From an uncultured Candidatus Saccharibacteria bacterium (GTDB lineage Bacteria > Patescibacteriota > Minisyncoccia > Phycocordibacterales > UBA9973), in the NCBI GenBank assembly GCA_964401625.1, contig CAYNYY010000003.1, positions 1-50,403 of the forward strand: a stretch of DNA of 50,403 bases, written 5' to 3'. The translations under genes were made by a program, and so were the position numbers. This document shows, one piece after another, positions 1 through 50,403 of the stretch (position 1 is its first letter; each line of letters opens with the position of its first letter). Below the pieces are notes generated by a model. The model ran no database searches. It was not told where the DNA came from and saw only the letters and a list, made by a program, of their open reading frames with translations.

Positions 1-1
1 C

Positions 2-1867
2 GCGAAAATACAAAATGGTGTTGATGCGACGGCACTTTCAACCACGACTCCTTTCGGCACGGTTCATGTGGCTGCAGGTAATTATCCTGAAAATGTAGTT
101 GTTAATCGAGCGGTAAAAATTATAAGTGCAAATGCGGCGATAGATCCGAATGGTACAATATCACGTAATACTGAAGCAGCGATTGACCCGTCTTCCGGAA
201 CCTCTGTAACTGTTAAGAGCTCTGGCGTTACATTAAACGGATTTACGATTAGTCCAAATGGTTCGGTCGGAATTAGTGTTGCGTCTGGAATGAGTAATGA
301 AAACTTCGCGTACAATATCTTTAACGATATTACGGGAGCAAGTGCCAAGGGTATTTATCTTGGAGCTGGTCAATCTACTATGACTATTGCACATAACTTA
401 TTCAGCAACATAAAAAGCTCTGATAGTGCAGTGTATGGTGTTTATGTAGGTAATTATAGTACTGGTACCGTTGCCTCAAGTACAGGAATTGCCATTAGTA
501 ACAATACGTTTGATAGCATTAAAACCACTGTTTCTTCCAGTGATGCAACTCCTCAATATGCAATAGCTTACGGCATATACACGGATAACAGCCAAGGCGC
601 TGGGCTTACCATTGCCGGCAACACTTTCTCAAACCTTTCAGGTTTCGGGACTCACGCGATTGGTCTTGAGGGACCAACGCCAAACGCGAGCATAACGGGT
701 AACACCTTTAAGACTCTCAGTGCTACAGCGACTGACCCACAAGCTGCGTATGACAAGTTTGGTATTTTCTTCCAAGACAATCCAGATGGTGGCAGTGCAA
801 CGATTAGTAATAATAAGTTTGATGGTGGAAAAGCCGACTTTGGTGGCGTAGCCGTGGATACTAATGATACTACTACCGGATACACAGTAGATGCTACGAG
901 TAACTGGTGGGGAGATAAAACAGGTCCATGGGATCCAATTGCCGCTGGCGGTCTCAACCCAAATGGTCTAGGTGTGTATGTAAGTAAAAATGTAACTTAT
1001 TCCCCTTGGTTCACTACTTCTGATATGACAACTTTTGAGTCAACTATTGATGGTGATATTTCAGCAAAGACACCTAGTGAAGTTACAAAAAATGGAACAA
1101 GTGATGGTGTTGAAGTTACAGCAACAATTCCAGCAGGAACTACCATAACTGGTAATTCTTCTTGGGATGGAACAATAGAAGCTCCAACGGCTACAACTAC
1201 AACAATTAAAACACCTGACGGATACAGTAGTGTAAATGTTACTTCAGCAATTTCAATTGGATCTAGTGATTCAGATTTGACCTTTGATAAAGCGGTTAAA
1301 CTTACTTTTACCGGGCAAGCTGGTAAATTAGTTGGTTGGTATAATCATGCTGGTACTTTTACAGAAATTACTAATGTTTGTAATAGTTTAACTGCTCCAA
1401 CTCTAACAGCAGGATCCTCATGTAAAATTGATGCTACTAATGATACAGATTTAATTGTTTGGACTAAACACTTCTCAACTTTTGTCACTTATACTCAAAC
1501 TCCAATTATTACAACCGCTGGTGGTGGAACATTTACCCCTGCTCCAGTAGCTTCTACACCCGTAGTGGCTCCTGTAGTTTCTCCTGTTGTAGTAGCAGCT
1601 CCAATATCAACAACTCCAACTGCTCCAGCTGGTCAAGTTCTTGGTGCTGAAACATATAACTTTAGTTTGAGGCTTGCTTCTGGTTCTAAGGGAGATGAAG
1701 TCAAACAACTTCAAACATTCATAAAGAATCTTGACTTTAATTGTGGTCCAAAAGATGGTATCTTTGGACCTAAAACAAAAGCCGGTGTTATTTATCTTCA
1801 ATTAACAAATCATTTAGTAGGAGATGGTATTGTAGGACCTCTCACTAGAGCAGTGTTAAATAAATAA
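2..1867 (+). CDS. Cell-surface right-handed beta-helix (PbH1/NosD-like) repeat protein with a C-terminal peptidoglycan-binding domain; the 5' end is cut by the window edge
   Basis: The frame is open from nt 2 (AKIQNGVDAT...GTVHVAAGNYPE), so GTG at 68 is not the real start. Repeats of the type IAHNLFSNI, ISNNTFDSI, IAGNTFSNL, ITGNTFKTL and ISNNKFDGG, plus NWWGDKTGPWDP, are typical of parallel beta-helix proteins. A Pro/Thr/Val linker follows, then GDEVKQLQTFIKNL...GIFGPKTKAGV...DGIVGPLT, which looks like PG_binding_1. Confidence 0.75.
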   Translation, partial: AKIQNGVDATALSTTTPFGTVHVAAGNYPENVVVNRAVKIISANAAIDPNGTISRNTEAAIDPSSGTSVTVKSSGVTLNGFTISPNGSVGISVASGMSNENFAYNIFNDITGASAKGIYLGAGQSTMTIAHNLFSNIKSSDSAVYGVYVGNYSTGTVASSTGIAISNNTFDSIKTTVSSSDATPQYAIAYGIYTDNSQGAGLTIAGNTFSNLSGFGTHAIGLEGPTPNASITGNTFKTLSATATDPQAAYDKFGIFFQDNPDGGSATISNNKFDGGKADFGGVAVDTNDTTTGYTVDATSNWWGDKTGPWDPIAAGGLNPNGLGVYVSKNVTYSPWFTTSDMTTFESTIDGDISAKTPSEVTKNGTSDGVEVTATIPAGTTITGNSSWDGTIEAPTATTTTIKTPDGYSSVNVTSAISIGSSDSDLTFDKAVKLTFTGQAGKLVGWYNHAGTFTEITNVCNSLTAPTLTAGSSCKIDATNDTDLIVWTKHFSTFVTYTQTPIITTAGGGTFTPAPVASTPVVAPVVSPVVVAAPISTTPTAPAGQVLGAETYNFSLRLASGSKGDEVKQLQTFIKNLDFNCGPKDGIFGPKTKAGVIYLQLTNHLVGDGIVGPLTRAVLNK

Positions 1868-1888
1868 TTAACTACAAGTTTCTTAGAT

Positions 1889-1916
1889 AAACCCCCACCT
1901 TTACAGGTGGGGGTTT
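1889..1916 (+). terminator. Rho-independent terminator after the beta-helix gene
   Basis: AAACCCCCACC / loop TTTACA / GGTGGGGGTTT forms a perfect 11-bp GC-rich stem ending in a T run. Confidence 0.8.
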
Positions 1917-1934
1917 ATCGTGTATAATTCGGAT

Positions 1935-2990
1935 ATGTTAGCTTGGCTTAAAAAACATTTTATTCCTCACGAGGGGAATAATCATCGTCCCCACATATTA
2001 CACAGAAAAAGTATTCGCAATATACTTTTAGTTGTTGTATTTTTAGAGGTCTTTACATTTTTAATTCCAATAGTTTCTAAAGTAGATATGAATGGAGGTA
2101 TGGCTGCTGTCTTACCAGCTATTTTGAGTAATTTGACTAATGGAGAACGAGAAACTCAACACCTTAAACCTCTTATTGTAGATCCATTATTAAATAAAGC
2201 TGCAGAAATGAAAGCGAAAGATATGGCCCTAAAAGGGTACTTTGCTCACACAAGCCCAGAAGGTAAAACTCCATGGTATTGGCTTAAGAAAGTTGGATAT
2301 AATTATCAGTATGCTGGAGAGAATTTAGCCATTAATTTTAGTGATTCTAAAGATGTTGTTTTGGCTTGGATGGCTAGTCCTCCCCACAGAGCAAATATTG
2401 AAAAAATAAATTATACAGAAATAGGAACAGGAGTTGCTGAAGGTATATATAAAGGTAGAAAAACAATATTTGTAGCACAAGAATATGCAAATCCTCTACC
2501 CAGGATTTATATTGCTCCCGTAGTTCATAGTAATCGTAGTAAAAGTAGTAAAAATATAGCAATAACTAAGAATATAAAGAAAACAAATAATCTAAAGACA
2601 ATTAATGAAGCTAATGTTTTAGGAGCTGAAACTGAAACAAATAAAATAAATATAGGCGTTAATAATACTCCCAATAATATAAATACTTCGGTAAAAACAA
2701 ATCAAAATAATATAGTAAAAATTAATGTTATTAAGCCTACTTTTTGGCAGAAAGCATTTGCTTCACCTCGTAATACTATGGATACTATTTTATATATAGT
2801 CTTTGGATTAATTACCATTGCTTTGATTCTTTATATTGTTATAAAAATGAGAAATCACCATATTGACTTAATAACTAATGGATTAATTTTCCTAGCTATA
2901 ATTGGAATTATTTTTGTAGCTAATTATTATATTACTCATAAAAATATGATAATTATTCCAAGTATAGATTATTCATATACCAATAAATAA
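1935..2990 (+). CDS. CAP/SCP (YkwD-like) domain membrane protein
   Basis: The segment [44 protein letters not shown]...[11 protein letters not shown] matches the CAP-domain pattern. There is one N-terminal and two C-terminal hydrophobic helices, with an Asn/Lys-rich linker. The ATG at 1935 is preferred over the GTG at 1920, which lies inside a TATAAT-like box. Confidence 0.7.
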
Positions 2991-3028
2991 GATTATTAAT
3001 TTTAACTTTATATTTTATAATTATAATT

Positions 3029-3802
3029 ATGGACGATACACAAATAATTATTTTAGCAGCTGGGAAGGGGAAGCGAATGGAGTCTGATGAACCTAAGGCT
3101 CTTGCTATGCTTAATGGTAAACCTTTTTTGAGACACATTTTAGATACTTTAGATAACCTAGATTTACAAATTGACCCTGTGATAGTTGTTGGGCATAAAA
3201 AAGAGAAGATATTTGATGTGATAGGCTCAGGTTATAATTATGCATATCAAGAAGAATTACTTGGAACTGGTCATGCGGTTTTATCAGCTAAAGATTATAC
3301 TCATCCTGAACATAAGGTAGTTGTTGTTTTGTCCACCGACCAGCCGTTAGTTTCTAAAGATACAATAGAAAGAATTGTTAAAATACATACAGAAAAAAAA
3401 GCTACTGTAACTTTAGGAACAGTAGTATTACCTGATTTTAATGAATGGAGAGCTGGAATTATAAATCTTGGTAGAATTATCAGAAATAAAGATAATAAAG
3501 TAATTGGAATTGTTGAATATAAGGATGCCAACGAAGATGAAAAGAAAATTATGGAAATAAATCCAGCTCTTTATGCTTTTGATTCTCACTGGCTTTGGAA
3601 AAATATAAATAATATAAAAAATGAGAATTCACAGAACGAATATTATCTGACAGACCTTGTGAAGTTAGCTAGTTCGGAAGGGGAAAAAATAGAAGCAGTC
3701 CCACTAGAAAATATGATAGAAGTATTCCAGCCTAATTATAAATCTGAATTAAAGGTTCTAGAAAAGCTTCTAAAAGAAAATTCAAAAAATAATACAGAAT
3801 AA
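3029..3802 (+). CDS. Sugar-1-phosphate nucleotidyltransferase, similar to the GlmU N-terminal domain, with no acetyltransferase LbH domain
   Basis: It carries the LAAGKGKRM (GxGxR) signature and has an NTP-transferase fold length of 257 aa. Confidence 0.7.
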
Positions 3803-3824
3803 TACAAAAATAGAAATAGAAAAA

Positions 3825-4751
3825 TTATTTATTCTTATGTAGCCAAATATATAAATCTTCTATGGCTTTAACAGCATCACCAACAGCGATACCATTTTGA
3901 TGGTATCTGCCATTTGAGCAGTCTCCAGCAGCCCAAATTCCTGGAATGGAACTCATTTGAGTCATCGGATCAACAACAATTTTATTGATTCTATCTAACT
4001 CAACTATATCTTTCATAAAATTAGTATTAGGAATTTGACCAATTTCAACGAATATCCCATCTGTTTTTAAGGTATATTCTTTTTCCGTAATTTTATCTGT
4101 ATAAGTTAATGAATTAACAAATTTATCACCATCTACCCTCGTAATCTGTGCATTTCTTATAGCTTTAAATTTAGAATTTTTCATAACTTTTTCAACTGTT
4201 ATTTCATCAGCTCTGAAGTTTTCACTACGATGAACCATAATTACACTTTTACAATAAGCTAATAGTTGAGCTGAAGTTTCAAAACCAGCATTACCGCCAC
4301 CAATCACCAAAACATCTTTATCAGCAAAAAGAGGACCATCACAAGATGCACAATAAGTAATACCCTTATGCTCAAATTTGTCAGCATTGATAGCTTCCAA
4401 TTTTCTTCTACTACTTCCTGTTGCTACTAAAATAGATCTGGAAGTATAACTTTTTCCCGACTCTGTTTTAATAATAAAAACTTTGTCATTTTTTTCTATC
4501 TTGTCTATTGTTTCTCCCTCAACGATATCTAAAAAGGGACCCTTATAATAAAGGATATGTTTTTTAAGATTTTCTGCTAAATCAGTCCCAGATATTTCTG
4601 GTGTACCTATCCAATTATAAATTTTCTCTGAAACTATTGATTGTCCGCCAAATTCTTTAAGAATTATGGCAGTTTTTAATTGTTTGCGTGCCCCATAAAC
4701 GGCAGCGGCTGTTCCGGCTGGGCCTGCTCCTAAAATTACTAGATCATACAT
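3825..4751 (-). CDS. trxB: Thioredoxin-disulfide reductase
   Basis: It has the FAD motif ILGAGPAGTAAAVYG, the redox CASC motif, the NADPH motif VIGGGNAGFE and a C-terminal GDC motif. Confidence 0.9.
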   Translation of the reverse strand: MYDLVILGAGPAGTAAAVYGARKQLKTAIILKEFGGQSIVSEKIYNWIGTPEISGTDLAENLKKHILYYKGPFLDIVEGETIDKIEKNDKVFIIKTESGKSYTSRSILVATGSSRRKLEAINADKFEHKGITYCASCDGPLFADKDVLVIGGGNAGFETSAQLLAYCKSVIMVHRSENFRADEITVEKVMKNSKFKAIRNAQITRVDGDKFVNSLTYTDKITEKEYTLKTDGIFVEIGQIPNTNFMKDIVELDRINKIVVDPMTQMSSIPGIWAAGDCSNGRYHQNGIAVGDAVKAIEDLYIWLHKNK

Positions 4752-4755
4752 AATA

Positions 4756-5949
4756 TTATTTTTTTCTTCTTAAAAATGCTGGCACAGTGCTCCAGTCATC
4801 TGTGTCATCTATAAATAATTCATCTTCTTCTTTTCCCTTTTTATTATTTTTATTATTTTTCTTTAGATATTCTTCAGAATTATTTTTTTCAGAGTCTTTG
4901 TTTGTAGATTCATCATTATCTTCTCCTGTATTACTATTTCCTAATTGGTCATTATCTTTATTTTGACTTTGAAAGAGAGAACGTTTAGGAGCATCAGTGG
5001 GGAAACCTGTAGCAATAACTGTAACTTTCATTTCGCCTTTTTTAAGTTTTTCATCATTTATAGTTCCAAAAATAACAGTTGATTCTTTGTCTATAGATTC
5101 TGTTATAATTTTTGCAGCTTCTTGTATTTCGTGGATAGTTAAATCATCACCACCTGAAATAGCAAAAAGAACTCCTCTGGCTCCAGAAATAGAAAGATCT
5201 AGAAGGGGAGAATTAATTGCAGCTAAAGCAGCTTTTTCTGACCTACCTTCACCAGCAGCGACACCAATACCCATCAAAGCACTTCCTGAATCAGACATAA
5301 CTGCTTTTATATCAGCAAAATCAACATTAATCATTCCTGGGGTAGTTATCAATTCAGAAATTCCTTCAACAGCTTGTTTAAGGACTTCGTCACACATAGC
5401 AAAAGCTTGTTTGAAGCCAACTTCTTTTCCTGAAATTACAATTAATCTATCATTAGGAATTACAATAATAGCATCAACTTCACGTTCAAGTTCAGCTAAG
5501 CCCGTTTCAGCTATTTTCATTCGTTGATTACCTTCAAATGAGAAAGGTTTAGTAACTACTGCAACTGTTAGAATTCCTTGTTCCTTAGCAGCTTGAGCCA
5601 CAATTGGAGCAGCTCCTGTTCCAGTACCTCCTCCCATACCGCAAGCTATAAATATCATATCAGCACCTTTAATAACATCTTGGATTTCTGCTTTTGTTTC
5701 TCCTGCAGCTCTTTTACCAACCTCAGGATCCATCCCTGCTCCAAGACCTTTAGTAAGATTTTTACCAAGATGAACTTTTTTTTCGGCTAAAGAATTATGA
5801 AGATCTTGGGTGTCTGTATTCATTGCAATAAACTCAACTCCCTTAACTCTTGAGCTAATCATATGGTTTAAAGCATTTTTACCAGAACCACCGATACCAA
5901 CAACCTTTATTCTAGCGAATGATTCTATTTCTGGATTAATTTTAGGCAT
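4756..5949 (-). CDS. ftsZ: Cell division GTPase FtsZ
   Basis: It has the tubulin signature GGGTGTGAAP, the N-terminal IKVVGIGGSGKNA and the C-terminal anchor peptide VPAFLRRK. Confidence 0.97.
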   Translation of the reverse strand: MPKINPEIESFARIKVVGIGGSGKNALNHMISSRVKGVEFIAMNTDTQDLHNSLAEKKVHLGKNLTKGLGAGMDPEVGKRAAGETKAEIQDVIKGADMIFIACGMGGGTGTGAAPIVAQAAKEQGILTVAVVTKPFSFEGNQRMKIAETGLAELEREVDAIIVIPNDRLIVISGKEVGFKQAFAMCDEVLKQAVEGISELITTPGMINVDFADIKAVMSDSGSALMGIGVAAGEGRSEKAALAAINSPLLDLSISGARGVLFAISGGDDLTIHEIQEAAKIITESIDKESTVIFGTINDEKLKKGEMKVTVIATGFPTDAPKRSLFQSQNKDNDQLGNSNTGEDNDESTNKDSEKNNSEEYLKKNNKNNKKGKEEDELFIDDTDDWSTVPAFLRRKK

Positions 5950-6129
5950 ATAAAATTGTATTATTTCTCTCTATAATGGTTTTATAGAGCGATAAATTGT
6001 TAAATATTAAATTACGAATGTATAGTCGTTGTCTGACCAATGGCAACAGATCAATACTTATATATTATCAATTCTGACATAAAAAGCAAATGTATTAATG
6101 AAGGTAAGATTATGTTGCCTTTTAAAAAT

Positions 6130-7305
6130 TTAAGGTAAAAGTTGAGATAGAATAGATTTAATAAAGATTTTAACTTGTGTTAAATTATTATTAACCAAAC
6201 TTTTTATATTTTCGTTAGAGGAATTTTCGTTAGCGGATAAAGTTAAACCAAATGCTGTATACCAAGATGTATCTCTAACTTTAAATCTATTATTTACACT
6301 TGCTTCAATCGGGCCGATGTGGACCGGAAGTTTCAGTTGGTTGCGAGCCAATTCTTCTATATTATTTATATAACTTCCTCCACCTGTAAAAATAATTCCA
6401 GCAGGAAGAAGTTCGTTTCTATGAATACGCTTTAAATTATTTCCAATTAATTCAAAAATATCAATTAATCGCGCCTCTATAATTTCATTAATTTTCTTTT
6501 TTGGATAATCCGTTCCAATTATACTACCCAATTTAATACTTTCAGCTTCCTCTAGAGAAATTTTCAAACCAAGAGCAATATCTTTTGTAATATCTATACT
6601 ACCAATTGGAAAGACTTGCAGAGAAATCAATAAGTTATTTTCAAAACAGGCTAGAGATACTGTCTCTGCCCCGATATTTACTAAAGCACAACCTGCTACT
6701 TTTTGTTTAAGAGTTAAAAGAATATTACCATCGGCTATTGGAGAAGCTATAATATCTTGGATTTCTATTTTAGCCAAAGCAAAAGCAGTAGATAAATCAT
6801 CAACATTTTGTTTAAGACAAGTGACAAAGAGAGTTTTAACCCCAAGTTTAACGCCACGCATTCCTTCTGGCCTGACATAAAGTTCTTTGCCATCTAATTT
6901 ATAAGCAATTGGAATGACATGAATTATCTTTCTATTTAAAAGATTCAAACTTTTTTCACTTAGAGCAATCGCTTTTGAAACATCTAAACTAGTTATTTCT
7001 TGATCAGATTTAGAAATAACAACTGATCCTGTTGAAGTTGTTGAATTAAGGCTTATTCCTCCGATAGAAACAAAAGCTTTTCTAATTTTTACTCCAGGAG
7101 TTTTTTCAGCTTGTTCAACCGCTCTTTTAATACTTTCTGAAACTAAATCTATATTTCTGATATAGCCACGTCTCATTCCTTGACTTTCAGTTTGCCCAAC
7201 CGAAATAACTAGAGGTTTTTTATTATCCTTATCATATCCAATGACTACAACTCTAGTCATATAAGTTCCTATATCAATTCCACAAATATAATTATTTCTT
7301 ATCAT
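6130..7305 (-). CDS. ftsA: Cell division protein FtsA
   Basis: It has actin-fold phosphate motifs (GIDIGTYMTRV, VNIGAETVS, FTGGGS), a C-terminal amphipathic helix, and lies directly upstream of ftsZ. Confidence 0.9.
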   Translation of the reverse strand: MIRNNYICGIDIGTYMTRVVVIGYDKDNKKPLVISVGQTESQGMRRGYIRNIDLVSESIKRAVEQAEKTPGVKIRKAFVSIGGISLNSTTSTGSVVISKSDQEITSLDVSKAIALSEKSLNLLNRKIIHVIPIAYKLDGKELYVRPEGMRGVKLGVKTLFVTCLKQNVDDLSTAFALAKIEIQDIIASPIADGNILLTLKQKVAGCALVNIGAETVSLACFENNLLISLQVFPIGSIDITKDIALGLKISLEEAESIKLGSIIGTDYPKKKINEIIEARLIDIFELIGNNLKRIHRNELLPAGIIFTGGGSYINNIEELARNQLKLPVHIGPIEASVNNRFKVRDTSWYTAFGLTLSANENSSNENIKSLVNNNLTQVKIFIKSILSQLLP

Positions 7306-7325
7306 GAGTAGTTAAGAAAAGCTTT

Positions 7326-7712
7326 TTAAGATAACAACTGAAAAAATTTCTTTTCTTCTTTCTCCATTATACTACTATGTTTGAATCCTTTCAAATGTAA
7401 TAATCCGTGGATAAGTAGATATTTAAAGAAATTAGGATATGTCATTCCAAAAAGATGAGCATCTTTTTTTATTTTAGACAAATCTAAAGTTATTTCACCA
7501 GAATTTTTAGAGAAGGGAAAAGATAATATATTTGTTGTTTCATTTATTCCTCTATAAGTTCTATTGATTTCTTTCTGTTTCGCTGGAGAAAGTATTCCTA
7601 TGCTTAAATCATATTTTTCACCAAGGATGGTATTTTTTATAGAGACAAAAGGCAAGCTTGGTAGCTTGCCTTTTGTTTTATTTGTAATTATACAAGATTC
7701 AGGACTTTTCAT
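7326..7712 (-). CDS. ybeY: rRNA maturation endoribonuclease YbeY
   Basis: It has the HGLLHLKGFKH zinc motif (HxxxHxxxxxH) and is 128 aa long. Confidence 0.85.
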   Translation of the reverse strand: MKSPESCIITNKTKGKLPSLPFVSIKNTILGEKYDLSIGILSPAKQKEINRTYRGINETTNILSFPFSKNSGEITLDLSKIKKDAHLFGMTYPNFFKYLLIHGLLHLKGFKHSSIMEKEEKKFFQLLS

Positions 7713-7725
7713 ATAATAAATTTAA

Positions 7726-7971
7726 TTATCTCCTTCTCTTATGTCCTTTAATTTCTTTACCTAATTTGTAAAGTTTTTCATTTATTTTCTTTCTTTCTAT
7801 CCTTTTAAGAGCTGCTTCTTTTATTTTAATCTTAGAAAGAGCTCTTTCATTAAAGCGCTTACTTTTTACTTTTTGAATAATTCCAGAATCTCTAACCCTT
7901 CGGCTGAATCTACGGATAAGACTCATATTACTCTCGTTTGAATTTTTTTTAATCTCAATCACTGTAATCAT
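7726..7971 (-). CDS. rpsU: 30S ribosomal protein S21
   Basis: It is a small basic protein whose LIRRFSRRVRDSGIIQKVKSKRFNE segment matches the S21 pattern (ALRRFKR...G...E.RRR.FYEKP). Confidence 0.75.
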   Translation of the reverse strand: MITVIEIKKNSNESNMSLIRRFSRRVRDSGIIQKVKSKRFNERALSKIKIKEAALKRIERKKINEKLYKLGKEIKGHKRRR

Positions 7972-8042
7972 ATGGACAATATAATATCATATCATTTGAA
8001 TTTAAGCAAGATTTTATAAGAAAATTCTTTATTTATTCCATT

Positions 8043-10007
8043 TTATAATAAATCTTCAGGATCAACATTAATTAAGAATGAAGGGGGGAGTAGAGATAAG
8101 TTGTTTGATAAATCTTTATTTATAATTATTTTGTCGTTTATAGGTAATGGCCATAAGGTTGGATCAATTTTAATTACAGTATTGGTGACATATTGACCTT
8201 TAACTTTTCCAATAAAAGCACTAAATATCTGGGGATCATAATTATTGAATAATTTATTTAATAATTCTCTTGCTTTTTCAGTTTCCTTAGTTGTTCCGCT
8301 AAATGTTATTTTAATTAATCTCTTAAAAGGAGGATAGCCAAATTGTTTTCTTTCTTTTAAATCTTCTCTATATAAAGGTAATACATTACCACTTAAAATA
8401 TGCCTAAGAATATGATTTTCCTCTAATCGTGTTTGAATTATTAAATTTCTCTCGGTGATATAGTTTAATTTTTCTATAATATGCAATATCTTTTGGGTGA
8501 TATTAAAACTTGGAATTGACATTAATCCATCCAGAGAAATAATGGCACTATGAATGATATTAGTGTCTAGATAAGAAAAGACCATCTCGGTTCCAATTAA
8601 TATACTTCCGCGATTTTTATTGAATTGGGTTATTGCATTTTTAGCTTCTTTAATAGTTGGAGTAGATTCTTTGTCTATTTGAATAATATTAGCTTTAGGA
8701 AATAATTTTTTTACTTCTTGATACACTCTGCTTGTTCCAATTCCAAGGGGTATTAAATTCCAACTTAGACATTCTGGACAACGTATTTCTGCCGTTTCCT
8801 TTCTGCCACACTTATTACACATAAAAAGGCGATGACTTATTGTCTTTCCGTCAATTTTTTTCTTTGTTTCATAAAGAACTATTGGAGTTGAACAATTTGG
8901 ACAAAGTAAAACATTATTACAATCATGACATACAGTAACAGGAGCTAACCCTTTTCGCACAGAAAAAAGAAACACTGATTCATTTTTAGAAATAGCGTAA
9001 GTAATCATTTTTTTTGTAGTTTCAGATAAAACACTAAATTTTTTCTTTTCGCCAGCATTTGTTTCTTCCTTCATATTAATTACAAGCTGTCTGTCTGTCT
9101 GAGCAATTCTGAAAAGAGGAGCAGAGACTTCACCAAGCTCTTTATTTTCATTTCTATAAAGTGTTTCTGGTCTAAGTAGACTATCTCCAAAAATTAATTT
9201 TATATTTTTCAAGGAACAAAGAATTTCTGCAAAACTACGAATATCAAGATACGGTCTAGTTAATTGTTTATAAGCATCAGAGCTTTCATGTTCTATAATA
9301 ATTGTTTTTATATCAGCTCGAGGAATGGAAAGAAACATTCCAGTTCCAATGATAAGAATTGGATGATTTTCTGTAATAGCTTTATTATAATTACTAATTA
9401 ATATTTTTTTAGTCATATCGCTATGAAAAGAAAAAACATAGATTTCTATACCTTTAAATAATTCAGTTTTAATTTTTTCTATATCATAGCGAGTAGGAAC
9501 ACAAATGAAAACAGATTCTTTTTTAGCAAAAGCTTCTCGAATAAGAGTTCTATACCAACTCATACGATCAGGAGTTAAATTTTGAAAAATTAATTTTTCA
9601 TGTTTAATGTTACTAGAAACTTCTGTCTTTTTTTGCTTAGCTTCTTCTATTATTGGAATTTCTAATTCATTATAGTTTTCTAAAAAGACACTTGGTAAAA
9701 ATGTTTTTATAATTGCTCCAAGATTTCCTTGAGTATATTGTTTCATTTTTTTACAAGCAGTAAAAAATGATTGAGTGAAAGGGGAGGGTCCTTTAATTTG
9801 TATTATCTTTTTGAGTTTGTAGTTTCTTGTTTTCAAATCAGATTTTAGATCTCTAGCATTTTCTATGTTAACAACAATGGCATTAATATTTTTAAACCTA
9901 ATAGGAATAACTACGATATGCCCTAAAGGTATATTAGTTGATGAAAAATATGTCAAGTATTCTTTTGGAAGTCCTTTTTTAATCGGAATAACAGTAACAA
10001 TATACAT
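8043..10007 (-). CDS. priA: Primosomal protein N' (PriA)-like, with degenerate helicase motifs
   Basis: It is collinear with PriA and keeps the Cys-rich region (CHDC..CPNC...CNKC...CPEC) and the YPPF tail. Walker A, DExH, motif III and motif VI are all replaced (see findings). Confidence 0.8.
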   Translation of the reverse strand: MYIVTVIPIKKGLPKEYLTYFSSTNIPLGHIVVIPIRFKNINAIVVNIENARDLKSDLKTRNYKLKKIIQIKGPSPFTQSFFTACKKMKQYTQGNLGAIIKTFLPSVFLENYNELEIPIIEEAKQKKTEVSSNIKHEKLIFQNLTPDRMSWYRTLIREAFAKKESVFICVPTRYDIEKIKTELFKGIEIYVFSFHSDMTKKILISNYNKAITENHPILIIGTGMFLSIPRADIKTIIIEHESSDAYKQLTRPYLDIRSFAEILCSLKNIKLIFGDSLLRPETLYRNENKELGEVSAPLFRIAQTDRQLVINMKEETNAGEKKKFSVLSETTKKMITYAISKNESVFLFSVRKGLAPVTVCHDCNNVLLCPNCSTPIVLYETKKKIDGKTISHRLFMCNKCGRKETAEIRCPECLSWNLIPLGIGTSRVYQEVKKLFPKANIIQIDKESTPTIKEAKNAITQFNKNRGSILIGTEMVFSYLDTNIIHSAIISLDGLMSIPSFNITQKILHIIEKLNYITERNLIIQTRLEENHILRHILSGNVLPLYREDLKERKQFGYPPFKRLIKITFSGTTKETEKARELLNKLFNNYDPQIFSAFIGKVKGQYVTNTVIKIDPTLWPLPINDKIIINKDLSNNLSLLPPSFLINVDPEDLL

Positions 10008-10081
10008 ATTTATATCCTAACACAAACTAATAAGGGCGACTATATATGTATTAGTAAATTTTATGTTATAGTGGACTACAT

Positions 10082-11095
10082 ATGGGATTATTCACGAAAA
10101 AATTAGGTATTGATTTAGGAACCGCTAATACTTTAGTATTTCTACCTGGAAAGGGAATTGTTCTTAATGAACCTTCTGTGGTGGCAGTTTCTGAACAAGA
10201 TAATACTATTATTGCTATTGGAATTGAAGCTAAAGAAATGATTGGTAAAACTCCAGATAATATAATCGTTTATCGTCCGATGAAGGATGGAGTAATTGCT
10301 GATTATAGAGTGACAGAAGCAATGCTCAGATATTTTTTCACAAAAACATTAGGTAGATATAATATATTCAAACCAGATGTTATGGTTTCAGTTCCGGCTG
10401 GAATTACTTCCACCGAAAGACGAGCAGTCGTTGAAGCAGCAGTAAGAGCTGGAGCTCAAAATGCTTATGTGGTGCGTGAACCAATTTTGGGAGCTATCGG
10501 AGCAGGTATTCCAATTCAAGAATCAAAAGGACATATGATAATGGATGTTGGAGGGGGAACAACAGATATTGCAGTTATATCTTTAGGTGGAATAGTTTCT
10601 TCAACTTCTATTAAGTGTGCTGGTAATAAAATTGATCAAGCAATTACTGATTACATAAAAAAAACATTTAGTCTTGCTATTGGTGATAAAACAGCTGAAT
10701 TAATTAAAATTAAAATAGGAGCGGCAATTCCTTTGGAAGAAGAATTAACGATAACTATTAAAGGAAGAGATTTTATACAAGGATTACCTCGAACAGCTCA
10801 AATTTCAACTAATGAAATTGTAACGGCCATAGACAAAGAATTACGCTTAATGATTAAAGCTATAAAAGATGTTCTCTCTCAAACTCCACCTGAATTAGCA
10901 GCTGATATTATTGATGATGGAATAATAATGACTGGGGGGTCATCTTTACTTAGGAATCTACCAGATCTTATTTATAGAAGAACAGGAGTTAAAGCTCATG
11001 TTGTTGAAGATCCACTTTTGTGTGTAGCTAAAGGAACAGGAGAAGCTTTAGATCATTTAGGAAAATTCAAAAAAGCAATTATTTCTAAAAAGTAA
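10082..11095 (+). CDS. mreB: Rod-shape actin homologue MreB
   Basis: The motifs GIDLGTANTLV, MDVGGGTTDIAV and MTGGSSLLRNL are present, and the protein is 337 aa. Confidence 0.95.
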   Translation: MGLFTKKLGIDLGTANTLVFLPGKGIVLNEPSVVAVSEQDNTIIAIGIEAKEMIGKTPDNIIVYRPMKDGVIADYRVTEAMLRYFFTKTLGRYNIFKPDVMVSVPAGITSTERRAVVEAAVRAGAQNAYVVREPILGAIGAGIPIQESKGHMIMDVGGGTTDIAVISLGGIVSSTSIKCAGNKIDQAITDYIKKTFSLAIGDKTAELIKIKIGAAIPLEEELTITIKGRDFIQGLPRTAQISTNEIVTAIDKELRLMIKAIKDVLSQTPPELAADIIDDGIIMTGGSSLLRNLPDLIYRRTGVKAHVVEDPLLCVAKGTGEALDHLGKFKKAIISKK

Positions 11096-11143
11096 TAATG
11101 AAAAATTAAGTTCCTGTTTTTATTAGAATCTTTAATTTAAAAT

Positions 11144-11842
11144 ATGGATAATTTTAATAAGCTATTTCCAGAGAATTTATATCATAGTTATATTGTAGAA
11201 GGTGATCCAGAAATTACCAGTCGTAATCTTTATAAATTTTTAGAAGGACGAGGAGAAATTTCTACTCCAAGTTTAGATGTTTTTATGAAAATTTATGATT
11301 CTTTTTCTGTATCAGATAGCCATGATATAAAAGAATGGCACAATAAATTAGCTATTGGAAATAATAAAAAGATTTGCATTATTGGAACTAATTTTATAAA
11401 TCATGATGCAGAAAGAACTCTTTTAAAAATCATAGAGGAACCAACTCCTAACACTCATTTTTTTATTATTGTTCCTAATTCTTCAATTTTACTTGATACT
11501 CTTCGTTCAAGAGTCCAGATAGTGAATACAACAAAAAAAGAAAATGATTCTATTGTAAGTGAAGCTAGTAAATTTGTCTTATTAAAACCTAAAGAGAGAA
11601 TAGATTTTATAAATAAAATGATTAAAGAATATAAAAATTCTCAGAGCAATAGTAATTTACGTTTTGCTTCTATAAAATTTATTGATGAAATTGAAAAAAT
11701 TATTTTTGAAAAATTTAAAGCGGATAAAACAAATAAAAAAATTCAATTTATTTTAAAAGAATTACAAGAGAAGCGAGAATATTTAAATTTACCCGGAGTT
11801 TCAATTAAAATGATTTTAGAAGACATAGCACTTGTGCTATAA
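11144..11842 (+). CDS. holB: DNA polymerase III delta'-like clamp-loader subunit, with no P-loop
   Basis: The segment AERTLLKIIEEPTPNTHFFIIV...LLDTLRSR matches the sensor-1/SRC region of clamp-loader subunits. The N-terminal HSYIVEGDPEITS lacks the GK(S/T). Confidence 0.65.
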   Translation: MDNFNKLFPENLYHSYIVEGDPEITSRNLYKFLEGRGEISTPSLDVFMKIYDSFSVSDSHDIKEWHNKLAIGNNKKICIIGTNFINHDAERTLLKIIEEPTPNTHFFIIVPNSSILLDTLRSRVQIVNTTKKENDSIVSEASKFVLLKPKERIDFINKMIKEYKNSQSNSNLRFASIKFIDEIEKIIFEKFKADKTNKKIQFILKELQEKREYLNLPGVSIKMILEDIALVL

Positions 11843-11891
11843 TATAGCTTATAAGTTTTTTTTTACTTTGAGATTAAATAAAGAAAATAAA

Positions 11892-12425
11892 ATGTATAAT
11901 ACACAAGAATTAAAATTAAAATTAAAAAAAATAGAAGGATGGTTGATTAAAGAATATTCTTCTATTCGTACTGGGCATGCAACTCCAATGGTCTTGGATA
12001 ATGTTATGGTAGAAAATTATGGAAGTAAAATGCCTATAAAAAATATAGCTCAAATTTCTATTGAAGATTCTAAAACTTTACGAATTATTCCTTGGGATAA
12101 GAGTCATATTAAAAATATTGAAACCGCTATTATGAGTTCTAATTTGGGGCTTTCTGTAGTTTCAGACGGAGAAGGTGTCAGAATTATTTTTCCTTTATTA
12201 ACAACAGAAAATAGATCTGATTTGATAAAGATTTTAAAAGAGAAAATGGAAAATGCTAGGATTAATGTTAGAAAAGAAAGACAAGATGAAATTGATAAAA
12301 CATCTGACTTATCAGAAGATAATAGGAAAAGAGCCAAAGATGATATTCAGAAATGTGTTGAAGAAGCAAATAAAAATCTTGAAGAAATTTTTATTAAAAA
12401 AGAAACTGATTTAATGAATAATTAA
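11892..12425 (+). CDS. frr: Ribosome recycling factor
   Basis: The segment LIKEYSSIRTGHATPMVLDNVMVENYGSKMPIKNIAQISIEDSKTL follows the RRF pattern. The ATG at 11892 is preferred, because the upstream part of the ORF overlaps holB. Confidence 0.9.
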   Translation: MYNTQELKLKLKKIEGWLIKEYSSIRTGHATPMVLDNVMVENYGSKMPIKNIAQISIEDSKTLRIIPWDKSHIKNIETAIMSSNLGLSVVSDGEGVRIIFPLLTTENRSDLIKILKEKMENARINVRKERQDEIDKTSDLSEDNRKRAKDDIQKCVEEANKNLEEIFIKKETDLMNN

Positions 12426-12475
12426 AAATCAGAACCATTTTATTTTCCTGAATTGATTTTTCTAAGGTCTGATTT

Positions 12476-13654
12476 GTGTTATTTATTGTTAAATATGCTA
12501 TTATATTTCCGATGATAATGTCAATAATTATTTTTATCATAATTTTATTAGTACTTGTCTTGTCCCATGAATTTGGGCATTTTATTGTTGCTAAAAAATC
12601 TAATATTAGAGTAGATGAATTTTCGTTTGGCTTTCCGCCAAAACTTTTTGGTAAAAAAATAGGTGAGACAACGTATAATTTTAATGCTTTACCTCTTGGG
12701 GGTTATGTTAAAATTTATGGGGAAAATCCAGAAGAGTTACCAGCAAAAACTGAAGAATCAAATAATAGTTCTGATGATAGAAGTTTTGTAAATAAACCAT
12801 GGTATATAAAAGTTCTAGTTTTGTTAGCTGGTGTTACTATGAATTTTATTGTGGCTTGGTTACTACTTTCTATCGGCTTTATTTCTGGGTTACCTACATC
12901 TGTATCAGTGGCCCCTAAGGGTGCAATTATAGAAAATCAAGCCCTAACGGTTGTTGGTGTTGTTTCTGGAAGTCCAGCAGAGAAAGCAGGTCTTAGATCT
13001 GGAGATAAAATTTCTGCTCTTACAACTAATAATGGCAAAACCACAACTTTAACTACTTCTAGCAATCTTTTAACTCCAAAGGTTGTTCAATCTTTTGTTA
13101 AGAAACATTCAAATGAAAAAATAGATTTTTCAATAATAAGAGGGAAGACAGCGATTCAAATAAATGTAATTCCCAAATTTAATAAAGCTAATGGAATAGC
13201 TATGGTAGGAATTAGTATGGATACAATAGGAACACTCCACCTGCCAGTTTATAAAGCTATTTTTGAAGGGCTGAAATTATCATATAATTTAACTATTAAA
13301 ACTATTGTTGGTTTTTATTCATTGATAGCTAATAGTTTATCTGGACATGGGAGCTTAGCGAATGTTTCTGGGCCTATTGGAATTATCAAAATAGTTGGTG
13401 AGGCTGCTAATTTTGGTTTTATTTATTTACTTTCTCTCACAGCTCTTATTTCTATCAATTTAGTTGTTATAAATTTAATTCCATTTCCAGCACTTGATGG
13501 AGGTCGGCTACTTTTTCTTTTAATTGAGAAAATTAAAGGTTCACGTATTAAACCTAAGATTGCCAATATAGTAAATTCTATAGGTTTTGCCCTGTTGATG
13601 ATTTTCATGGTTGTAATTACCTACCACGATATAATAAGATTATTAGTTAAATGA
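12476..13654 (+). CDS. rseP: Site-2 (M50) zinc metalloprotease RseP with a PDZ domain
   Basis: It has HEFGHF (HExxH), a PDZ segment (VVSGSPAEKAGLRSGDKI) and the C-terminal NLIPFPALDGG motif. The real start may be the ATG at 12512. Confidence 0.85.
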   Translation: MLFIVKYAIIFPMIMSIIIFIIILLVLVLSHEFGHFIVAKKSNIRVDEFSFGFPPKLFGKKIGETTYNFNALPLGGYVKIYGENPEELPAKTEESNNSSDDRSFVNKPWYIKVLVLLAGVTMNFIVAWLLLSIGFISGLPTSVSVAPKGAIIENQALTVVGVVSGSPAEKAGLRSGDKISALTTNNGKTTTLTTSSNLLTPKVVQSFVKKHSNEKIDFSIIRGKTAIQINVIPKFNKANGIAMVGISMDTIGTLHLPVYKAIFEGLKLSYNLTIKTIVGFYSLIANSLSGHGSLANVSGPIGIIKIVGEAANFGFIYLLSLTALISINLVVINLIPFPALDGGRLLFLLIEKIKGSRIKPKIANIVNSIGFALLMIFMVVITYHDIIRLLVK

Positions 13655-13730
13655 TTTTACAAATTAGAGAAGGTGTGATATACATAAAAATATATTCGCT
13701 TGAAAGGCGATTTTATTTTTCAAAAATGAT

Positions 13731-15560
13731 ATGAATGTAGATTCTATAAAAGAAATTAGGAACATTGCTATTATTGCTCATGTTGATCATGGCAAGACTA
13801 CTTTAACTGACAAATTGATGAGACAATGTGGAATGGTTGAAGAGGGGGTAACAATGGACTCAAATTCAATTGAACTTGAAAGAGGTATTACTATATATTC
13901 AAAGAATACTTCTATTAATTATAAAGGTACTAAAATAAATATTGTTGATACCCCTGGGCATGCAGATTTTGGTTCTGAGGTTGAAAGAGTTCTTGGAGCT
14001 GTGGATTCGGTTCTTTTGGTGGTAGATGCTCAGGAAGGTCCTATGCCTCAGACTCGTTTTGTTCTAAAAAAATCGTTGGAGCTTGGACTTAAACCAATAG
14101 TTGTTATAAATAAGATTGATAAATCTGCTGCCGATCCAGAAAGAGTTCATGAAGAAATACTTGAATTATTTTTAGAGCTAGGTGCTACTGAAGAACAACT
14201 TAATTTTAAGACTATATATGCTATTAGTCGTGAAGGAATAGCTAAATTAAATCTTACCGATGATTCAAAAAACTTGAATCCTCTTCTAGATCTGATTTTA
14301 AAAGAAGTTCCATTAGCTTCATTGAATAAAGACAAGGATCTCCAAGCCCAAATTTTTAATCTTGGTTATGATAATTTCCTCGGTCGTTTAGCTATAGCTA
14401 GAATTTATGCAGGTTCAATTAGAGTTGGTTCAAAGATTATTATGAAAGATAGTGAAAATATCTCTCGGACGGCAAAAATTAGTAAGCTCTTTACTTTTGA
14501 AGGATTAGAAAGAAAAGAAGTTAGTCTCACAACAGCTGGAGATATAATTATGATTGCTGGAATACCTGATGCTTTTATCGGGGAAATGATATGTGACAAA
14601 GAAAGCACCCCTAATTTACCTTCTATCACAATTGATGAACCTACTATTTCTTTAAATTTTTTGGTTAATGATTCTCCTTTTGCTGGGCGAGAAGGGAAGT
14701 TTATAACCTATAGACAAATCCGTGAGAGATTAGAGAAAGAACTTGAAATGAATGTCGGTCTCCGAATAGATTTTGATAGATTAGATGAAGAAGAAAAACA
14801 AGAAGGATATCTTGTTTATGGCAGAGGAGAACTTCATATTGCGATACTCCTTGAAAATATGAGACGTGAGAATTTTGAACTTCAAGTATCTCAGCCACAC
14901 GTTATCATAAAATATGAGGGAGATAAAAAATTGGAACCGTATGAAGAAGTCACAATTGATGTTAAAAATATTTATTCAGGTTCTGTTATAAAAAAATTAA
15001 CAGCTCGTCGTGGAACGATAACAAAAATGGAAGAAAAAGATAATTCTGTCAGAATGTTTATTGAAATACCAACGAGAGGATTACTTGGCTACCGTGGGCA
15101 ATTTGTGATTGACACAAAAGGGGAAGGAATTCTTTCTTCTCGCTTTATTGGGTTTAAAGATTATGCTGGCTTCTTAAAGAAGAGAGATGTTGGGTCAATG
15201 ACTTCCATGGTCAGCGGTAAGGCGGCGGCTTTTTCTTTATGGACATTACAGGAGAGAGGAATTCTTTATATAAAACATGGTGATGAAGTTTATGAAGGAA
15301 TGGTTGTTGGCAATGTCGCTAAAGGTGATGAAATGTCTGTTAATCCTACAAAAGGTAAACAACTCTCAAATATGCGTTCTAGTGGAGCAGATGAGGCTAT
15401 AAATGTAAAACCACCTTATAAGTTATCTATAGAAAGAGGTCTTGAAGTTATAGCCGAAGATGAATTTTTAGAGATTACGCCTAAGAATATCCGTTTGCGT
15501 AAAAAAATATTAACCGAACAAGATAGATTTCGAATAAAATCTGGAGCTAAGAAAAAATAA
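13731..15560 (+). CDS. typA: Translational GTPase TypA/BipA
   Basis: It has the G motifs [15 protein letters not shown] and NKID, and BipA-type length and C-terminal domain. Confidence 0.95.
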
Positions 15561-15601
15561 TATTCTATACATTCTTAGTTTTATTTAATTTTTTAAATAA
15601 A

Positions 15602-15630
15602 TTGACTTTACTTAATACTAGTGATATTAT
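15602..15630 (+). promoter_or_regulatory. Sigma70-type promoter, TTGACT-17-TATTAT
   Basis: TTGACT is at 15602-15607, followed by a 17-nt spacer and TATTAT at 15625-15630, about 50 nt upstream of the ATG at 15681. Confidence 0.5.
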
Positions 15631-15680
15631 TGATATTATCGGTATAGCTAAAAATTATTATTTTAATTCTTTTAATTCAA

Positions 15681-16718
15681 ATGACTAACAAAATTTCATT
15701 TAAACCAAAACAAGTTACCAAAAGAATACTTTCTGATTTGTCTCCGCGAGAGCATGATGTAATAACAAGTAGATTTGGATTAACAAAGGAAACTGAGCGT
15801 AAAACGTTAGAGGCTATTGGTAAAAAGTATGGTATTACCCGTGAACGTGTTCGTCAGATAGAAAGTGCAGCTCTTAATTTCATAAGAAAATCTGAATCTT
15901 TTAAAAATGAAAAAGATGTTTTTGAAGAATTAAAAAAATTAATGAATTCGCTTGGGGCAATCATATCGGAACATGATTTTATCAACCATCTTTCAAAGGA
16001 TAAATTAGTGCAGAATAATATTAATTTTTATTTAACATTAGGAGATGATTTTATCAAACATAAAGAAGATAGTCATTTTAAAACCAGATGGAGTGTGAAT
16101 AGTGATGTTTCTGAAGTAGTTCACAATTCTCTTAAAAAACTTTACGAAAATATTTCTGATGAAGAATTAATTCTTGAAAGTGATCTTATTGATAGATTTT
16201 TAGACCAAGTTAAAGATTTGTCCGAAGAATATAAGAATGAAGAAATTGTTAGGAGATGGTTATCTATGTCAAAAAAACTTAGTAAAAATCCTCTTGGAGA
16301 ATGGGGGAAGGCAACTTCATCAAATATAAAAACTAGAGGTGTTAAAGATTATGCTTACTTGATGATGCGTAAACATGGCAGTCCAATGCATTTTAGAGAA
16401 GTCGCCAAAGCTGTGGCAGATACTTTTGATAAAAAATGCCATGTTGCGACTTGTCATAATGAACTTATAAAAGATCCCCGTTTTGTACTTGTTGGGCGTG
16501 GAATCTATGCCTTATCTGAATGGGGGTATAAAAGAGGAGTTGTTCGTGATGTTATAAAAGAATTAATCAAAAAAAATGGACCTATGTCAAAAGATGACAT
16601 TATTAGACAAGTTATGAAAGAAAGATACTTGAAAAAAAATACTATTTTAGTCAATCTCCAAAATTTTAAATACTTTAAAAAAAATAAAAATGGATTATAT
16701 ACTTTAGCTTTATTGTAG
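15681..16718 (+). CDS. Sigma-70 region-4 HTH plus HARE-HTH (RNAP delta-like) fusion protein
   Basis: The N-terminus (LSPREHDVITSRFGL...TLEAIGKKYGITRERVRQIESAAL) looks like sigma region 4.2. The C-terminus (AYLMMRKHGSPMHFREVAKAV...DPRFVLVGRGIYALSEWGY) follows the HARE-HTH pattern. No sigma region 2 is present. Confidence 0.65.
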   Translation: MTNKISFKPKQVTKRILSDLSPREHDVITSRFGLTKETERKTLEAIGKKYGITRERVRQIESAALNFIRKSESFKNEKDVFEELKKLMNSLGAIISEHDFINHLSKDKLVQNNINFYLTLGDDFIKHKEDSHFKTRWSVNSDVSEVVHNSLKKLYENISDEELILESDLIDRFLDQVKDLSEEYKNEEIVRRWLSMSKKLSKNPLGEWGKATSSNIKTRGVKDYAYLMMRKHGSPMHFREVAKAVADTFDKKCHVATCHNELIKDPRFVLVGRGIYALSEWGYKRGVVRDVIKELIKKNGPMSKDDIIRQVMKERYLKKNTILVNLQNFKYFKKNKNGLYTLALL

Positions 16719-16743
16719 ACATTTAATTTGGTATAATAAAAGC

Positions 16744-18042
16744 GTGATAGAAACATTTTTTGGGATACATTCTTTTAATTTATTGCAGATTCTAATAGTT
16801 GGAATTGGTTATTCAATGATTATTCCTCTGGCGATTGCTGCTTTACATTTATGGCATGAATATCGACAAGAACGATTTATAATGGGGATTGAATGGGTTC
16901 TCTTAGAGATACAGGTTCCTCGTGATGTAGTAAAAACTCCGTCGGCAATGGAATTAATCTTTTCAAATGCTTTGTATCATAAAAGCCAAAAAGGACTTTG
17001 GGAAAAATATATTCAAGGATCCCCAGTTTTTTGGTTCTCTCTTGAGATAGTTTCTATTGATGGGCGAGTTCACTTCTTTATTCGTACTCCAACTAGAGTT
17101 AGGAAATTAGTAGAGACACAGATTTATGCTCAATTTCCGCAAGCTAAAATAATAGAAGCTGAGGATTATACATATAAAGTTGCTCAATATAAAAGAAATG
17201 GAGACTGGAATCTTTGGGGTTGTGAATTTACTAAATTGGGACATGATGCTGAACCTATCAAAACCTATAAACAGCTTGAGGAGTTAAAAACAGGGACTAA
17301 AGAAGAATTTAAAATTGATCCTATTACTCCAGTTATTGAATTTCTAGGCTCTTTATCTAAAGGTCAACAAGTTTGGATCCAAATTACAGTTAGACAAAGT
17401 GTTAAAAAATATTATTCTGAAAAGAAAGGTAGGAAAGTTGGATTTGATGTTATAGGGCTGGAACATATTGAGGGATTACTCGTTCCTTTTACAAGAGTGG
17501 GTCAAGGAACTGGCGTTGGAGGAGGAAAATCTCAAGAAATTCGATCACCAAGTTATATGGAACCATCTATCAAACTTATGGTGGCTAATTTAGAGCAACT
17601 TCATTTTGATTGTGGAATTCGTTTAATCACTTTAGCTAATAAAAAATATTGTTCTGAAAGTGAATTCAATAATCTTAGAAGATCATCTCGTCTTCTTTTC
17701 CGCCAATATGCTGTTCCAAATTTAAATCAATTTAAACGTATTAATTCAACTCAATTTGATGCTCCTTGGTCTGATCCAACTGGGTTAGCTTTAACTAAAA
17801 TTAAAAATAGAATGCTTAATTTTTATAGAAATAGAACATTTTTTCATCCGCCTATTCAATATTCTATTAAATATCCAATGCTTATAAGTGCATTTTTCCC
17901 ATCCAAAAATCCAGAAATTTTTGTACTTTCGGCCGAAGAATTAGCTACAATTTTTCATTTTCCAGGAATGGTCTCAGAAACTCCAAGCTTCAAACGTGTT
18001 GAATCAAAGATAGCTAAACCACCCGCAAATTTACCTACATAA
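16744..18042 (+). CDS. Conserved-looking hypothetical membrane-anchored protein of unknown function
   Basis: It is a 432-aa ORF with a GTG start and an N-terminal TM helix (LLQILIVGIGYSMIIPLAIAAL), followed by a soluble domain. It lies 25 nt after the previous gene and 1 nt before mltG. Confidence 0.6.
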   Translation: MIETFFGIHSFNLLQILIVGIGYSMIIPLAIAALHLWHEYRQERFIMGIEWVLLEIQVPRDVVKTPSAMELIFSNALYHKSQKGLWEKYIQGSPVFWFSLEIVSIDGRVHFFIRTPTRVRKLVETQIYAQFPQAKIIEAEDYTYKVAQYKRNGDWNLWGCEFTKLGHDAEPIKTYKQLEELKTGTKEEFKIDPITPVIEFLGSLSKGQQVWIQITVRQSVKKYYSEKKGRKVGFDVIGLEHIEGLLVPFTRVGQGTGVGGGKSQEIRSPSYMEPSIKLMVANLEQLHFDCGIRLITLANKKYCSESEFNNLRRSSRLLFRQYAVPNLNQFKRINSTQFDAPWSDPTGLALTKIKNRMLNFYRNRTFFHPPIQYSIKYPMLISAFFPSKNPEIFVLSAEELATIFHFPGMVSETPSFKRVESKIAKPPANLPT

Positions 18043-18043
18043 T

Positions 18044-18973
18044 ATGGATACAAATATTGGTAATTCAGAAATTAAAAAAAATAAACGTTTCAAGCTAAGT
18101 ACCACATTAATTATATTTCTTATAATTACTACTTTTTTCACTTTGTCTTATTTTTTATTTAGTGCTCCTATTAATAATATCAATGAAGGAAAAGTGGTAA
18201 TTCATATTTCTTCAGATGATACATTAAACTCTATTGCAGATAATCTAAAAAAAGAAAGAATCATTAGATATGATTTTCCTCTTAAATTGTTTGTTTCTCT
18301 ATTTAATTCTGATAAAGAAATAGATAGAGGAGATTATTTATTAAATAGAAATATTCCAGTTTTTGTCGTAGCTTGGCATATAGCTAATAGTGAACATAAC
18401 GTTAATCCTCTAAAGATAACACTTAGGGAAGGTTTAACAAATCAAGAAATGTCAAAGATTTTTAATAGAAAGTTCAAGAATTTCAATCAAGGTTTATTTT
18501 TAAAAGAAGCTAAAAAAGAACAAGGCTATTTATTTCCCGATACTTACTTTTTTTATCAAATGGATACAGTCAATGAAATTTTAAATAAATTATCAAATAA
18601 TTTTAATGAACAAATATCTCCGTTAGCTAGATCAATCAGTTTAAGTGGGAAAAAATTATCAGCCATAATAATTATGGCTTCAATTATTGAAAAAGAAGCT
18701 AGCGGTAAGAAAGATGCTAGTATGATATCTGGTATTTTGTGGAAAAGAATTAAATTAGGAATTCCTTTACAAGTAGATGCTGATAAATATACTTACAAAA
18801 ATAAAGGTTTACCACTTAGCCCAATTTGTAATCCAGGATTATCTTCAATCAAGGCAGCACTTTTTCCAGTAGCATCTCCTTATCTTTACTATCTTCACGA
18901 CAAAAATGGCATGGTTCATTTTGCTAGGAATTTTAGTGAACATAAAAAAAATATTAATCGTTACCTTAGATAA
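18044..18973 (+). CDS. mltG: Endolytic murein transglycosylase MltG (YceG-like)
   Basis: It has an N-terminal TM helix, GYLFPDTYFF, ASIIEKEA and LQVDA motifs, and a YceG-like length. Confidence 0.85.
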   Translation: MDTNIGNSEIKKNKRFKLSTTLIIFLIITTFFTLSYFLFSAPINNINEGKVVIHISSDDTLNSIADNLKKERIIRYDFPLKLFVSLFNSDKEIDRGDYLLNRNIPVFVVAWHIANSEHNVNPLKITLREGLTNQEMSKIFNRKFKNFNQGLFLKEAKKEQGYLFPDTYFFYQMDTVNEILNKLSNNFNEQISPLARSISLSGKKLSAIIIMASIIEKEASGKKDASMISGILWKRIKLGIPLQVDADKYTYKNKGLPLSPICNPGLSSIKAALFPVASPYLYYLHDKNGMVHFARNFSEHKKNINRYLR

Positions 18974-18981
18974 AAAAAATA

Positions 18982-20127
18982 ATGCAAAATAAAAATCAAA
19001 CAGTTTTTGTTGGAATTTCTGGAGGAGTTGATTCTGCTGTTTCAGCCGCTATTTTAAAAAAACAAGGGTATAAAGTTGTTGGAGTTTTTATTCGTACATG
19101 GACACCAGATTTTATGGAATGTACATGGCGAGATGAACGTCGGGATGCAATGCGAGTTTGTGCTCATCTTGATATTCCATTTCTTGAATGTGATGCCGAA
19201 ATTGCTTATAAAAAAAAGGTGGCTGATTATATGATTGAAGAATATAAAAAAGGGAATACTCCTAACCCTGATGTAATGTGTAATAGAGAAATAAAATTTG
19301 GGATTTTTGGGAATTTTGCTAAAAAAAATGGCGCTGATTTTATAGCTACAGGGCATTATGCTTGTATAAAAGAGAATAGTTTTAGAGAAGTGACGGGTGG
19401 GGGCGTGCCATTTCGAGGTAATCCGAGGAATGGGGTTAAGGAACTTCGAGAAAAGCTATTCTCTTTAAAGCGCAATCAAGATCCATCTAAAGATCAGTCG
19501 TATTTTTTATGGACTCTTACCCAGAAAGATTTAGGGCATACACTTTTCCCTATAGGTCATTTAATGAAGAAGGAAGTTAGAAAATTAGCAAAAGAATATA
19601 AAATTCCAGTGGCTACTAAAAAAGATAGCCAAGGAGTTTGTTTTCTCGGTAAACTTGATATGAAAGATTTTTTAAAACATTATATTAAACCTAAAAAAGG
19701 AAAAGTCCTGAACGAAAAAGGAGAAATAATTGGATATCATCAAGGTGTAGTATTTTTCACATTAGGAGAAAGACATGGTTTTATTATTACTAAAAATTCT
19801 GATGAGGATAAGCCTCTTTATGTTATTTCAAAAAATATAAAAAATAATACAATTATAGTTTCTCCTATGTTAAAATTAGAAACACAAAAAAAAATTAATA
19901 AAATTATTATATGCAATAATGTAAATTGGATTTTTGATCTACCAAAAGAAAATAAAATTTATACTGGGCAAATTCGTTACCATGGAGAACTTTTATTTTG
20001 CAAAATAAAAGTTCTCCAAAACAAAAAATTCCAAATAATTTTTAAAAAAAATGTTTTAGCTGATAAGGGACAGTCTATAGTTATTTATGATGGAAATGTT
20101 TGTTTAGGTGGTGGTATTGTGCAATAA
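18982..20127 (+). CDS. mnmA: tRNA 2-thiouridine(34) synthase MnmA, carrying a ~20-aa insertion
   Basis: It has the PP-loop GISGGVDSAV, catalytic Cys contexts NPDVMCN and GVCFLG, and KDQSYFLW. Confidence 0.92.
   Translation: MQNKNQTVFVGISGGVDSAVSAAILKKQGYKVVGVFIRTWTPDFMECTWRDERRDAMRVCAHLDIPFLECDAEIAYKKKVADYMIEEYKKGNTPNPDVMCNREIKFGIFGNFAKKNGADFIATGHYACIKENSFREVTGGGVPFRGNPRNGVKELREKLFSLKRNQDPSKDQSYFLWTLTQKDLGHTLFPIGHLMKKEVRKLAKEYKIPVATKKDSQGVCFLGKLDMKDFLKHYIKPKKGKVLNEKGEIIGYHQGVVFFTLGERHGFIITKNSDEDKPLYVISKNIKNNTIIVSPMLKLETQKKINKIIICNNVNWIFDLPKENKIYTGQIRYHGELLFCKIKVLQNKKFQIIFKKNVLADKGQSIVIYDGNVCLGGGIVQ
19369..19466. repeat. Inverted-repeat-flanked GC-rich segment inside mnmA, in frame
   Basis: AAAGAGAATAG (19369-19379) is the perfect reverse complement of CTATTCTCTTT (19456-19466). 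The enclosed core at 19390-19450 is about 57% GC by hand count, set in a gene of roughly 25-30% GC. Confidence 0.55.
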
Positions 20128-20140
20128 TATGTATATGAAC

Positions 20141-20382
20141 TCAGACAAAACCCAGCAAGGCTGGTAACATTATGAAACATAATTTATTTTTATCTAGTAA
20201 TGGAACATAAATCTGATTATGAAAGAGAAACAATTTCCCTTCTAAGAAGTTACCAAAATTATTGATATAAATAACAAAAAGAAATGGTTTATTGTGAAAA
20301 GTGTTATCAAAAAGAAGTTTATTAATCTTTATGGATGGTGCTTGAAATTCAAAAAACATATTTTTTTTCATAAACTCTCTAA
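20141..20382 (-). pseudogene. aspS-derived gene fragment; the 76-aa ORF opens with an exact copy of an internal aspS segment
   Basis: Positions 20331-20382 are the exact reverse complement of 39053-39104, inside aspS. The ORF begins MKKNMFFEFQAPSI, identical to AspRS residues in the motif-1 region, and then diverges. Confidence 0.5.
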
Positions 20383-20388
20383 CCGATT

Positions 20389-20475
20389 TTCTGCTATCGC
20401 ATATTTTCGGTAAAATGGAATCTAACTCTTTTTACGCTATCGCGTGTTTTAGGTAAATAAATTCTAAATTATCAA
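20389..20475. repeat. Two degenerate tandem repeat units centred on GCTATCGC
   Basis: Unit 1 is CTGCTATCGCATATTTTCGGTAAAATGGAATCTAA and unit 2 is ACGCTATCGCGTGTTTTAGGTAAATAAATTCTAA. Their cores are at 20393-20400 and 20436-20443, spaced 43 nt apart. Confidence 0.6.
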
Positions 20476-20511
20476 CATGACACTTTTGTGCTATAGCACA
20501 AAAGTGTCATG
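20476..20511. repeat. Perfect 36-bp palindrome: hairpin, bidirectional terminator or operator
   Basis: CATGACACTTTTGTGCTATAGCACAAAAGTGTCATG is fully self-complementary, with a GCTATAGC core related to the two upstream units. It lies 66 nt upstream of the alaS ATG. Confidence 0.7.
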
Positions 20512-20542
20512 TATCTAAATTTATTAAATTATTAAAAAAGTT

Positions 20543-20570
20543 TTGATGTTTTATTCTTTTAGTATATTAT
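20543..20570 (+). promoter_or_regulatory. Possible alaS promoter, TTGATG-16-TATTAT, implying a leaderless mRNA
   Basis: TTGATG is at 20543-20548 and TATTAT at 20565-20570, and the ATG at 20578 is only 7 nt after the -10 box. Confidence 0.35.
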
Positions 20571-20577
20571 AAGAAAT

Positions 20578-22323
20578 ATGTTATCTAATGAAATAAGATT
20601 AAGATTTTTAAAATTTTTTAAAAAAAGAAGACATGAAATTATTCCATCTTCTTCCTTAATTCCTCAGAATGATTCCTCTGTACTTTTCAATACAGCCGGA
20701 ATGCAACCCTTAGTCCCATATTTTTTAGGACAGAAACACCCTATGGGTGTTAGGTTGGTAAATTCTCAAAAATGTGTTCGAACTAATGATATAAATGAAG
20801 TTGGAGATAATAGGCATCTTACTTTTTTTGAAATGCTTGGTAATTGGTCAATGGGAGATTATTTTAAAAAGGAAGCAATTGCTTGGAGCTTTGATTTTTT
20901 AACTGATAAAGAAGAAGGGTTAGGTCTTAATAAAGATAGACTTTATATAACTGTTTTTGAAGGAGATGAAAACGTGGGAAAAGATATAGAAGCAGTTAAT
21001 TTTTGGAAAAAATATATTCCAGAAAATCGTATTTATTTATTACCAGCAAAAAATAATTGGTGGGGTGTTGGGGAAGATGGACCTTGTGGTCCTGATACAG
21101 AAATGTTTTATGACTCAAACAAAGAACCCCTTGGAGATATGACTCTTGAGGAGTTTATGAAAGCTGATAATGAGGGAAAAGTTATAGAAATTTGGAATAA
21201 TGTATTTATGCAATATGAAAAAGAAGAAGGAAAAATAATTGGTAAATTAGCCCAGCATAATGTAGATACAGGAATGGGTTTAGAAAGAATCGCGATGGTT
21301 TCGCAAGGAGTAAATACTGTTTTTGATACAGATTTATTCATACCAATTATTTCTAAAATAAAAGAGTTATCTTTTGTTAAAAACGAAAGAATAGAAAGAA
21401 TAATTGCTGACCATATAAGGACAGCTGTTTTTATGATTACTGATGGAGTGGTTTTAAGTAATACTGGCCGAGGTTATATCCTAAGAAGATTACTTCGTCG
21501 TATTATTAGATTTTCAAATGAAATAAGCTTACAAAGTGGTTCTTTTGAAAAAATTATAGATATCATTGTTGATAAATATAAAAAACCTTATCCAGAACTT
21601 GAGAAAAATATAGATAATATAAAAAGAGAAATAAATAATGAAGAAAAAAAATTTAAGCAAACACTAGAAAAAGGGTTAAGGGAATTTGAAAAAGGAGTTG
21701 ATCCGTTTATTTTATTTACTACTTATGGTTTTCCAATTGAATTAACTCTAGAGTTAGCAACAGAAGGAAAAATTAAAATAGATTTAGAAGATTTTAATAA
21801 AAAGATGAAAGAGCATCAAGATCTTTCTAAAGTTTCTTCAGTTGGAATGTTTAAAGGGGGACTTGCTGATCATAGTGAAAAAACTATTAAACTTCATACG
21901 GCGCATCACTTACTTTTAGCAGGAATTCAGGCTATTATAGGATCGGAAGTAAAACAGCGGGGAAGTAATATTACCGAAGAACGTTTACGGATAGATTTTC
22001 TTTGTAATCATAAATTAAGTAATGATGAAAAGAAAAAAATTGAAGATTGGGTAAATGATAAAATAAAAAAAGAACTCAAAGTTGTTCATCAAGAAATGCC
22101 ATTAGAAGAAGCTATAAAAATTGGGGCTCAAATGGAATTTGGAACAAAATATCCAGAGGTTGTTTCTATTTATTTTATTGAGGATGAAGGTGGACATATA
22201 TTCTCAAAAGAATTTTGTGCTGGTCCTCATGTTAAAAATACGAAAGTGCTAGGTCATTTTAAGATTAAAAAAGAAGAATCTGTGGCATTTGGTATTCGTA
22301 GAATTAAAGCAATATTAGAATAA
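20578..22323 (+). CDS. alaS: Alanyl-tRNA synthetase, short form without the C-Ala domain
   Basis: The N-terminus (FLKFFKKRRHEIIPSSSLIP...VLFNTAGMQP) and GLERIAMV mark the catalytic core. The editing-domain metal motifs HTAHHLL and CAGPHV are present. The protein ends at 581 aa. Confidence 0.92.
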   Translation: MLSNEIRLRFLKFFKKRRHEIIPSSSLIPQNDSSVLFNTAGMQPLVPYFLGQKHPMGVRLVNSQKCVRTNDINEVGDNRHLTFFEMLGNWSMGDYFKKEAIAWSFDFLTDKEEGLGLNKDRLYITVFEGDENVGKDIEAVNFWKKYIPENRIYLLPAKNNWWGVGEDGPCGPDTEMFYDSNKEPLGDMTLEEFMKADNEGKVIEIWNNVFMQYEKEEGKIIGKLAQHNVDTGMGLERIAMVSQGVNTVFDTDLFIPIISKIKELSFVKNERIERIIADHIRTAVFMITDGVVLSNTGRGYILRRLLRRIIRFSNEISLQSGSFEKIIDIIVDKYKKPYPELEKNIDNIKREINNEEKKFKQTLEKGLREFEKGVDPFILFTTYGFPIELTLELATEGKIKIDLEDFNKKMKEHQDLSKVSSVGMFKGGLADHSEKTIKLHTAHHLLLAGIQAIIGSEVKQRGSNITEERLRIDFLCNHKLSNDEKKKIEDWVNDKIKKELKVVHQEMPLEEAIKIGAQMEFGTKYPEVVSIYFIEDEGGHIFSKEFCAGPHVKNTKVLGHFKIKKEESVAFGIRRIKAILE

Positions 22324-22374
22324 TTTTTTATTTTCTTATACTTTTTTAAAATCCTGTAGTATAATATAGATATT

Positions 22375-23559
22375 ATGGGATTTTTATTTAATAGAAAAAA
22401 GAAAAATAAAACTATCATGATTTTTGATATTGGATCTGATAGTGTTGGTGGTGCAATAGTTAGTATTCCAAAAGGGGATGATGAAATTCCTCTTATTATT
22501 GAATCAATTCGTACTGATATTGATTATCGTGGTAATATAATCAATACAGAAATATTCAAAAAAAGTATGATGAAAGCACTTAATCTAAATGTTAAAGCTC
22601 TTCATAATACTAATTCTAGAGTTCCGAATAAAATAGTTTGTGTTCTTGCTTCACCCTGGTATTCATTAGAAACAAAAACTATAAAAATTAAAAAAGAGAG
22701 CCCTTTTGTTTTTAATAAAAAACTAACCGAAAAATTAATAAGTAGAGAGTTAAAAAAAACGATTTCTGCTTATCAAGATAAAAATAATCTTCCTAAAGAT
22801 GGATTAGAAATTATTGAAAATCACATAATGAGTGTATTACTCAACGGTTATAAAGTAGAATCTCCATTGGGTATGGATACTAAATCAGTTAAAATGAATA
22901 TAATTACCTCTTTTTCTCAAAAAATCTTTTTAGACGAAATCCGCGGAATCATTAAGAATACATTTCATGGTATTTCAGTTTCTTTTTCTTCTTTTATTAT
23001 TGATTCTTACTTCTCTGTTAGAGATAGATATATTAGCCCCGATTCATATCTATTACTTGATATTGGAGGAGAAATTACGGAAGTCGGAATTGTTTCTAAG
23101 GGTATTTTAAAATCCATTCTCTCCTTCCCATTTGGTAAAAGAACATTCTTTAGATACATAAGTACTAAGGCGGAACTTGATTTACGTGATGTTCTCGAAC
23201 TTTTTCATCTTTATAGTTCAGGAAATTTATTAAAAGAGAAGAAAGATAAAGTTGAACCTATTTTTACTTCAGCTGAATCTTCTTGGAGTGAATCTTTCAG
23301 GCAGTGTATTGCTAAGTTACCTTATATTTTAGCGCTACCAAGTACTATCTTTTTAACAGCTGATTCAGATATAATTGATTATTTTGCTAATGTTATTAGT
23401 AATGAGAAATTTATAGAATCAATGACAATTGAGCATAAATGTAATGTTATTCCTTTAAAAGGATCTGAATTTATTAAAATATGTGAGGTTAAAGAAAAAA
23501 TAAGACGTGACCCATTTTTAATGATTGAAACAATATCAATAATAAAAAAGATGAAATAA
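22375..23559 (+). CDS. Actin-fold (FtsA/PilM-like) ATPase-family protein, function unknown
   Basis: The phosphate-1-like MIFDIGSDSVGGAIV and phosphate-2-like LLLDIGGEITEVGIV are spaced as in ASKHA-fold proteins. It is distinct from the bona fide ftsA and mreB in this window. Confidence 0.55.
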   Translation: MGFLFNRKKKNKTIMIFDIGSDSVGGAIVSIPKGDDEIPLIIESIRTDIDYRGNIINTEIFKKSMMKALNLNVKALHNTNSRVPNKIVCVLASPWYSLETKTIKIKKESPFVFNKKLTEKLISRELKKTISAYQDKNNLPKDGLEIIENHIMSVLLNGYKVESPLGMDTKSVKMNIITSFSQKIFLDEIRGIIKNTFHGISVSFSSFIIDSYFSVRDRYISPDSYLLLDIGGEITEVGIVSKGILKSILSFPFGKRTFFRYISTKAELDLRDVLELFHLYSSGNLLKEKKDKVEPIFTSAESSWSESFRQCIAKLPYILALPSTIFLTADSDIIDYFANVISNEKFIESMTIEHKCNVIPLKGSEFIKICEVKEKIRRDPFLMIETISIIKKMK

Positions 23560-23560
23560 T

Positions 23561-24859
23561 ATGGAGAAAAAAAGAATTGAAGATATTAAAATAAAAAAAA
23601 GAAGAATACCTAATCCTACTTTTCATAGTAAGATAGATATTAAAGAGGTAGATTATAAAAATAGACCCATATATAAAAAATTATCAAGAAGTCCTAAAAT
23701 AAAAAATAATAAGAAAGACTACAGTATTTTTATTTTTGTTTTATTCATAATTACTCTGTTAATTGGAATAGTTTTTTGGAGTTCAATTATCTTTGAGAAT
23801 GTAAATATTACTATAACAAAAAAAGAACAGACATTTAATTTAAATGGACAAACTTTTTTTGCTTCTAAAAATTCAGGGAAGGGAATTCCTTTTGAAGTAA
23901 TGATTATAACTGATAAGGAAAATAAAAAAACATCTCTTTCAAAATCAAAAAAAATATCATTAAAAGCCAAAGGAGAAATTACCATTTATAATGAGTATAG
24001 TAAAAATTCACAAAAAATTCCTATTAATACATATCTATCTGATAAAGATGGTAAGGTTTATTTAACGAATAAAGCAATCAAAATTCCTGGTTACAGCTTA
24101 AATAAAAGTAAGATTATTCCTGGAAAAGCAACGGTAGATATTGTCTCATTCTTACCTGGTGAAGTTTATAATGAAGGGTCAACTAATTTTCACATTAATG
24201 CTTTTAAAGGGACAGCTAAATATAATAAAATTTATGGTAAATCAAAAACTATAATTAGCGGAGGTGCTAGCGGTTTATATTATTCGCTTAGTGATATTGA
24301 TAAAATTAATTTGAATAAAAATATTGATTCTTCTCTTAAAAATAAATTATTAAAAAAAGTTGATTCCCTAATACCCTCTGATTATATTTTTTATCCTAAT
24401 GCTTCTAGTTTTTCTCTTAAGATAGCAGATGATATTTCATCACCAGTTCCTGATGCATTAGTCCCTGTTTCAGGTATACTCTCAGTAATCTTATTAAAGA
24501 GAAATGAATTAAGTAATATTATTTTAAAAGATTTGTTACCCAATGTAACAAAAAATAAATTAAATATTATTAGCATTTCCGGAATGGATAAGTTATCTTT
24601 TAATTTTATTGAAAGTAATCAAATTATTAATAAAACTCTAAAATCAGTTAAATTTAGATTAAAAGGAAATGTAAATTTAATTTGGAATCCAGATATTTCA
24701 AAAATAAAAAATAAATTATTGGGAATACCTAAAGATCAATTACTTTCAATTTTCAAAAATAATATTAGTGTTAAGAAAGCTGAAGTAAAAATATTTCCTC
24801 CATGGCAATCAATTCTTCCATTTAATTCTTCAAAAATTAAAATTAAAATTTTAGATTGA
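23561..24859 (+). CDS. Single-pass membrane protein with a large extracytoplasmic beta-rich domain, function unknown
   Basis: Its start is 1 nt after the previous stop. It has a basic N-terminal tail of ~55 aa and one TM helix (IFIFVLFIITLLIGIVFWSSIIF). The segment KAKGEITIYN...IPGKATVDIVSFLPGEVYNEG...INAFKG is reminiscent of baseplate-J/gp47-like proteins, but this is an unverified recollection. Confidence 0.55.
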   Translation: MEKKRIEDIKIKKRRIPNPTFHSKIDIKEVDYKNRPIYKKLSRSPKIKNNKKDYSIFIFVLFIITLLIGIVFWSSIIFENVNITITKKEQTFNLNGQTFFASKNSGKGIPFEVMIITDKENKKTSLSKSKKISLKAKGEITIYNEYSKNSQKIPINTYLSDKDGKVYLTNKAIKIPGYSLNKSKIIPGKATVDIVSFLPGEVYNEGSTNFHINAFKGTAKYNKIYGKSKTIISGGASGLYYSLSDIDKINLNKNIDSSLKNKLLKKVDSLIPSDYIFYPNASSFSLKIADDISSPVPDALVPVSGILSVILLKRNELSNIILKDLLPNVTKNKLNIISISGMDKLSFNFIESNQIINKTLKSVKFRLKGNVNLIWNPDISKIKNKLLGIPKDQLLSIFKNNISVKKAEVKIFPPWQSILPFNSSKIKIKILD

Positions 24860-24895
24860 CGAATAATTAATTATTTGTTATTATTCTAAGTATAA

Positions 24896-25105
24896 ATGAT
24901 TCAAACTGATAATAATGCTTTCGGTATAGTAATAGAGGCTCTCCCCAACACTCTTTTTAGGGTGGAACTTAAGGATGATGAAATTATTATTGCTTATCTT
25001 TCAGGTAAAATGAGAATACACCGAATAAAAGTATTAATTGGGGATAAAGTTGAAGTTATTTTAGACCCCTATGGAGGAAAAGGTAGAATAATTAGGAGAA
25101 ATTAA
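24896..25105 (+). CDS. infA: Translation initiation factor IF-1
   Basis: The S1-like pattern [43 protein letters not shown] is present, and the protein is 69 aa. Confidence 0.95.
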
Positions 25106-25125
25106 GTTTAATTTTATTAATATAC

Positions 25126-25154
25126 TTGCATTTATTTTTCTAATAGTGTAGTAT
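25126..25154 (+). promoter_or_regulatory. Sigma70-type promoter, TTGCAT-17-TAGTAT, ahead of the rpmJ-rpsM operon
   Basis: TTGCAT is at 25126-25131, followed by a 17-nt spacer and TAGTAT at 25149-25154. Confidence 0.45.
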
Positions 25155-25222
25155 GGCTTAATGTTGATTGATAAAAAAAAGGGTTTAATGCCCTATATTT
25201 TTCTTTCATATTATAGAGTAAA

Positions 25223-25333
25223 ATGAAAATAAGAACTACTGTTAAAAAAATTTGTACGAATTGTAAAATAGTTAAACGAAAAAGACACCTTCGCGTTATT
25301 TGCTCTAATCCTAAACATAAACAAAGACAATAA
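25223..25333 (+). CDS. rpmJ: 50S ribosomal protein L36 (absent from the ORF track because it is under 60 aa)
   Basis: Hand translation gives [36 protein letters not shown]. It has the CxxC...C...H zinc-ribbon pattern and the canonical position between infA and rpsM. Confidence 0.9.
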
Positions 25334-25338
25334 AATTT

Positions 25339-25719
25339 ATGAGAATTTTAGGTATAAATATTCCAAACAATAAACACTTAGACATTGCATTAACAAATTT
25401 ATATGGTATTGGCATTTCTCGTGCTCAAAAAATATTAAAAGAAGTAAATGTAGATGCTCATTTGAAAAGTGATGATTTAACAGTTGACCAAACAAACGAT
25501 ATTCGTAAAATTATTGAATCAATGGTAGTTGAAGGATCTTTGAGACGTGAGATTTCTTCTAATATAAAAAGATTAAAAGACATTAAAGTTTATAGAGGGA
25601 TACGTCATTCTCGTCGTCTACCTGTTAAAGGACAAAGAACTAAGACCAATTCTCGTACTGTTCGTGGAAATGTACGAAAAACAATGAGTAGTGGAAGGCG
25701 TAAGGCGGAAAAAACTTAA
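25339..25719 (+). CDS. rpsM: 30S ribosomal protein S13
   Basis: The segments MRILGINIPNNKHLDIALTNLYGIG and YRGIRHSRRLPVKGQRTKTN match S13. Confidence 0.95.
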   Translation: MRILGINIPNNKHLDIALTNLYGIGISRAQKILKEVNVDAHLKSDDLTVDQTNDIRKIIESMVVEGSLRREISSNIKRLKDIKVYRGIRHSRRLPVKGQRTKTNSRTVRGNVRKTMSSGRRKAEKT

Positions 25720-25771
25720 AATTTACAAACGATTATTTATTGGTTTTATTTAGTTTTTTTAATTAGTATAT

Positions 25772-26224
25772 ATGGGTAAAATAAAAATAGTAACAAAAAA
25801 AGAAGAGCTTGATCCATTACCAGATAGTGGTGTTGTCAAGAGTGTGCCCAAAAAAAAGGGAAAAGCTTCAAAAAAGAAATTTGTTTCTGGAACTTTACAC
25901 GTAGAAGCCACTTTTAACAATACTAAAGTTTCATTATCAGACAAGAAAGGAAATACACTTTGCTGGACTTCTTCAGGAGCTCTTGGTTTTAAGGGTGCTA
26001 AAAAGGGAACACCTTTTGCTGCCTCAAAAGCCGGATCAATAATAGGAGAAAAAGCTAAAATAATTGGTATTAAAGAAGTTGATGTAAAAGTCAGTGGTGT
26101 TGGAAGTGGTCGTGAACCTACAATTAGATCATTTATGGCACATGATATAGAAATTACTTCTATTCGTGATGTTACTCCAGTGCCTCACAATGGTCCGAAA
26201 CCTAAGAAACCAAGGAGGGTTTAA
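25772..26224 (+). CDS. rpsK: 30S ribosomal protein S11, with a short N-terminal extension
   Basis: The segments GTLHVEATFNNTKVSLSD and ITSIRDVTPVPHNGPKPKKPRR match S11. Confidence 0.95.
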   Translation: MGKIKIVTKKEELDPLPDSGVVKSVPKKKGKASKKKFVSGTLHVEATFNNTKVSLSDKKGNTLCWTSSGALGFKGAKKGTPFAASKAGSIIGEKAKIIGIKEVDVKVSGVGSGREPTIRSFMAHDIEITSIRDVTPVPHNGPKPKKPRRV

Positions 26225-26263
26225 TTAAATTATAATTATTTCTTTATTTAAATAATAAAAAAG

Positions 26264-26872
26264 ATGAAAATAGTTCAAAAATATAAAATGTGTAGACGTT
26301 TAGGATCTGGAGTGTTTGAAAAATGTCAAACATCTAAATTTGTTTTATCTGAAGCCAGACATTCTAAAATATTAAGAGGTAAACGACCAAAGCGTCTTTC
26401 TAATTATGCTTTACAATTCATAGAGAAGCAGAAAGTTCGCTTTATGTATGGAATTAGTGAAAGACAATTTGTAAATTATATAAAGGAAGCTATTAAACAT
26501 AAAGGTGAACCAACGAATGAATATCTTCTTGAATTACTTGAATCTCGTCTTGATAATGTAGTTTATAGAATTGGACTTGCCAATACTCGTCGTTCATCTA
26601 GACAAATGGTTTCTCATGGACATATTACTGTAAATGGTAAAAAAACTAATGTTCCTTCACGTCACATTAAGATTGGCGATATTATTTCTGTTAGAGCTGG
26701 AAGTGCTAAAAATCATTTATTTAGTGAACTTGCTAAAAAAATGGAAGATTATACTATACCTAACTGGTTAAAATTTAATATAGATACTCTCTCTGGTTCA
26801 ATGCAAGGTAAACCAAAAGGAGAAGAAGGTTTTATTGATCTTAATACCGTGCTTGAATTTTATAGTCGTTAA
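26264..26872 (+). CDS. rpsD: 30S ribosomal protein S4
   Basis: The YGISERQF and LESRLDNVVYR motifs and the S4 domain HGHITVNGKK are present. Confidence 0.95.
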   Translation: MKIVQKYKMCRRLGSGVFEKCQTSKFVLSEARHSKILRGKRPKRLSNYALQFIEKQKVRFMYGISERQFVNYIKEAIKHKGEPTNEYLLELLESRLDNVVYRIGLANTRRSSRQMVSHGHITVNGKKTNVPSRHIKIGDIISVRAGSAKNHLFSELAKKMEDYTIPNWLKFNIDTLSGSMQGKPKGEEGFIDLNTVLEFYSR

Positions 26873-26925
26873 TTATGTTGTTAATTTTTTAATAAGTAAT
26901 CTTTAAGCTTTTAGCTTTATATTAT

Positions 26926-27909
26926 ATGTCTGATTTAAATATTATACTTCCATCAAAATTATCCATTGTATCAGAGGTTGATACGAAAGGAGTCTATGAA
27001 ATTGATGGCCTTTACCCAGGATATGGACACACTTTAGGGAATTCACTTCGTCGAATCATATTATCTTCTCTCGTTGGAGCAGCTATTACTTCTCTTAAAA
27101 TTGATGGTATTGATCATGAATTTTCTGTAATTGATGGAGTTAAAGAAGATGTTATTACTATTTTATTAAGCTTAAAACAAGTTCGTTTTCATTTACTAAC
27201 AGATGAACCTCAAGTAGTTAAGCTTTTAGTTAAAGGACCTAAAAAGATTACAGCGGCTGATATAGATACTGGAGGACAAGTTGAAGTTTTAAACAAAGAT
27301 TTATATATTGCTGAGATAACAAATAAAACAACTCTTTCAATTGAAATGACGGTTGAAAAAGGTTTAGGATTTGTTTCTAAGGATATTCACCAAAAAAGTA
27401 AGACAGATGTGGGAGTTATTGCTGTTGATGCCATATTTACACCTATTCGTAGAGTTTCGTATGAAATTGAAAATATGAGAGTAGGAGATAAAACAAATCA
27501 TAATAGATTGAGAATAACAATTGAGACAGATGGAACTATTTCTCCGCATGAAGCTTTAGAAAAAGCTATTACTATAATGATAGAACAATTGCAAACCATT
27601 GCTGGATTTGTTATAACTCCTAAAATCATTAGTAATGAAATTGACGAAATTAAAAAAATAGAAAAAGAAAATGAGTTAGATAAAAATAAGAAGATTGAAA
27701 GCGATATTACCGATATACTAAAGACAAGAATAGATACATTGAATATTTCAACACGAACACTTAATGCTCTAATCATAGCTAATATAAGAACAATTGGAGG
27801 AATAGCTAGAAAGAAAAAGGAAGATTTACTTGAGATAGAGGGTATCGGAGATAAAGGGATTCAAGAAATTAAAAAAATCTTGAGTAATTATGGTCTTTCT
27901 TTAAAATAG
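26926..27909 (+). CDS. rpoA: DNA-directed RNA polymerase alpha subunit
   Basis: The GYGHTLGNSLRRILLSS pattern marks the N-terminal domain, and the C-terminal domain has LNISTRTLNAL...IEGIGDKGIQEI. Confidence 0.95.
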   Translation: MSDLNIILPSKLSIVSEVDTKGVYEIDGLYPGYGHTLGNSLRRIILSSLVGAAITSLKIDGIDHEFSVIDGVKEDVITILLSLKQVRFHLLTDEPQVVKLLVKGPKKITAADIDTGGQVEVLNKDLYIAEITNKTTLSIEMTVEKGLGFVSKDIHQKSKTDVGVIAVDAIFTPIRRVSYEIENMRVGDKTNHNRLRITIETDGTISPHEALEKAITIMIEQLQTIAGFVITPKIISNEIDEIKKIEKENELDKNKKIESDITDILKTRIDTLNISTRTLNALIIANIRTIGGIARKKKEDLLEIEGIGDKGIQEIKKILSNYGLSLK

Positions 27910-27949
27910 AATTTTTGTTAAAAATTATTAAATTATAATCTGTTAAAAT

Positions 27950-28303
27950 ATGAGACACCACAATAATGTAAGAAAATTTAATCGAAAGAAAAATAGTAGA
28001 ATAGCTCTTTTGAAGGGTTTAGCTTTAGCTTTAATCGCCCATGGAAAAATTACGACAACTGAAGCCAAAGCTAAGGAACTTAGACCTATAATAGAAAAAT
28101 TAATTACAAAAGCCAATGTAGGCACTCTTGCTTCTCGTCGTTTAGTTATTTCTCGCCTTTATAATTTAAAAAAAGAAGGTAGTAAATTAATAGACGAAAT
28201 TGCTCCAAAATATAAAGATCGTTCTGGAGGATATACACGTATTACTAAATTACCACGTCGAACAAGTGATGCTAGTAAAATGGCGATAATTGAATTTATT
28301 TAA
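27950..28303 (+). CDS. rplQ: 50S ribosomal protein L17
   Basis: The segments MRHHNNVRKFNRKKNSR and GGYTRITKLPRR match L17. Confidence 0.93.
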   Translation: MRHHNNVRKFNRKKNSRIALLKGLALALIAHGKITTTEAKAKELRPIIEKLITKANVGTLASRRLVISRLYNLKKEGSKLIDEIAPKYKDRSGGYTRITKLPRRTSDASKMAIIEFI

Positions 28304-28306
28304 ATT

Positions 28307-28660
28307 ATGGATAAAAAAATATACACAATTGATGCTAGTGGAAAAATTTTAGGTCGTGTTGCCTCATTAGCAGCTAAAATGTTGATGGGTAAAACAGAAA
28401 AAAACTATGTGGCTAATAAAGTAGCCTCAGTTCATGTCAATATTATTAATGCATCTAAAACAAAAGCAACAGAAAAAAAGAAACTTGAAACTCTTCATAA
28501 ACATTATACTGGTTATCCTGGAGGATTAAGAACTGAAACCAATACTCAAATAATTGCTAAAAAAGGATGGAAAGAGTTATATAAATTAGCTATCCACGGA
28601 ATGCTTCCCAATAATAAACTAAGATCACTTTTAATGAAACAATTAACAATTAAGGAATAA
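28307..28660 (+). CDS. rplM: 50S ribosomal protein L13, short at 117 aa
   Basis: The segments IDASGKILGRVASLAAKMLMGK, HYTGYPGGL and GMLPNNKL match L13. Confidence 0.9.
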   Translation: MDKKIYTIDASGKILGRVASLAAKMLMGKTEKNYVANKVASVHVNIINASKTKATEKKKLETLHKHYTGYPGGLRTETNTQIIAKKGWKELYKLAIHGMLPNNKLRSLLMKQLTIKE

Positions 28661-28665
28661 TATTT

Positions 28666-29076
28666 ATGGCAGAAAAAAAATCAACAAAAGAATATATCAG
28701 AGCTATTGGACGTCGTAAAACTGCCACTGCAGTCGTTAAACTTTATAAATCTACTAAGACATCATATTTGATTAATGGTAAAGAAATAGATATTTATTTT
28801 CCAACAATTGAATTAAAAAAAGTTGTTACTTCAGCTTTTGAAGTAGCTAATTCTACACAAAAATTCAAAGTGGTTATTACGACTAAAGGTAGTGGAATAC
28901 ATTCTCAAGCTATAGCTTGCAGGCACGGTATATCAAGATGTTTAACTATTTTTGATGAAGATCTTCGTATTATTCTTAAAAAAGCTAAGATGCTTAAACG
29001 AGATCCACGTCAAAAAGAACGTCGTAAATTTGGACTTAAGAAAGCTCGTAAAGCACCACAGTGGAGTAAGAGATAA
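28666..29076 (+). CDS. rpsI: 30S ribosomal protein S9
   Basis: The GRRKTATAVVKL and GGIHSQA-like (GSGIHSQAIA) motifs are present, and the C-terminus reads RDPRQKERRKFGLKKARKAPQWSKR. Confidence 0.95.
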   Translation: MAEKKSTKEYIRAIGRRKTATAVVKLYKSTKTSYLINGKEIDIYFPTIELKKVVTSAFEVANSTQKFKVVITTKGSGIHSQAIACRHGISRCLTIFDEDLRIILKKAKMLKRDPRQKERRKFGLKKARKAPQWSKR

Positions 29077-29080
29077 TATT

Positions 29081-29115
29081 AAAAAATTCAGATTTTGTAA
29101 AAAGTCTGAATTTTT
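29081..29115 (+). terminator. Rho-independent terminator closing the ribosomal protein operon
   Basis: AAAAATTCAGATTTT / GTA / AAAA(G)TCTGAATTTTT forms a stem of about 15 bp with one bulge, followed by a T run. Confidence 0.6.
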
Positions 29116-29131
29116 GTATACTAGAGAAATT

Positions 29132-29716
29132 ATGAAAGATAAAGATGAAAAAAGAAAAATAGTTTCTAAAATAGATAATGATGATTTTACCTTTGAAGAT
29201 GATGAAGAAGATGATTTTTCATCTAATAGAAAAGATTTAGTGAAGAAGATTAGGGAAGATCTAAAAACTTGCCGAAAAGATAAAGAGGAGTATCTAACTG
29301 GCTGGCAGAGAGCTAAAGCAGATTATATCAATTTACAAAAAGAATTAGATCAAATTAGAGTTAGCAGTTCTATCTTAGCTAGGGAGAATTTCGTGCTCAA
29401 TTTATTACCAGTTATAGATAGTTTTGATATGGCTTTTGATAACAAAAAAGCTTGGGAGAAAGTTGATAAAGAATGGCGTATCGGCATAGAATATATTCAT
29501 CAACAATTCAAAACTAGCTTATTAATGTCCGGAGTTGAGCAAATTAATGAAATAAATATATCTTTTGATCCTAAAATCCATGATTCTGTAAAAATGATAA
29601 ATACAAAGAAAAAAGAACAAGATGGTATTATTGCTCAAATTATCCAAATTGGATATAGAATAAATGATCGTATCATTCGCCCTGCTCGGGTAAATGTTTA
29701 TAAATATAAAGAATAA
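29132..29716 (+). CDS. grpE: Nucleotide exchange factor GrpE
   Basis: It has the coiled-coil segment WQRAKADYINLQKE, then LLPVIDSFDMA and IIRPARVNV. The ATG at 29132 is preferred, because the upstream part of the ORF overlaps rpsI out of frame. Confidence 0.88.
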   Translation: MKDKDEKRKIVSKIDNDDFTFEDDEEDDFSSNRKDLVKKIREDLKTCRKDKEEYLTGWQRAKADYINLQKELDQIRVSSSILARENFVLNLLPVIDSFDMAFDNKKAWEKVDKEWRIGIEYIHQQFKTSLLMSGVEQINEINISFDPKIHDSVKMINTKKKEQDGIIAQIIQIGYRINDRIIRPARVNVYKYKE

Positions 29717-29729
29717 TACCTTTCTATGT

Positions 29730-30302
29730 TTATTCTTTATTCTTAAATAAAGAGAAGAATTCTTTTTCTGTTTCTTTATCTATTTTATTAGTTGCAATTA
29801 TAATCATTTCTGAGGAAAGATTTAAATCTTTTTTGATATTAGTAAAGAGATGTTCAAATGGGTACATAGAAATCCAAACAGAATTTTTAAGACAAATAAA
29901 TCCTGCTTTTTTAAGCAAATAACGTAGTGCTTCTCTTTCATTTTTTCTTTCCTCAGGTAAATCTAATATTATGATTCTCCAAAATCCATCCCATTTTATT
30001 GAGACTAAACTGGATTTATTTTTAAGAATAAGATCGTTAAGTTTTTGTTTTCCCTCATTAGTTAAACGAAAATATTGATTTCTTTCAGAACTAAATGATT
30101 CTACTAATCCATCGTTTATCAGATTTCTAATAGAACGAGTAATTGCGTAATTTGTTTTTTCTTTATTATCTTCTAAATTCTGATTATTTTTTCTAGAATT
30201 TATAAAATTTTGTACATTTTTTCTAATAAAATCTATAGGAACAGTTCTTTTATTTGAAAGAGTTCTTAAAATAATCCTTTGAATTGAAGGTTTTTTCATC
30301 AT
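29730..30302 (-). CDS. PaaX-family-like winged-HTH transcriptional regulator, divergent from dnaK
   Basis: It has a wHTH-like N-terminus (AITRSIRNLINDGLVE...YFRLTNEGKQKL). WDGFWRIIILDLPEERKNEREALRYLLKKAGFICLKNSVWIS parallels the E. coli PaaX segment WDGKWLLLL...KKQLIWQGFGALAPSLMAS. Confidence 0.6.
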   Translation of the reverse strand: MMKKPSIQRIILRTLSNKRTVPIDFIRKNVQNFINSRKNNQNLEDNKEKTNYAITRSIRNLINDGLVESFSSERNQYFRLTNEGKQKLNDLILKNKSSLVSIKWDGFWRIIILDLPEERKNEREALRYLLKKAGFICLKNSVWISMYPFEHLFTNIKKDLNLSSEMIIIATNKIDKETEKEFFSLFKNKE

Positions 30303-30309
30303 ATATCAC

Positions 30310-30338
30310 ATTTTAGCACTTTTAAAAATATTTGACAA
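30310..30338 (-). promoter_or_regulatory. Promoter of the regulator gene, TTGTCA-17-TAAAAT on the minus strand, implying a near-leaderless mRNA
   Basis: The minus-strand -35 is at 30338-30333 and the -10 at 30315-30310, and the ATG is at 30302. Confidence 0.5.
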
Positions 30339-30368
30339 GTATTTTGCGACCGCAAAATACTTGTCAAA
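30331..30368. promoter_or_regulatory. Perfect 18+2+18 palindromic operator candidate
   Basis: TTTGACAAGTATTTTGCG AC CGCAAAATACTTGTCAAA; each arm carries the -35 hexamer of one of the two divergent promoters. Confidence 0.6.
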
Positions 30369-30389
30369 ATCAATTAATAAGTATACAAT
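30361..30389 (+). promoter_or_regulatory. dnaK promoter, TTGTCA-17-TACAAT
   Basis: The -35 is at 30361-30366 and the -10 at 30384-30389, about 80 nt upstream of the dnaK ATG. Confidence 0.55.
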
Positions 30390-30472
30390 AGATGCTGACA
30401 TACTAATTGAACTGTTCAAATGGTATGTTTATTAAAAATTAATTTATTATTAATCAAATTATAAAAAATATT

Positions 30473-32410
30473 ATGAGTAAAATAATTGGTATAGATTTAG
30501 GTACAACTAATAGTGCTGTCGCAATCATAGAAGGAGGACAGCCTAAAATTATTGAGAATGTTGAAGGAGCTAGGACTACTCCTTCTGTAGTTGCAATTAC
30601 AAAGAATGGAGATAGAATGGTTGGTCTCTTAGCCAAACGTCAGGCTGTAACAAATCCAGAGAACACTGTTTATGGTATTAAGCGTTTTATTGGCCATCGG
30701 TTTGATGATCCTGAGATTCAGAAAGACGAGAAAACAATTCCATATAAAATTCAAAAAGGTCAAAATGGTGGGGTTGAGATCAAAATGGGTGATAAGTTTT
30801 TAAGACCAGAAGAAATTTCAGCAAAAATTTTAGGCAAAATTAAAGCAGATGTTGAAGCTAAGCTCGGTGAAAAAATTACAGAAGCTGTTATTACTGTCCC
30901 TGCTTATTTCAATGATGCTCAGCGTAAGGCAACTAAAGACGCAGGAGTTATTGCAGGACTTGAAGTTAAACGTATTATTAATGAACCAACGGCAGCTGCT
31001 CTAGCTTACGGTTTTAATAAGAAGAAAAATGAAAAAATCGTAGTTTATGATTTTGGAGGAGGGACATTTGATGTTTCAGTTCTGGAAGTAGGAGATGATG
31101 TTATTGAAGTTAAATCAACAGATGGTGATTCTCATATGGGGGGAGAAGATATTGATCAAAAAATTATTAAATGGATTGCCGATGAATATAAAAAAGAGTC
31201 AGGAATTGATATTACTAAGGATGTATTAGCGCTTCAACGGTTAAAAGAAGCTGCAGAAAAAACGAAACATGAACTTTCCACAACAATGGAATCGGAAATA
31301 AATATTCCATTTATAACTTCAGATGAATCTGGACCTAAGCACTTATTACTTAAAATGAATAGAGCAACCTTAGAATCTTTAGCTGAAGAATACATAACTC
31401 GTTCTATTGAAATAACTAAAAGAGCAATTGAAGCTTCTCCATTTAAAATGTCCGAAATTAATGAAATTATTTTAGTTGGAGGACAGACAAGGATGCCAGC
31501 AATTGCTGAAGCTGTTAAAAAACTTTTTGGTAAAGATCCTAATCGTTCCATCAATCCTGATGAAGTTGTAGCACTTGGTGCTGCTGTTCAAGCTGGAGTT
31601 TTACAAGGAGATGTTCGAGATGTTTTACTTCTAGATGTTATTCCTTTATCTCTTGAAATTGAAACATTAGGTGGAGTTGCGACAAAACTAATTGAACGTA
31701 ATACAACAATTCCAAGTTCTAAGTCACAAGTATTTTCAACAGCAGCTGATAATCAAACGTCGGTTGAAATTCATATCACTCAAGGAGAAAGACCTATGGC
31801 TCAAGATAATAAATCTCTTGGTCGTTTCATTCTAGATGGTATACCACCATCTCCTCGCGGAATGCCACAAATAGATGTTACTTTTGATGTTGATGCTAAT
31901 GGAATTTTAAATGTTAAAGCTAAAGATAAAGCTTCTGGAAAAGAACAATCTATTCGGATAGAAGCGAGTTCTGGTCTTTCTGAGGAAGATATTGAAAAGA
32001 TGAGGAAAGATGCTGAAACTCATACAGAGGAAGATAAGAAAAAGAAAGAATTAGTTGATATTAAGAATACAGCTGAAATGATGATATTTACAGCTGAGAA
32101 ATCAATAAAAGATTATGGAGATAAAGTTACTCCTGAAATTAAATCAGAGATAGAAAATAAAATTTCAGCTCTAAAAAAAGCTAAAGATGGAGACGATTTA
32201 GAATTAATTAGAACGGCTAATACTGATCTATCTGATGAAATATCTAAAATTGGTGAAATAATAGCTAAAGAAACCAAAGCTTCAGCTGAAAAGAAACCAG
32301 AAGATGAAAAAAAACCAGGAGAGCAAAAGGATGAAATAAAAGATGCCGAGGTCAATGAAAGTTCAGTTAATGAAGATCCAGTTGATGAGAAATCAAAAGA
32401 AGATAAATAA
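30473..32410 (+). CDS. dnaK: Chaperone DnaK (Hsp70)
   Basis: The motifs [20 protein letters not shown] and [11 protein letters not shown] are present, along with an acidic C-terminal tail. Confidence 0.98.
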
Positions 32411-32412
32411 CA

Positions 32413-33510
32413 ATGGCAAAAGATTATTATAAAACATTAAATCTTGACAAGAATGCCTCAAAAGATGAAATAAAGAAATCATTTCATGTTCTTGCCCATA
32501 AATATCATCCAGATAAAAATAACGGAGACGATAGTAAATTCAAAGAAGTTAATGAAGCATATCAAGTACTTTACGATGATAAAAAAAGAGCGAATTATGA
32601 TCGTTTTGGTTCTGCTGATATGAATGGTTTTTCTCAAGGAAGACAACAATCAAACTGGGGAGGTTTTTCTGGAGAACAACAATGGGATTTTTCTAATTTT
32701 TCTCAGAATGGAGAAGGCTTTGATATGGGAGATTTAGGAGATATATTTGGAGATATATTTAGAGGTGGACACAGAGGAAATAATGTTCGTCGCGGACGTG
32801 ATCTATCCGTAGAAATTAATTTATCTTTTGAAGAGTCTATTTTCGGAGTAAGTCGAGAAATAAATATCAATAAACAAACAGTTTGTGATAGTTGTAATGG
32901 AAGTGGAGCAAAAAAGGGAACAAAAATAGATTCTTGTAAAACTTGTAATGGACAAGGAAAAGTGCGTGAAATTAAGCGTTCAATTTTTGGTAATTTTTCA
33001 AGTATTAAAATTTGCGATGATTGTCATGGTTCGGGTAAAGTTCCATCTGAAAGATGTCCGGATTGTCGAGGATCTGGTATTCGTAAGAAAGAAGAGAATA
33101 TTAAATTTAAGATTCCTGCAGGAATTAATAATGATGAAATGATTAGACTGAATGGACAAGGTGAAGCTATTTCTGGTGGAACAGCTGGTGATTTATATAT
33201 AAAAGTAAAGATTACTCCACATAAGGAATATAAAAGAGATGGCCTAAATTTAACAATTAATTTATCTATAAAATTAACTGATTCACTCTTAGGAATGACC
33301 TATGAATTAAAAACCTTAGAAGGTAAAATTATAGAAGTTAAAATTCCTCAAGGTATAAAACATGGAGAACTTCTTCGGGTTAAAGGCAAAGGAGTTCCTT
33401 CAGGAAATAATAGAGGTGATATTATTATAAAGATATTGATTAATATTCCATCTAAAATATCTAAAGAAGCTAAAAAGTTAATAGAAGAACTAAAAGGAGA
33501 AGGATTTTAA
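32413..33510 (+). CDS. dnaJ: Co-chaperone DnaJ
   Basis: It has a J domain with HPD (KYHPDKN), a G/F-rich region and four CxxCxGxG zinc motifs. Confidence 0.95.
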   Translation: MAKDYYKTLNLDKNASKDEIKKSFHVLAHKYHPDKNNGDDSKFKEVNEAYQVLYDDKKRANYDRFGSADMNGFSQGRQQSNWGGFSGEQQWDFSNFSQNGEGFDMGDLGDIFGDIFRGGHRGNNVRRGRDLSVEINLSFEESIFGVSREININKQTVCDSCNGSGAKKGTKIDSCKTCNGQGKVREIKRSIFGNFSSIKICDDCHGSGKVPSERCPDCRGSGIRKKEENIKFKIPAGINNDEMIRLNGQGEAISGGTAGDLYIKVKITPHKEYKRDGLNLTINLSIKLTDSLLGMTYELKTLEGKIIEVKIPQGIKHGELLRVKGKGVPSGNNRGDIIIKILINIPSKISKEAKKLIEELKGEGF

Positions 33511-34886
33511 TTCTTAAAAATTTTAGGTCCAGTAGGGGAGTCTTTAATTTCATAACCTTGCTCTTTTATTTTATCACGTAGTTTATCACTTTTCTCCCAG
33601 TCTTTACTACTTCTTGCTTTTTCTCTTTCTGTAACTAAGACTTTAACCTCTTTAGGAATAACCTCTTTTTTCAAGTTTATTAAGCCTAATCCAAAAACTC
33701 TATCAAAATCTAGGAGGGTAGCCTTTTTGTCTTCATTAAAAATTTCCTTATCTTTTATTAAATCCCATAAAACTGTTAAAGCTCTAGGCGTATCTAAATC
33801 TTTATCCATAAATTTAATTAATTGATTCTTATAAGTTTCATTAACTTTTCCAACTCCATCTTGTGAATTAATAAAAATTTCTCTAATTTTAGAAAGAGCA
33901 GTTTCCATGCCCTTAATATTTTCTAATGTAAAATTAGTTTGCGTTCTATAATGTGAAGTATATAACCATAATCTAAAAGCAATGGGGTCAATCTTTTTTT
34001 CTATAATATCATGCAAAGTATAAAAATTATTTAAAGATTTTGACATCTTTTTTCCATTAACTAGTAAAAATTCATTGTGCATAAAATATTTTACAAACTG
34101 TTTTCCAGTAGCACACTCTGATTGGGCTATTTCATTTTCGTGGTGAGGAAACATATTATCAACACCTCCAGTATGAATATCAAAACTTTCTCCTAATTCA
34201 TTCATACTCATAGCCGAGCATTCTATATGCCAACCAGGTCGTCCTTTCGTTAGGAGAGTATTTCTATTTAAAATATTTTCTGGCTCCCAAAATACATCTC
34301 CATCATCCAAATCCCAAGCTTTCCATAAAGCAAAATCCAGAGCATTTTCCTTTTCATATTCGTCCTTCTTTAATCTTCCTTGTGCATTTTTTTTTAATTC
34401 ACTAATTTTAAAATGTGATAATTTTCCATAATTTTTATCTTTATGAATATTAAAATAAATTGAACCATCATTAGCCTTATAAGCATAACCATTCTTTATA
34501 AGTTTTTCTATTAACTCAATCATTTCTTTTATATAATTAGTGGCTTTAGTATATTTATCTGCTGGAACTATATTAAGAATTTTAATATCTTTAAAAAAAG
34601 ATTCAGTATAAAATTCTGTAAATTCAGCAAGATTTTTGTTTTGAGTCTGCGAATCACGAATAGTTTTATCATCAATATCAGTAATATTCATAATATGTTT
34701 AACTTTATAACCACGGTAAATAAGATATCTCTTCAAAATATCTCCAAATATATAAGCTCTATAATTACCAATATGGGGATAATCATATACAGTTGGTCCA
34801 CAAGTATATAATCCAACATTAGGCGGATTCAGAGGTTCAAATAATTCTAATTTTCTAGATAAACTATTAAATAATTCTAAGGCCAT
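33507..34886 (-). CDS. cysS: Cysteinyl-tRNA synthetase
   Basis: It has the class I HIGN motif (YDYPHIGNYR), KMSKS and the WHIECS zinc site. The ATG at 34886 (MALELFNSL) is preferred over the 36-codon upstream extension. Confidence 0.93.
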   Translation of the reverse strand: MALELFNSLSRKLELFEPLNPPNVGLYTCGPTVYDYPHIGNYRAYIFGDILKRYLIYRGYKVKHIMNITDIDDKTIRDSQTQNKNLAEFTEFYTESFFKDIKILNIVPADKYTKATNYIKEMIELIEKLIKNGYAYKANDGSIYFNIHKDKNYGKLSHFKISELKKNAQGRLKKDEYEKENALDFALWKAWDLDDGDVFWEPENILNRNTLLTKGRPGWHIECSAMSMNELGESFDIHTGGVDNMFPHHENEIAQSECATGKQFVKYFMHNEFLLVNGKKMSKSLNNFYTLHDIIEKKIDPIAFRLWLYTSHYRTQTNFTLENIKGMETALSKIREIFINSQDGVGKVNETYKNQLIKFMDKDLDTPRALTVLWDLIKDKEIFNEDKKATLLDFDRVFGLGLINLKKEVIPKEVKVLVTEREKARSSKDWEKSDKLRDKIKEQGYEIKDSPTGPKIFKN

Positions 34887-34944
34887 ACTGATTATTATAA
34901 CGTTAAACTTGCTTTTTTCAAAGATTTTGTGTAATATAATGCCT

Positions 34945-35271
34945 ATGGAATCAAAGGAATTTGCAGTTATACAAACTGGTGGTAAACAATACAAAGTTAT
35001 AGTTGGAGATATTTTGAAAATTGAAAAAATAAAAGGCGATTTTAAGGTGGGAGATAAGATTATTTTTGATAAAGTTCTATTGGTTGATAATGGTAAGGAT
35101 ACTACGATAGGTTCTCCTTTTATTGAGGGAGCTACAGTAGAATCGTTATTTCAGAAATCAGGTAAAGGTAAAACTATTAAAGTCGTTAAATATAAAGCTA
35201 AAAGTCGATACCTAAAAAAGAATGGTCATCGTCAGCCTTTTATAGAAGTAAAAATTTCAGCCATCAAATAA
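34945..35271 (+). CDS. rplU: 50S ribosomal protein L21
   Basis: The FAVIQTGGKQYKV signature is present. The start is at 34945, or possibly 34939. Confidence 0.9.
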   Translation: MESKEFAVIQTGGKQYKVIVGDILKIEKIKGDFKVGDKIIFDKVLLVDNGKDTTIGSPFIEGATVESLFQKSGKGKTIKVVKYKAKSRYLKKNGHRQPFIEVKISAIK

Positions 35272-35299
35272 AATCCGTAGATTTAGTATCTACGGATTT
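35271..35299. terminator. Bidirectional terminator between the convergent rplU and recR genes
   Basis: AAATCCGTAGAT / TTAGT / ATCTACGGATTT forms a perfect 12-bp stem, with A/T runs on both sides. Confidence 0.75.
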
Positions 35300-35307
35300 T
35301 ATTTGTA

Positions 35308-35922
35308 TTAAGATCTGTTTTCTAGAGCACTTTTAATTGTTTCAGAATCAGAATATTCTAATTCAGTTCCAGTTGATAGACCACGACCCAAAGATACGAT
35401 ATTAAGATCATAAGTTTTTTGAAATTGAGATAAAATTTCTCTAATATAACTATCTGTATATTCACCTTGAGGATTTATAGAAAGAGCCAAAATAATTTCT
35501 TTGAGTTCTTTATTTTTAATCCTTGCCCTTATGATATGTTTCAATTCTTCTATTCTTATGAAATTAGGTGTTTCTTTTGTTACTATGGGTATAAGACCGC
35601 CAAGAATAAAATACATTCCATCATATTTTTGACTCCTTTTAATACTTTCATAATCAGCATCTTTTTCAATAATTAAAAGAGTAGAATGGTCAGTTTTAGG
35701 ATTTGCACAAATTTCACACAAGTTTTTATTTTTTCCATAAAAGAAAAGAAAACAGGATTTACATTGTGAAATAGCGTTTTTTATATTCAAAATATCTTCA
35801 CCTAATTCCTTAACATAATTAGAGTTTTTATGAAGCAAAAAATAAACAAAACGTTTTGCTTGTCTCTCCCCGATACCAGGAAATTTTTTAAATAATTCTG
35901 TTAATTGGTCTATAGGGTTCAT
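35308..35922 (-). CDS. recR: Recombination protein RecR
   Basis: It has the HhH segment LFKKFPGIGERQAKR, a C4 zinc finger (CKSC...CEIC) and a Toprim region. Confidence 0.92.
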   Translation of the reverse strand: MNPIDQLTELFKKFPGIGERQAKRFVYFLLHKNSNYVKELGEDILNIKNAISQCKSCFLFFYGKNKNLCEICANPKTDHSTLLIIEKDADYESIKRSQKYDGMYFILGGLIPIVTKETPNFIRIEELKHIIRARIKNKELKEIILALSINPQGEYTDSYIREILSQFQKTYDLNIVSLGRGLSTGTELEYSDSETIKSALENRS

Positions 35923-35924
35923 AT

Positions 35925-37316
35925 TTAAAACTGATCAATATCGTCAGCCTCTTTTGGTGAGGCTGAAAATTGATTCAAATTAGATTTTTCAATACTCATA
36001 AATGTTGTAGTTTTTTCATCAAAATATAAACTAACTTTCCCAACTGGACCATTACGATGTTTTTCTATTAAAATCTCTGCGATATTTGTTCTTTCTGACT
36101 CTTCTTTTCCTTTATCTTCACGATGAATAAACATTACAACATCGGCATCTTGTTCAATTGATCCAGAATCACGTAAATCTGATAGCCTAGGACGACCTCC
36201 ACGAGACTCTACCGCTCGAGATAACTGAGATAGAGCTAAAACAGGTACATCAAATTCTTTTGCCAGAGCCTTTAACGATCTAGAAATCTCTGTAACTTGA
36301 TTAACCATACTATCGTAATTTTTTGAAGTAGACATTAATTGTAAATAATCAACAATAATTAAACCTAAACCATTAGAAGCTTTAATTCTACGGCAAACTG
36401 AACGCATTCGTATAATTGAATTCCCGGCTAAATCATCAACAAATATTGGAGCTCTGGATAATGAATCTAGAGAATCACGTATTTTAGAAAATTCGCTCTC
36501 CGCCGATAAATTACCAGTACGAAGATTCCAAGCATTAACATGTGATTGAGCAGCAAGCATTCTATCAACTAATTGTTGAGTACTCATCTCAAGAGAAAAA
36601 ATAACTGTCGGAATATCATTTTGCAAAGCTGTTTGCCTAGCAATATCAAGAGCGAGTGTAGTTTTACCCATTGAAGGTCGAGCAGCTAAAATAATTAAAT
36701 CGGATTTTTGAAGACCTGACAGATATTGATCTAAATCATGAAAACCAGTTGGGACACCACGTAACTCACCTTTATTTTCATGTAATCTTTCTAATCGTTC
36801 CCAGGCTTCAGGCAAACTATCTTTAAGAGAAGTAAATATATGATCGCCTAAATTTGTATCAATACCAAGCATCCTTTTTTCTGCCTTATCAAGTATATCA
36901 AATACATCGTCAATTTCACCTTCAAATCCAAGTTCAGAAATATCTACCCCAGCATTAATAATTTTTCGGAGTATATTTTTTTTATTTACAATGTCAGCAT
37001 AATGTTTAATATTAGTTGAAGCGGGAACAGAATTAGTAAGTTCGCTTAAATAACTACTTCCACCGATTGATTTAAGTAATTGTTTTTCTTCAAGTTTTTG
37101 AGAAACAGAAATTAAATCAATCGGATCACCCTTAGTAGAAAGTTCTACCATTATTTGATAGATTTTAGAATGTTTATTAACATAAAAAGAATCAGCATTA
37201 ACAATATCACTTATTTCATGAATAGATCCAGGTCGTAACATTATTGATCCTAGAATTGCTTTTTCTGAATCTATACTTTGTGGTGGAATACGAAAATTTG
37301 TTTTTTTATTCGTCAT
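35925..37316 (-). CDS. dnaB: Replicative DNA helicase DnaB
   Basis: It has PPQSIDSEKAILGS, an intact Walker A (ARPSMGKTTLAL), Walker B (IIVDYLQLM) and SQLSR. The ATG at 37316 is preferred. Confidence 0.93.
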   Translation of the reverse strand: MTNKKTNFRIPPQSIDSEKAILGSIMLRPGSIHEISDIVNADSFYVNKHSKIYQIMVELSTKGDPIDLISVSQKLEEKQLLKSIGGSSYLSELTNSVPASTNIKHYADIVNKKNILRKIINAGVDISELGFEGEIDDVFDILDKAEKRMLGIDTNLGDHIFTSLKDSLPEAWERLERLHENKGELRGVPTGFHDLDQYLSGLQKSDLIILAARPSMGKTTLALDIARQTALQNDIPTVIFSLEMSTQQLVDRMLAAQSHVNAWNLRTGNLSAESEFSKIRDSLDSLSRAPIFVDDLAGNSIIRMRSVCRRIKASNGLGLIIVDYLQLMSTSKNYDSMVNQVTEISRSLKALAKEFDVPVLALSQLSRAVESRGGRPRLSDLRDSGSIEQDADVVMFIHREDKGKEESERTNIAEILIEKHRNGPVGKVSLYFDEKTTTFMSIEKSNLNQFSASPKEADDIDQF

Positions 37317-37410
37317 ATTCAACCATTGTAACATAATAAGAGAAACTCGTATCTCTATAGAAATGGGGATAAAATGTGCAAAACTATTCGTATTTTGTTA
37401 TTATATATAT

Positions 37411-38388
37411 ATGAAAAAACGATTACTTTCAGGAATACAACCCTCAGGAGAAATACATATAGGAAATTATTTTGGAGCTATAAAACAATTTGTAGACCTT
37501 CAAGATAAATATGAATCTTTTATTTTTATAGCTGACCTACACGCTATTACAACAATTCAAGATAAAGAAATTCTTTCTAAAAATATCTTAAATGTGGTTA
37601 TGGATTATTTAGCTTGTGGTTTAGACCCAGAGAAAGTTTGCCTATTCAAACAATCAGATATACCTGAAGTTACTGAATTAACTTGGTATTTTAATTGTAT
37701 CACAACAGTACCTTTCTTAGAAAGAGCTACAGCTTATAAAGATGCTAATCAAAAAGCTAAAGAAATTAATGTTGGTCTTTTTGACTATCCTGTCTTAATG
37801 GCCTCAGATATTTTAATTCAAGATGCTGATATAGTACCAGTAGGCCAAGATCAAAAACAACATATAGAATATGCCAGAGATATTGCTAAAAAATTTAACA
37901 ACGTCTTTGGTGAAGTTTTTAAATTACCAGAGGCTTTAATTCTTAAAGAGGTTTCTATTGTACCAGGTGTAGATGGAAGGAAAATGAGTAAAAGTTATAA
38001 CAATAGTATTCCTTTATTTGGGTCAAATGAAGATATAAAAAAAATGGTCATGAAAATAGTAACCGATTCTAAAACTCCAGAAGAAAAAAAAGATCCTGAT
38101 TCTTGTAATATTTTCGCTTTACATAAATTATTTTTGAATGGTGAAGAATTAGAAAACTTAAGAAATAGATATATAAATGGTGGATTAGGGTATAAAGAAT
38201 CAAAAGAAATGCTTTTATCAGAAATTATTACTTTCATTTCTCCAATGAGAGAAAAGAGGGAAATTTATGAAAACAATCCATCTTTAGTAGTTGATATTTT
38301 AAAGAAGGGAGCCCTAAAAGTTAAAATTCAGGCTCAAGAAAAAATAAAGCTTGTCCGCGATAAAATAGGTGTCAACATACGGATATGA
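37411..38388 (+). CDS. trpS: Tryptophanyl-tRNA synthetase
   Basis: It has SGIQPSGEIHIGNY (the HIGH motif), GQDQKQH and KMSKS. The ATG at 37411 is preferred. Confidence 0.93.
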   Translation: MKKRLLSGIQPSGEIHIGNYFGAIKQFVDLQDKYESFIFIADLHAITTIQDKEILSKNILNVVMDYLACGLDPEKVCLFKQSDIPEVTELTWYFNCITTVPFLERATAYKDANQKAKEINVGLFDYPVLMASDILIQDADIVPVGQDQKQHIEYARDIAKKFNNVFGEVFKLPEALILKEVSIVPGVDGRKMSKSYNNSIPLFGSNEDIKKMVMKIVTDSKTPEEKKDPDSCNIFALHKLFLNGEELENLRNRYINGGLGYKESKEMLLSEIITFISPMREKREIYENNPSLVVDILKKGALKVKIQAQEKIKLVRDKIGVNIRI

Positions 38389-38597
38389 AAATAATTGCAA
38401 CAATTTTACTTTTGGTCTTTGGGGTAATTTATTATCCATTAAATTCTCTTTATTTATTTACTCAAAAATGGTATTTACCAATGTGGAAAAAAGATAAATT
38501 TATTTATTTCGCTTTTGCTCCTTTTTATTGGATATTAGTTATAATCGTTACCATTATTTCGGTCCCATATGAAGAACTTTATAAATTAACAGGCTAA
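38385..38597 (+). CDS. Small two-TM membrane protein, hypothetical
   Basis: It has an ATGA start/stop overlap with trpS. Two hydrophobic segments are present, and aspS starts 4 nt after its stop. Confidence 0.5.
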   Translation: MKIIATILLLVFGVIYYPLNSLYLFTQKWYLPMWKKDKFIYFAFAPFYWILVIIVTIISVPYEELYKLTG

Positions 38598-38601
38598 CTA
38601 T

Positions 38602-39951
38602 ATGATAAATCGTACTTATATTAAAGACTTAAAAAATTTCATTGGATCAACTGTAACTGTCGCTGGTTGGGTTAATGTTCGCAGAGATCAAGGAAAACTT
38701 GTATTTATAGATATGAGAGATATGACTGGAATAATTCAGTGTGTCGTCTTACCGAATCATAAAGAAGCAATGGAAATGATTAAAGAAGCTAGGAATGAAT
38801 GGGTTTTAAAGATAGAAGGTATTGTAAATAAGCGTCCTGATAAAAATATAAAAAAAGATATTCTAAATGGAGATATTGAACTTGAAATAACAAAAGTGGG
38901 AATTTTGGCTACAGCAGCTGCCTTACCGTTTGATTTGTCTTTAGATGGATATAATTTAGAATTAACCACGGAGCTTGATCATAGAGCTTTAGTTCTAAGA
39001 CAACCTAAAATACAAGCTATTTTCAAAGTTCAAGAAACAGTCATTGATTCTTTTAGAGAGTTTATGAAAAAAAATATGTTTTTTGAATTTCAAGCACCAT
39101 CCATTACTCCAGCCACTGCTGAAGGAGGGGCTGAAGTTTTTGAAATCAATTATTTTGATAAAAAAGCTTATCTATCACAATCACCTCAACTTTATAAACA
39201 AATAGTTATGTCAGCTTTTGAAAGGTGTTTTTCTGTTAATAAAGTTTTTCGGGCTGAGCCATCATCAACCACAAGACACTTAACTGAAATAGTTTCATTA
39301 GACGCAGAAATGAGTTTTGTTGACTCTTGGAAAGAAATTCGTGATATGGCAGAAAAAACCGTTAAGTATATTTTAGAACAAGTTAGAATAAGAAATATTC
39401 AGCACTTAAAATTATTAAATGTTGAATTACCAGTAATGATAGATAAAACGCCTACTTTATCTTTGAGAGAAGTTCAACAAAAAATTTTCGAAAAATTTGG
39501 ACGTGATGTTCGTGGAGAGAAAGATATGAATCCTCAAGATGAAAGGGAAATTGGTCAAATAATAAAAGAAGAAACGGGTTCCGATTTTGTATTTATTTAT
39601 GGTTACCCTACTAAACAAAAACCATTTTATGTTTATCCAAATCCAGAAGAACCAGAATATAATGAAGGTATAGATTTACTTTGTCGTGGAATAGAGTGGC
39701 TTTCTGGGGGGAGAAGAATAAATGATTATAATCAACTTAAGGATCATATTAAAATATGGGGAATGGATTCTAATAAAATTAAAATGTTTCTTGAAGCATT
39801 TAAATATGGAGTTGCACCAGAAGGAGGTTTTGCTTTTGGAGCAGAGCGTATTACCATGCAATTATTAGGATTAAAAAATATTCGTGAAGCTTCTATGTTT
39901 CCAAGAGATATGAATAGAATAGATGAAAGATTAACAGATGAGGGTTATTAA
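38602..39951 (+). CDS. aspS: Aspartyl-tRNA synthetase, archaeal/eukaryal-type class IIb
   Basis: It has an OB fold at the N-terminus, QSPQLYKQ, motif 2 (FRAEPSSTTRHLTE) and motif 3 (GGFAFGAERITMQLLGLKNIREASMFPRD). The protein is 449 aa. Confidence 0.88.
   Translation: MINRTYIKDLKNFIGSTVTVAGWVNVRRDQGKLVFIDMRDMTGIIQCVVLPNHKEAMEMIKEARNEWVLKIEGIVNKRPDKNIKKDILNGDIELEITKVGILATAAALPFDLSLDGYNLELTTELDHRALVLRQPKIQAIFKVQETVIDSFREFMKKNMFFEFQAPSITPATAEGGAEVFEINYFDKKAYLSQSPQLYKQIVMSAFERCFSVNKVFRAEPSSTTRHLTEIVSLDAEMSFVDSWKEIRDMAEKTVKYILEQVRIRNIQHLKLLNVELPVMIDKTPTLSLREVQQKIFEKFGRDVRGEKDMNPQDEREIGQIIKEETGSDFVFIYGYPTKQKPFYVYPNPEEPEYNEGIDLLCRGIEWLSGGRRINDYNQLKDHIKIWGMDSNKIKMFLEAFKYGVAPEGGFAFGAERITMQLLGLKNIREASMFPRDMNRIDERLTDEGY
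39053..39104 (+). repeat. aspS-internal partner of the 52-bp exact inverted repeat
   Basis: TTAGAGAGTTTATGAAAAAAAATATGTTTTTTGAATTTCAAGCACCATCCAT is the reverse complement of 20331-20382, checked base by base. Confidence 0.9.
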
Positions 39952-39981
39952 GATTTAGTAAAAAATCAGAATAAGAATAAA

Positions 39982-40007
39982 AAAACCCTGTCTAATAAAA
40001 CAGGGTT
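39982..40007. terminator. Bidirectional terminator between aspS and the orphan gene
   Basis: AAACCCTGT / CTAATAAA / ACAGGGTTT forms the stem. On the minus strand it is followed by a T run of 8, so it is strongest for the gene at 40033-40926. Confidence 0.75.
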
Positions 40008-40032
40008 TAAACAATTATCTAACAAAAAAAGA

Positions 40033-40926
40033 TTATTCTAAATAATCAAATTCTTCTGCTAGATAATATTCTTTCCAATACTCTTCTATTCCCCTTTTTA
40101 TTTTCTGAGAATCTTTTTTTAGAAGAAATTTTTTTTGGGGAATATTAAAGTACTTATCATCATTGATAAGCACTATATCTTCAATTCCATTTTTCTTTAA
40201 TCGTTCATACATGATGCAGGCATCATTATAATAAGAACAATTATAATTTGGATTGAATTCTAGCCGCAGCAGAATTATTTTTTTAGCATCTTTTTTCAGG
40301 AGCTCAGTCATTGAGTTTATGTTAACGATGTTGCAGCCACCCTTTTTTTGAATGACAACAATCTTACTACTTGAAAAATTATACACAGGAGACATATCCT
40401 CCAAGTCCTGAGTAAAGAGAAGTTTCATAAGTTTAACTGTAACTGTGTTATTGGTAAACTTAACAATTTTACTTATTTTTCTACCTTTCAAAAACTCCAC
40501 TTTCCCCTCATTAATATCTCTTGACTTAAGATCAAGAAAGGAATCAACAGAAAAAATTTTTCCTCTATCAATCCCGCTGATAAAGAGAATTCTCCATTTT
40601 TTCGGTTTTCTCAAAAGGATAAACCCCAAATGAATCATCTCTTCGTTAAAATAAAACGAAGAGATGTTTTTCAATATCTTCACAGGAAATTGATTTACAA
40701 TTATATTATAAGTATATTCTCTGCCTTCCCTTATTGGGCAGAGAATGAAATATCTATTAGATTTGTACAACCTGTCTATACAAACACCTTGACAGGTAAA
40801 GGTAAAATTACCTCTAGATATCGTTATGCTTTTACTAATTTCGAACTTAAAATTTTCCGGTAGTAAATTTTTTACATCTGGAACGTTTTCGGCCTTTACG
40901 GCACGGATTCCATATTGATTTCTCAT
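40033..40926 (-). CDS. Orphan hypothetical protein of 297 aa
   Basis: It is a long ORF with its own consensus-like promoter and strong terminator, opposite in orientation to its neighbours. I recognise no family motif in it. Confidence 0.65.
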   Translation of the reverse strand: MRNQYGIRAVKAENVPDVKNLLPENFKFEISKSITISRGNFTFTCQGVCIDRLYKSNRYFILCPIREGREYTYNIIVNQFPVKILKNISSFYFNEEMIHLGFILLRKPKKWRILFISGIDRGKIFSVDSFLDLKSRDINEGKVEFLKGRKISKIVKFTNNTVTVKLMKLLFTQDLEDMSPVYNFSSSKIVVIQKKGGCNIVNINSMTELLKKDAKKIILLRLEFNPNYNCSYYNDACIMYERLKKNGIEDIVLINDDKYFNIPQKKFLLKKDSQKIKRGIEEYWKEYYLAEEFDYLE

Positions 40927-40968
40927 TTTTTAGTTTTTTTATGTGAAAGAATTTATTTACTTGTAAAA

Positions 40969-40997
40969 AGCATACCACATTGATATATTTTAGTCAA
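40969..40997 (-). promoter_or_regulatory. Promoter of the orphan gene, TTGACT-17-TATGCT on the minus strand
   Basis: The minus-strand -35 is at 40997-40992, followed by a 17-nt spacer and the -10 at 40974-40969, about 40 nt upstream of the ATG at 40926. Confidence 0.5.
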
Positions 40998-41047
40998 ATT
41001 TTTGTCCATTCAACCTTCTGGGACGACAAATATGATAGAATGATAAA

Positions 41048-41824
41048 ATGCTGGAAGAATCTTCTTCATTACAATATAAAGTTCAAACTGAAAGTTTTGA
41101 AGGACCGCTTGATTTATTACTTTCTTTAATTGAAAAAAGAAAGCTTTTTGTTAATGAAATATCATTAGCCGAAGTAACAAATAACTATATAGCTTATATT
41201 AAATTAATATCTGATACGCCAACAGAAAAGCACATAGCGGATGTCTCATATTTTATATTAGTAGCTGCAACATTAATTTTAATTAAATCAAAATCATTAT
41301 TACCTAATATAGAATTAACTGAAGATGAAACTGAAAAAATTTCTAATCTGGAACAAAGATTAATTTTATACCAAATAATTAAGAAATCTAGTATAGAGAT
41401 TAGAAATGAATTTGGAATCAATATAATCTATAAACCCAATGATCGTATTTGGGGAGATCATATTTTTATTCCTCATGAAATTATGACAGTTCCAAACCTT
41501 TATCAATCTATCTCTAATGTTTTATCAAAATTACCTGAAATAATAAAAAAAGAAACAGGGGTAGAAATTAAAAAAATAATTAATATTGATGAAGTTATTA
41601 ATAGTCTTACTGATCGTATCCAAAATAGTATTAATATTTCTTTTAAAGAATTTTCTGAAAGTCATGGAGCAAAAAATGCAGAAGAGATACGGATACATGT
41701 TATCGTTTCTTTTTTGGCTATGTTAGAATTAGTTAGAGAAGGTATCATAAATGTAATTCAGAATACTTCCTTTGGTGATATTGAAATTAATAAACAAGAA
41801 GTCGTAGATGTTGGACATTTATAG
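41048..41824 (+). CDS. scpA: Segregation and condensation protein A (kleisin)
   Basis: The segments FEGPLDLLLSLIEKRKL and VSFLAMLELVREG are present. Confidence 0.85.
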   Translation: MLEESSSLQYKVQTESFEGPLDLLLSLIEKRKLFVNEISLAEVTNNYIAYIKLISDTPTEKHIADVSYFILVAATLILIKSKSLLPNIELTEDETEKISNLEQRLILYQIIKKSSIEIRNEFGINIIYKPNDRIWGDHIFIPHEIMTVPNLYQSISNVLSKLPEIIKKETGVEIKKIINIDEVINSLTDRIQNSINISFKEFSESHGAKNAEEIRIHVIVSFLAMLELVREGIINVIQNTSFGDIEINKQEVVDVGHL

Positions 41825-41848
41825 TTATTAATAGGAAATTAAATTATT

Positions 41849-42394
41849 ATGACGATTGGATTAGAATCAAAAATAGAAGGATTACTTTTTTATAAAGGCG
41901 AAGAAGTAACGATTAAAGAACTATCAACTATTTTAAAAGTAACCATTACAGAAATAGATGAGGCTTTAGAAAGATTAGAAGAAAATCTCCTCGGTCGAGG
42001 AATAGTTTTAGTTAAAAAAGATGATTCTGTGGTTCTTGGAATTACCAAAGAATTAAGTTCTTTAATCACATCTATTCGCAATGAAGAAATAGGGAAAGAA
42101 CTTTCAAAAGCATCATTGGAAACATTATCTATTATTTTGTATAAAAATAATATTTCAAGAAGTGAAATCGATTATATTCGTGGAGTAAATTCTAATTTTA
42201 TTTTACATAGTTTACTAATTCGTGGTTTAATAGAAAAAGTTACTAAAGATAAGAAAAGTCGAAGAATTCTTTATCGCCCTACATTTGAAGCCCTTTCATA
42301 TATGGGGATTACGACGATAAATCAACTCCCTAATTATGTTGAAGTTGTGAATAAATTAGAAGAAACTTTAAATCAAGAAGAGAAAAATGATTAA
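41849..42394 (+). CDS. scpB: Segregation and condensation protein B
   Basis: The segments IEGLLFYKGEEVTIKEL and SKASLETLSIILYKNNISRSEIDYIRGV match the tandem wHTH pattern, and the gene follows scpA. Confidence 0.85.
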   Translation: MTIGLESKIEGLLFYKGEEVTIKELSTILKVTITEIDEALERLEENLLGRGIVLVKKDDSVVLGITKELSSLITSIRNEEIGKELSKASLETLSIILYKNNISRSEIDYIRGVNSNFILHSLLIRGLIEKVTKDKKSRRILYRPTFEALSYMGITTINQLPNYVEVVNKLEETLNQEEKND

Positions 42395-43439
42395 TGCCAT
42401 TAAAATTTTATTACCAGCAACAATAAGTTTCATAATTGGAATATTAATAACTCCAATAATGACGCATTATTTTTATAAGTATAAAATGTGGCGAAGAGTT
42501 TCAAGAAATAATAATCTTTCAAAAAGTGGGGGTTTTAATAAAATCCATAATGAAGCAGAAGAATTATCTACTCCAAGAACTGGAGGTATGATAATATGGA
42601 TTTCAGTTCTTTTTACAATATTTATAGTTTTTTTGATAAATTTTTTCTTTCATAATAGTTTGACTAATAAATTGTATTTTATTAGTCGTAATCAAACAAT
42701 ATTGCCTCTTTTCACTCTTATTGTAGCGTCTCTCATTGGACTAGGAGATGATTTTCTACAAATTTTTGGCAAAGGTAAATGGTTAACTGACCCGATTATT
42801 CTCCGTTATATAAAAATTTCAATAATTCTATTTTTAGGATTAATCATCGGCTGGTGGTTCTTCGCAAAACTAGGAATTTCTGATCTTTATATTCCTTGGT
42901 ATGGTTTCATTAATTTGGGGTATCTATTCATACCATTCTTTATTTTTATAATGCTAGGAGTTTGGTCTTCCAGTGTCATTGACGGAATAGATGGATTATC
43001 AGGAGGTGTGTTAGCTTCAATTTTTGCTAGCTATACTTTAATAGCTTTCTTCCATAATCAAATGGATTTAGCAACCTTCAGTGCTGTTATTACTGGAGGA
43101 ATATTAGCATTTTTGTGGTTTAATATTCCTCCGGCAAGATTTTATATGGGGGAAACTGGAATGATAGGTTTAACTGTAACCTTGGCGGTAATGGCCTTCT
43201 TAACTAATACTGTTTTATTATTACCAATTATAGCCTTTCCTCTTTTTATTACTTCACTCTCAAATATCATTCAAATGTCAGCTAAGAAATATTTTAATAT
43301 TCCAAAAGTATTTCTTTATGCACCTCTGCATCATCATTTTGAAGCTTTGGGTTGGCCGAAATATAAAGTAACTATGCGTTATTGGGTCGCAGGTTCTATA
43401 ACCGCAATTATTGGAGTAATTATTTCACTTATCAGTTAA
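42387..43439 (+). CDS. mraY: Phospho-N-acetylmuramoyl-pentapeptide transferase MraY
   Basis: It is a multi-TM protein with GLGDDFLQI, DGIDGLSGG and PLHHHFEALGW. It overlaps scpB by 8 nt. Confidence 0.92.
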   Translation: MINAIKILLPATISFIIGILITPIMTHYFYKYKMWRRVSRNNNLSKSGGFNKIHNEAEELSTPRTGGMIIWISVLFTIFIVFLINFFFHNSLTNKLYFISRNQTILPLFTLIVASLIGLGDDFLQIFGKGKWLTDPIILRYIKISIILFLGLIIGWWFFAKLGISDLYIPWYGFINLGYLFIPFFIFIMLGVWSSSVIDGIDGLSGGVLASIFASYTLIAFFHNQMDLATFSAVITGGILAFLWFNIPPARFYMGETGMIGLTVTLAVMAFLTNTVLLLPIIAFPLFITSLSNIIQMSAKKYFNIPKVFLYAPLHHHFEALGWPKYKVTMRYWVAGSITAIIGVIISLIS

Positions 43440-43448
43440 TTATAAAAA

Positions 43449-44561
43449 ATGGTTAAAAGAAAAATTGATAAAACTTTTTTTTGGATAGTTATTACTCTTG
43501 TTATTTTTGGAATAATAGTTTTCACTTCCGCTTCACTTGGAATATTAGCTAGAAATGAAGCTAAATTCTATGCGGTCATTTTTAATCAATTTGTTTTTGG
43601 ACTTTTGGGTGGTCTTATAGCCCTTTATTTTTGCTCAAGAATATCATATAAATTTTGGAGGAGTTATTCTTTAGTTTTTTTTATAATTTCTGTGATATTA
43701 ACTTTGCTTGTTTTTATTCCTCATATTGGGGTTTCTCATGGTGGTGCAAAACGCTGGATTGAAATTTGGAGAATTTCTCTACAACCTGTAGAGTTCTTGA
43801 AAATAGCATTCATAATGTATTTCGCAGCCCTATTATCTTTAGCTAAAAATAGGATTCATAAATTTCGTTTTAGTTTTTTACCTCTTATCATTTTATTAGG
43901 ATTAATTTCTATCATTCTTCTGGAACAGCCAGACACGAAAAACATTATTTTGATAACTATTACAGCACTTGCAATGTTATTTGTATCTGGAGTTTCTTGG
44001 AAGAAAATAATTGGATTTATTTTTGTTATTTTAATTGGATTTGGTATTTTAGCTTCATTTAAACCATATTTAATGAATCGTATTAATACATTTTTCAATC
44101 CTAATCAAAACGGGAGGGGAACCTCTTACCAAATTCAGCAATCATTAATAGCTATTGGTTCAGGTGGAATATTTGGAAGGGGACTTGGACAGAGTATTCA
44201 GAAATTTAATTATTTACCTGAGCCACAAGGAGATTCAATTTTTGCTGTTATAGGTGAAGAGTTAGGTTTTCTCGGTGGAATAATTCTGATAATCTTATAT
44301 GTAACTTTTATTTTTCGTGGTTATAGAATTGCTTATTATTCACCAGACTCATTTAGTAAATTATTAGTTATTGGTTTTGTCACGATCATTACAGCCCAAT
44401 CTTTCATGAATATAGCTTCCATCATTGGAGTTTTTCCATTAACAGGTGTTCCTCTAGTATTTATTAGTCATGGCGGTACATCTCTATTTTTGTCTCTGGT
44501 AATGGTAGGAATTATTTTGAATATATCTAAAAATCAGAAAAAAAATACTAGAAAATTATAG
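43449..44561 (+). CDS. ftsW: SEDS-family peptidoglycan glycosyltransferase (FtsW/RodA)
   Basis: The motifs QPVEFLKIAFIMYFA, QSLIAIGSGGIFGRGLGQS and LPEPQGDSIFAVIGEELGF are present, and the gene lies between mraY and murG. Confidence 0.85.
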   Translation: MVKRKIDKTFFWIVITLVIFGIIVFTSASLGILARNEAKFYAVIFNQFVFGLLGGLIALYFCSRISYKFWRSYSLVFFIISVILTLLVFIPHIGVSHGGAKRWIEIWRISLQPVEFLKIAFIMYFAALLSLAKNRIHKFRFSFLPLIILLGLISIILLEQPDTKNIILITITALAMLFVSGVSWKKIIGFIFVILIGFGILASFKPYLMNRINTFFNPNQNGRGTSYQIQQSLIAIGSGGIFGRGLGQSIQKFNYLPEPQGDSIFAVIGEELGFLGGIILIILYVTFIFRGYRIAYYSPDSFSKLLVIGFVTIITAQSFMNIASIIGVFPLTGVPLVFISHGGTSLFLSLVMVGIILNISKNQKKNTRKL

Positions 44562-44587
44562 CTAGATAAGTTATAATATAAACATAT

Positions 44588-45718
44588 ATGAAAATATTAC
44601 TTACAGGCGGAGGAACGGGTGGACACTTTTATCCTCTAATAGCTATAGCTGAAAAACTTATTGAAATTACCGATGAACAGAAAATTATTGACTTAAAACT
44701 TTATTTTATGTCAAATTCTGCTTACGATAAAAGAATACTTTTTGAAAATAATATTAAATTTGTTCAGATTCCAGCAGGTAAAAGGCGCTCATATCCATCA
44801 ATAAAAAATTTCTTTGATATTTTCTCAACAGGTACAGGCTTATTTTTTGGATTACTCAATATGTTTTTTATTTTTCCTGATGTTGTTGTTTCAAAAGGAG
44901 GTTATTCTGCATTTCCAGCTGTTTTTGCAGCAAGAATTTTAGGTATCCCAGTTGTAATTCACGAATCAGATTCATATCCTGGAAAAGTTAATATTTGGAC
45001 AGCTAAATTCGCTAAAAGAATTGCTGTATCATGGCCAGAGGCAATCAATTTTTTACCCAAAGATAAAACTGCTCTCACTGGACAACCTATTCGTGAAAGT
45101 ATATTACATCCTAATCCTAACGGAGCTAAAGATTTTTTTAAATTTAATGATAATTTACCTGTTATATTAGTTATGGGAGGATCACAAGGAGCTCAGATTA
45201 TTAATAATGTAATTGTTGATATTTTACCAGATCTACTTGCACGTTATCAAATAATTCATCAAACTGGAATAAGAAATTTAGAAGATATTGAATCTCGTTC
45301 TAAATTATTAATAGATGATAGTCCAAATATAAATCATTATAAACCAGTATCTTATTTGAATGATCTTGATATAAGAATGGCAACTGGTATAGCTGATTTA
45401 GTAATTTCTCGTGCTGGATCAACTATTTTTGAAATAGCTTCTTGGGGAATACCTTCAATAATTATTCCAATTACAAATTCAAATGGTAATCATCAAAGAG
45501 AAAATGCATATAATTATGCTAGAACTAAAGCTTGTGAAGTCATTGAGGAAAGTAATTTGACTCCTCATATTTTAATAGAAGAAATTGACAAATTAATGAC
45601 CGATAAAAATAAACTTACTGAGATGAAAAATGGAGCATTAGTATTTACTAGACCAGATGCTTCTAAAGAAATAGCTTTAGAAATAATCAAGATCGCTCTT
45701 TCTCATTTGAAATCTTAA
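44588..45718 (+). CDS. murG: UDP-GlcNAc:lipid I N-acetylglucosaminyltransferase MurG
   Basis: The motifs GGGTGGHFYPLIAIA, HESDSYPG and RAGSTIFEIASWGIPSIIIP are present. Confidence 0.92.
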   Translation: MKILLTGGGTGGHFYPLIAIAEKLIEITDEQKIIDLKLYFMSNSAYDKRILFENNIKFVQIPAGKRRSYPSIKNFFDIFSTGTGLFFGLLNMFFIFPDVVVSKGGYSAFPAVFAARILGIPVVIHESDSYPGKVNIWTAKFAKRIAVSWPEAINFLPKDKTALTGQPIRESILHPNPNGAKDFFKFNDNLPVILVMGGSQGAQIINNVIVDILPDLLARYQIIHQTGIRNLEDIESRSKLLIDDSPNINHYKPVSYLNDLDIRMATGIADLVISRAGSTIFEIASWGIPSIIIPITNSNGNHQRENAYNYARTKACEVIEESNLTPHILIEEIDKLMTDKNKLTEMKNGALVFTRPDASKEIALEIIKIALSHLKS

Positions 45719-45719
45719 T

Positions 45720-47201
45720 ATGGAAATTTCTAACAAAAAAGTCATAACTCGTTTTGCCCCAAGCCCAACTGGTTTTATGCATATTGGTGGTGTCCGAACT
45801 GCTCTTTATGCATGGGCTTATGCTAAACAAAATAACGGTATTTTTATTTTAAGAATAGAAGATACAGATAAACAACGAGAAATAAAAGAAGCTACGCCTC
45901 ATATAATAAAATCACTTAAATGGCTTGGAATAAATTGGGATGAAGGTCCGAATATCGGCGGTCCACATAAACCTTATATTCAATCTAAAAGATTAAATAT
46001 ATATAAGAAATATGCTCAAATTTTGATAGATAAAGGATTGGCTTATGCTGACCCATACAGCAAAGATGAAATTGACTTATTAAGAGAACAATCAAAGAAA
46101 GAAAAAAAACCTTTTTTATATCGTAAATATAGACCCAAAAATCCACCAGCCTGGGATAAATCAAAACCATTACGATTTAAGGTGCCAATCATAAAAACAT
46201 ATGAATGGATAGATGAAGTTAGAGGTAAACTAAAAGCTGGAGAAGAAGCTTTAGATGATTTTATCATAATGAAAAGTGATGGTTATCCAACATATAATTT
46301 TGCTCATATAATAGATGATATAGAGATGGGAGTAACTCATGTTATGCGAGGTCAGGAGTTTATTTCATCTACGCCAAAATTTTTATCTCTATACGAAGCA
46401 CTAGAAATAAAACCACCATTATTTATAACATTACCTCCCATAATGGCTGATAATGGTAATAAAAAATTAAGTAAACGTGATGACGCAAAAGATATTCTCC
46501 AATATAAAAAAGAAGGCTATTTACCAGAAGCTATGTTAAATTTTCTTATATTGATTGGTTGGAATCCAGGTAATGATAAAGAATTGTTTAGTAAAGAAGA
46601 ATTCATAAAATATTTTGATATAAAAAAAATCCAACACAGTGGCGGAAGGTTTAATGAAGAAAAATTAGATTGGATGAATAAGAAATATATAAAATTACTT
46701 CCAAATAAAGAAAAATATAAATATATAAACAATTATATCCCTGAAACTATTAAAAAAATAGGTAACTATAGAGAAATGATTACTAAAATAACTCCTTTAA
46801 TATTAGAAAGAATATCTAATGGTAAAGATATTATAAAAATGGCTGAAATGGGTGAACTAACATATTTTTTTGAAAAACCTATCATAGACAAAGACAAGCT
46901 ATTTTTTAAATCCTCTAAAATAACTGAGCAAAAAACTGATTCTGATTTAATCAGATATTTAACTAAAGCTATTTTACTTTTAAAAAAGATACCAACTAAA
47001 GTTTTTACAAAAGAAAATATCAAAAATAGTTTATGGAATTATTCTGATGAAGTTGGAAGGGGTAATTTACTTTGGCCAATACGCTATGCTTTATCTGGAA
47101 AAAATAAATCTCCAGACCCTTTTGTTTTAGCTGAAATTTTAGGACAAGATGAAACAATAAGTAGATTAAATCAGGCAATTCAAATACTATCTAAAATATA
47201 G
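45720..47201 (+). CDS. gltX: Glutamyl-tRNA synthetase
   Basis: It has RFAPSPTGFMHIGGVRTAL (the HIGH motif) and KLSKR. Whether it is discriminating cannot be read from this window. Confidence 0.93.
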   Translation: MEISNKKVITRFAPSPTGFMHIGGVRTALYAWAYAKQNNGIFILRIEDTDKQREIKEATPHIIKSLKWLGINWDEGPNIGGPHKPYIQSKRLNIYKKYAQILIDKGLAYADPYSKDEIDLLREQSKKEKKPFLYRKYRPKNPPAWDKSKPLRFKVPIIKTYEWIDEVRGKLKAGEEALDDFIIMKSDGYPTYNFAHIIDDIEMGVTHVMRGQEFISSTPKFLSLYEALEIKPPLFITLPPIMADNGNKKLSKRDDAKDILQYKKEGYLPEAMLNFLILIGWNPGNDKELFSKEEFIKYFDIKKIQHSGGRFNEEKLDWMNKKYIKLLPNKEKYKYINNYIPETIKKIGNYREMITKITPLILERISNGKDIIKMAEMGELTYFFEKPIIDKDKLFFKSSKITEQKTDSDLIRYLTKAILLLKKIPTKVFTKENIKNSLWNYSDEVGRGNLLWPIRYALSGKNKSPDPFVLAEILGQDETISRLNQAIQILSKI

Positions 47202-47217
47202 TATAATTAAAACACAA

Positions 47218-48513
47218 ATGAAAAAATTAATACTTATAATTGTTTTAATTATATGTTCTATTTTTATTTTACCAAATAATAAGATATTTGCTTCTACAGC
47301 TAGTGATATCCAACAACAAATTTATGACATAAATATTCAAGTAAAGAATTTGAATATTCAAATCCAAAAATACCAACAGCAAATTTCTAAAAATGGCAAA
47401 AAAAAGACAACTTTAGCTAGAGTAATAAAGAATTTAACTTTAACTAGAAATAAGTTAATGAAACAAAAAGAACAAACCCAAAGAAAAATGACAGCAATTA
47501 GTCTAATTATTAAAAATTTAAATCTTAATATAAATACTCAGCAACAATCTATCAAAAATTCAAAAAGAGTATTAAGTAAAATGATATTTGATATTTATAT
47601 TAACGATAGTAATTCTTTAATGGAAAAATTATTATCTCAAAATAATATATCTGATTTCAGTAATGAATATAACAACATAATTTCTGTCAATGAAAAAATT
47701 ATCCAATATATAACTAAGGTAAAAAATCAAAAAAATACACTTATTTCATCTAAAACTCAAAAAGTGAGCGAACAACAAAATCTAGATTCTTTGAAACAAA
47801 ATCTAAATTTACAACAACAAGCAGTTGAATTTACCCAAAAAACAAAGAATAAAATTTTAAGTGCAACAAAAAATAAAGAAGTTGTTTATAAAAGATTATT
47901 AGCAGAACAAATTAGAAAACGAGATACTTTTGAAAAAAATCTTTTTGATTACGAGGTCCAATTAAAATTTATCTTAAACCCCAATTCACTTCCAGCCAAA
48001 GGTTCAGAAGTCTTATCATGGCCATTGAAGAATATTTTGGTAACTCAATTATTTGGAGTAACTTCATCATCGGGACGTTTATATAGATCTGGCTCACATA
48101 GTGGTATAGATTTTAGAGCTTCAGTTGGGACAAAAGTGATGGCTATGGCTAGTGGAACCGTTGTTGATACAGGTAATACTGATATTTATTGTAAGGGTGC
48201 ATCTTTCGGAAAATGGGTTCTCATTAAATATAATAATGGCCTTTCTAGCACATTTGGACATTTATCTGTAATTTCAGCTAGAGCAGGACAGATAGTTAAA
48301 ACAGGGGATATTGTAGGCTTATCAGGAAGTACTGGTCATGTAACTGGTCCACATCTTCATGTGACTGTTTATGCTTCAAGTGGTGTTAAAGTAGAAAAAG
48401 TACCAAGTCTTACTTGTAATGGTAAATCTTTTATTATGCCGATAGCTCCTATTAATGCCTATCTTAATCCAGCATTATATTTACCAAAAATTACAACTAA
48501 TATGATAAAATAA
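47218..48513 (+). CDS. Secreted M23 (LytM-type) peptidase with an N-terminal coiled coil, EnvC-like in architecture
   Basis: It has a signal/TM peptide, a long Gln/Asn/Lys coiled coil, and the metal motifs HSGIDFRA and GHVTGPHLHV. Confidence 0.85.
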   Translation: MKKLILIIVLIICSIFILPNNKIFASTASDIQQQIYDINIQVKNLNIQIQKYQQQISKNGKKKTTLARVIKNLTLTRNKLMKQKEQTQRKMTAISLIIKNLNLNINTQQQSIKNSKRVLSKMIFDIYINDSNSLMEKLLSQNNISDFSNEYNNIISVNEKIIQYITKVKNQKNTLISSKTQKVSEQQNLDSLKQNLNLQQQAVEFTQKTKNKILSATKNKEVVYKRLLAEQIRKRDTFEKNLFDYEVQLKFILNPNSLPAKGSEVLSWPLKNILVTQLFGVTSSSGRLYRSGSHSGIDFRASVGTKVMAMASGTVVDTGNTDIYCKGASFGKWVLIKYNNGLSSTFGHLSVISARAGQIVKTGDIVGLSGSTGHVTGPHLHVTVYASSGVKVEKVPSLTCNGKSFIMPIAPINAYLNPALYLPKITTNMIK

Positions 48514-48547
48514 TGTTTTTTACTATAAATGATGATATAATAATTAT

Positions 48548-48883
48548 ATGAGTGATAATGAACATAGATCAAGATTACATATTCACTTAGGGGGTTTATT
48601 TGTTTTGATAATTATTTTCTTATTACTGTTTAAAGTTGATATTCCTTCTGCTATAAATTCCCCTCGATTTCAAAAGAATATTTCTTATATAAAATATCAG
48701 AGCGTAAATATCTGGGATAATTATTTATCTAAACCATTAACAAATAGTTGGGATAAATTATTTAATTCATTAGTTGATAAAGGTATAAATAAAATAAAGA
48801 AAGATGGATTGAATTTTAAGTTACCTAATTTCAACAATACAAATCCGACTCCGATTGTTAACTCGTTTAAAAAAATTAATTAA
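48548..48883 (+). CDS. Hypothetical single-TM protein
   Basis: It has one hydrophobic helix (LFVLIIIFLLLF) and no recognisable motif. It sits directly upstream of the ABC genes. Confidence 0.45.
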   Translation: MSDNEHRSRLHIHLGGLFVLIIIFLLLFKVDIPSAINSPRFQKNISYIKYQSVNIWDNYLSKPLTNSWDKLFNSLVDKGINKIKKDGLNFKLPNFNNTNPTPIVNSFKKIN

Positions 48884-48892
48884 AATAAAATA

Positions 48893-49594
48893 ATGAACAA
48901 TTTACTTTTAGAAGTAAAAAATCTTACTGTTAAATTAGAAGAAAATATTATCCTAGAAAATATCTCTTTCAAGGTAAAAGAAGGGGAGATATTGACAATC
49001 TTAGGACAGAATGGTATAGGGAAAAGTGTTCTCATTAAAGCTCTTTTAGGTTTATTGCCTTATACAGGGGAAATCATTTGGCACCGAAAACCTAAAATTG
49101 GTTATCTTCCCCAAGGCTTAAACCAAATTATGACCAAAGGGTTACCATTAACAGTTCAAGATTTTTTTATGTTAAAAAATTCTTCACCTACAGTTGAATC
49201 AATAATTAAATTTCTGGAATTAGTTGGATTACCAAAAGATATTCTATTAAAAAAAACAGGAGTTCTTTCTAGTGGACAATTTCAAAGAATGCTTGTGGCT
49301 TGGGTTTTAATTTCTCGTCCAGAAGTAATTTTACTTGACGAACCAATAACAGGAATAGATATTGGTGGGGAAGATACTATTTATTCACTTCTAGAACAAA
49401 TCCAAAAAAAACGTAAACTGACTATTTTTATAGTTACCCATGATTTAAATATCGTTTATATCCACTCAACAAATGTTTTATGTTTAAGTCGTGAGAAGCA
49501 TACTTGTTTTGGTCATCCTAAAGAAATTTTGAATTCTGAAATGCTTAAAAATATATTTGGGAGAAATATTAAATTTTATGAACATAATAAATAA
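48893..49594 (+). CDS. ABC transporter ATP-binding protein, metal (ZnuC/MntB-like) type
   Basis: It has Walker A (GQNGIGKS), the signature LSSGQFQR, Walker B (ILLDEP) and an H-loop (VTHD). Confidence 0.85.
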   Translation: MNNLLLEVKNLTVKLEENIILENISFKVKEGEILTILGQNGIGKSVLIKALLGLLPYTGEIIWHRKPKIGYLPQGLNQIMTKGLPLTVQDFFMLKNSSPTVESIIKFLELVGLPKDILLKKTGVLSSGQFQRMLVAWVLISRPEVILLDEPITGIDIGGEDTIYSLLEQIQKKRKLTIFIVTHDLNIVYIHSTNVLCLSREKHTCFGHPKEILNSEMLKNIFGRNIKFYEHNK

Positions 49595-49602
49595 ATTATA
49601 TT

Positions 49603-50370
49603 ATGACTAGTCAAGTAATATTAAGTCTTATAAGTGGTATCCTCATCAGTGGAATTGCAGCTTATTTGGGAACATTAATGCTTTCCAAAAAGATGTCAAT
49701 TATAGCTGGACCTTTAGCTCACTTAGCCTTACCAGGAATAGCCTTAGCAATCTTATATGGATTTGAGATATTTATCGGAGTTTTCCCTTTTGTTATTGTC
49801 GGCGTAATTTTAATTTGGCTTTTAGAACGAAAAACAAAATTACCGATGGAAAATCTAGCGGCCATCATTTTTGCCTTCGGGCTTGGTTCGGCTTTACTCA
49901 TACTACCAATTGATAAAGCCGAGAAAGCTTTCGTTGGAAGTATAAATACAATAAGTTTACCAGAAACACTAGTGGTTATTTTTTTGAGCACTCTTGTATT
50001 TTTCTTAATAAAATCTACTTATAAAAAAATAATGTTATTGAATATTCACGAAGATATAGCTCAAATAGAAGGAGCGAATATTAGTTTATATAATTTTTTA
50101 TATTTATTAAGTATTGCTGTAATAGTTGGATTGGGGGTGTATTTGGTTGGAGGATTAATAACTGCAGCTTTAATAGCAATTCCTGCCGCCTCTGCTAGAA
50201 ATGTTAGTAATAATTTATCATCATATAAATTATGGGCAATCATTTTTGGAATTGTTCCTACAATCGCTGGAATCCTTTTGGCTCCTATCTATAATCTACC
50301 AATTGGACCTGCTATTATTGTTTTCGGAGCTTTAATTTTCCTAGTTACTGTTTTTATCCCTAAAAAATAG
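49603..50370 (+). CDS. ABC-3 family metal transporter permease (ZnuB-like)
   Basis: It is a polytopic 255-aa protein with 7-8 hydrophobic segments and lies adjacent to the ZnuC-like ATPase. Confidence 0.8.
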   Translation: MTSQVILSLISGILISGIAAYLGTLMLSKKMSIIAGPLAHLALPGIALAILYGFEIFIGVFPFVIVGVILIWLLERKTKLPMENLAAIIFAFGLGSALLILPIDKAEKAFVGSINTISLPETLVVIFLSTLVFFLIKSTYKKIMLLNIHEDIAQIEGANISLYNFLYLLSIAVIVGLGVYLVGGLITAALIAIPAASARNVSNNLSSYKLWAIIFGIVPTIAGILLAPIYNLPIGPAIIVFGALIFLVTVFIPKK

Positions 50371-50399
50371 AAGGTAGCAAGAACCGTTCTTGCTACCTT
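50371..50399 (+). terminator. Stem-loop after the permease gene; any T tract lies beyond the window
   Basis: AAGGTAGCAAGAA / CCG / TTCTTGCTACCTT forms a perfect 13-bp stem. Confidence 0.5.
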
Positions 50400-50403
50400 G
50401 GGT

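What the first reader, a model, noticed from the sequence alone, without database searches (positions are those of the whole stretch)
20141..20382. Exact 52-bp inverted copy of an internal aspS segment sits 18.7 kb away in the mnmA-alaS spacer
Positions 20331-20382 are the perfect reverse complement of 39053-39104 (checked base by base), and identity stops abruptly at both ends. A 52-nt exact match is not expected by chance, even in AT-rich DNA. There are three non-exclusive readings:
- It is a relic of an aspS rearrangement. The 76-aa minus-strand ORF starts with the AspRS peptide MKKNMFFEFQAPSI. Its tail (HNKPFLFVIY...FLEGKLFLF) only faintly recalls the AspRS region KQKPFYVYP...YNEGIDLL.
- It is a trans-encoded antisense RNA. 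If the segment is transcribed on the plus strand, the RNA carries 52 nt of perfect complementarity to aspS mRNA. A weak extended -10 (TGATATAAA, 20263-20271) lies upstream, and the perfect hairpin at 20476-20511 could terminate it.
- It is a substrate for homologous inversion of the 18.7-kb block between the copies, which would split aspS.
The sharp boundaries, with perfect identity next to unrelated flanks, argue for recent copying or gene conversion rather than old decay.
Basis: partly seen in the sequence, partly recalled or inferred. Interest (0 to 1): 0.62.

Follow-up and report, generated by a model that had tools for sequence, protein, structure and literature searches.

The report
aspS snippet pasted into hairpin repeat
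A 51-base piece of the aspartyl-tRNA synthetase gene has been copied, in reverse orientation, into a small hairpin repeat inside the remains of a dead gene; this is most likely a recent repair or replication scar with no function.

Summary
Positions 20331-20382 are the exact reverse complement of 39053-39104 (aspS codons 151-168), with a chance expectation of about 3e-19. Independent k=31 unitigs from three hydrothermal-vent metagenome runs cross both junctions at single-copy depth, so this is not an assembly artefact.

The context changes the interpretation. The mnmA-alaS spacer is the gutted remnant of a ~580-aa zinc-finger paralog. It keeps the paralog's upstream module and first 6 codons, its last 16 codons and stop, and its downstream hairpin repeats. 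The aspS piece is a clean 51-nt insertion, with a 1-nt ambiguity, between TTTA and CCGA in the 5' arm of one hairpin ("U1"). Nine other U1 copies in the genome are uninterrupted at that exact point.

The 76-aa minus-strand ORF is antisense to the relic and matches AspRS only over the 14 copied residues, so it is spurious. No relative has a second aspS patch, and no other patch of this kind exists in this 536-kb Paceibacteria genome. The genome has no detectable Ku, Cas1 or reverse transcriptase; RecA and a RAYT-like Y1 transposase are present.

My best reading is a recent, one-off, non-homologous templated insertion (template switch or Ku-independent end joining) at a hairpin, and neutral. An antisense role and inversion remain untested and unlikely.

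The parts
20331..20382 (+). aspS-derived patch: the reverse complement of aspS codons 151-168. The inserted DNA is 51 nt (20332-20382 or 20331-20381; one A is ambiguous).
   Evidence: a 51-column gap in all other repeat copies; junction unitigs
39053..39104 (+). Donor segment inside the intact aspS gene (38602-39951). It lies in the class II motif-1 region, FREFMKKNMFFEFQAPSI.
   Evidence: Relatives' aspS genes carry the same segment at 88-90% DNA identity.
20143..20216 (+). 5' module of the zinc-finger paralog family. It has a double hairpin (CCAGCaagGCTGG, ATTATGaaaCATAAT) with a T-run, then ATG and 6 codons (MEHKSD). It is repeated at C1, C6 and C13 and continues into the intact C15 gene.
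   Evidence: (loose ends)
20275..20325 (+). Relic of the last 16 codons plus stop (QKEMVYCEKCYQKEVY*) of a ~580-aa CxxC-x17-CxxC / treble-clef zinc-finger paralog
20326..20414 (+). Hairpin repeat U1 (CTTTACCGA-ttttc-TGCtatcGCA-tatt-TTCGGTAAAG), split after TTTA by the patch. The outer stem is cut from 8 to 5 bp.
20415..20450 (+). Second hairpin of the same GCTATMGC-apex family (U3). The U2 unit present in other cassettes is missing here.
20476..20511 (.). Perfect 36-nt palindrome with a GCTATAGC apex
   Evidence: I13; -19 kcal/mol, z -9.5
20141..20371 (-). 76-aa ORF, judged spurious. It consists of 14 codons copied from aspS followed by the antisense of the pseudogene relic.
18982..20127 (+). 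mnmA, the upstream neighbour
20578..22323 (+). alaS, the downstream neighbour. A promoter-like site lies at 20543-20570.

Best explanation
The mnmA-alaS spacer of this Paceibacteria genome is the decayed shell of a zinc-finger paralog gene, together with that gene's downstream hairpin repeats. Recently, 51 nt copied from the organism's own intact aspS gene, 18.7 kb away and in opposite orientation, were inserted into the 5' arm of the first hairpin. There was no flanking homology, no target duplication, and at most 1 nt of junction microhomology.

The mechanism is inferred, not shown. I propose a break or a stalled replication fork at the hairpin, repaired either by a short excursion of the polymerase onto the aspS template (template switch) or by Ku-independent end joining that captured a fragment as filler. 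The patch is a neutral scar. The 76-aa ORF is an accident of it. The patch leaves 52 bp of inverted homology that could recombine only at the cost of destroying aspS.
For: - The patch is real and fixed in three samples.
- It is a precise insertion. Nine other U1 copies read TTTA|CCGA without interruption. The alignment shows a clean 51-column gap in C9, C14, C16 and C18.
- The flanks are a pseudogene relic and dispersed repeats.
- The relic flanks differ by 7-15% from their closest copy, C9, whereas the patch is 52/52 identical to aspS. The insertion is therefore younger than the relic.
- The donor is native aspS sequence and is conserved at the same position in relatives.
- The event is unique: no other copy of a gene interior in intergenic DNA exists in the genome.
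- It is absent from 40 relatives. Most relatives checked have a ~165-aa gene in this spacer, so the site has undergone gene loss.
- No Ku, Cas1 or RT was detected; RecA is present.
- The insertion weakens the hairpin from -6.7 to -4.4 kcal/mol.
- Ku-independent end joining in bacteria is described in the literature (Chayot 2010, as cited in PMC6054270).
Against: - No direct evidence distinguishes template switching from end joining. One nucleotide of microhomology is weak support for either.
- An 18.7-kb inter-locus template switch is long for a same-fork event.
- No RNA data exist, so a function cannot be excluded.
- The patch is carried by two strain variants. The X2 population has SNPs at 38900, 38970 and 39114 in aspS and still has the patch. 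It is therefore not brand new and could conceivably be maintained.
Confidence: 0.7

Rival explanations
1. Trans-encoded antisense regulator. Plus-strand transcription through the spacer, either read-through from mnmA or the relic's own upstream module, would yield an RNA with 52 nt of perfect complementarity to aspS mRNA. That would couple AspRS expression to the mnmA/alaS transcript.
For: - The orientation is right: mnmA, the relic and alaS are all on the plus strand, and the patch's plus strand is antisense to aspS.
- The patch is fixed in three samples and two strain variants.
- The spacer folds well (z -6.2), although this is mainly due to the palindrome.
Against: - No patch in any of 40 relatives.
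- The target is mid-CDS, not the ribosome-binding site.
- There is no enriched promoter signal.
- The double hairpin with T-run at 20150-20190 looks like a terminator that lies ahead of the patch.
- No Rfam family matches and no RNA runs exist.
- The patch sits in a decaying pseudogene.
Confidence: 0.07
2. Capture by a single-strand DNA HUH/Y1 enzyme. The genome's RAYT-like transposase, or a related activity acting on hairpin repeats, cut the U1 hairpin and pasted in an off-target single-stranded aspS fragment.
For: - The insertion has no target-site duplication and lies in a hairpin arm, as with IS200/IS605-type integration.
- A Y1_Tnp protein flanked by REP-like palindromes is present (C20), with 26 REP copies.
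- One REP abuts a U1 copy in C2.
Against: - The 51-nt piece has no terminal hairpins (z -1.2).
- It is not repeated elsewhere.
- U1 differs from the RAYT-flanking REP.
- The putative cleavage contexts (GTAA / CTAA / TTTA) are not identical.
Confidence: 0.08
3. Remnant of an older aspS duplication or rearrangement, with the identity of the 52-nt core maintained by gene conversion.
For: The 76-aa ORF begins with 14 AspRS residues.
Against: - Both flanks belong to another repeat unit that is contiguous elsewhere.
- There is no AspRS similarity beyond the 14 residues (second HSP E 0.53, to the wrong region).
- aspS itself is intact and single-copy.
Confidence: 0.04
4. Assembly or amplification chimera.
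For: - The assembly is a k=55 de Bruijn assembly (55-nt contig-end overlaps).
- The region is rich in repeats, and many contigs break in them.
Against: - Independent k=31 unitigs from three runs cross both junctions at single-copy depth.
- The 52-mer is at twice single-copy depth.
Confidence: 0.02
5. Functional invertible segment: the two copies mediate a programmed 18.7-kb inversion.
For: 52 bp of perfect inverted homology, with RecA present.
Against: - Inversion would split the single essential aspS after codon 168.
- There is no invertase context.
- The k=55 contig shows one configuration (inference).
- This cannot be tested with k=31 unitigs.
Confidence: 0.02

Closest known systems
Templated (filler) insertions at repaired breaks or stalled forks: Ku-independent alternative end joining in E. 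coli (Chayot et al. 2010, as cited in PMC6054270) and replication template switching (e.g. PMC7954356, PMC8794818)
   Same: A short stretch identical to an ectopic genomic donor. The donor is left intact, the copy is in inverted orientation, the junctions have 0-1 nt of microhomology, and the site is a hairpin or quasi-palindrome in non-essential DNA.
   Different: The donor is 18.7 kb away, whereas most described template switches are local (tens to hundreds of bases). No experimental system exists for CPR bacteria. The repair pathway is unknown in a genome with no Ku detected.
REP / BIME elements and RAYT (Y1 HUH) transposases (PMC2817692, PMC3479197, PMC3116915)
   Same: The recipient is one of several families of dispersed extragenic hairpins lying just after stop codons. 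A RAYT-like gene flanked by its own palindromes is present in the genome. The insertion has no target duplication.
   Different: The inserted DNA is not a REP or REPIN but a unique coding fragment. U1 is not the palindrome that flanks the RAYT gene.
Trans-encoded antisense small RNAs
   Same: There is potential for a 52-nt perfect duplex with an mRNA transcribed from another locus.
   Different: No promoter, no defined ends, no conservation and no expression data. The complementarity is far longer and more perfect than in evolved trans-sRNAs, and it targets the middle of the coding region.
Ectopic CRISPR spacer integration
   Same: A host-derived piece of about 50 nt inserted next to a palindromic repeat. 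One locus (C2) has two U1 copies 51 nt apart.
   Different: No Cas1 was detected in the genome. There is no repeat duplication, and the insertion lies inside the repeat rather than at its edge.

Membership tests
Templated/filler insertion (non-homologous repair or template switch) | The inserted sequence is identical to an ectopic donor that remains intact | tested here: met
   52/52 identity to aspS, which is intact and full length
Templated/filler insertion (non-homologous repair or template switch) | Empty-site copies show the flanks contiguous, with no loss or duplication of recipient bases beyond microhomology | tested here: met
   Nine uninterrupted U1 copies; a 51-column gap; a 1-nt (A) ambiguity
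Templated/filler insertion (non-homologous repair or template switch) | No flanking homology between donor and recipient | tested here: met
   Identity stops at both ends
Templated/filler insertion (non-homologous repair or template switch) | A break or fork stall at the site, with an identified repair pathway | not testable with these tools
   Indirect only: hairpin site, no Ku detected, RecA present
Trans-encoded antisense sRNA | Own promoter and terminator that define a discrete transcript | tested here: inconclusive
   No promoter-like site upstream on the plus strand in the scan. TGNTATAAW is common. The hairpins downstream lack a T-run.
Trans-encoded antisense sRNA | Expression | not testable with these tools
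   No RNA runs hold this organism
Trans-encoded antisense sRNA | Conservation of the complementary segment in relatives | tested here: not met
   Five of the 40 relatives match this segment, each once. The three matches checked lie in that genome's own aspS.
IS200/IS605- or REPIN-type Y1 transposition | The mobile piece carries subterminal hairpins and occurs in several copies | tested here: not met
   The patch folds weakly (z -1.2). Only the donor and one copy exist.
IS200/IS605- or REPIN-type Y1 transposition | Y1 transposase present; insertion without target duplication | tested here: met
   PF01797 hit on C20; no duplication
CRISPR spacer acquisition (ectopic) | Cas1 integrase present, and the repeat duplicated on both sides of the new spacer | tested here: not met
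   No Cas1 detected. Only 5 nt of the repeat lie to the left of the patch.
AspRS pseudogene | Similarity to AspRS extending beyond the exact patch | tested here: not met
   BLASTP finds only residues 1-14. The flanks belong to the zinc-finger paralog.

The most novel reading that the evidence does not exclude
The patch is not junk. Transcription through the dead-gene spacer, which is the leader region ahead of alaS, would make an RNA with a 52-nt perfect antisense to aspS mRNA. This would be a newborn cross-regulator between two aminoacyl-tRNA synthetase genes, created in one step by a templated insertion. Alternatively, hairpin repeats in CPR genomes may systematically capture host-gene fragments through a single-strand DNA enzyme.
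Probability: 0.07. Interest if true: 0.7.

Novelty: new member of a known kind. Interest (0 to 1): 0.27.

Why it matters
This is a clean natural example of a short ectopic templated insertion. The donor, the recipient and nine empty sites are all visible in one 536-kb genome where no Ku, Cas1 or reverse transcriptase was detected. It therefore bears on how ultra-reduced CPR bacteria repair breaks and generate small rearrangements. It also shows how a trans-antisense sequence, or a spurious ORF with a real protein's N-terminus, can arise in a single step. For annotation, the 76-aa ORF should not be called a gene, and the mnmA-alaS spacer should be read as a pseudogene relic with hairpin repeats. 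Beyond that it is a one-off scar.

Tried and rejected
- **Rfam and tRNA scans of the window:** nothing found.
- **AspRS relic idea:** rejected, because the ORF tail is the antisense of a zinc-finger paralog relic.
- **CRISPR-like reading:** two U1 copies lie 51 nt apart in C2. Rejected because no Cas1 was detected, there are no arrays, and the insertion lies inside the repeat.
- **NHEJ by Ku and retro-insertion by RT:** neither gene family was detected in the genome.
- **Other gene-interior patches in the genome:** none. The remaining hits are REP copies that overlap over-extended ORF starts.
- **The same locus in other public assemblies:** an exact 30-mer of the locus-specific left flank found no match in metagenome contigs or genome contigs.
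- **RNA runs:** none available.
- **Inversion junctions:** not testable, because only k=31 unitigs are available and the repeat is 52 nt.
- **Synteny in relatives:** informative on gene content, but AlaRS is at most 71% identical, so intergenic DNA cannot be aligned.

Full report
**1.

The repeat finder reports arms 20331-20382 and 39053-39104 as a 52-nt, 100% complementary inverted pair, 18,670 nt apart. It is the only long perfect repeat in the window. With the window's composition (per-base match probability 0.29), the expected number of such pairs is 3.4e-19.

The distal arm lies inside a 449-aa ORF, 38602-39951. This ORF is a non-discriminating aspartate-tRNA(Asn) ligase (NF003483, E 3.5e-136; Pfam tRNA-synt_2 plus the OB anticodon domain). 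The arm covers codons 151-168, FREFMKKNMFFEFQAPSI. The neighbours of the proximal arm are mnmA (18982-20127) and a short alaS (20578-22323).

**2. It is not an assembly artefact**

The genome (G000) has 536 kb in 29 contigs and is rated 98% complete. An earlier follow-up note assigns it to Paceibacteria. It was assembled with k=55, as many contig ends overlap by exactly 55 nt, so a 52-nt repeat can be bridged.

Independent Logan k=31 unitigs from three hydrothermal-vent metagenome runs support the patch. X3 duplicates X2.

| Run | Left junction 20302-20360 | Right junction 20353-20504 | Single-copy depth | 52-mer unitig |
|---|---|---|---|---|
| X1 | 8.4 | 6 | ~11 | 18.6 |
| X2 | 33.9 | 26.9 | ~32 | 63.9 |
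| X4 | 3.1 | 4.4 | ~3.7 | not separate (inside the left-junction unitig, 20302-20382) |

In X1 and X2 the shared 52-mer sits at roughly twice single-copy depth.

The X2 population differs from the window at 38900, 38970 and 39114 in aspS and still carries the patch. The patch is therefore fixed across at least two strain variants.

**3. What the flanks are**

A search of the organism's own genome with the 450-nt spacer showed that it is a mosaic of dispersed repeats.

- Positions 20143-20216 match C1, C6 and the ends of C1 and C13. This unit is a double hairpin with a T-run followed by ATG GAA CAT AAA TCT GA. In other copies it continues as …AAAGAGAATATGTCAAAACTGTCAGAAAGA, which is the first sequence of contig C15.
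- C15, C14 and C8 encode ~575-586-aa proteins with treble-clef / CxxC-x17-CxxC zinc fingers (PF23477, PF13451 and TIGR04272, all weak hits). Their C-termini read …YCEKCYQKEV(Y/V)* in C15, …YCEKCYQQEVY* in C14 and …YCEKCYQKEIY* in C8.
- Positions 20275-20325 encode QKEMVYCEKCYQKEVY*, the last 16 codons of such a gene.

The spacer therefore holds the 5' and 3' ends of a paralog whose interior has been deleted.

In six of the eight relatives examined, a ~165-aa gene lies between mnmA and alaS. G007 has that gene behind a zinc-finger paralog in place of mnmA, and in G001 mnmA and alaS are adjacent. This site has a history of gene loss.

**4. The patch is a precise insertion into a hairpin repeat**

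Six bases after the relic's stop codon begins a hairpin, "U1": CTTTACCGA-ttttc-TGCtatcGCA-tatt-TTCGGTAAAG. Nine other copies (C2 twice, C5, C9, C12, C14, C16, C18, C27) read TTTA|CCGA without interruption.

An alignment of the window copy with C9, C14, C16 and C18 shows a clean 51-column gap exactly where the aspS sequence sits. The aspS sequence aligns only inside that gap. One A could belong to either side. There is no target duplication and no flanking homology.

The insertion shortens the outer stem from 8 to 5 bp, changing the fold energy from -6.7 to -4.4 kcal/mol.

The closest empty copy, C9, is itself a degenerate tail with U1. It differs from the window flanks by 7-15%. The patch, in contrast, is 52/52 identical to aspS. 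The insertion is therefore much younger than the relic. No change in 52 neutral sites bounds its age to less than about 6% divergence (my arithmetic).

**5. Direction and uniqueness**

The segment is native aspS. Relatives with 77-79% identical AspRS carry it at the same position at 88-90% DNA identity. The few relatives that match this segment each show a single match. The three matches checked lie in that genome's own aspS, and none shows a second copy.

A genome-wide self-comparison found no other exact copy of a gene interior in intergenic DNA. The remaining hits are REP palindromes that overlap over-called ORF starts.

**6. The 76-aa ORF**

BLASTP against AspRS aligns only residues 1-14. 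The rest of the ORF is the antisense of the zinc-finger relic and its upstream module. The ORF is a by-product of the insertion.

**7. Mechanism (inference)**

The genome shows no detectable Ku, Cas1 or reverse transcriptase. RecA is present. The features to explain are:

- an intact donor;
- inverted orientation;
- at most 1 nt of microhomology;
- no target duplication;
- a hairpin as the recipient;
- a non-essential, decaying context.

These fit a templated or filler insertion. It could have arisen when a stalled or broken replication intermediate at the hairpin copied about 50 nt from another template. It could also have arisen by Ku-independent end joining, which is described for E. coli and invoked for indels in bacterial pseudogenes (PMC6054270). 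I cannot separate the two.

A third possibility is capture by a single-strand DNA Y1 enzyme. It is raised by a RAYT-like gene (PF01797, E 6e-8) on C20, flanked by ATGCGCAAGAACSGTTCTTGCGCAT palindromes, of which 26 copies exist. However, the aspS piece has no end hairpins and is not repeated.

**8. Function**

mnmA, the relic and alaS are all on the plus strand. Any read-through RNA would therefore carry a 52-nt perfect antisense to aspS mRNA. That is a fact of orientation, not evidence of regulation.

- The scan finds no promoter-like site upstream of the patch on the plus strand.
- A terminator-like double hairpin precedes the patch.
- No Rfam family matches.
- No RNA-seq run holds this organism.

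Inversion between the copies is possible in principle, but it would cut aspS after codon 168. The assembly shows one configuration. k=31 unitigs cannot test for minor isoforms.

**9. Verdict**

The feature is real and correctly described, but it is best read as a recent, one-off templated insertion into a hairpin repeat within a pseudogene relic. It is ordinary in kind and unusually clean as an example. The antisense and Y1-capture readings are kept open at low probability.

Noticed in passing
G000 contig C20:7560-8480 (outside the window); palindrome copies on 15 contigs: A REP/RAYT-like system in a 536-kb CPR genome. A 220-aa Y1_Tnp protein (PF01797, E 6e-8) is flanked on both sides by pairs of ATGCGCAAGAAC(C/G)GTTCTTGCGCAT, with 26 copies genome-wide.
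   Followed up: partly
window 20389-20511, and about 25 intergenic sites in G000 (e.g. C17:7210-7520, C16:731-850, C8:21500-21581): A family of hairpins with variable outer stems but a constant GCTAT(C/A)GC apex: 41 occurrences against about 8 expected. On the opposite strand the C form reads GCGATAGC, which fits the GCGNNAGC 'mini-hairpin DNA' motif named in the abstract of PMC13037366. The hairpins often form 2-3-hairpin cassettes directly after the stop codon of zinc-finger paralogs.
   Followed up: partly
G000 C8:5529-7250, C14:14414-16174, C15:3-1739; tandem arrays in relatives (e.g. G022:C1:36246-41461): A multi-copy family of ~580-aa proteins with N- and C-terminal treble-clef (CxxC-x17-CxxC) zinc fingers and Cys-rich repeats. 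Its function is unknown. The 3' ends and downstream hairpins are kept near-identical between copies, which suggests concerted evolution.
   Followed up: partly
G000 C6:36940-37060 (locus L024): The upstream module and first codons of the zinc-finger paralog (MVESKSENKICQNCKKDF) appear fused in frame to the start of the next gene downstream, which looks like a Mur ligase. This may be a 5' module capture.
   Followed up: no
window 20128-20577 compared with loci L025-L032: Most relatives checked have a ~165-aa membrane-protein gene between mnmA and alaS. This genome has lost it, and G001 has mnmA and alaS adjacent.
   Followed up: partly
window 20128 and 20142: The strain in run X2 carries small indels (+AA, +GG) just after the mnmA stop codon, plus three SNPs in aspS. 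At least two strain variants therefore coexist across the vent samples.
   Followed up: no

Follow-up and report, generated by a model that had tools for sequence, protein, structure and literature searches.

In the HrcA/CIRCE system, chaperone operons are under negative control through a long, perfect or nearly perfect inverted repeat beside a sigma-70-type promoter; CIRCE is usually found downstream of the promoter and ahead of the start codon, and the usual first gene of an hrcA–grpE–dnaK operon is hrcA. HspR, a repressor of the MerR fold known from Streptomyces, Mycobacterium and Helicobacter, is dedicated to its targets and autoregulated; it acts on HAIR, an inverted repeat linked to dnaK and placed at the dnaK promoter. 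The hspR gene is the last of its operon, and the activity of HspR is fed back by DnaK. CtsR and RheA, which control clp and hsp18 genes, are small dimeric repressors that sense temperature through their own instability to heat. PaaX is an autoregulated repressor that competes with RNA polymerase and acts at divergent promoters; its operator is a wide inverted repeat, TGATTC-N27-GAATCA, and its C-terminal domain binds the inducer phenylacetyl-CoA (PMC9493321).

Here we analyse a locus from an uncultured member of the Patescibacteria in which a small gene related to paaX lies divergent from dnaK, with a perfect palindrome between the two. The locus is part of a window of 50,403 nucleotides, by which we mean the whole stretch of DNA that was analysed. 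A palindrome that overlaps the core promoter elements of both a regulator and its target genes, and that is kept across species, is the layout of an autoregulated repressor, and as judged from sequence the palindrome is probably the operator at which an autoregulated repressor, dedicated to the Hsp70 (dnaK–dnaJ) operon, would act. All related Paceibacteria genomes that we checked have the palindrome at the corresponding position, so it very probably serves these uncultured bacteria as an on/off switch for chaperone genes that has not been described before. We found no published description of this regulator–operator pair at dnaK in the searchable literature, whose reach ends at subscription-only papers.

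The locus shares with HrcA/CIRCE the long inverted repeat beside a sigma-70-type promoter of a chaperone operon, with negative control predicted here, and both that system and the present pair are widespread across phyla. Unlike CIRCE, the site described here overlaps two −35 boxes. With HspR/HAIR it has in common a dnaK-linked inverted repeat at the dnaK promoter and, by prediction, a dedicated autoregulated repressor. The folds are unrelated (MerR in HspR; a winged helix–turn–helix (wHTH) with a PaaX_M/Cas2-like domain here), and in contrast to hspR, the last gene of an operon, the regulator gene is divergent and leaderless. Neither the folds nor the operators of CtsR and RheA are related to those at this locus, and the target genes differ.

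A palindrome that spans two −35 boxes

The palindrome reads TTTGACAAGTATTTTGCG AC CGCAAAATACTTGTCAAA; its two 18-nt arms show 100% complementarity and stand 2 nt apart (Table 1). Its outer hexamers form TTGACA-N24-TGTCAA, a wide inverted repeat like that of PaaX but of a different sequence. The longest perfect arms in first-order Markov simulations of the window were only 9–13 nt, so the 18-nt arms are not due to chance. Allowing up to three mismatches, the half-site occurs at a single place in the window, the palindrome itself (0.19 expected). A weight matrix built from 77 sites (that of the window and those of 76 relatives) scores the palindrome at 53 bits; none of 20 shuffled versions of the window exceeds 4.6 bits, and a scan with the same matrix found no second operator site in the window that reached 5 bits. 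Two further long perfect palindromes lie at 20475–20512 and 19983–20018. Searches for Rfam families and for tRNAs gave no match in the window.

Table 1 Features of the dnaK–regulator locus (coordinates in the window)
Feature	Position	Strand	Remarks
grpE	29138..29716	+	Behind rpsI, convergent with the regulator gene; Pfam GrpE, E = 1e-32
Regulator gene (190 aa)	29730..30302	−	Winged helix and PaaX_M/Cas2-like domain (Pfam, AF2, Foldseek)
Regulator promoter, extended −10 TGCTAAAAT	30310..30318	−	Promoter scan; TAAAAT at 30315–30310
Regulator promoter, −35 TTGTCA	30333..30338	−	Read 30338–30333; inside left operator arm; promoter scan
Predicted operator, perfect 18+2+18 palindrome	30331..30368	.	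Conserved 30-bp core at 30335–30364
dnaK promoter, −35 TTGTCA	30361..30366	+	Inside right operator arm; promoter scan
dnaK promoter, −10 TACAAT	30384..30389	+	17 nt after −35; promoter scan
dnaK (Hsp70)	30473..32410	+	ORF; first gene of the presumed controlled operon
dnaJ	32413..33510	+	Begins 2 nt past the dnaK stop

A promoter scan recovered both of the promoters that a sequence-only reading of this DNA had claimed, TTGTCA-17-TACAAT facing dnaK and TTGTCA-17-TAAAAT facing the regulator. The coordinates given in that reading were all correct when rechecked against the sequence, including those of the 38-bp palindrome, base for base. The distance from the dyad to the centre of either −35 hexamer is 14 bp. 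At the regulator promoter, TG two bases upstream of the −10 box makes this an extended −10, and the box ends 7 nt before the ATG at 30302, which implies that the regulator mRNA is leaderless. Transcription of dnaK would start near 30396 and give a 5′ untranslated region of about 76 nt (30396–30472), in which a hairpin is predicted (z = −2.2); dnaJ is presumably co-transcribed with dnaK. The scan also suggested the inward-facing TTGACA of each arm as a −35 element with AATACT as its −10. We rejected this reading because the would-be −10 hexamers belong to the degenerate arm in relatives and because it is the outward TTGTCA-17-TATAAT geometry that is conserved.

Conservation across Paceibacteria

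As a comparison set we used GTDB species-representative loci with upstream DNA from the Paceibacteria, a group of the candidate phyla radiation (n = 78). A lack of conservation of the site upstream of dnaK had been named beforehand as a result that would refute the idea, and the idea withstood this test. Each of the 78 loci has a 30-bp core, ACAAGTATTTnGyGryCrCnAAATACTTGT, about 32 nt before the start codon of the regulator gene; beyond the site follows a divergent dnaK in 75 of them, and the remaining 3 contigs end before dnaK. The dnaK gene itself is 73–90% identical to the dnaK of 69 related loci. Across species the median identity of the regulator is 57%, close to that of DnaJ (60%) and above that of GrpE (52%).

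The inferred promoters are conserved to different degrees. On the dnaK side, TTGTCA stands at −35 in 50 of 77 aligned sites, the spacer is 17 nt in 61, and the −10 box is TATAAT in 45 and TATACT in 14 (together 59/77). The −35 position of the regulator is less conserved and reads TTGTAT, TTGTCA, ATGTTG or others. A TAnnnT hexamer ends 6–7 nt before the regulator ATG in 42 of 58 loci, in keeping with the leaderless arrangement proposed for the window, and the same arrangement recurs in two distant loci (L081 and L211).

Within the core, G12, G14, C17 and C19, together with the ACA/TGT and TTT/AAA blocks, are invariant or nearly so in DNA of about 30% G+C, a pattern for which promoter function alone is insufficient as an explanation. 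UP-element-like promoter function could account for part of the conservation of the A-rich block beside each −35 box. The perfection of the palindrome is limited to this genome: at core positions 4–7 the right arm is fixed, and the left, regulator-side arm varies and is degenerate in most relatives.

More distant relatives of the regulator, 30–37% identical, lie divergent from grpE–dnaK(–dnaJ), where grpE is the first gene, and keep TTGACAAGT...ACTTGTCAA arms at the same 36-bp span with different centres. The linkage of regulator, site and chaperone genes thus persists through rearrangement of the operon. Detached dnaJ genes (L032, L041 and L101) come with a separate, weaker copy of the putative operator, in which an arm again supplies the −35 element with a 17-nt spacer to the −10 box. 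In a metagenome-wide pattern scan, each of the 36 sites with a score of about 20 bits or above adjoins the regulator and/or dnaK, and one weaker site adjoins the detached dnaJ of L101. Mid-scoring matches in L112, L134, L160, L175, L149, L157, L173, L168, L150, L108 and L192 were rejected as chance, being located within genes that are unrelated or look eukaryotic, or on contigs of high GC content.

The regulator is a short PaaX-like protein

The resemblance to PaaX that had been noted from the letters alone was borne out by a profile search and by fold comparison. The Pfam family PaaX_M (PF20803) matches residues 103–181 with E = 7e-20 and 71.4 bits against a cut-off of 24. The protein has an N-terminal winged helix (about residues 7–94) and a C-terminal PaaX_M/Cas2-like ferredoxin fold (about residues 103–187). 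An AF2 model, a monomer of moderate confidence (pLDDT 76.6, pTM 0.48), shows three helices and a beta-hairpin wing at residues 7–80 and a beta-alpha-beta-beta-alpha-beta fold at residues 108–171. Foldseek places E. coli PaaX (8A39) as the best fold match, with 3L09 also found, followed by wHTH proteins and Cas2 (5zyf, 5xvn); for the winged helix, RosR, MarR, PadR and LmrR match at probability 1.0. By sequence, the winged-helix part has sub-threshold Pfam hits only (DUF6293_C, HTH_27, PadR), and a search of PDB sequences with the family profile returned only marginal wHTH hits with E values of 0.2 or worse, so that the kinship with PaaX is visible only through Pfam and fold comparison.

The order of an N-terminal winged helix and then a Cas2-like domain, the middle domain of PaaX, is that of the E. 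coli and Pseudomonas proteins (8A39, 3L09). Unlike PaaX, which has about 300–316 residues, the regulator has 190 and is without the phenylacetyl-CoA-binding C-terminal domain: the chain stops after the Cas2-like domain, Pfam gives no match to the PaaX C-terminal domain, and the AF2 model shows no extra domain. The PaaX equivalog model TIGR02277 scores 36.6 bits, over residues 56–170 only, and thus fails its cut-off of 264.55. The setting also differs from that of PaaX, in that the neighbours of the regulator, in a member of the Patescibacteria, are rpsI, grpE and the Hsp70 genes dnaK and dnaJ, with no paa genes nearby. We refer to the protein as mini-PaaX.

The regulator has more than 2,000 homologues, and the wider mini-PaaX superfamily comprises 729 clusters at E < 1e-10. 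Three distant members (P0145, P0148 and P0151; E values from 1e-23 to 1e-26) are on short contigs with no chaperone gene visible, and the neighbour of P0145 is an aldo/keto-reductase-like gene. The link to dnaK therefore holds for the orthogroup at about E = 1e-29 or better and not for the whole superfamily.

Elements of classical chaperone control

We searched the locus and its relatives for the described control elements. As the sequence-only reading had held, the window contains no complete CIRCE (TTAGCACTC-N9-GAGTGCTAA; 0 matches at up to 3 mismatches). Across 93 related loci, which together amount to 667 kb, no CIRCE was found upstream of dnaK even with 4 mismatches allowed, and in the same loci neither HAIR (CTTGAGT-N7-ACTCAAG) nor the CtsR box, a set of direct heptad repeats, occurs upstream of dnaK. 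Searches by tblastn with approximate E. coli and B. subtilis queries gave no significant match to HrcA, GroEL, GroES or ClpB in the window and 203 loci, which agrees with the claim that no hrcA adjoins dnaK: the approximate query detected no HrcA-like ORF in the window.

The grpE gene was said to be detached, sitting behind the terminator of rpsI. It does follow rpsI; the terminator is only plausible, as the rpsI–grpE gap holds an AT-rich hairpin with a T-run that is too weak for the terminator scan. The weight-matrix scan of the window found no operator upstream of grpE, which in this lineage appears to lie outside the operator-controlled unit.

Proposed mechanism and alternatives

We infer that mini-PaaX binds the palindrome, represses both promoters and responds to heat or unfolded protein. 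The protein most likely dimerises through its Cas2-like domain, by analogy with PaaX and with Cas2, and would set one winged helix on each arm. Because the two symmetric promoters have their −35 hexamers at the outer ends of the arms, a bound dimer would exclude RNA polymerase from both at once, shutting down dnaK–dnaJ and limiting synthesis of the regulator from its leaderless mRNA. Release, triggered by heat or unfolded protein, would derepress dnaK–dnaJ and the regulator together. The PaaX ligand-binding domain is missing, so the sensing mechanism cannot be read from the sequence; the trigger could act through thermal instability of the regulator or through titration of a DnaK-dependent active form. 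DnaK feedback of the HspR type is a plausible model for the signal, and thermosensing of the CtsR/RheA type is a plausible alternative for a regulator that lacks a ligand domain. The DNA analysed contained no groESL, clpB or htpG, so it is the identity of the target operon, and only that, which points to a role in heat shock, and control may be limited to the Hsp70 operon rather than extend to a wider heat-shock regulon.

It is unlikely that mini-PaaX binds the palindrome but activates one or both divergent promoters through contact with RNA polymerase. The geometry would permit this, given that the palindrome is centred near −46.5/−47.5 of the inferred starts (about 46–47 bp upstream of each), covers the −35 boxes and leaves the −10 boxes and starts free, and some activators are placed so. 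However, the near-consensus −35 and −10 boxes, the 17-bp spacing and the extended −10 at the regulator are those of intrinsically strong promoters, which need no activator, and the location of the −35 hexamers inside the recognised arms would bring the protein into competition with sigma region 4 over these bases. The characterised PaaX proteins, moreover, are repressors (PMC9493321).

We consider it quite improbable that the palindrome is the true operator of another, unlinked protein and that the mini-PaaX gene is merely a conserved neighbour sharing the promoter region. Members of the mini-PaaX superfamily (729 clusters) do occur in unrelated contexts, as in the case of P0145. Against this stand the fixed distance between regulator and site in all 78 loci and the fact that the two stay together from dnaK–dnaJ to grpE–dnaK–dnaJ operons, down to 30% identity. 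The centre of the site shifts in step with divergent subfamilies of the protein while the arms persist, and a gene for a DNA-binding protein whose promoter is embedded in a palindrome is a classic signature of autoregulation.

There is very little to be said for a palindrome that works without any regulator, whether as two back-to-back −35 elements with A-rich UP-like sequence or as a DNA or RNA hairpin such as a bidirectional terminator: the outer arms are indeed −35 hexamers, the AAATAC block occupies the usual place of a proximal UP element and the terminator scan flags the stem and a T-run on the minus strand, but the invariant G/C positions of the dyad (GyGryCrC), at −41 to −52 of both promoters in DNA so low in G+C, fit no promoter element, no gene converges on the site, which leaves a terminator without a function, neither of these promoters would transcribe the site because it precedes the −10 box of each, and complementarity at positions 4–7 is broken in 30–47% of sites with almost no double compensatory changes, which makes the arms unlike an RNA stem.

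Implications for the candidate phyla radiation

To our knowledge, almost nothing is established about gene regulation in the candidate phyla radiation, whose members are uncultured and poor in transcription factors, and for which neither promoters nor regulons have been characterised. The repressor–operator reading of the dnaK locus provides a predicted pair that is resolved to the single base and conserved in at least 78 species-level lineages as well as in deeper relatives, and the inferred pair of sigma-70-type promoters, one of them leaderless, gives a first view, by comparison, of how promoters are built in this radiation. The pair can be tested directly, without cultivation, using the 190-aa protein and a 38-mer oligonucleotide.

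The pair is also a candidate answer to how Hsp70 is controlled where searches upstream of dnaK reveal no CIRCE, HAIR or CtsR element. More tentatively, in a proposal for which the case falls slightly short of even, mini-PaaX may represent a class of bacterial repressors of chaperone genes that has so far gone unrecognised, one that would correspond in the Paceibacteria/Patescibacteria to HrcA, HspR, CtsR and sigma-32. Stress would then be sensed either because heat destabilises the Cas2-like dimer or through an action of DnaK on the repressor, and the fold (the 729 clusters at E < 1e-10) would have radiated into many local regulators of reduced genomes. The locus gives a first, predicted, function to a branch of a large unannotated superfamily that carries the name 'PaaX' by transfer, a label that is misleading for organisms without aromatic catabolism.

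Probable operator between dnaK and the regulator gene

The sequence-only reading described a 38-bp palindrome covering the −35 boxes of divergent dnaK and regulator promoters, and proposed it as a candidate non-CIRCE chaperone switch. Re-reading the sequence returned the palindrome, both −35/−10 pairs and the regulator ATG as described. The two −35 hexamers are symmetric, with each centre 14 bp from the dyad. The palindrome is beyond chance: Markov simulations of the window gave longest perfect arms of 9–13 nt, compared with 18 nt here; no second half-site occurs anywhere in the window, even when 3 mismatches are allowed; and the operator scores 53 bits on a weight matrix of 77 sites (the window and 76 relatives), compared with at most 4.6 bits in 20 window shuffles.

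Features of the operator region, with weaker operator copies in related loci (window coordinates unless a locus is named)
Feature	Position	Strand	Details
Regulator ORF	29730-30302	-	190 aa
Regulator ATG	30302	-	7 nt past -10 box
-10 of regulator promoter	30315-30310	-	TAAAAT; TG-n in front
-35 of regulator promoter	30338-30333	-	TTGTCA; 17-nt spacer to -10
Operator palindrome	30331-30368		TTTGACAAGTATTTTGCG-AC-CGCAAAATACTTGTCAAA; 18-nt arms, 100% complementary, 2 nt between
-35 of dnaK promoter	30361-30366	+	TTGTCA; 17-nt spacer to -10
-10 of dnaK promoter	30384-30389	+	TACAAT
dnaK start	30473	+	
Weaker dnaJ operator copy	L032 348-387		
Weaker dnaJ operator copy	L041 about 365-400		
Weaker dnaJ operator copy	L101 8558-8597		

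A scan that took one genome for each GTDB species recovered 80 loci, with titles that were mostly Paceibacteria, Paceibacterota or Nomurabacteria. The earlier interpretation had been staked on conservation of the site upstream of dnaK, and the site is kept in all 78 loci with upstream DNA, always between dnaK and the regulator gene where dnaK is present. As far as comparative sequence can tell, the palindrome is real and its interpretation survives. The 30-bp core across relatives reads ACAAGTATTT-nGyGryCrCn-AAATACTTGT, with C2, A3, T8, T9, G12, G14, C17, C19, A22 and G29 invariant or nearly so in surroundings of about 30% G+C; the commonest distance to the regulator ATG is 32–35 nt. The four central bases (core positions 14–17; window 30348–30351) are GGTC in 47 of 77 sites and the reverse complement, GACC, in 21. 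The non-palindromic dyad centre thus occurs in either orientation relative to dnaK, and palindromic centres are nearly absent (for example, GATC in 1/77).

The site might act purely as a hairpin or as a promoter element, which we consider improbable. The dnaK-side arm is nearly invariant and the regulator-side arm is degenerate at core positions 4–7, where complementarity is broken in 30–47% of sites without compensatory change. Such asymmetry would be expected of a protein-binding site and not of an RNA or DNA stem.

Promoters and a predicted leaderless start

Of 77 sites, 50 have TTGTCA as the right-arm hexamer that faces dnaK, 61 have a 17-nt spacer and 59 have TATAAT or TATACT as the −10 box. 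On the regulator side, 42 of 58 loci have a TAnnnT that stops 6–7 nt short of the ATG and is often preceded by TG-n; TGn-TAnnnT recurs at this distance in two loci of deep relatives (L081 and L211). Because the N-terminus is conserved (M-x-KKPSIQ), the ATG is a fixed start; a leaderless regulator mRNA, as proposed earlier for the window, is therefore predicted to be a conserved feature. The inferred dnaK 5′ UTR opens with a hairpin, GACAUACUAAUUGAACUGUUCAAAUGGUAUGUU (30396–30430; z = −2.2 compared with shuffles for the fold of 30396–30480), and no obvious Shine–Dalgarno sequence precedes the dnaK ATG in the window.

A truncated PaaX-like regulator

The regulator matches Pfam PaaX_M ('PaaX central Cas2-like domain') at residues 103–181 (E = 7 × 10−20), and winged-helix matches to its N-terminal half are all sub-threshold. 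An AlphaFold2 model (pLDDT 76.6) has three helices and a β-hairpin wing, which a linker helix joins to a β-α-β-β-α-β fold; its top PDB matches are Escherichia coli PaaX (8A39) and a Jannaschia PaaX-like protein (3L09), followed by the winged-helix regulators RosR, MarR, PadR and LmrR, and Cas2. The resemblance to PaaX in the sequence-only reading therefore stands, but does not extend to orthology: on the NCBIfam PaaX equivalog model the protein reaches 36.6 bits, short of the cut-off of 264.55, and the C-terminal domain is missing. From the domain matches, equivalog score, model and fold matches, we therefore predict a truncated PaaX architecture that retains the DNA-binding and dimerization modules.

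Distribution and gene order

The regulator family has more than 2,000 members at E < 1 × 10−5. The best 120 listed are 57–100% identical, and the few with named sources are Patescibacteria or Nomurabacteria. Median identity to the window proteins across species is 57% for the regulator, 60% for DnaJ and 52% for GrpE; the regulator is thus conserved similarly to DnaJ and better than GrpE. Of the 78 loci with upstream DNA, 75 have dnaK upstream of the regulator gene in divergent orientation (the contig ends first in the other 3). In 47 of 74 loci, grpE is convergent and at most 1.5 kb downstream, usually with rpsI ahead of it. Profile searching against 1.84 billion representative proteins returned 17 clusters at E < 1 × 10−30, 729 at E < 1 × 10−10 and 2,959 at E < 1 × 10−3; the dnaK-linked group is therefore one branch within a large superfamily, the members of which have approximately 190 aa. 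At the loci of five relatives that are 30–37% identical to the window protein (P0130, P0134, P0135, P0137 and P0141), a grpE-dnaK(-dnaJ) operon runs divergently from the regulator gene. The outer arms TTGACAAGT...ACTTGTCAA and the 36-bp span persist in their intergenic regions, where the centres differ (CGCGTACGCG, TGTGGATACA, CACTATATTG and ATGCAC-rich). Short contigs of more distant members (P0145, P0148 and P0151) hold no chaperone neighbour.

The order in L211 (JGI Ga0643550_000171) is rplM-rpsI, the regulator gene convergent with them, and grpE-dnaK-dnaJ divergent from it. Window 28666–30472 instead has rpsI-grpE, the convergent regulator gene and divergent dnaK-dnaJ, so grpE is indeed detached from dnaK, as first noted, and outside the operator-controlled unit. 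This comparison therefore suggests that, in the window's lineage, grpE left its place as first gene of the controlled operon, crossed the regulator gene and now ends the ribosomal-protein cluster. An AT-rich hairpin, AAAAATTCAGA...TCTGAATTTTT, with a T-run separates rpsI from grpE (29077–29137); right behind it is an extended −10-like box, TGTATACT, 9 nt before the grpE ATG, and grpE could thus be transcribed from a promoter of its own, with a very short leader. A 254-aa ORF from TTG 28952 overlaps rpsI; the GrpE domain starts after an ATG at 29138, and the upstream start is probably an over-extension.

Six loci (L010, L012, L018, L020, L050 and L070) share an 88-aa ORF (MIDPxKIDFNQLPKKF...; weak, sub-threshold DUF3467 match, E = 0.006) located between the operator/promoter and dnaK; the controlled operon of those species therefore probably begins with it. 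Inserts differ elsewhere; L020 and L066, for instance, have a 172-aa AAA_18 kinase-like protein. Locus L204 has a PBP-family (PF01161) gene between grpE and dnaK.

Other possible targets and other palindromes

Where dnaJ lies apart from dnaK (loci L032 and L041), a weaker operator copy (20.6 bits in L032) occurs about 60 nt upstream of dnaJ, and its outer arm TTGAAA serves as a −35 box 17 nt before TAAAAT. L101 has an 11-bit match directly upstream of a detached dnaJ; here too the arm serves as a −35 box, and TAAAAT lies 7 nt from the ATG. A metagenome-wide search for TTYNGYGNNCRCNAAANACTTG yielded 120 stretches, which were rescored on the full matrix; all 36 sites of about 20 bits or more adjoin the regulator gene and/or dnaK. 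The remaining matches, in unrelated or eukaryote-like genes or high-GC contigs, were rejected as chance. Within the DNA scanned, which lacked groESL, clpB and htpG, the predicted regulon at the level of strong sites is the Hsp70 system and the regulator itself.

The window holds two other long perfect palindromes. One of 38 bp (20475–20512; ACATGACACTTTTGTGCTA|TAGCACAAAAGTGTCATGT, 19 + 19 without a spacer) precedes ORF 20578–22323 by about 65 nt, and the N-terminus of the encoded protein resembles alanyl-tRNA synthetase. In E. coli, AlaRS controls its own expression through a palindrome that it binds at the promoter of its gene, and the site could be an analogous operator. The other (19983–20018; GGAGAACTTTTATTTTGC|GCAAAATAAAAGTTCTCC, 36 bp) is inside the coding region of ORF 18982–20127, which is MnmA-like by its N-terminus, and its arms far exceed the 9–13 nt of the simulations.

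Proposed mechanism

The sequence-only reading reported no complete CIRCE; no CIRCE occurs in the window as a whole, and none of CIRCE, HAIR and the CtsR box (operators of the known repressors HrcA, HspR and CtsR) was found upstream of dnaK in 93 related loci (667 kb in total). No HrcA-like ORF was detected in the window or related loci by tblastn with an approximate query sequence. The best-supported reading, predicted computationally, is that operator and regulator form a local, autoregulated repressor pair of the Hsp70 operon. Joined through the Cas2-like domain, two regulator subunits would sit on the wide inverted repeat and mask the −35 hexamers of both promoters. Activation by the regulator is unlikely; repression is favoured by the near-consensus promoters, by the overlap of the −35 hexamers with recognized bases and by the precedent of PaaX. 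We also give little weight to binding of the operator by another protein; the site accompanies the regulator gene across the species sampled.

PaaX represses in competition with RNA polymerase; it acts on divergent promoters, regulates its own gene and recognizes TGATTC-N27-GAATCA (PMC9493321). Divergent promoters and a wide inverted repeat are common to both systems, whereas the C-terminal domain with which PaaX binds phenylacetyl-CoA (PMC9493321) is absent from the regulator. Because it has no ligand domain, two signal models are plausible: the regulator may be intrinsically thermolabile, or may be subject to chaperone feedback. The former is the sensing mode of CtsR and RheA, and the latter, through DnaK, that of HspR.

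No account of a PaaX-like dnaK regulator or of heat-shock regulation in these bacteria was found in the searchable literature. The predicted pair would be a new chaperone-operon repressor and operator, drawn from a protein family with no previously described link to that role, in a host phylum with essentially no characterized regulation.
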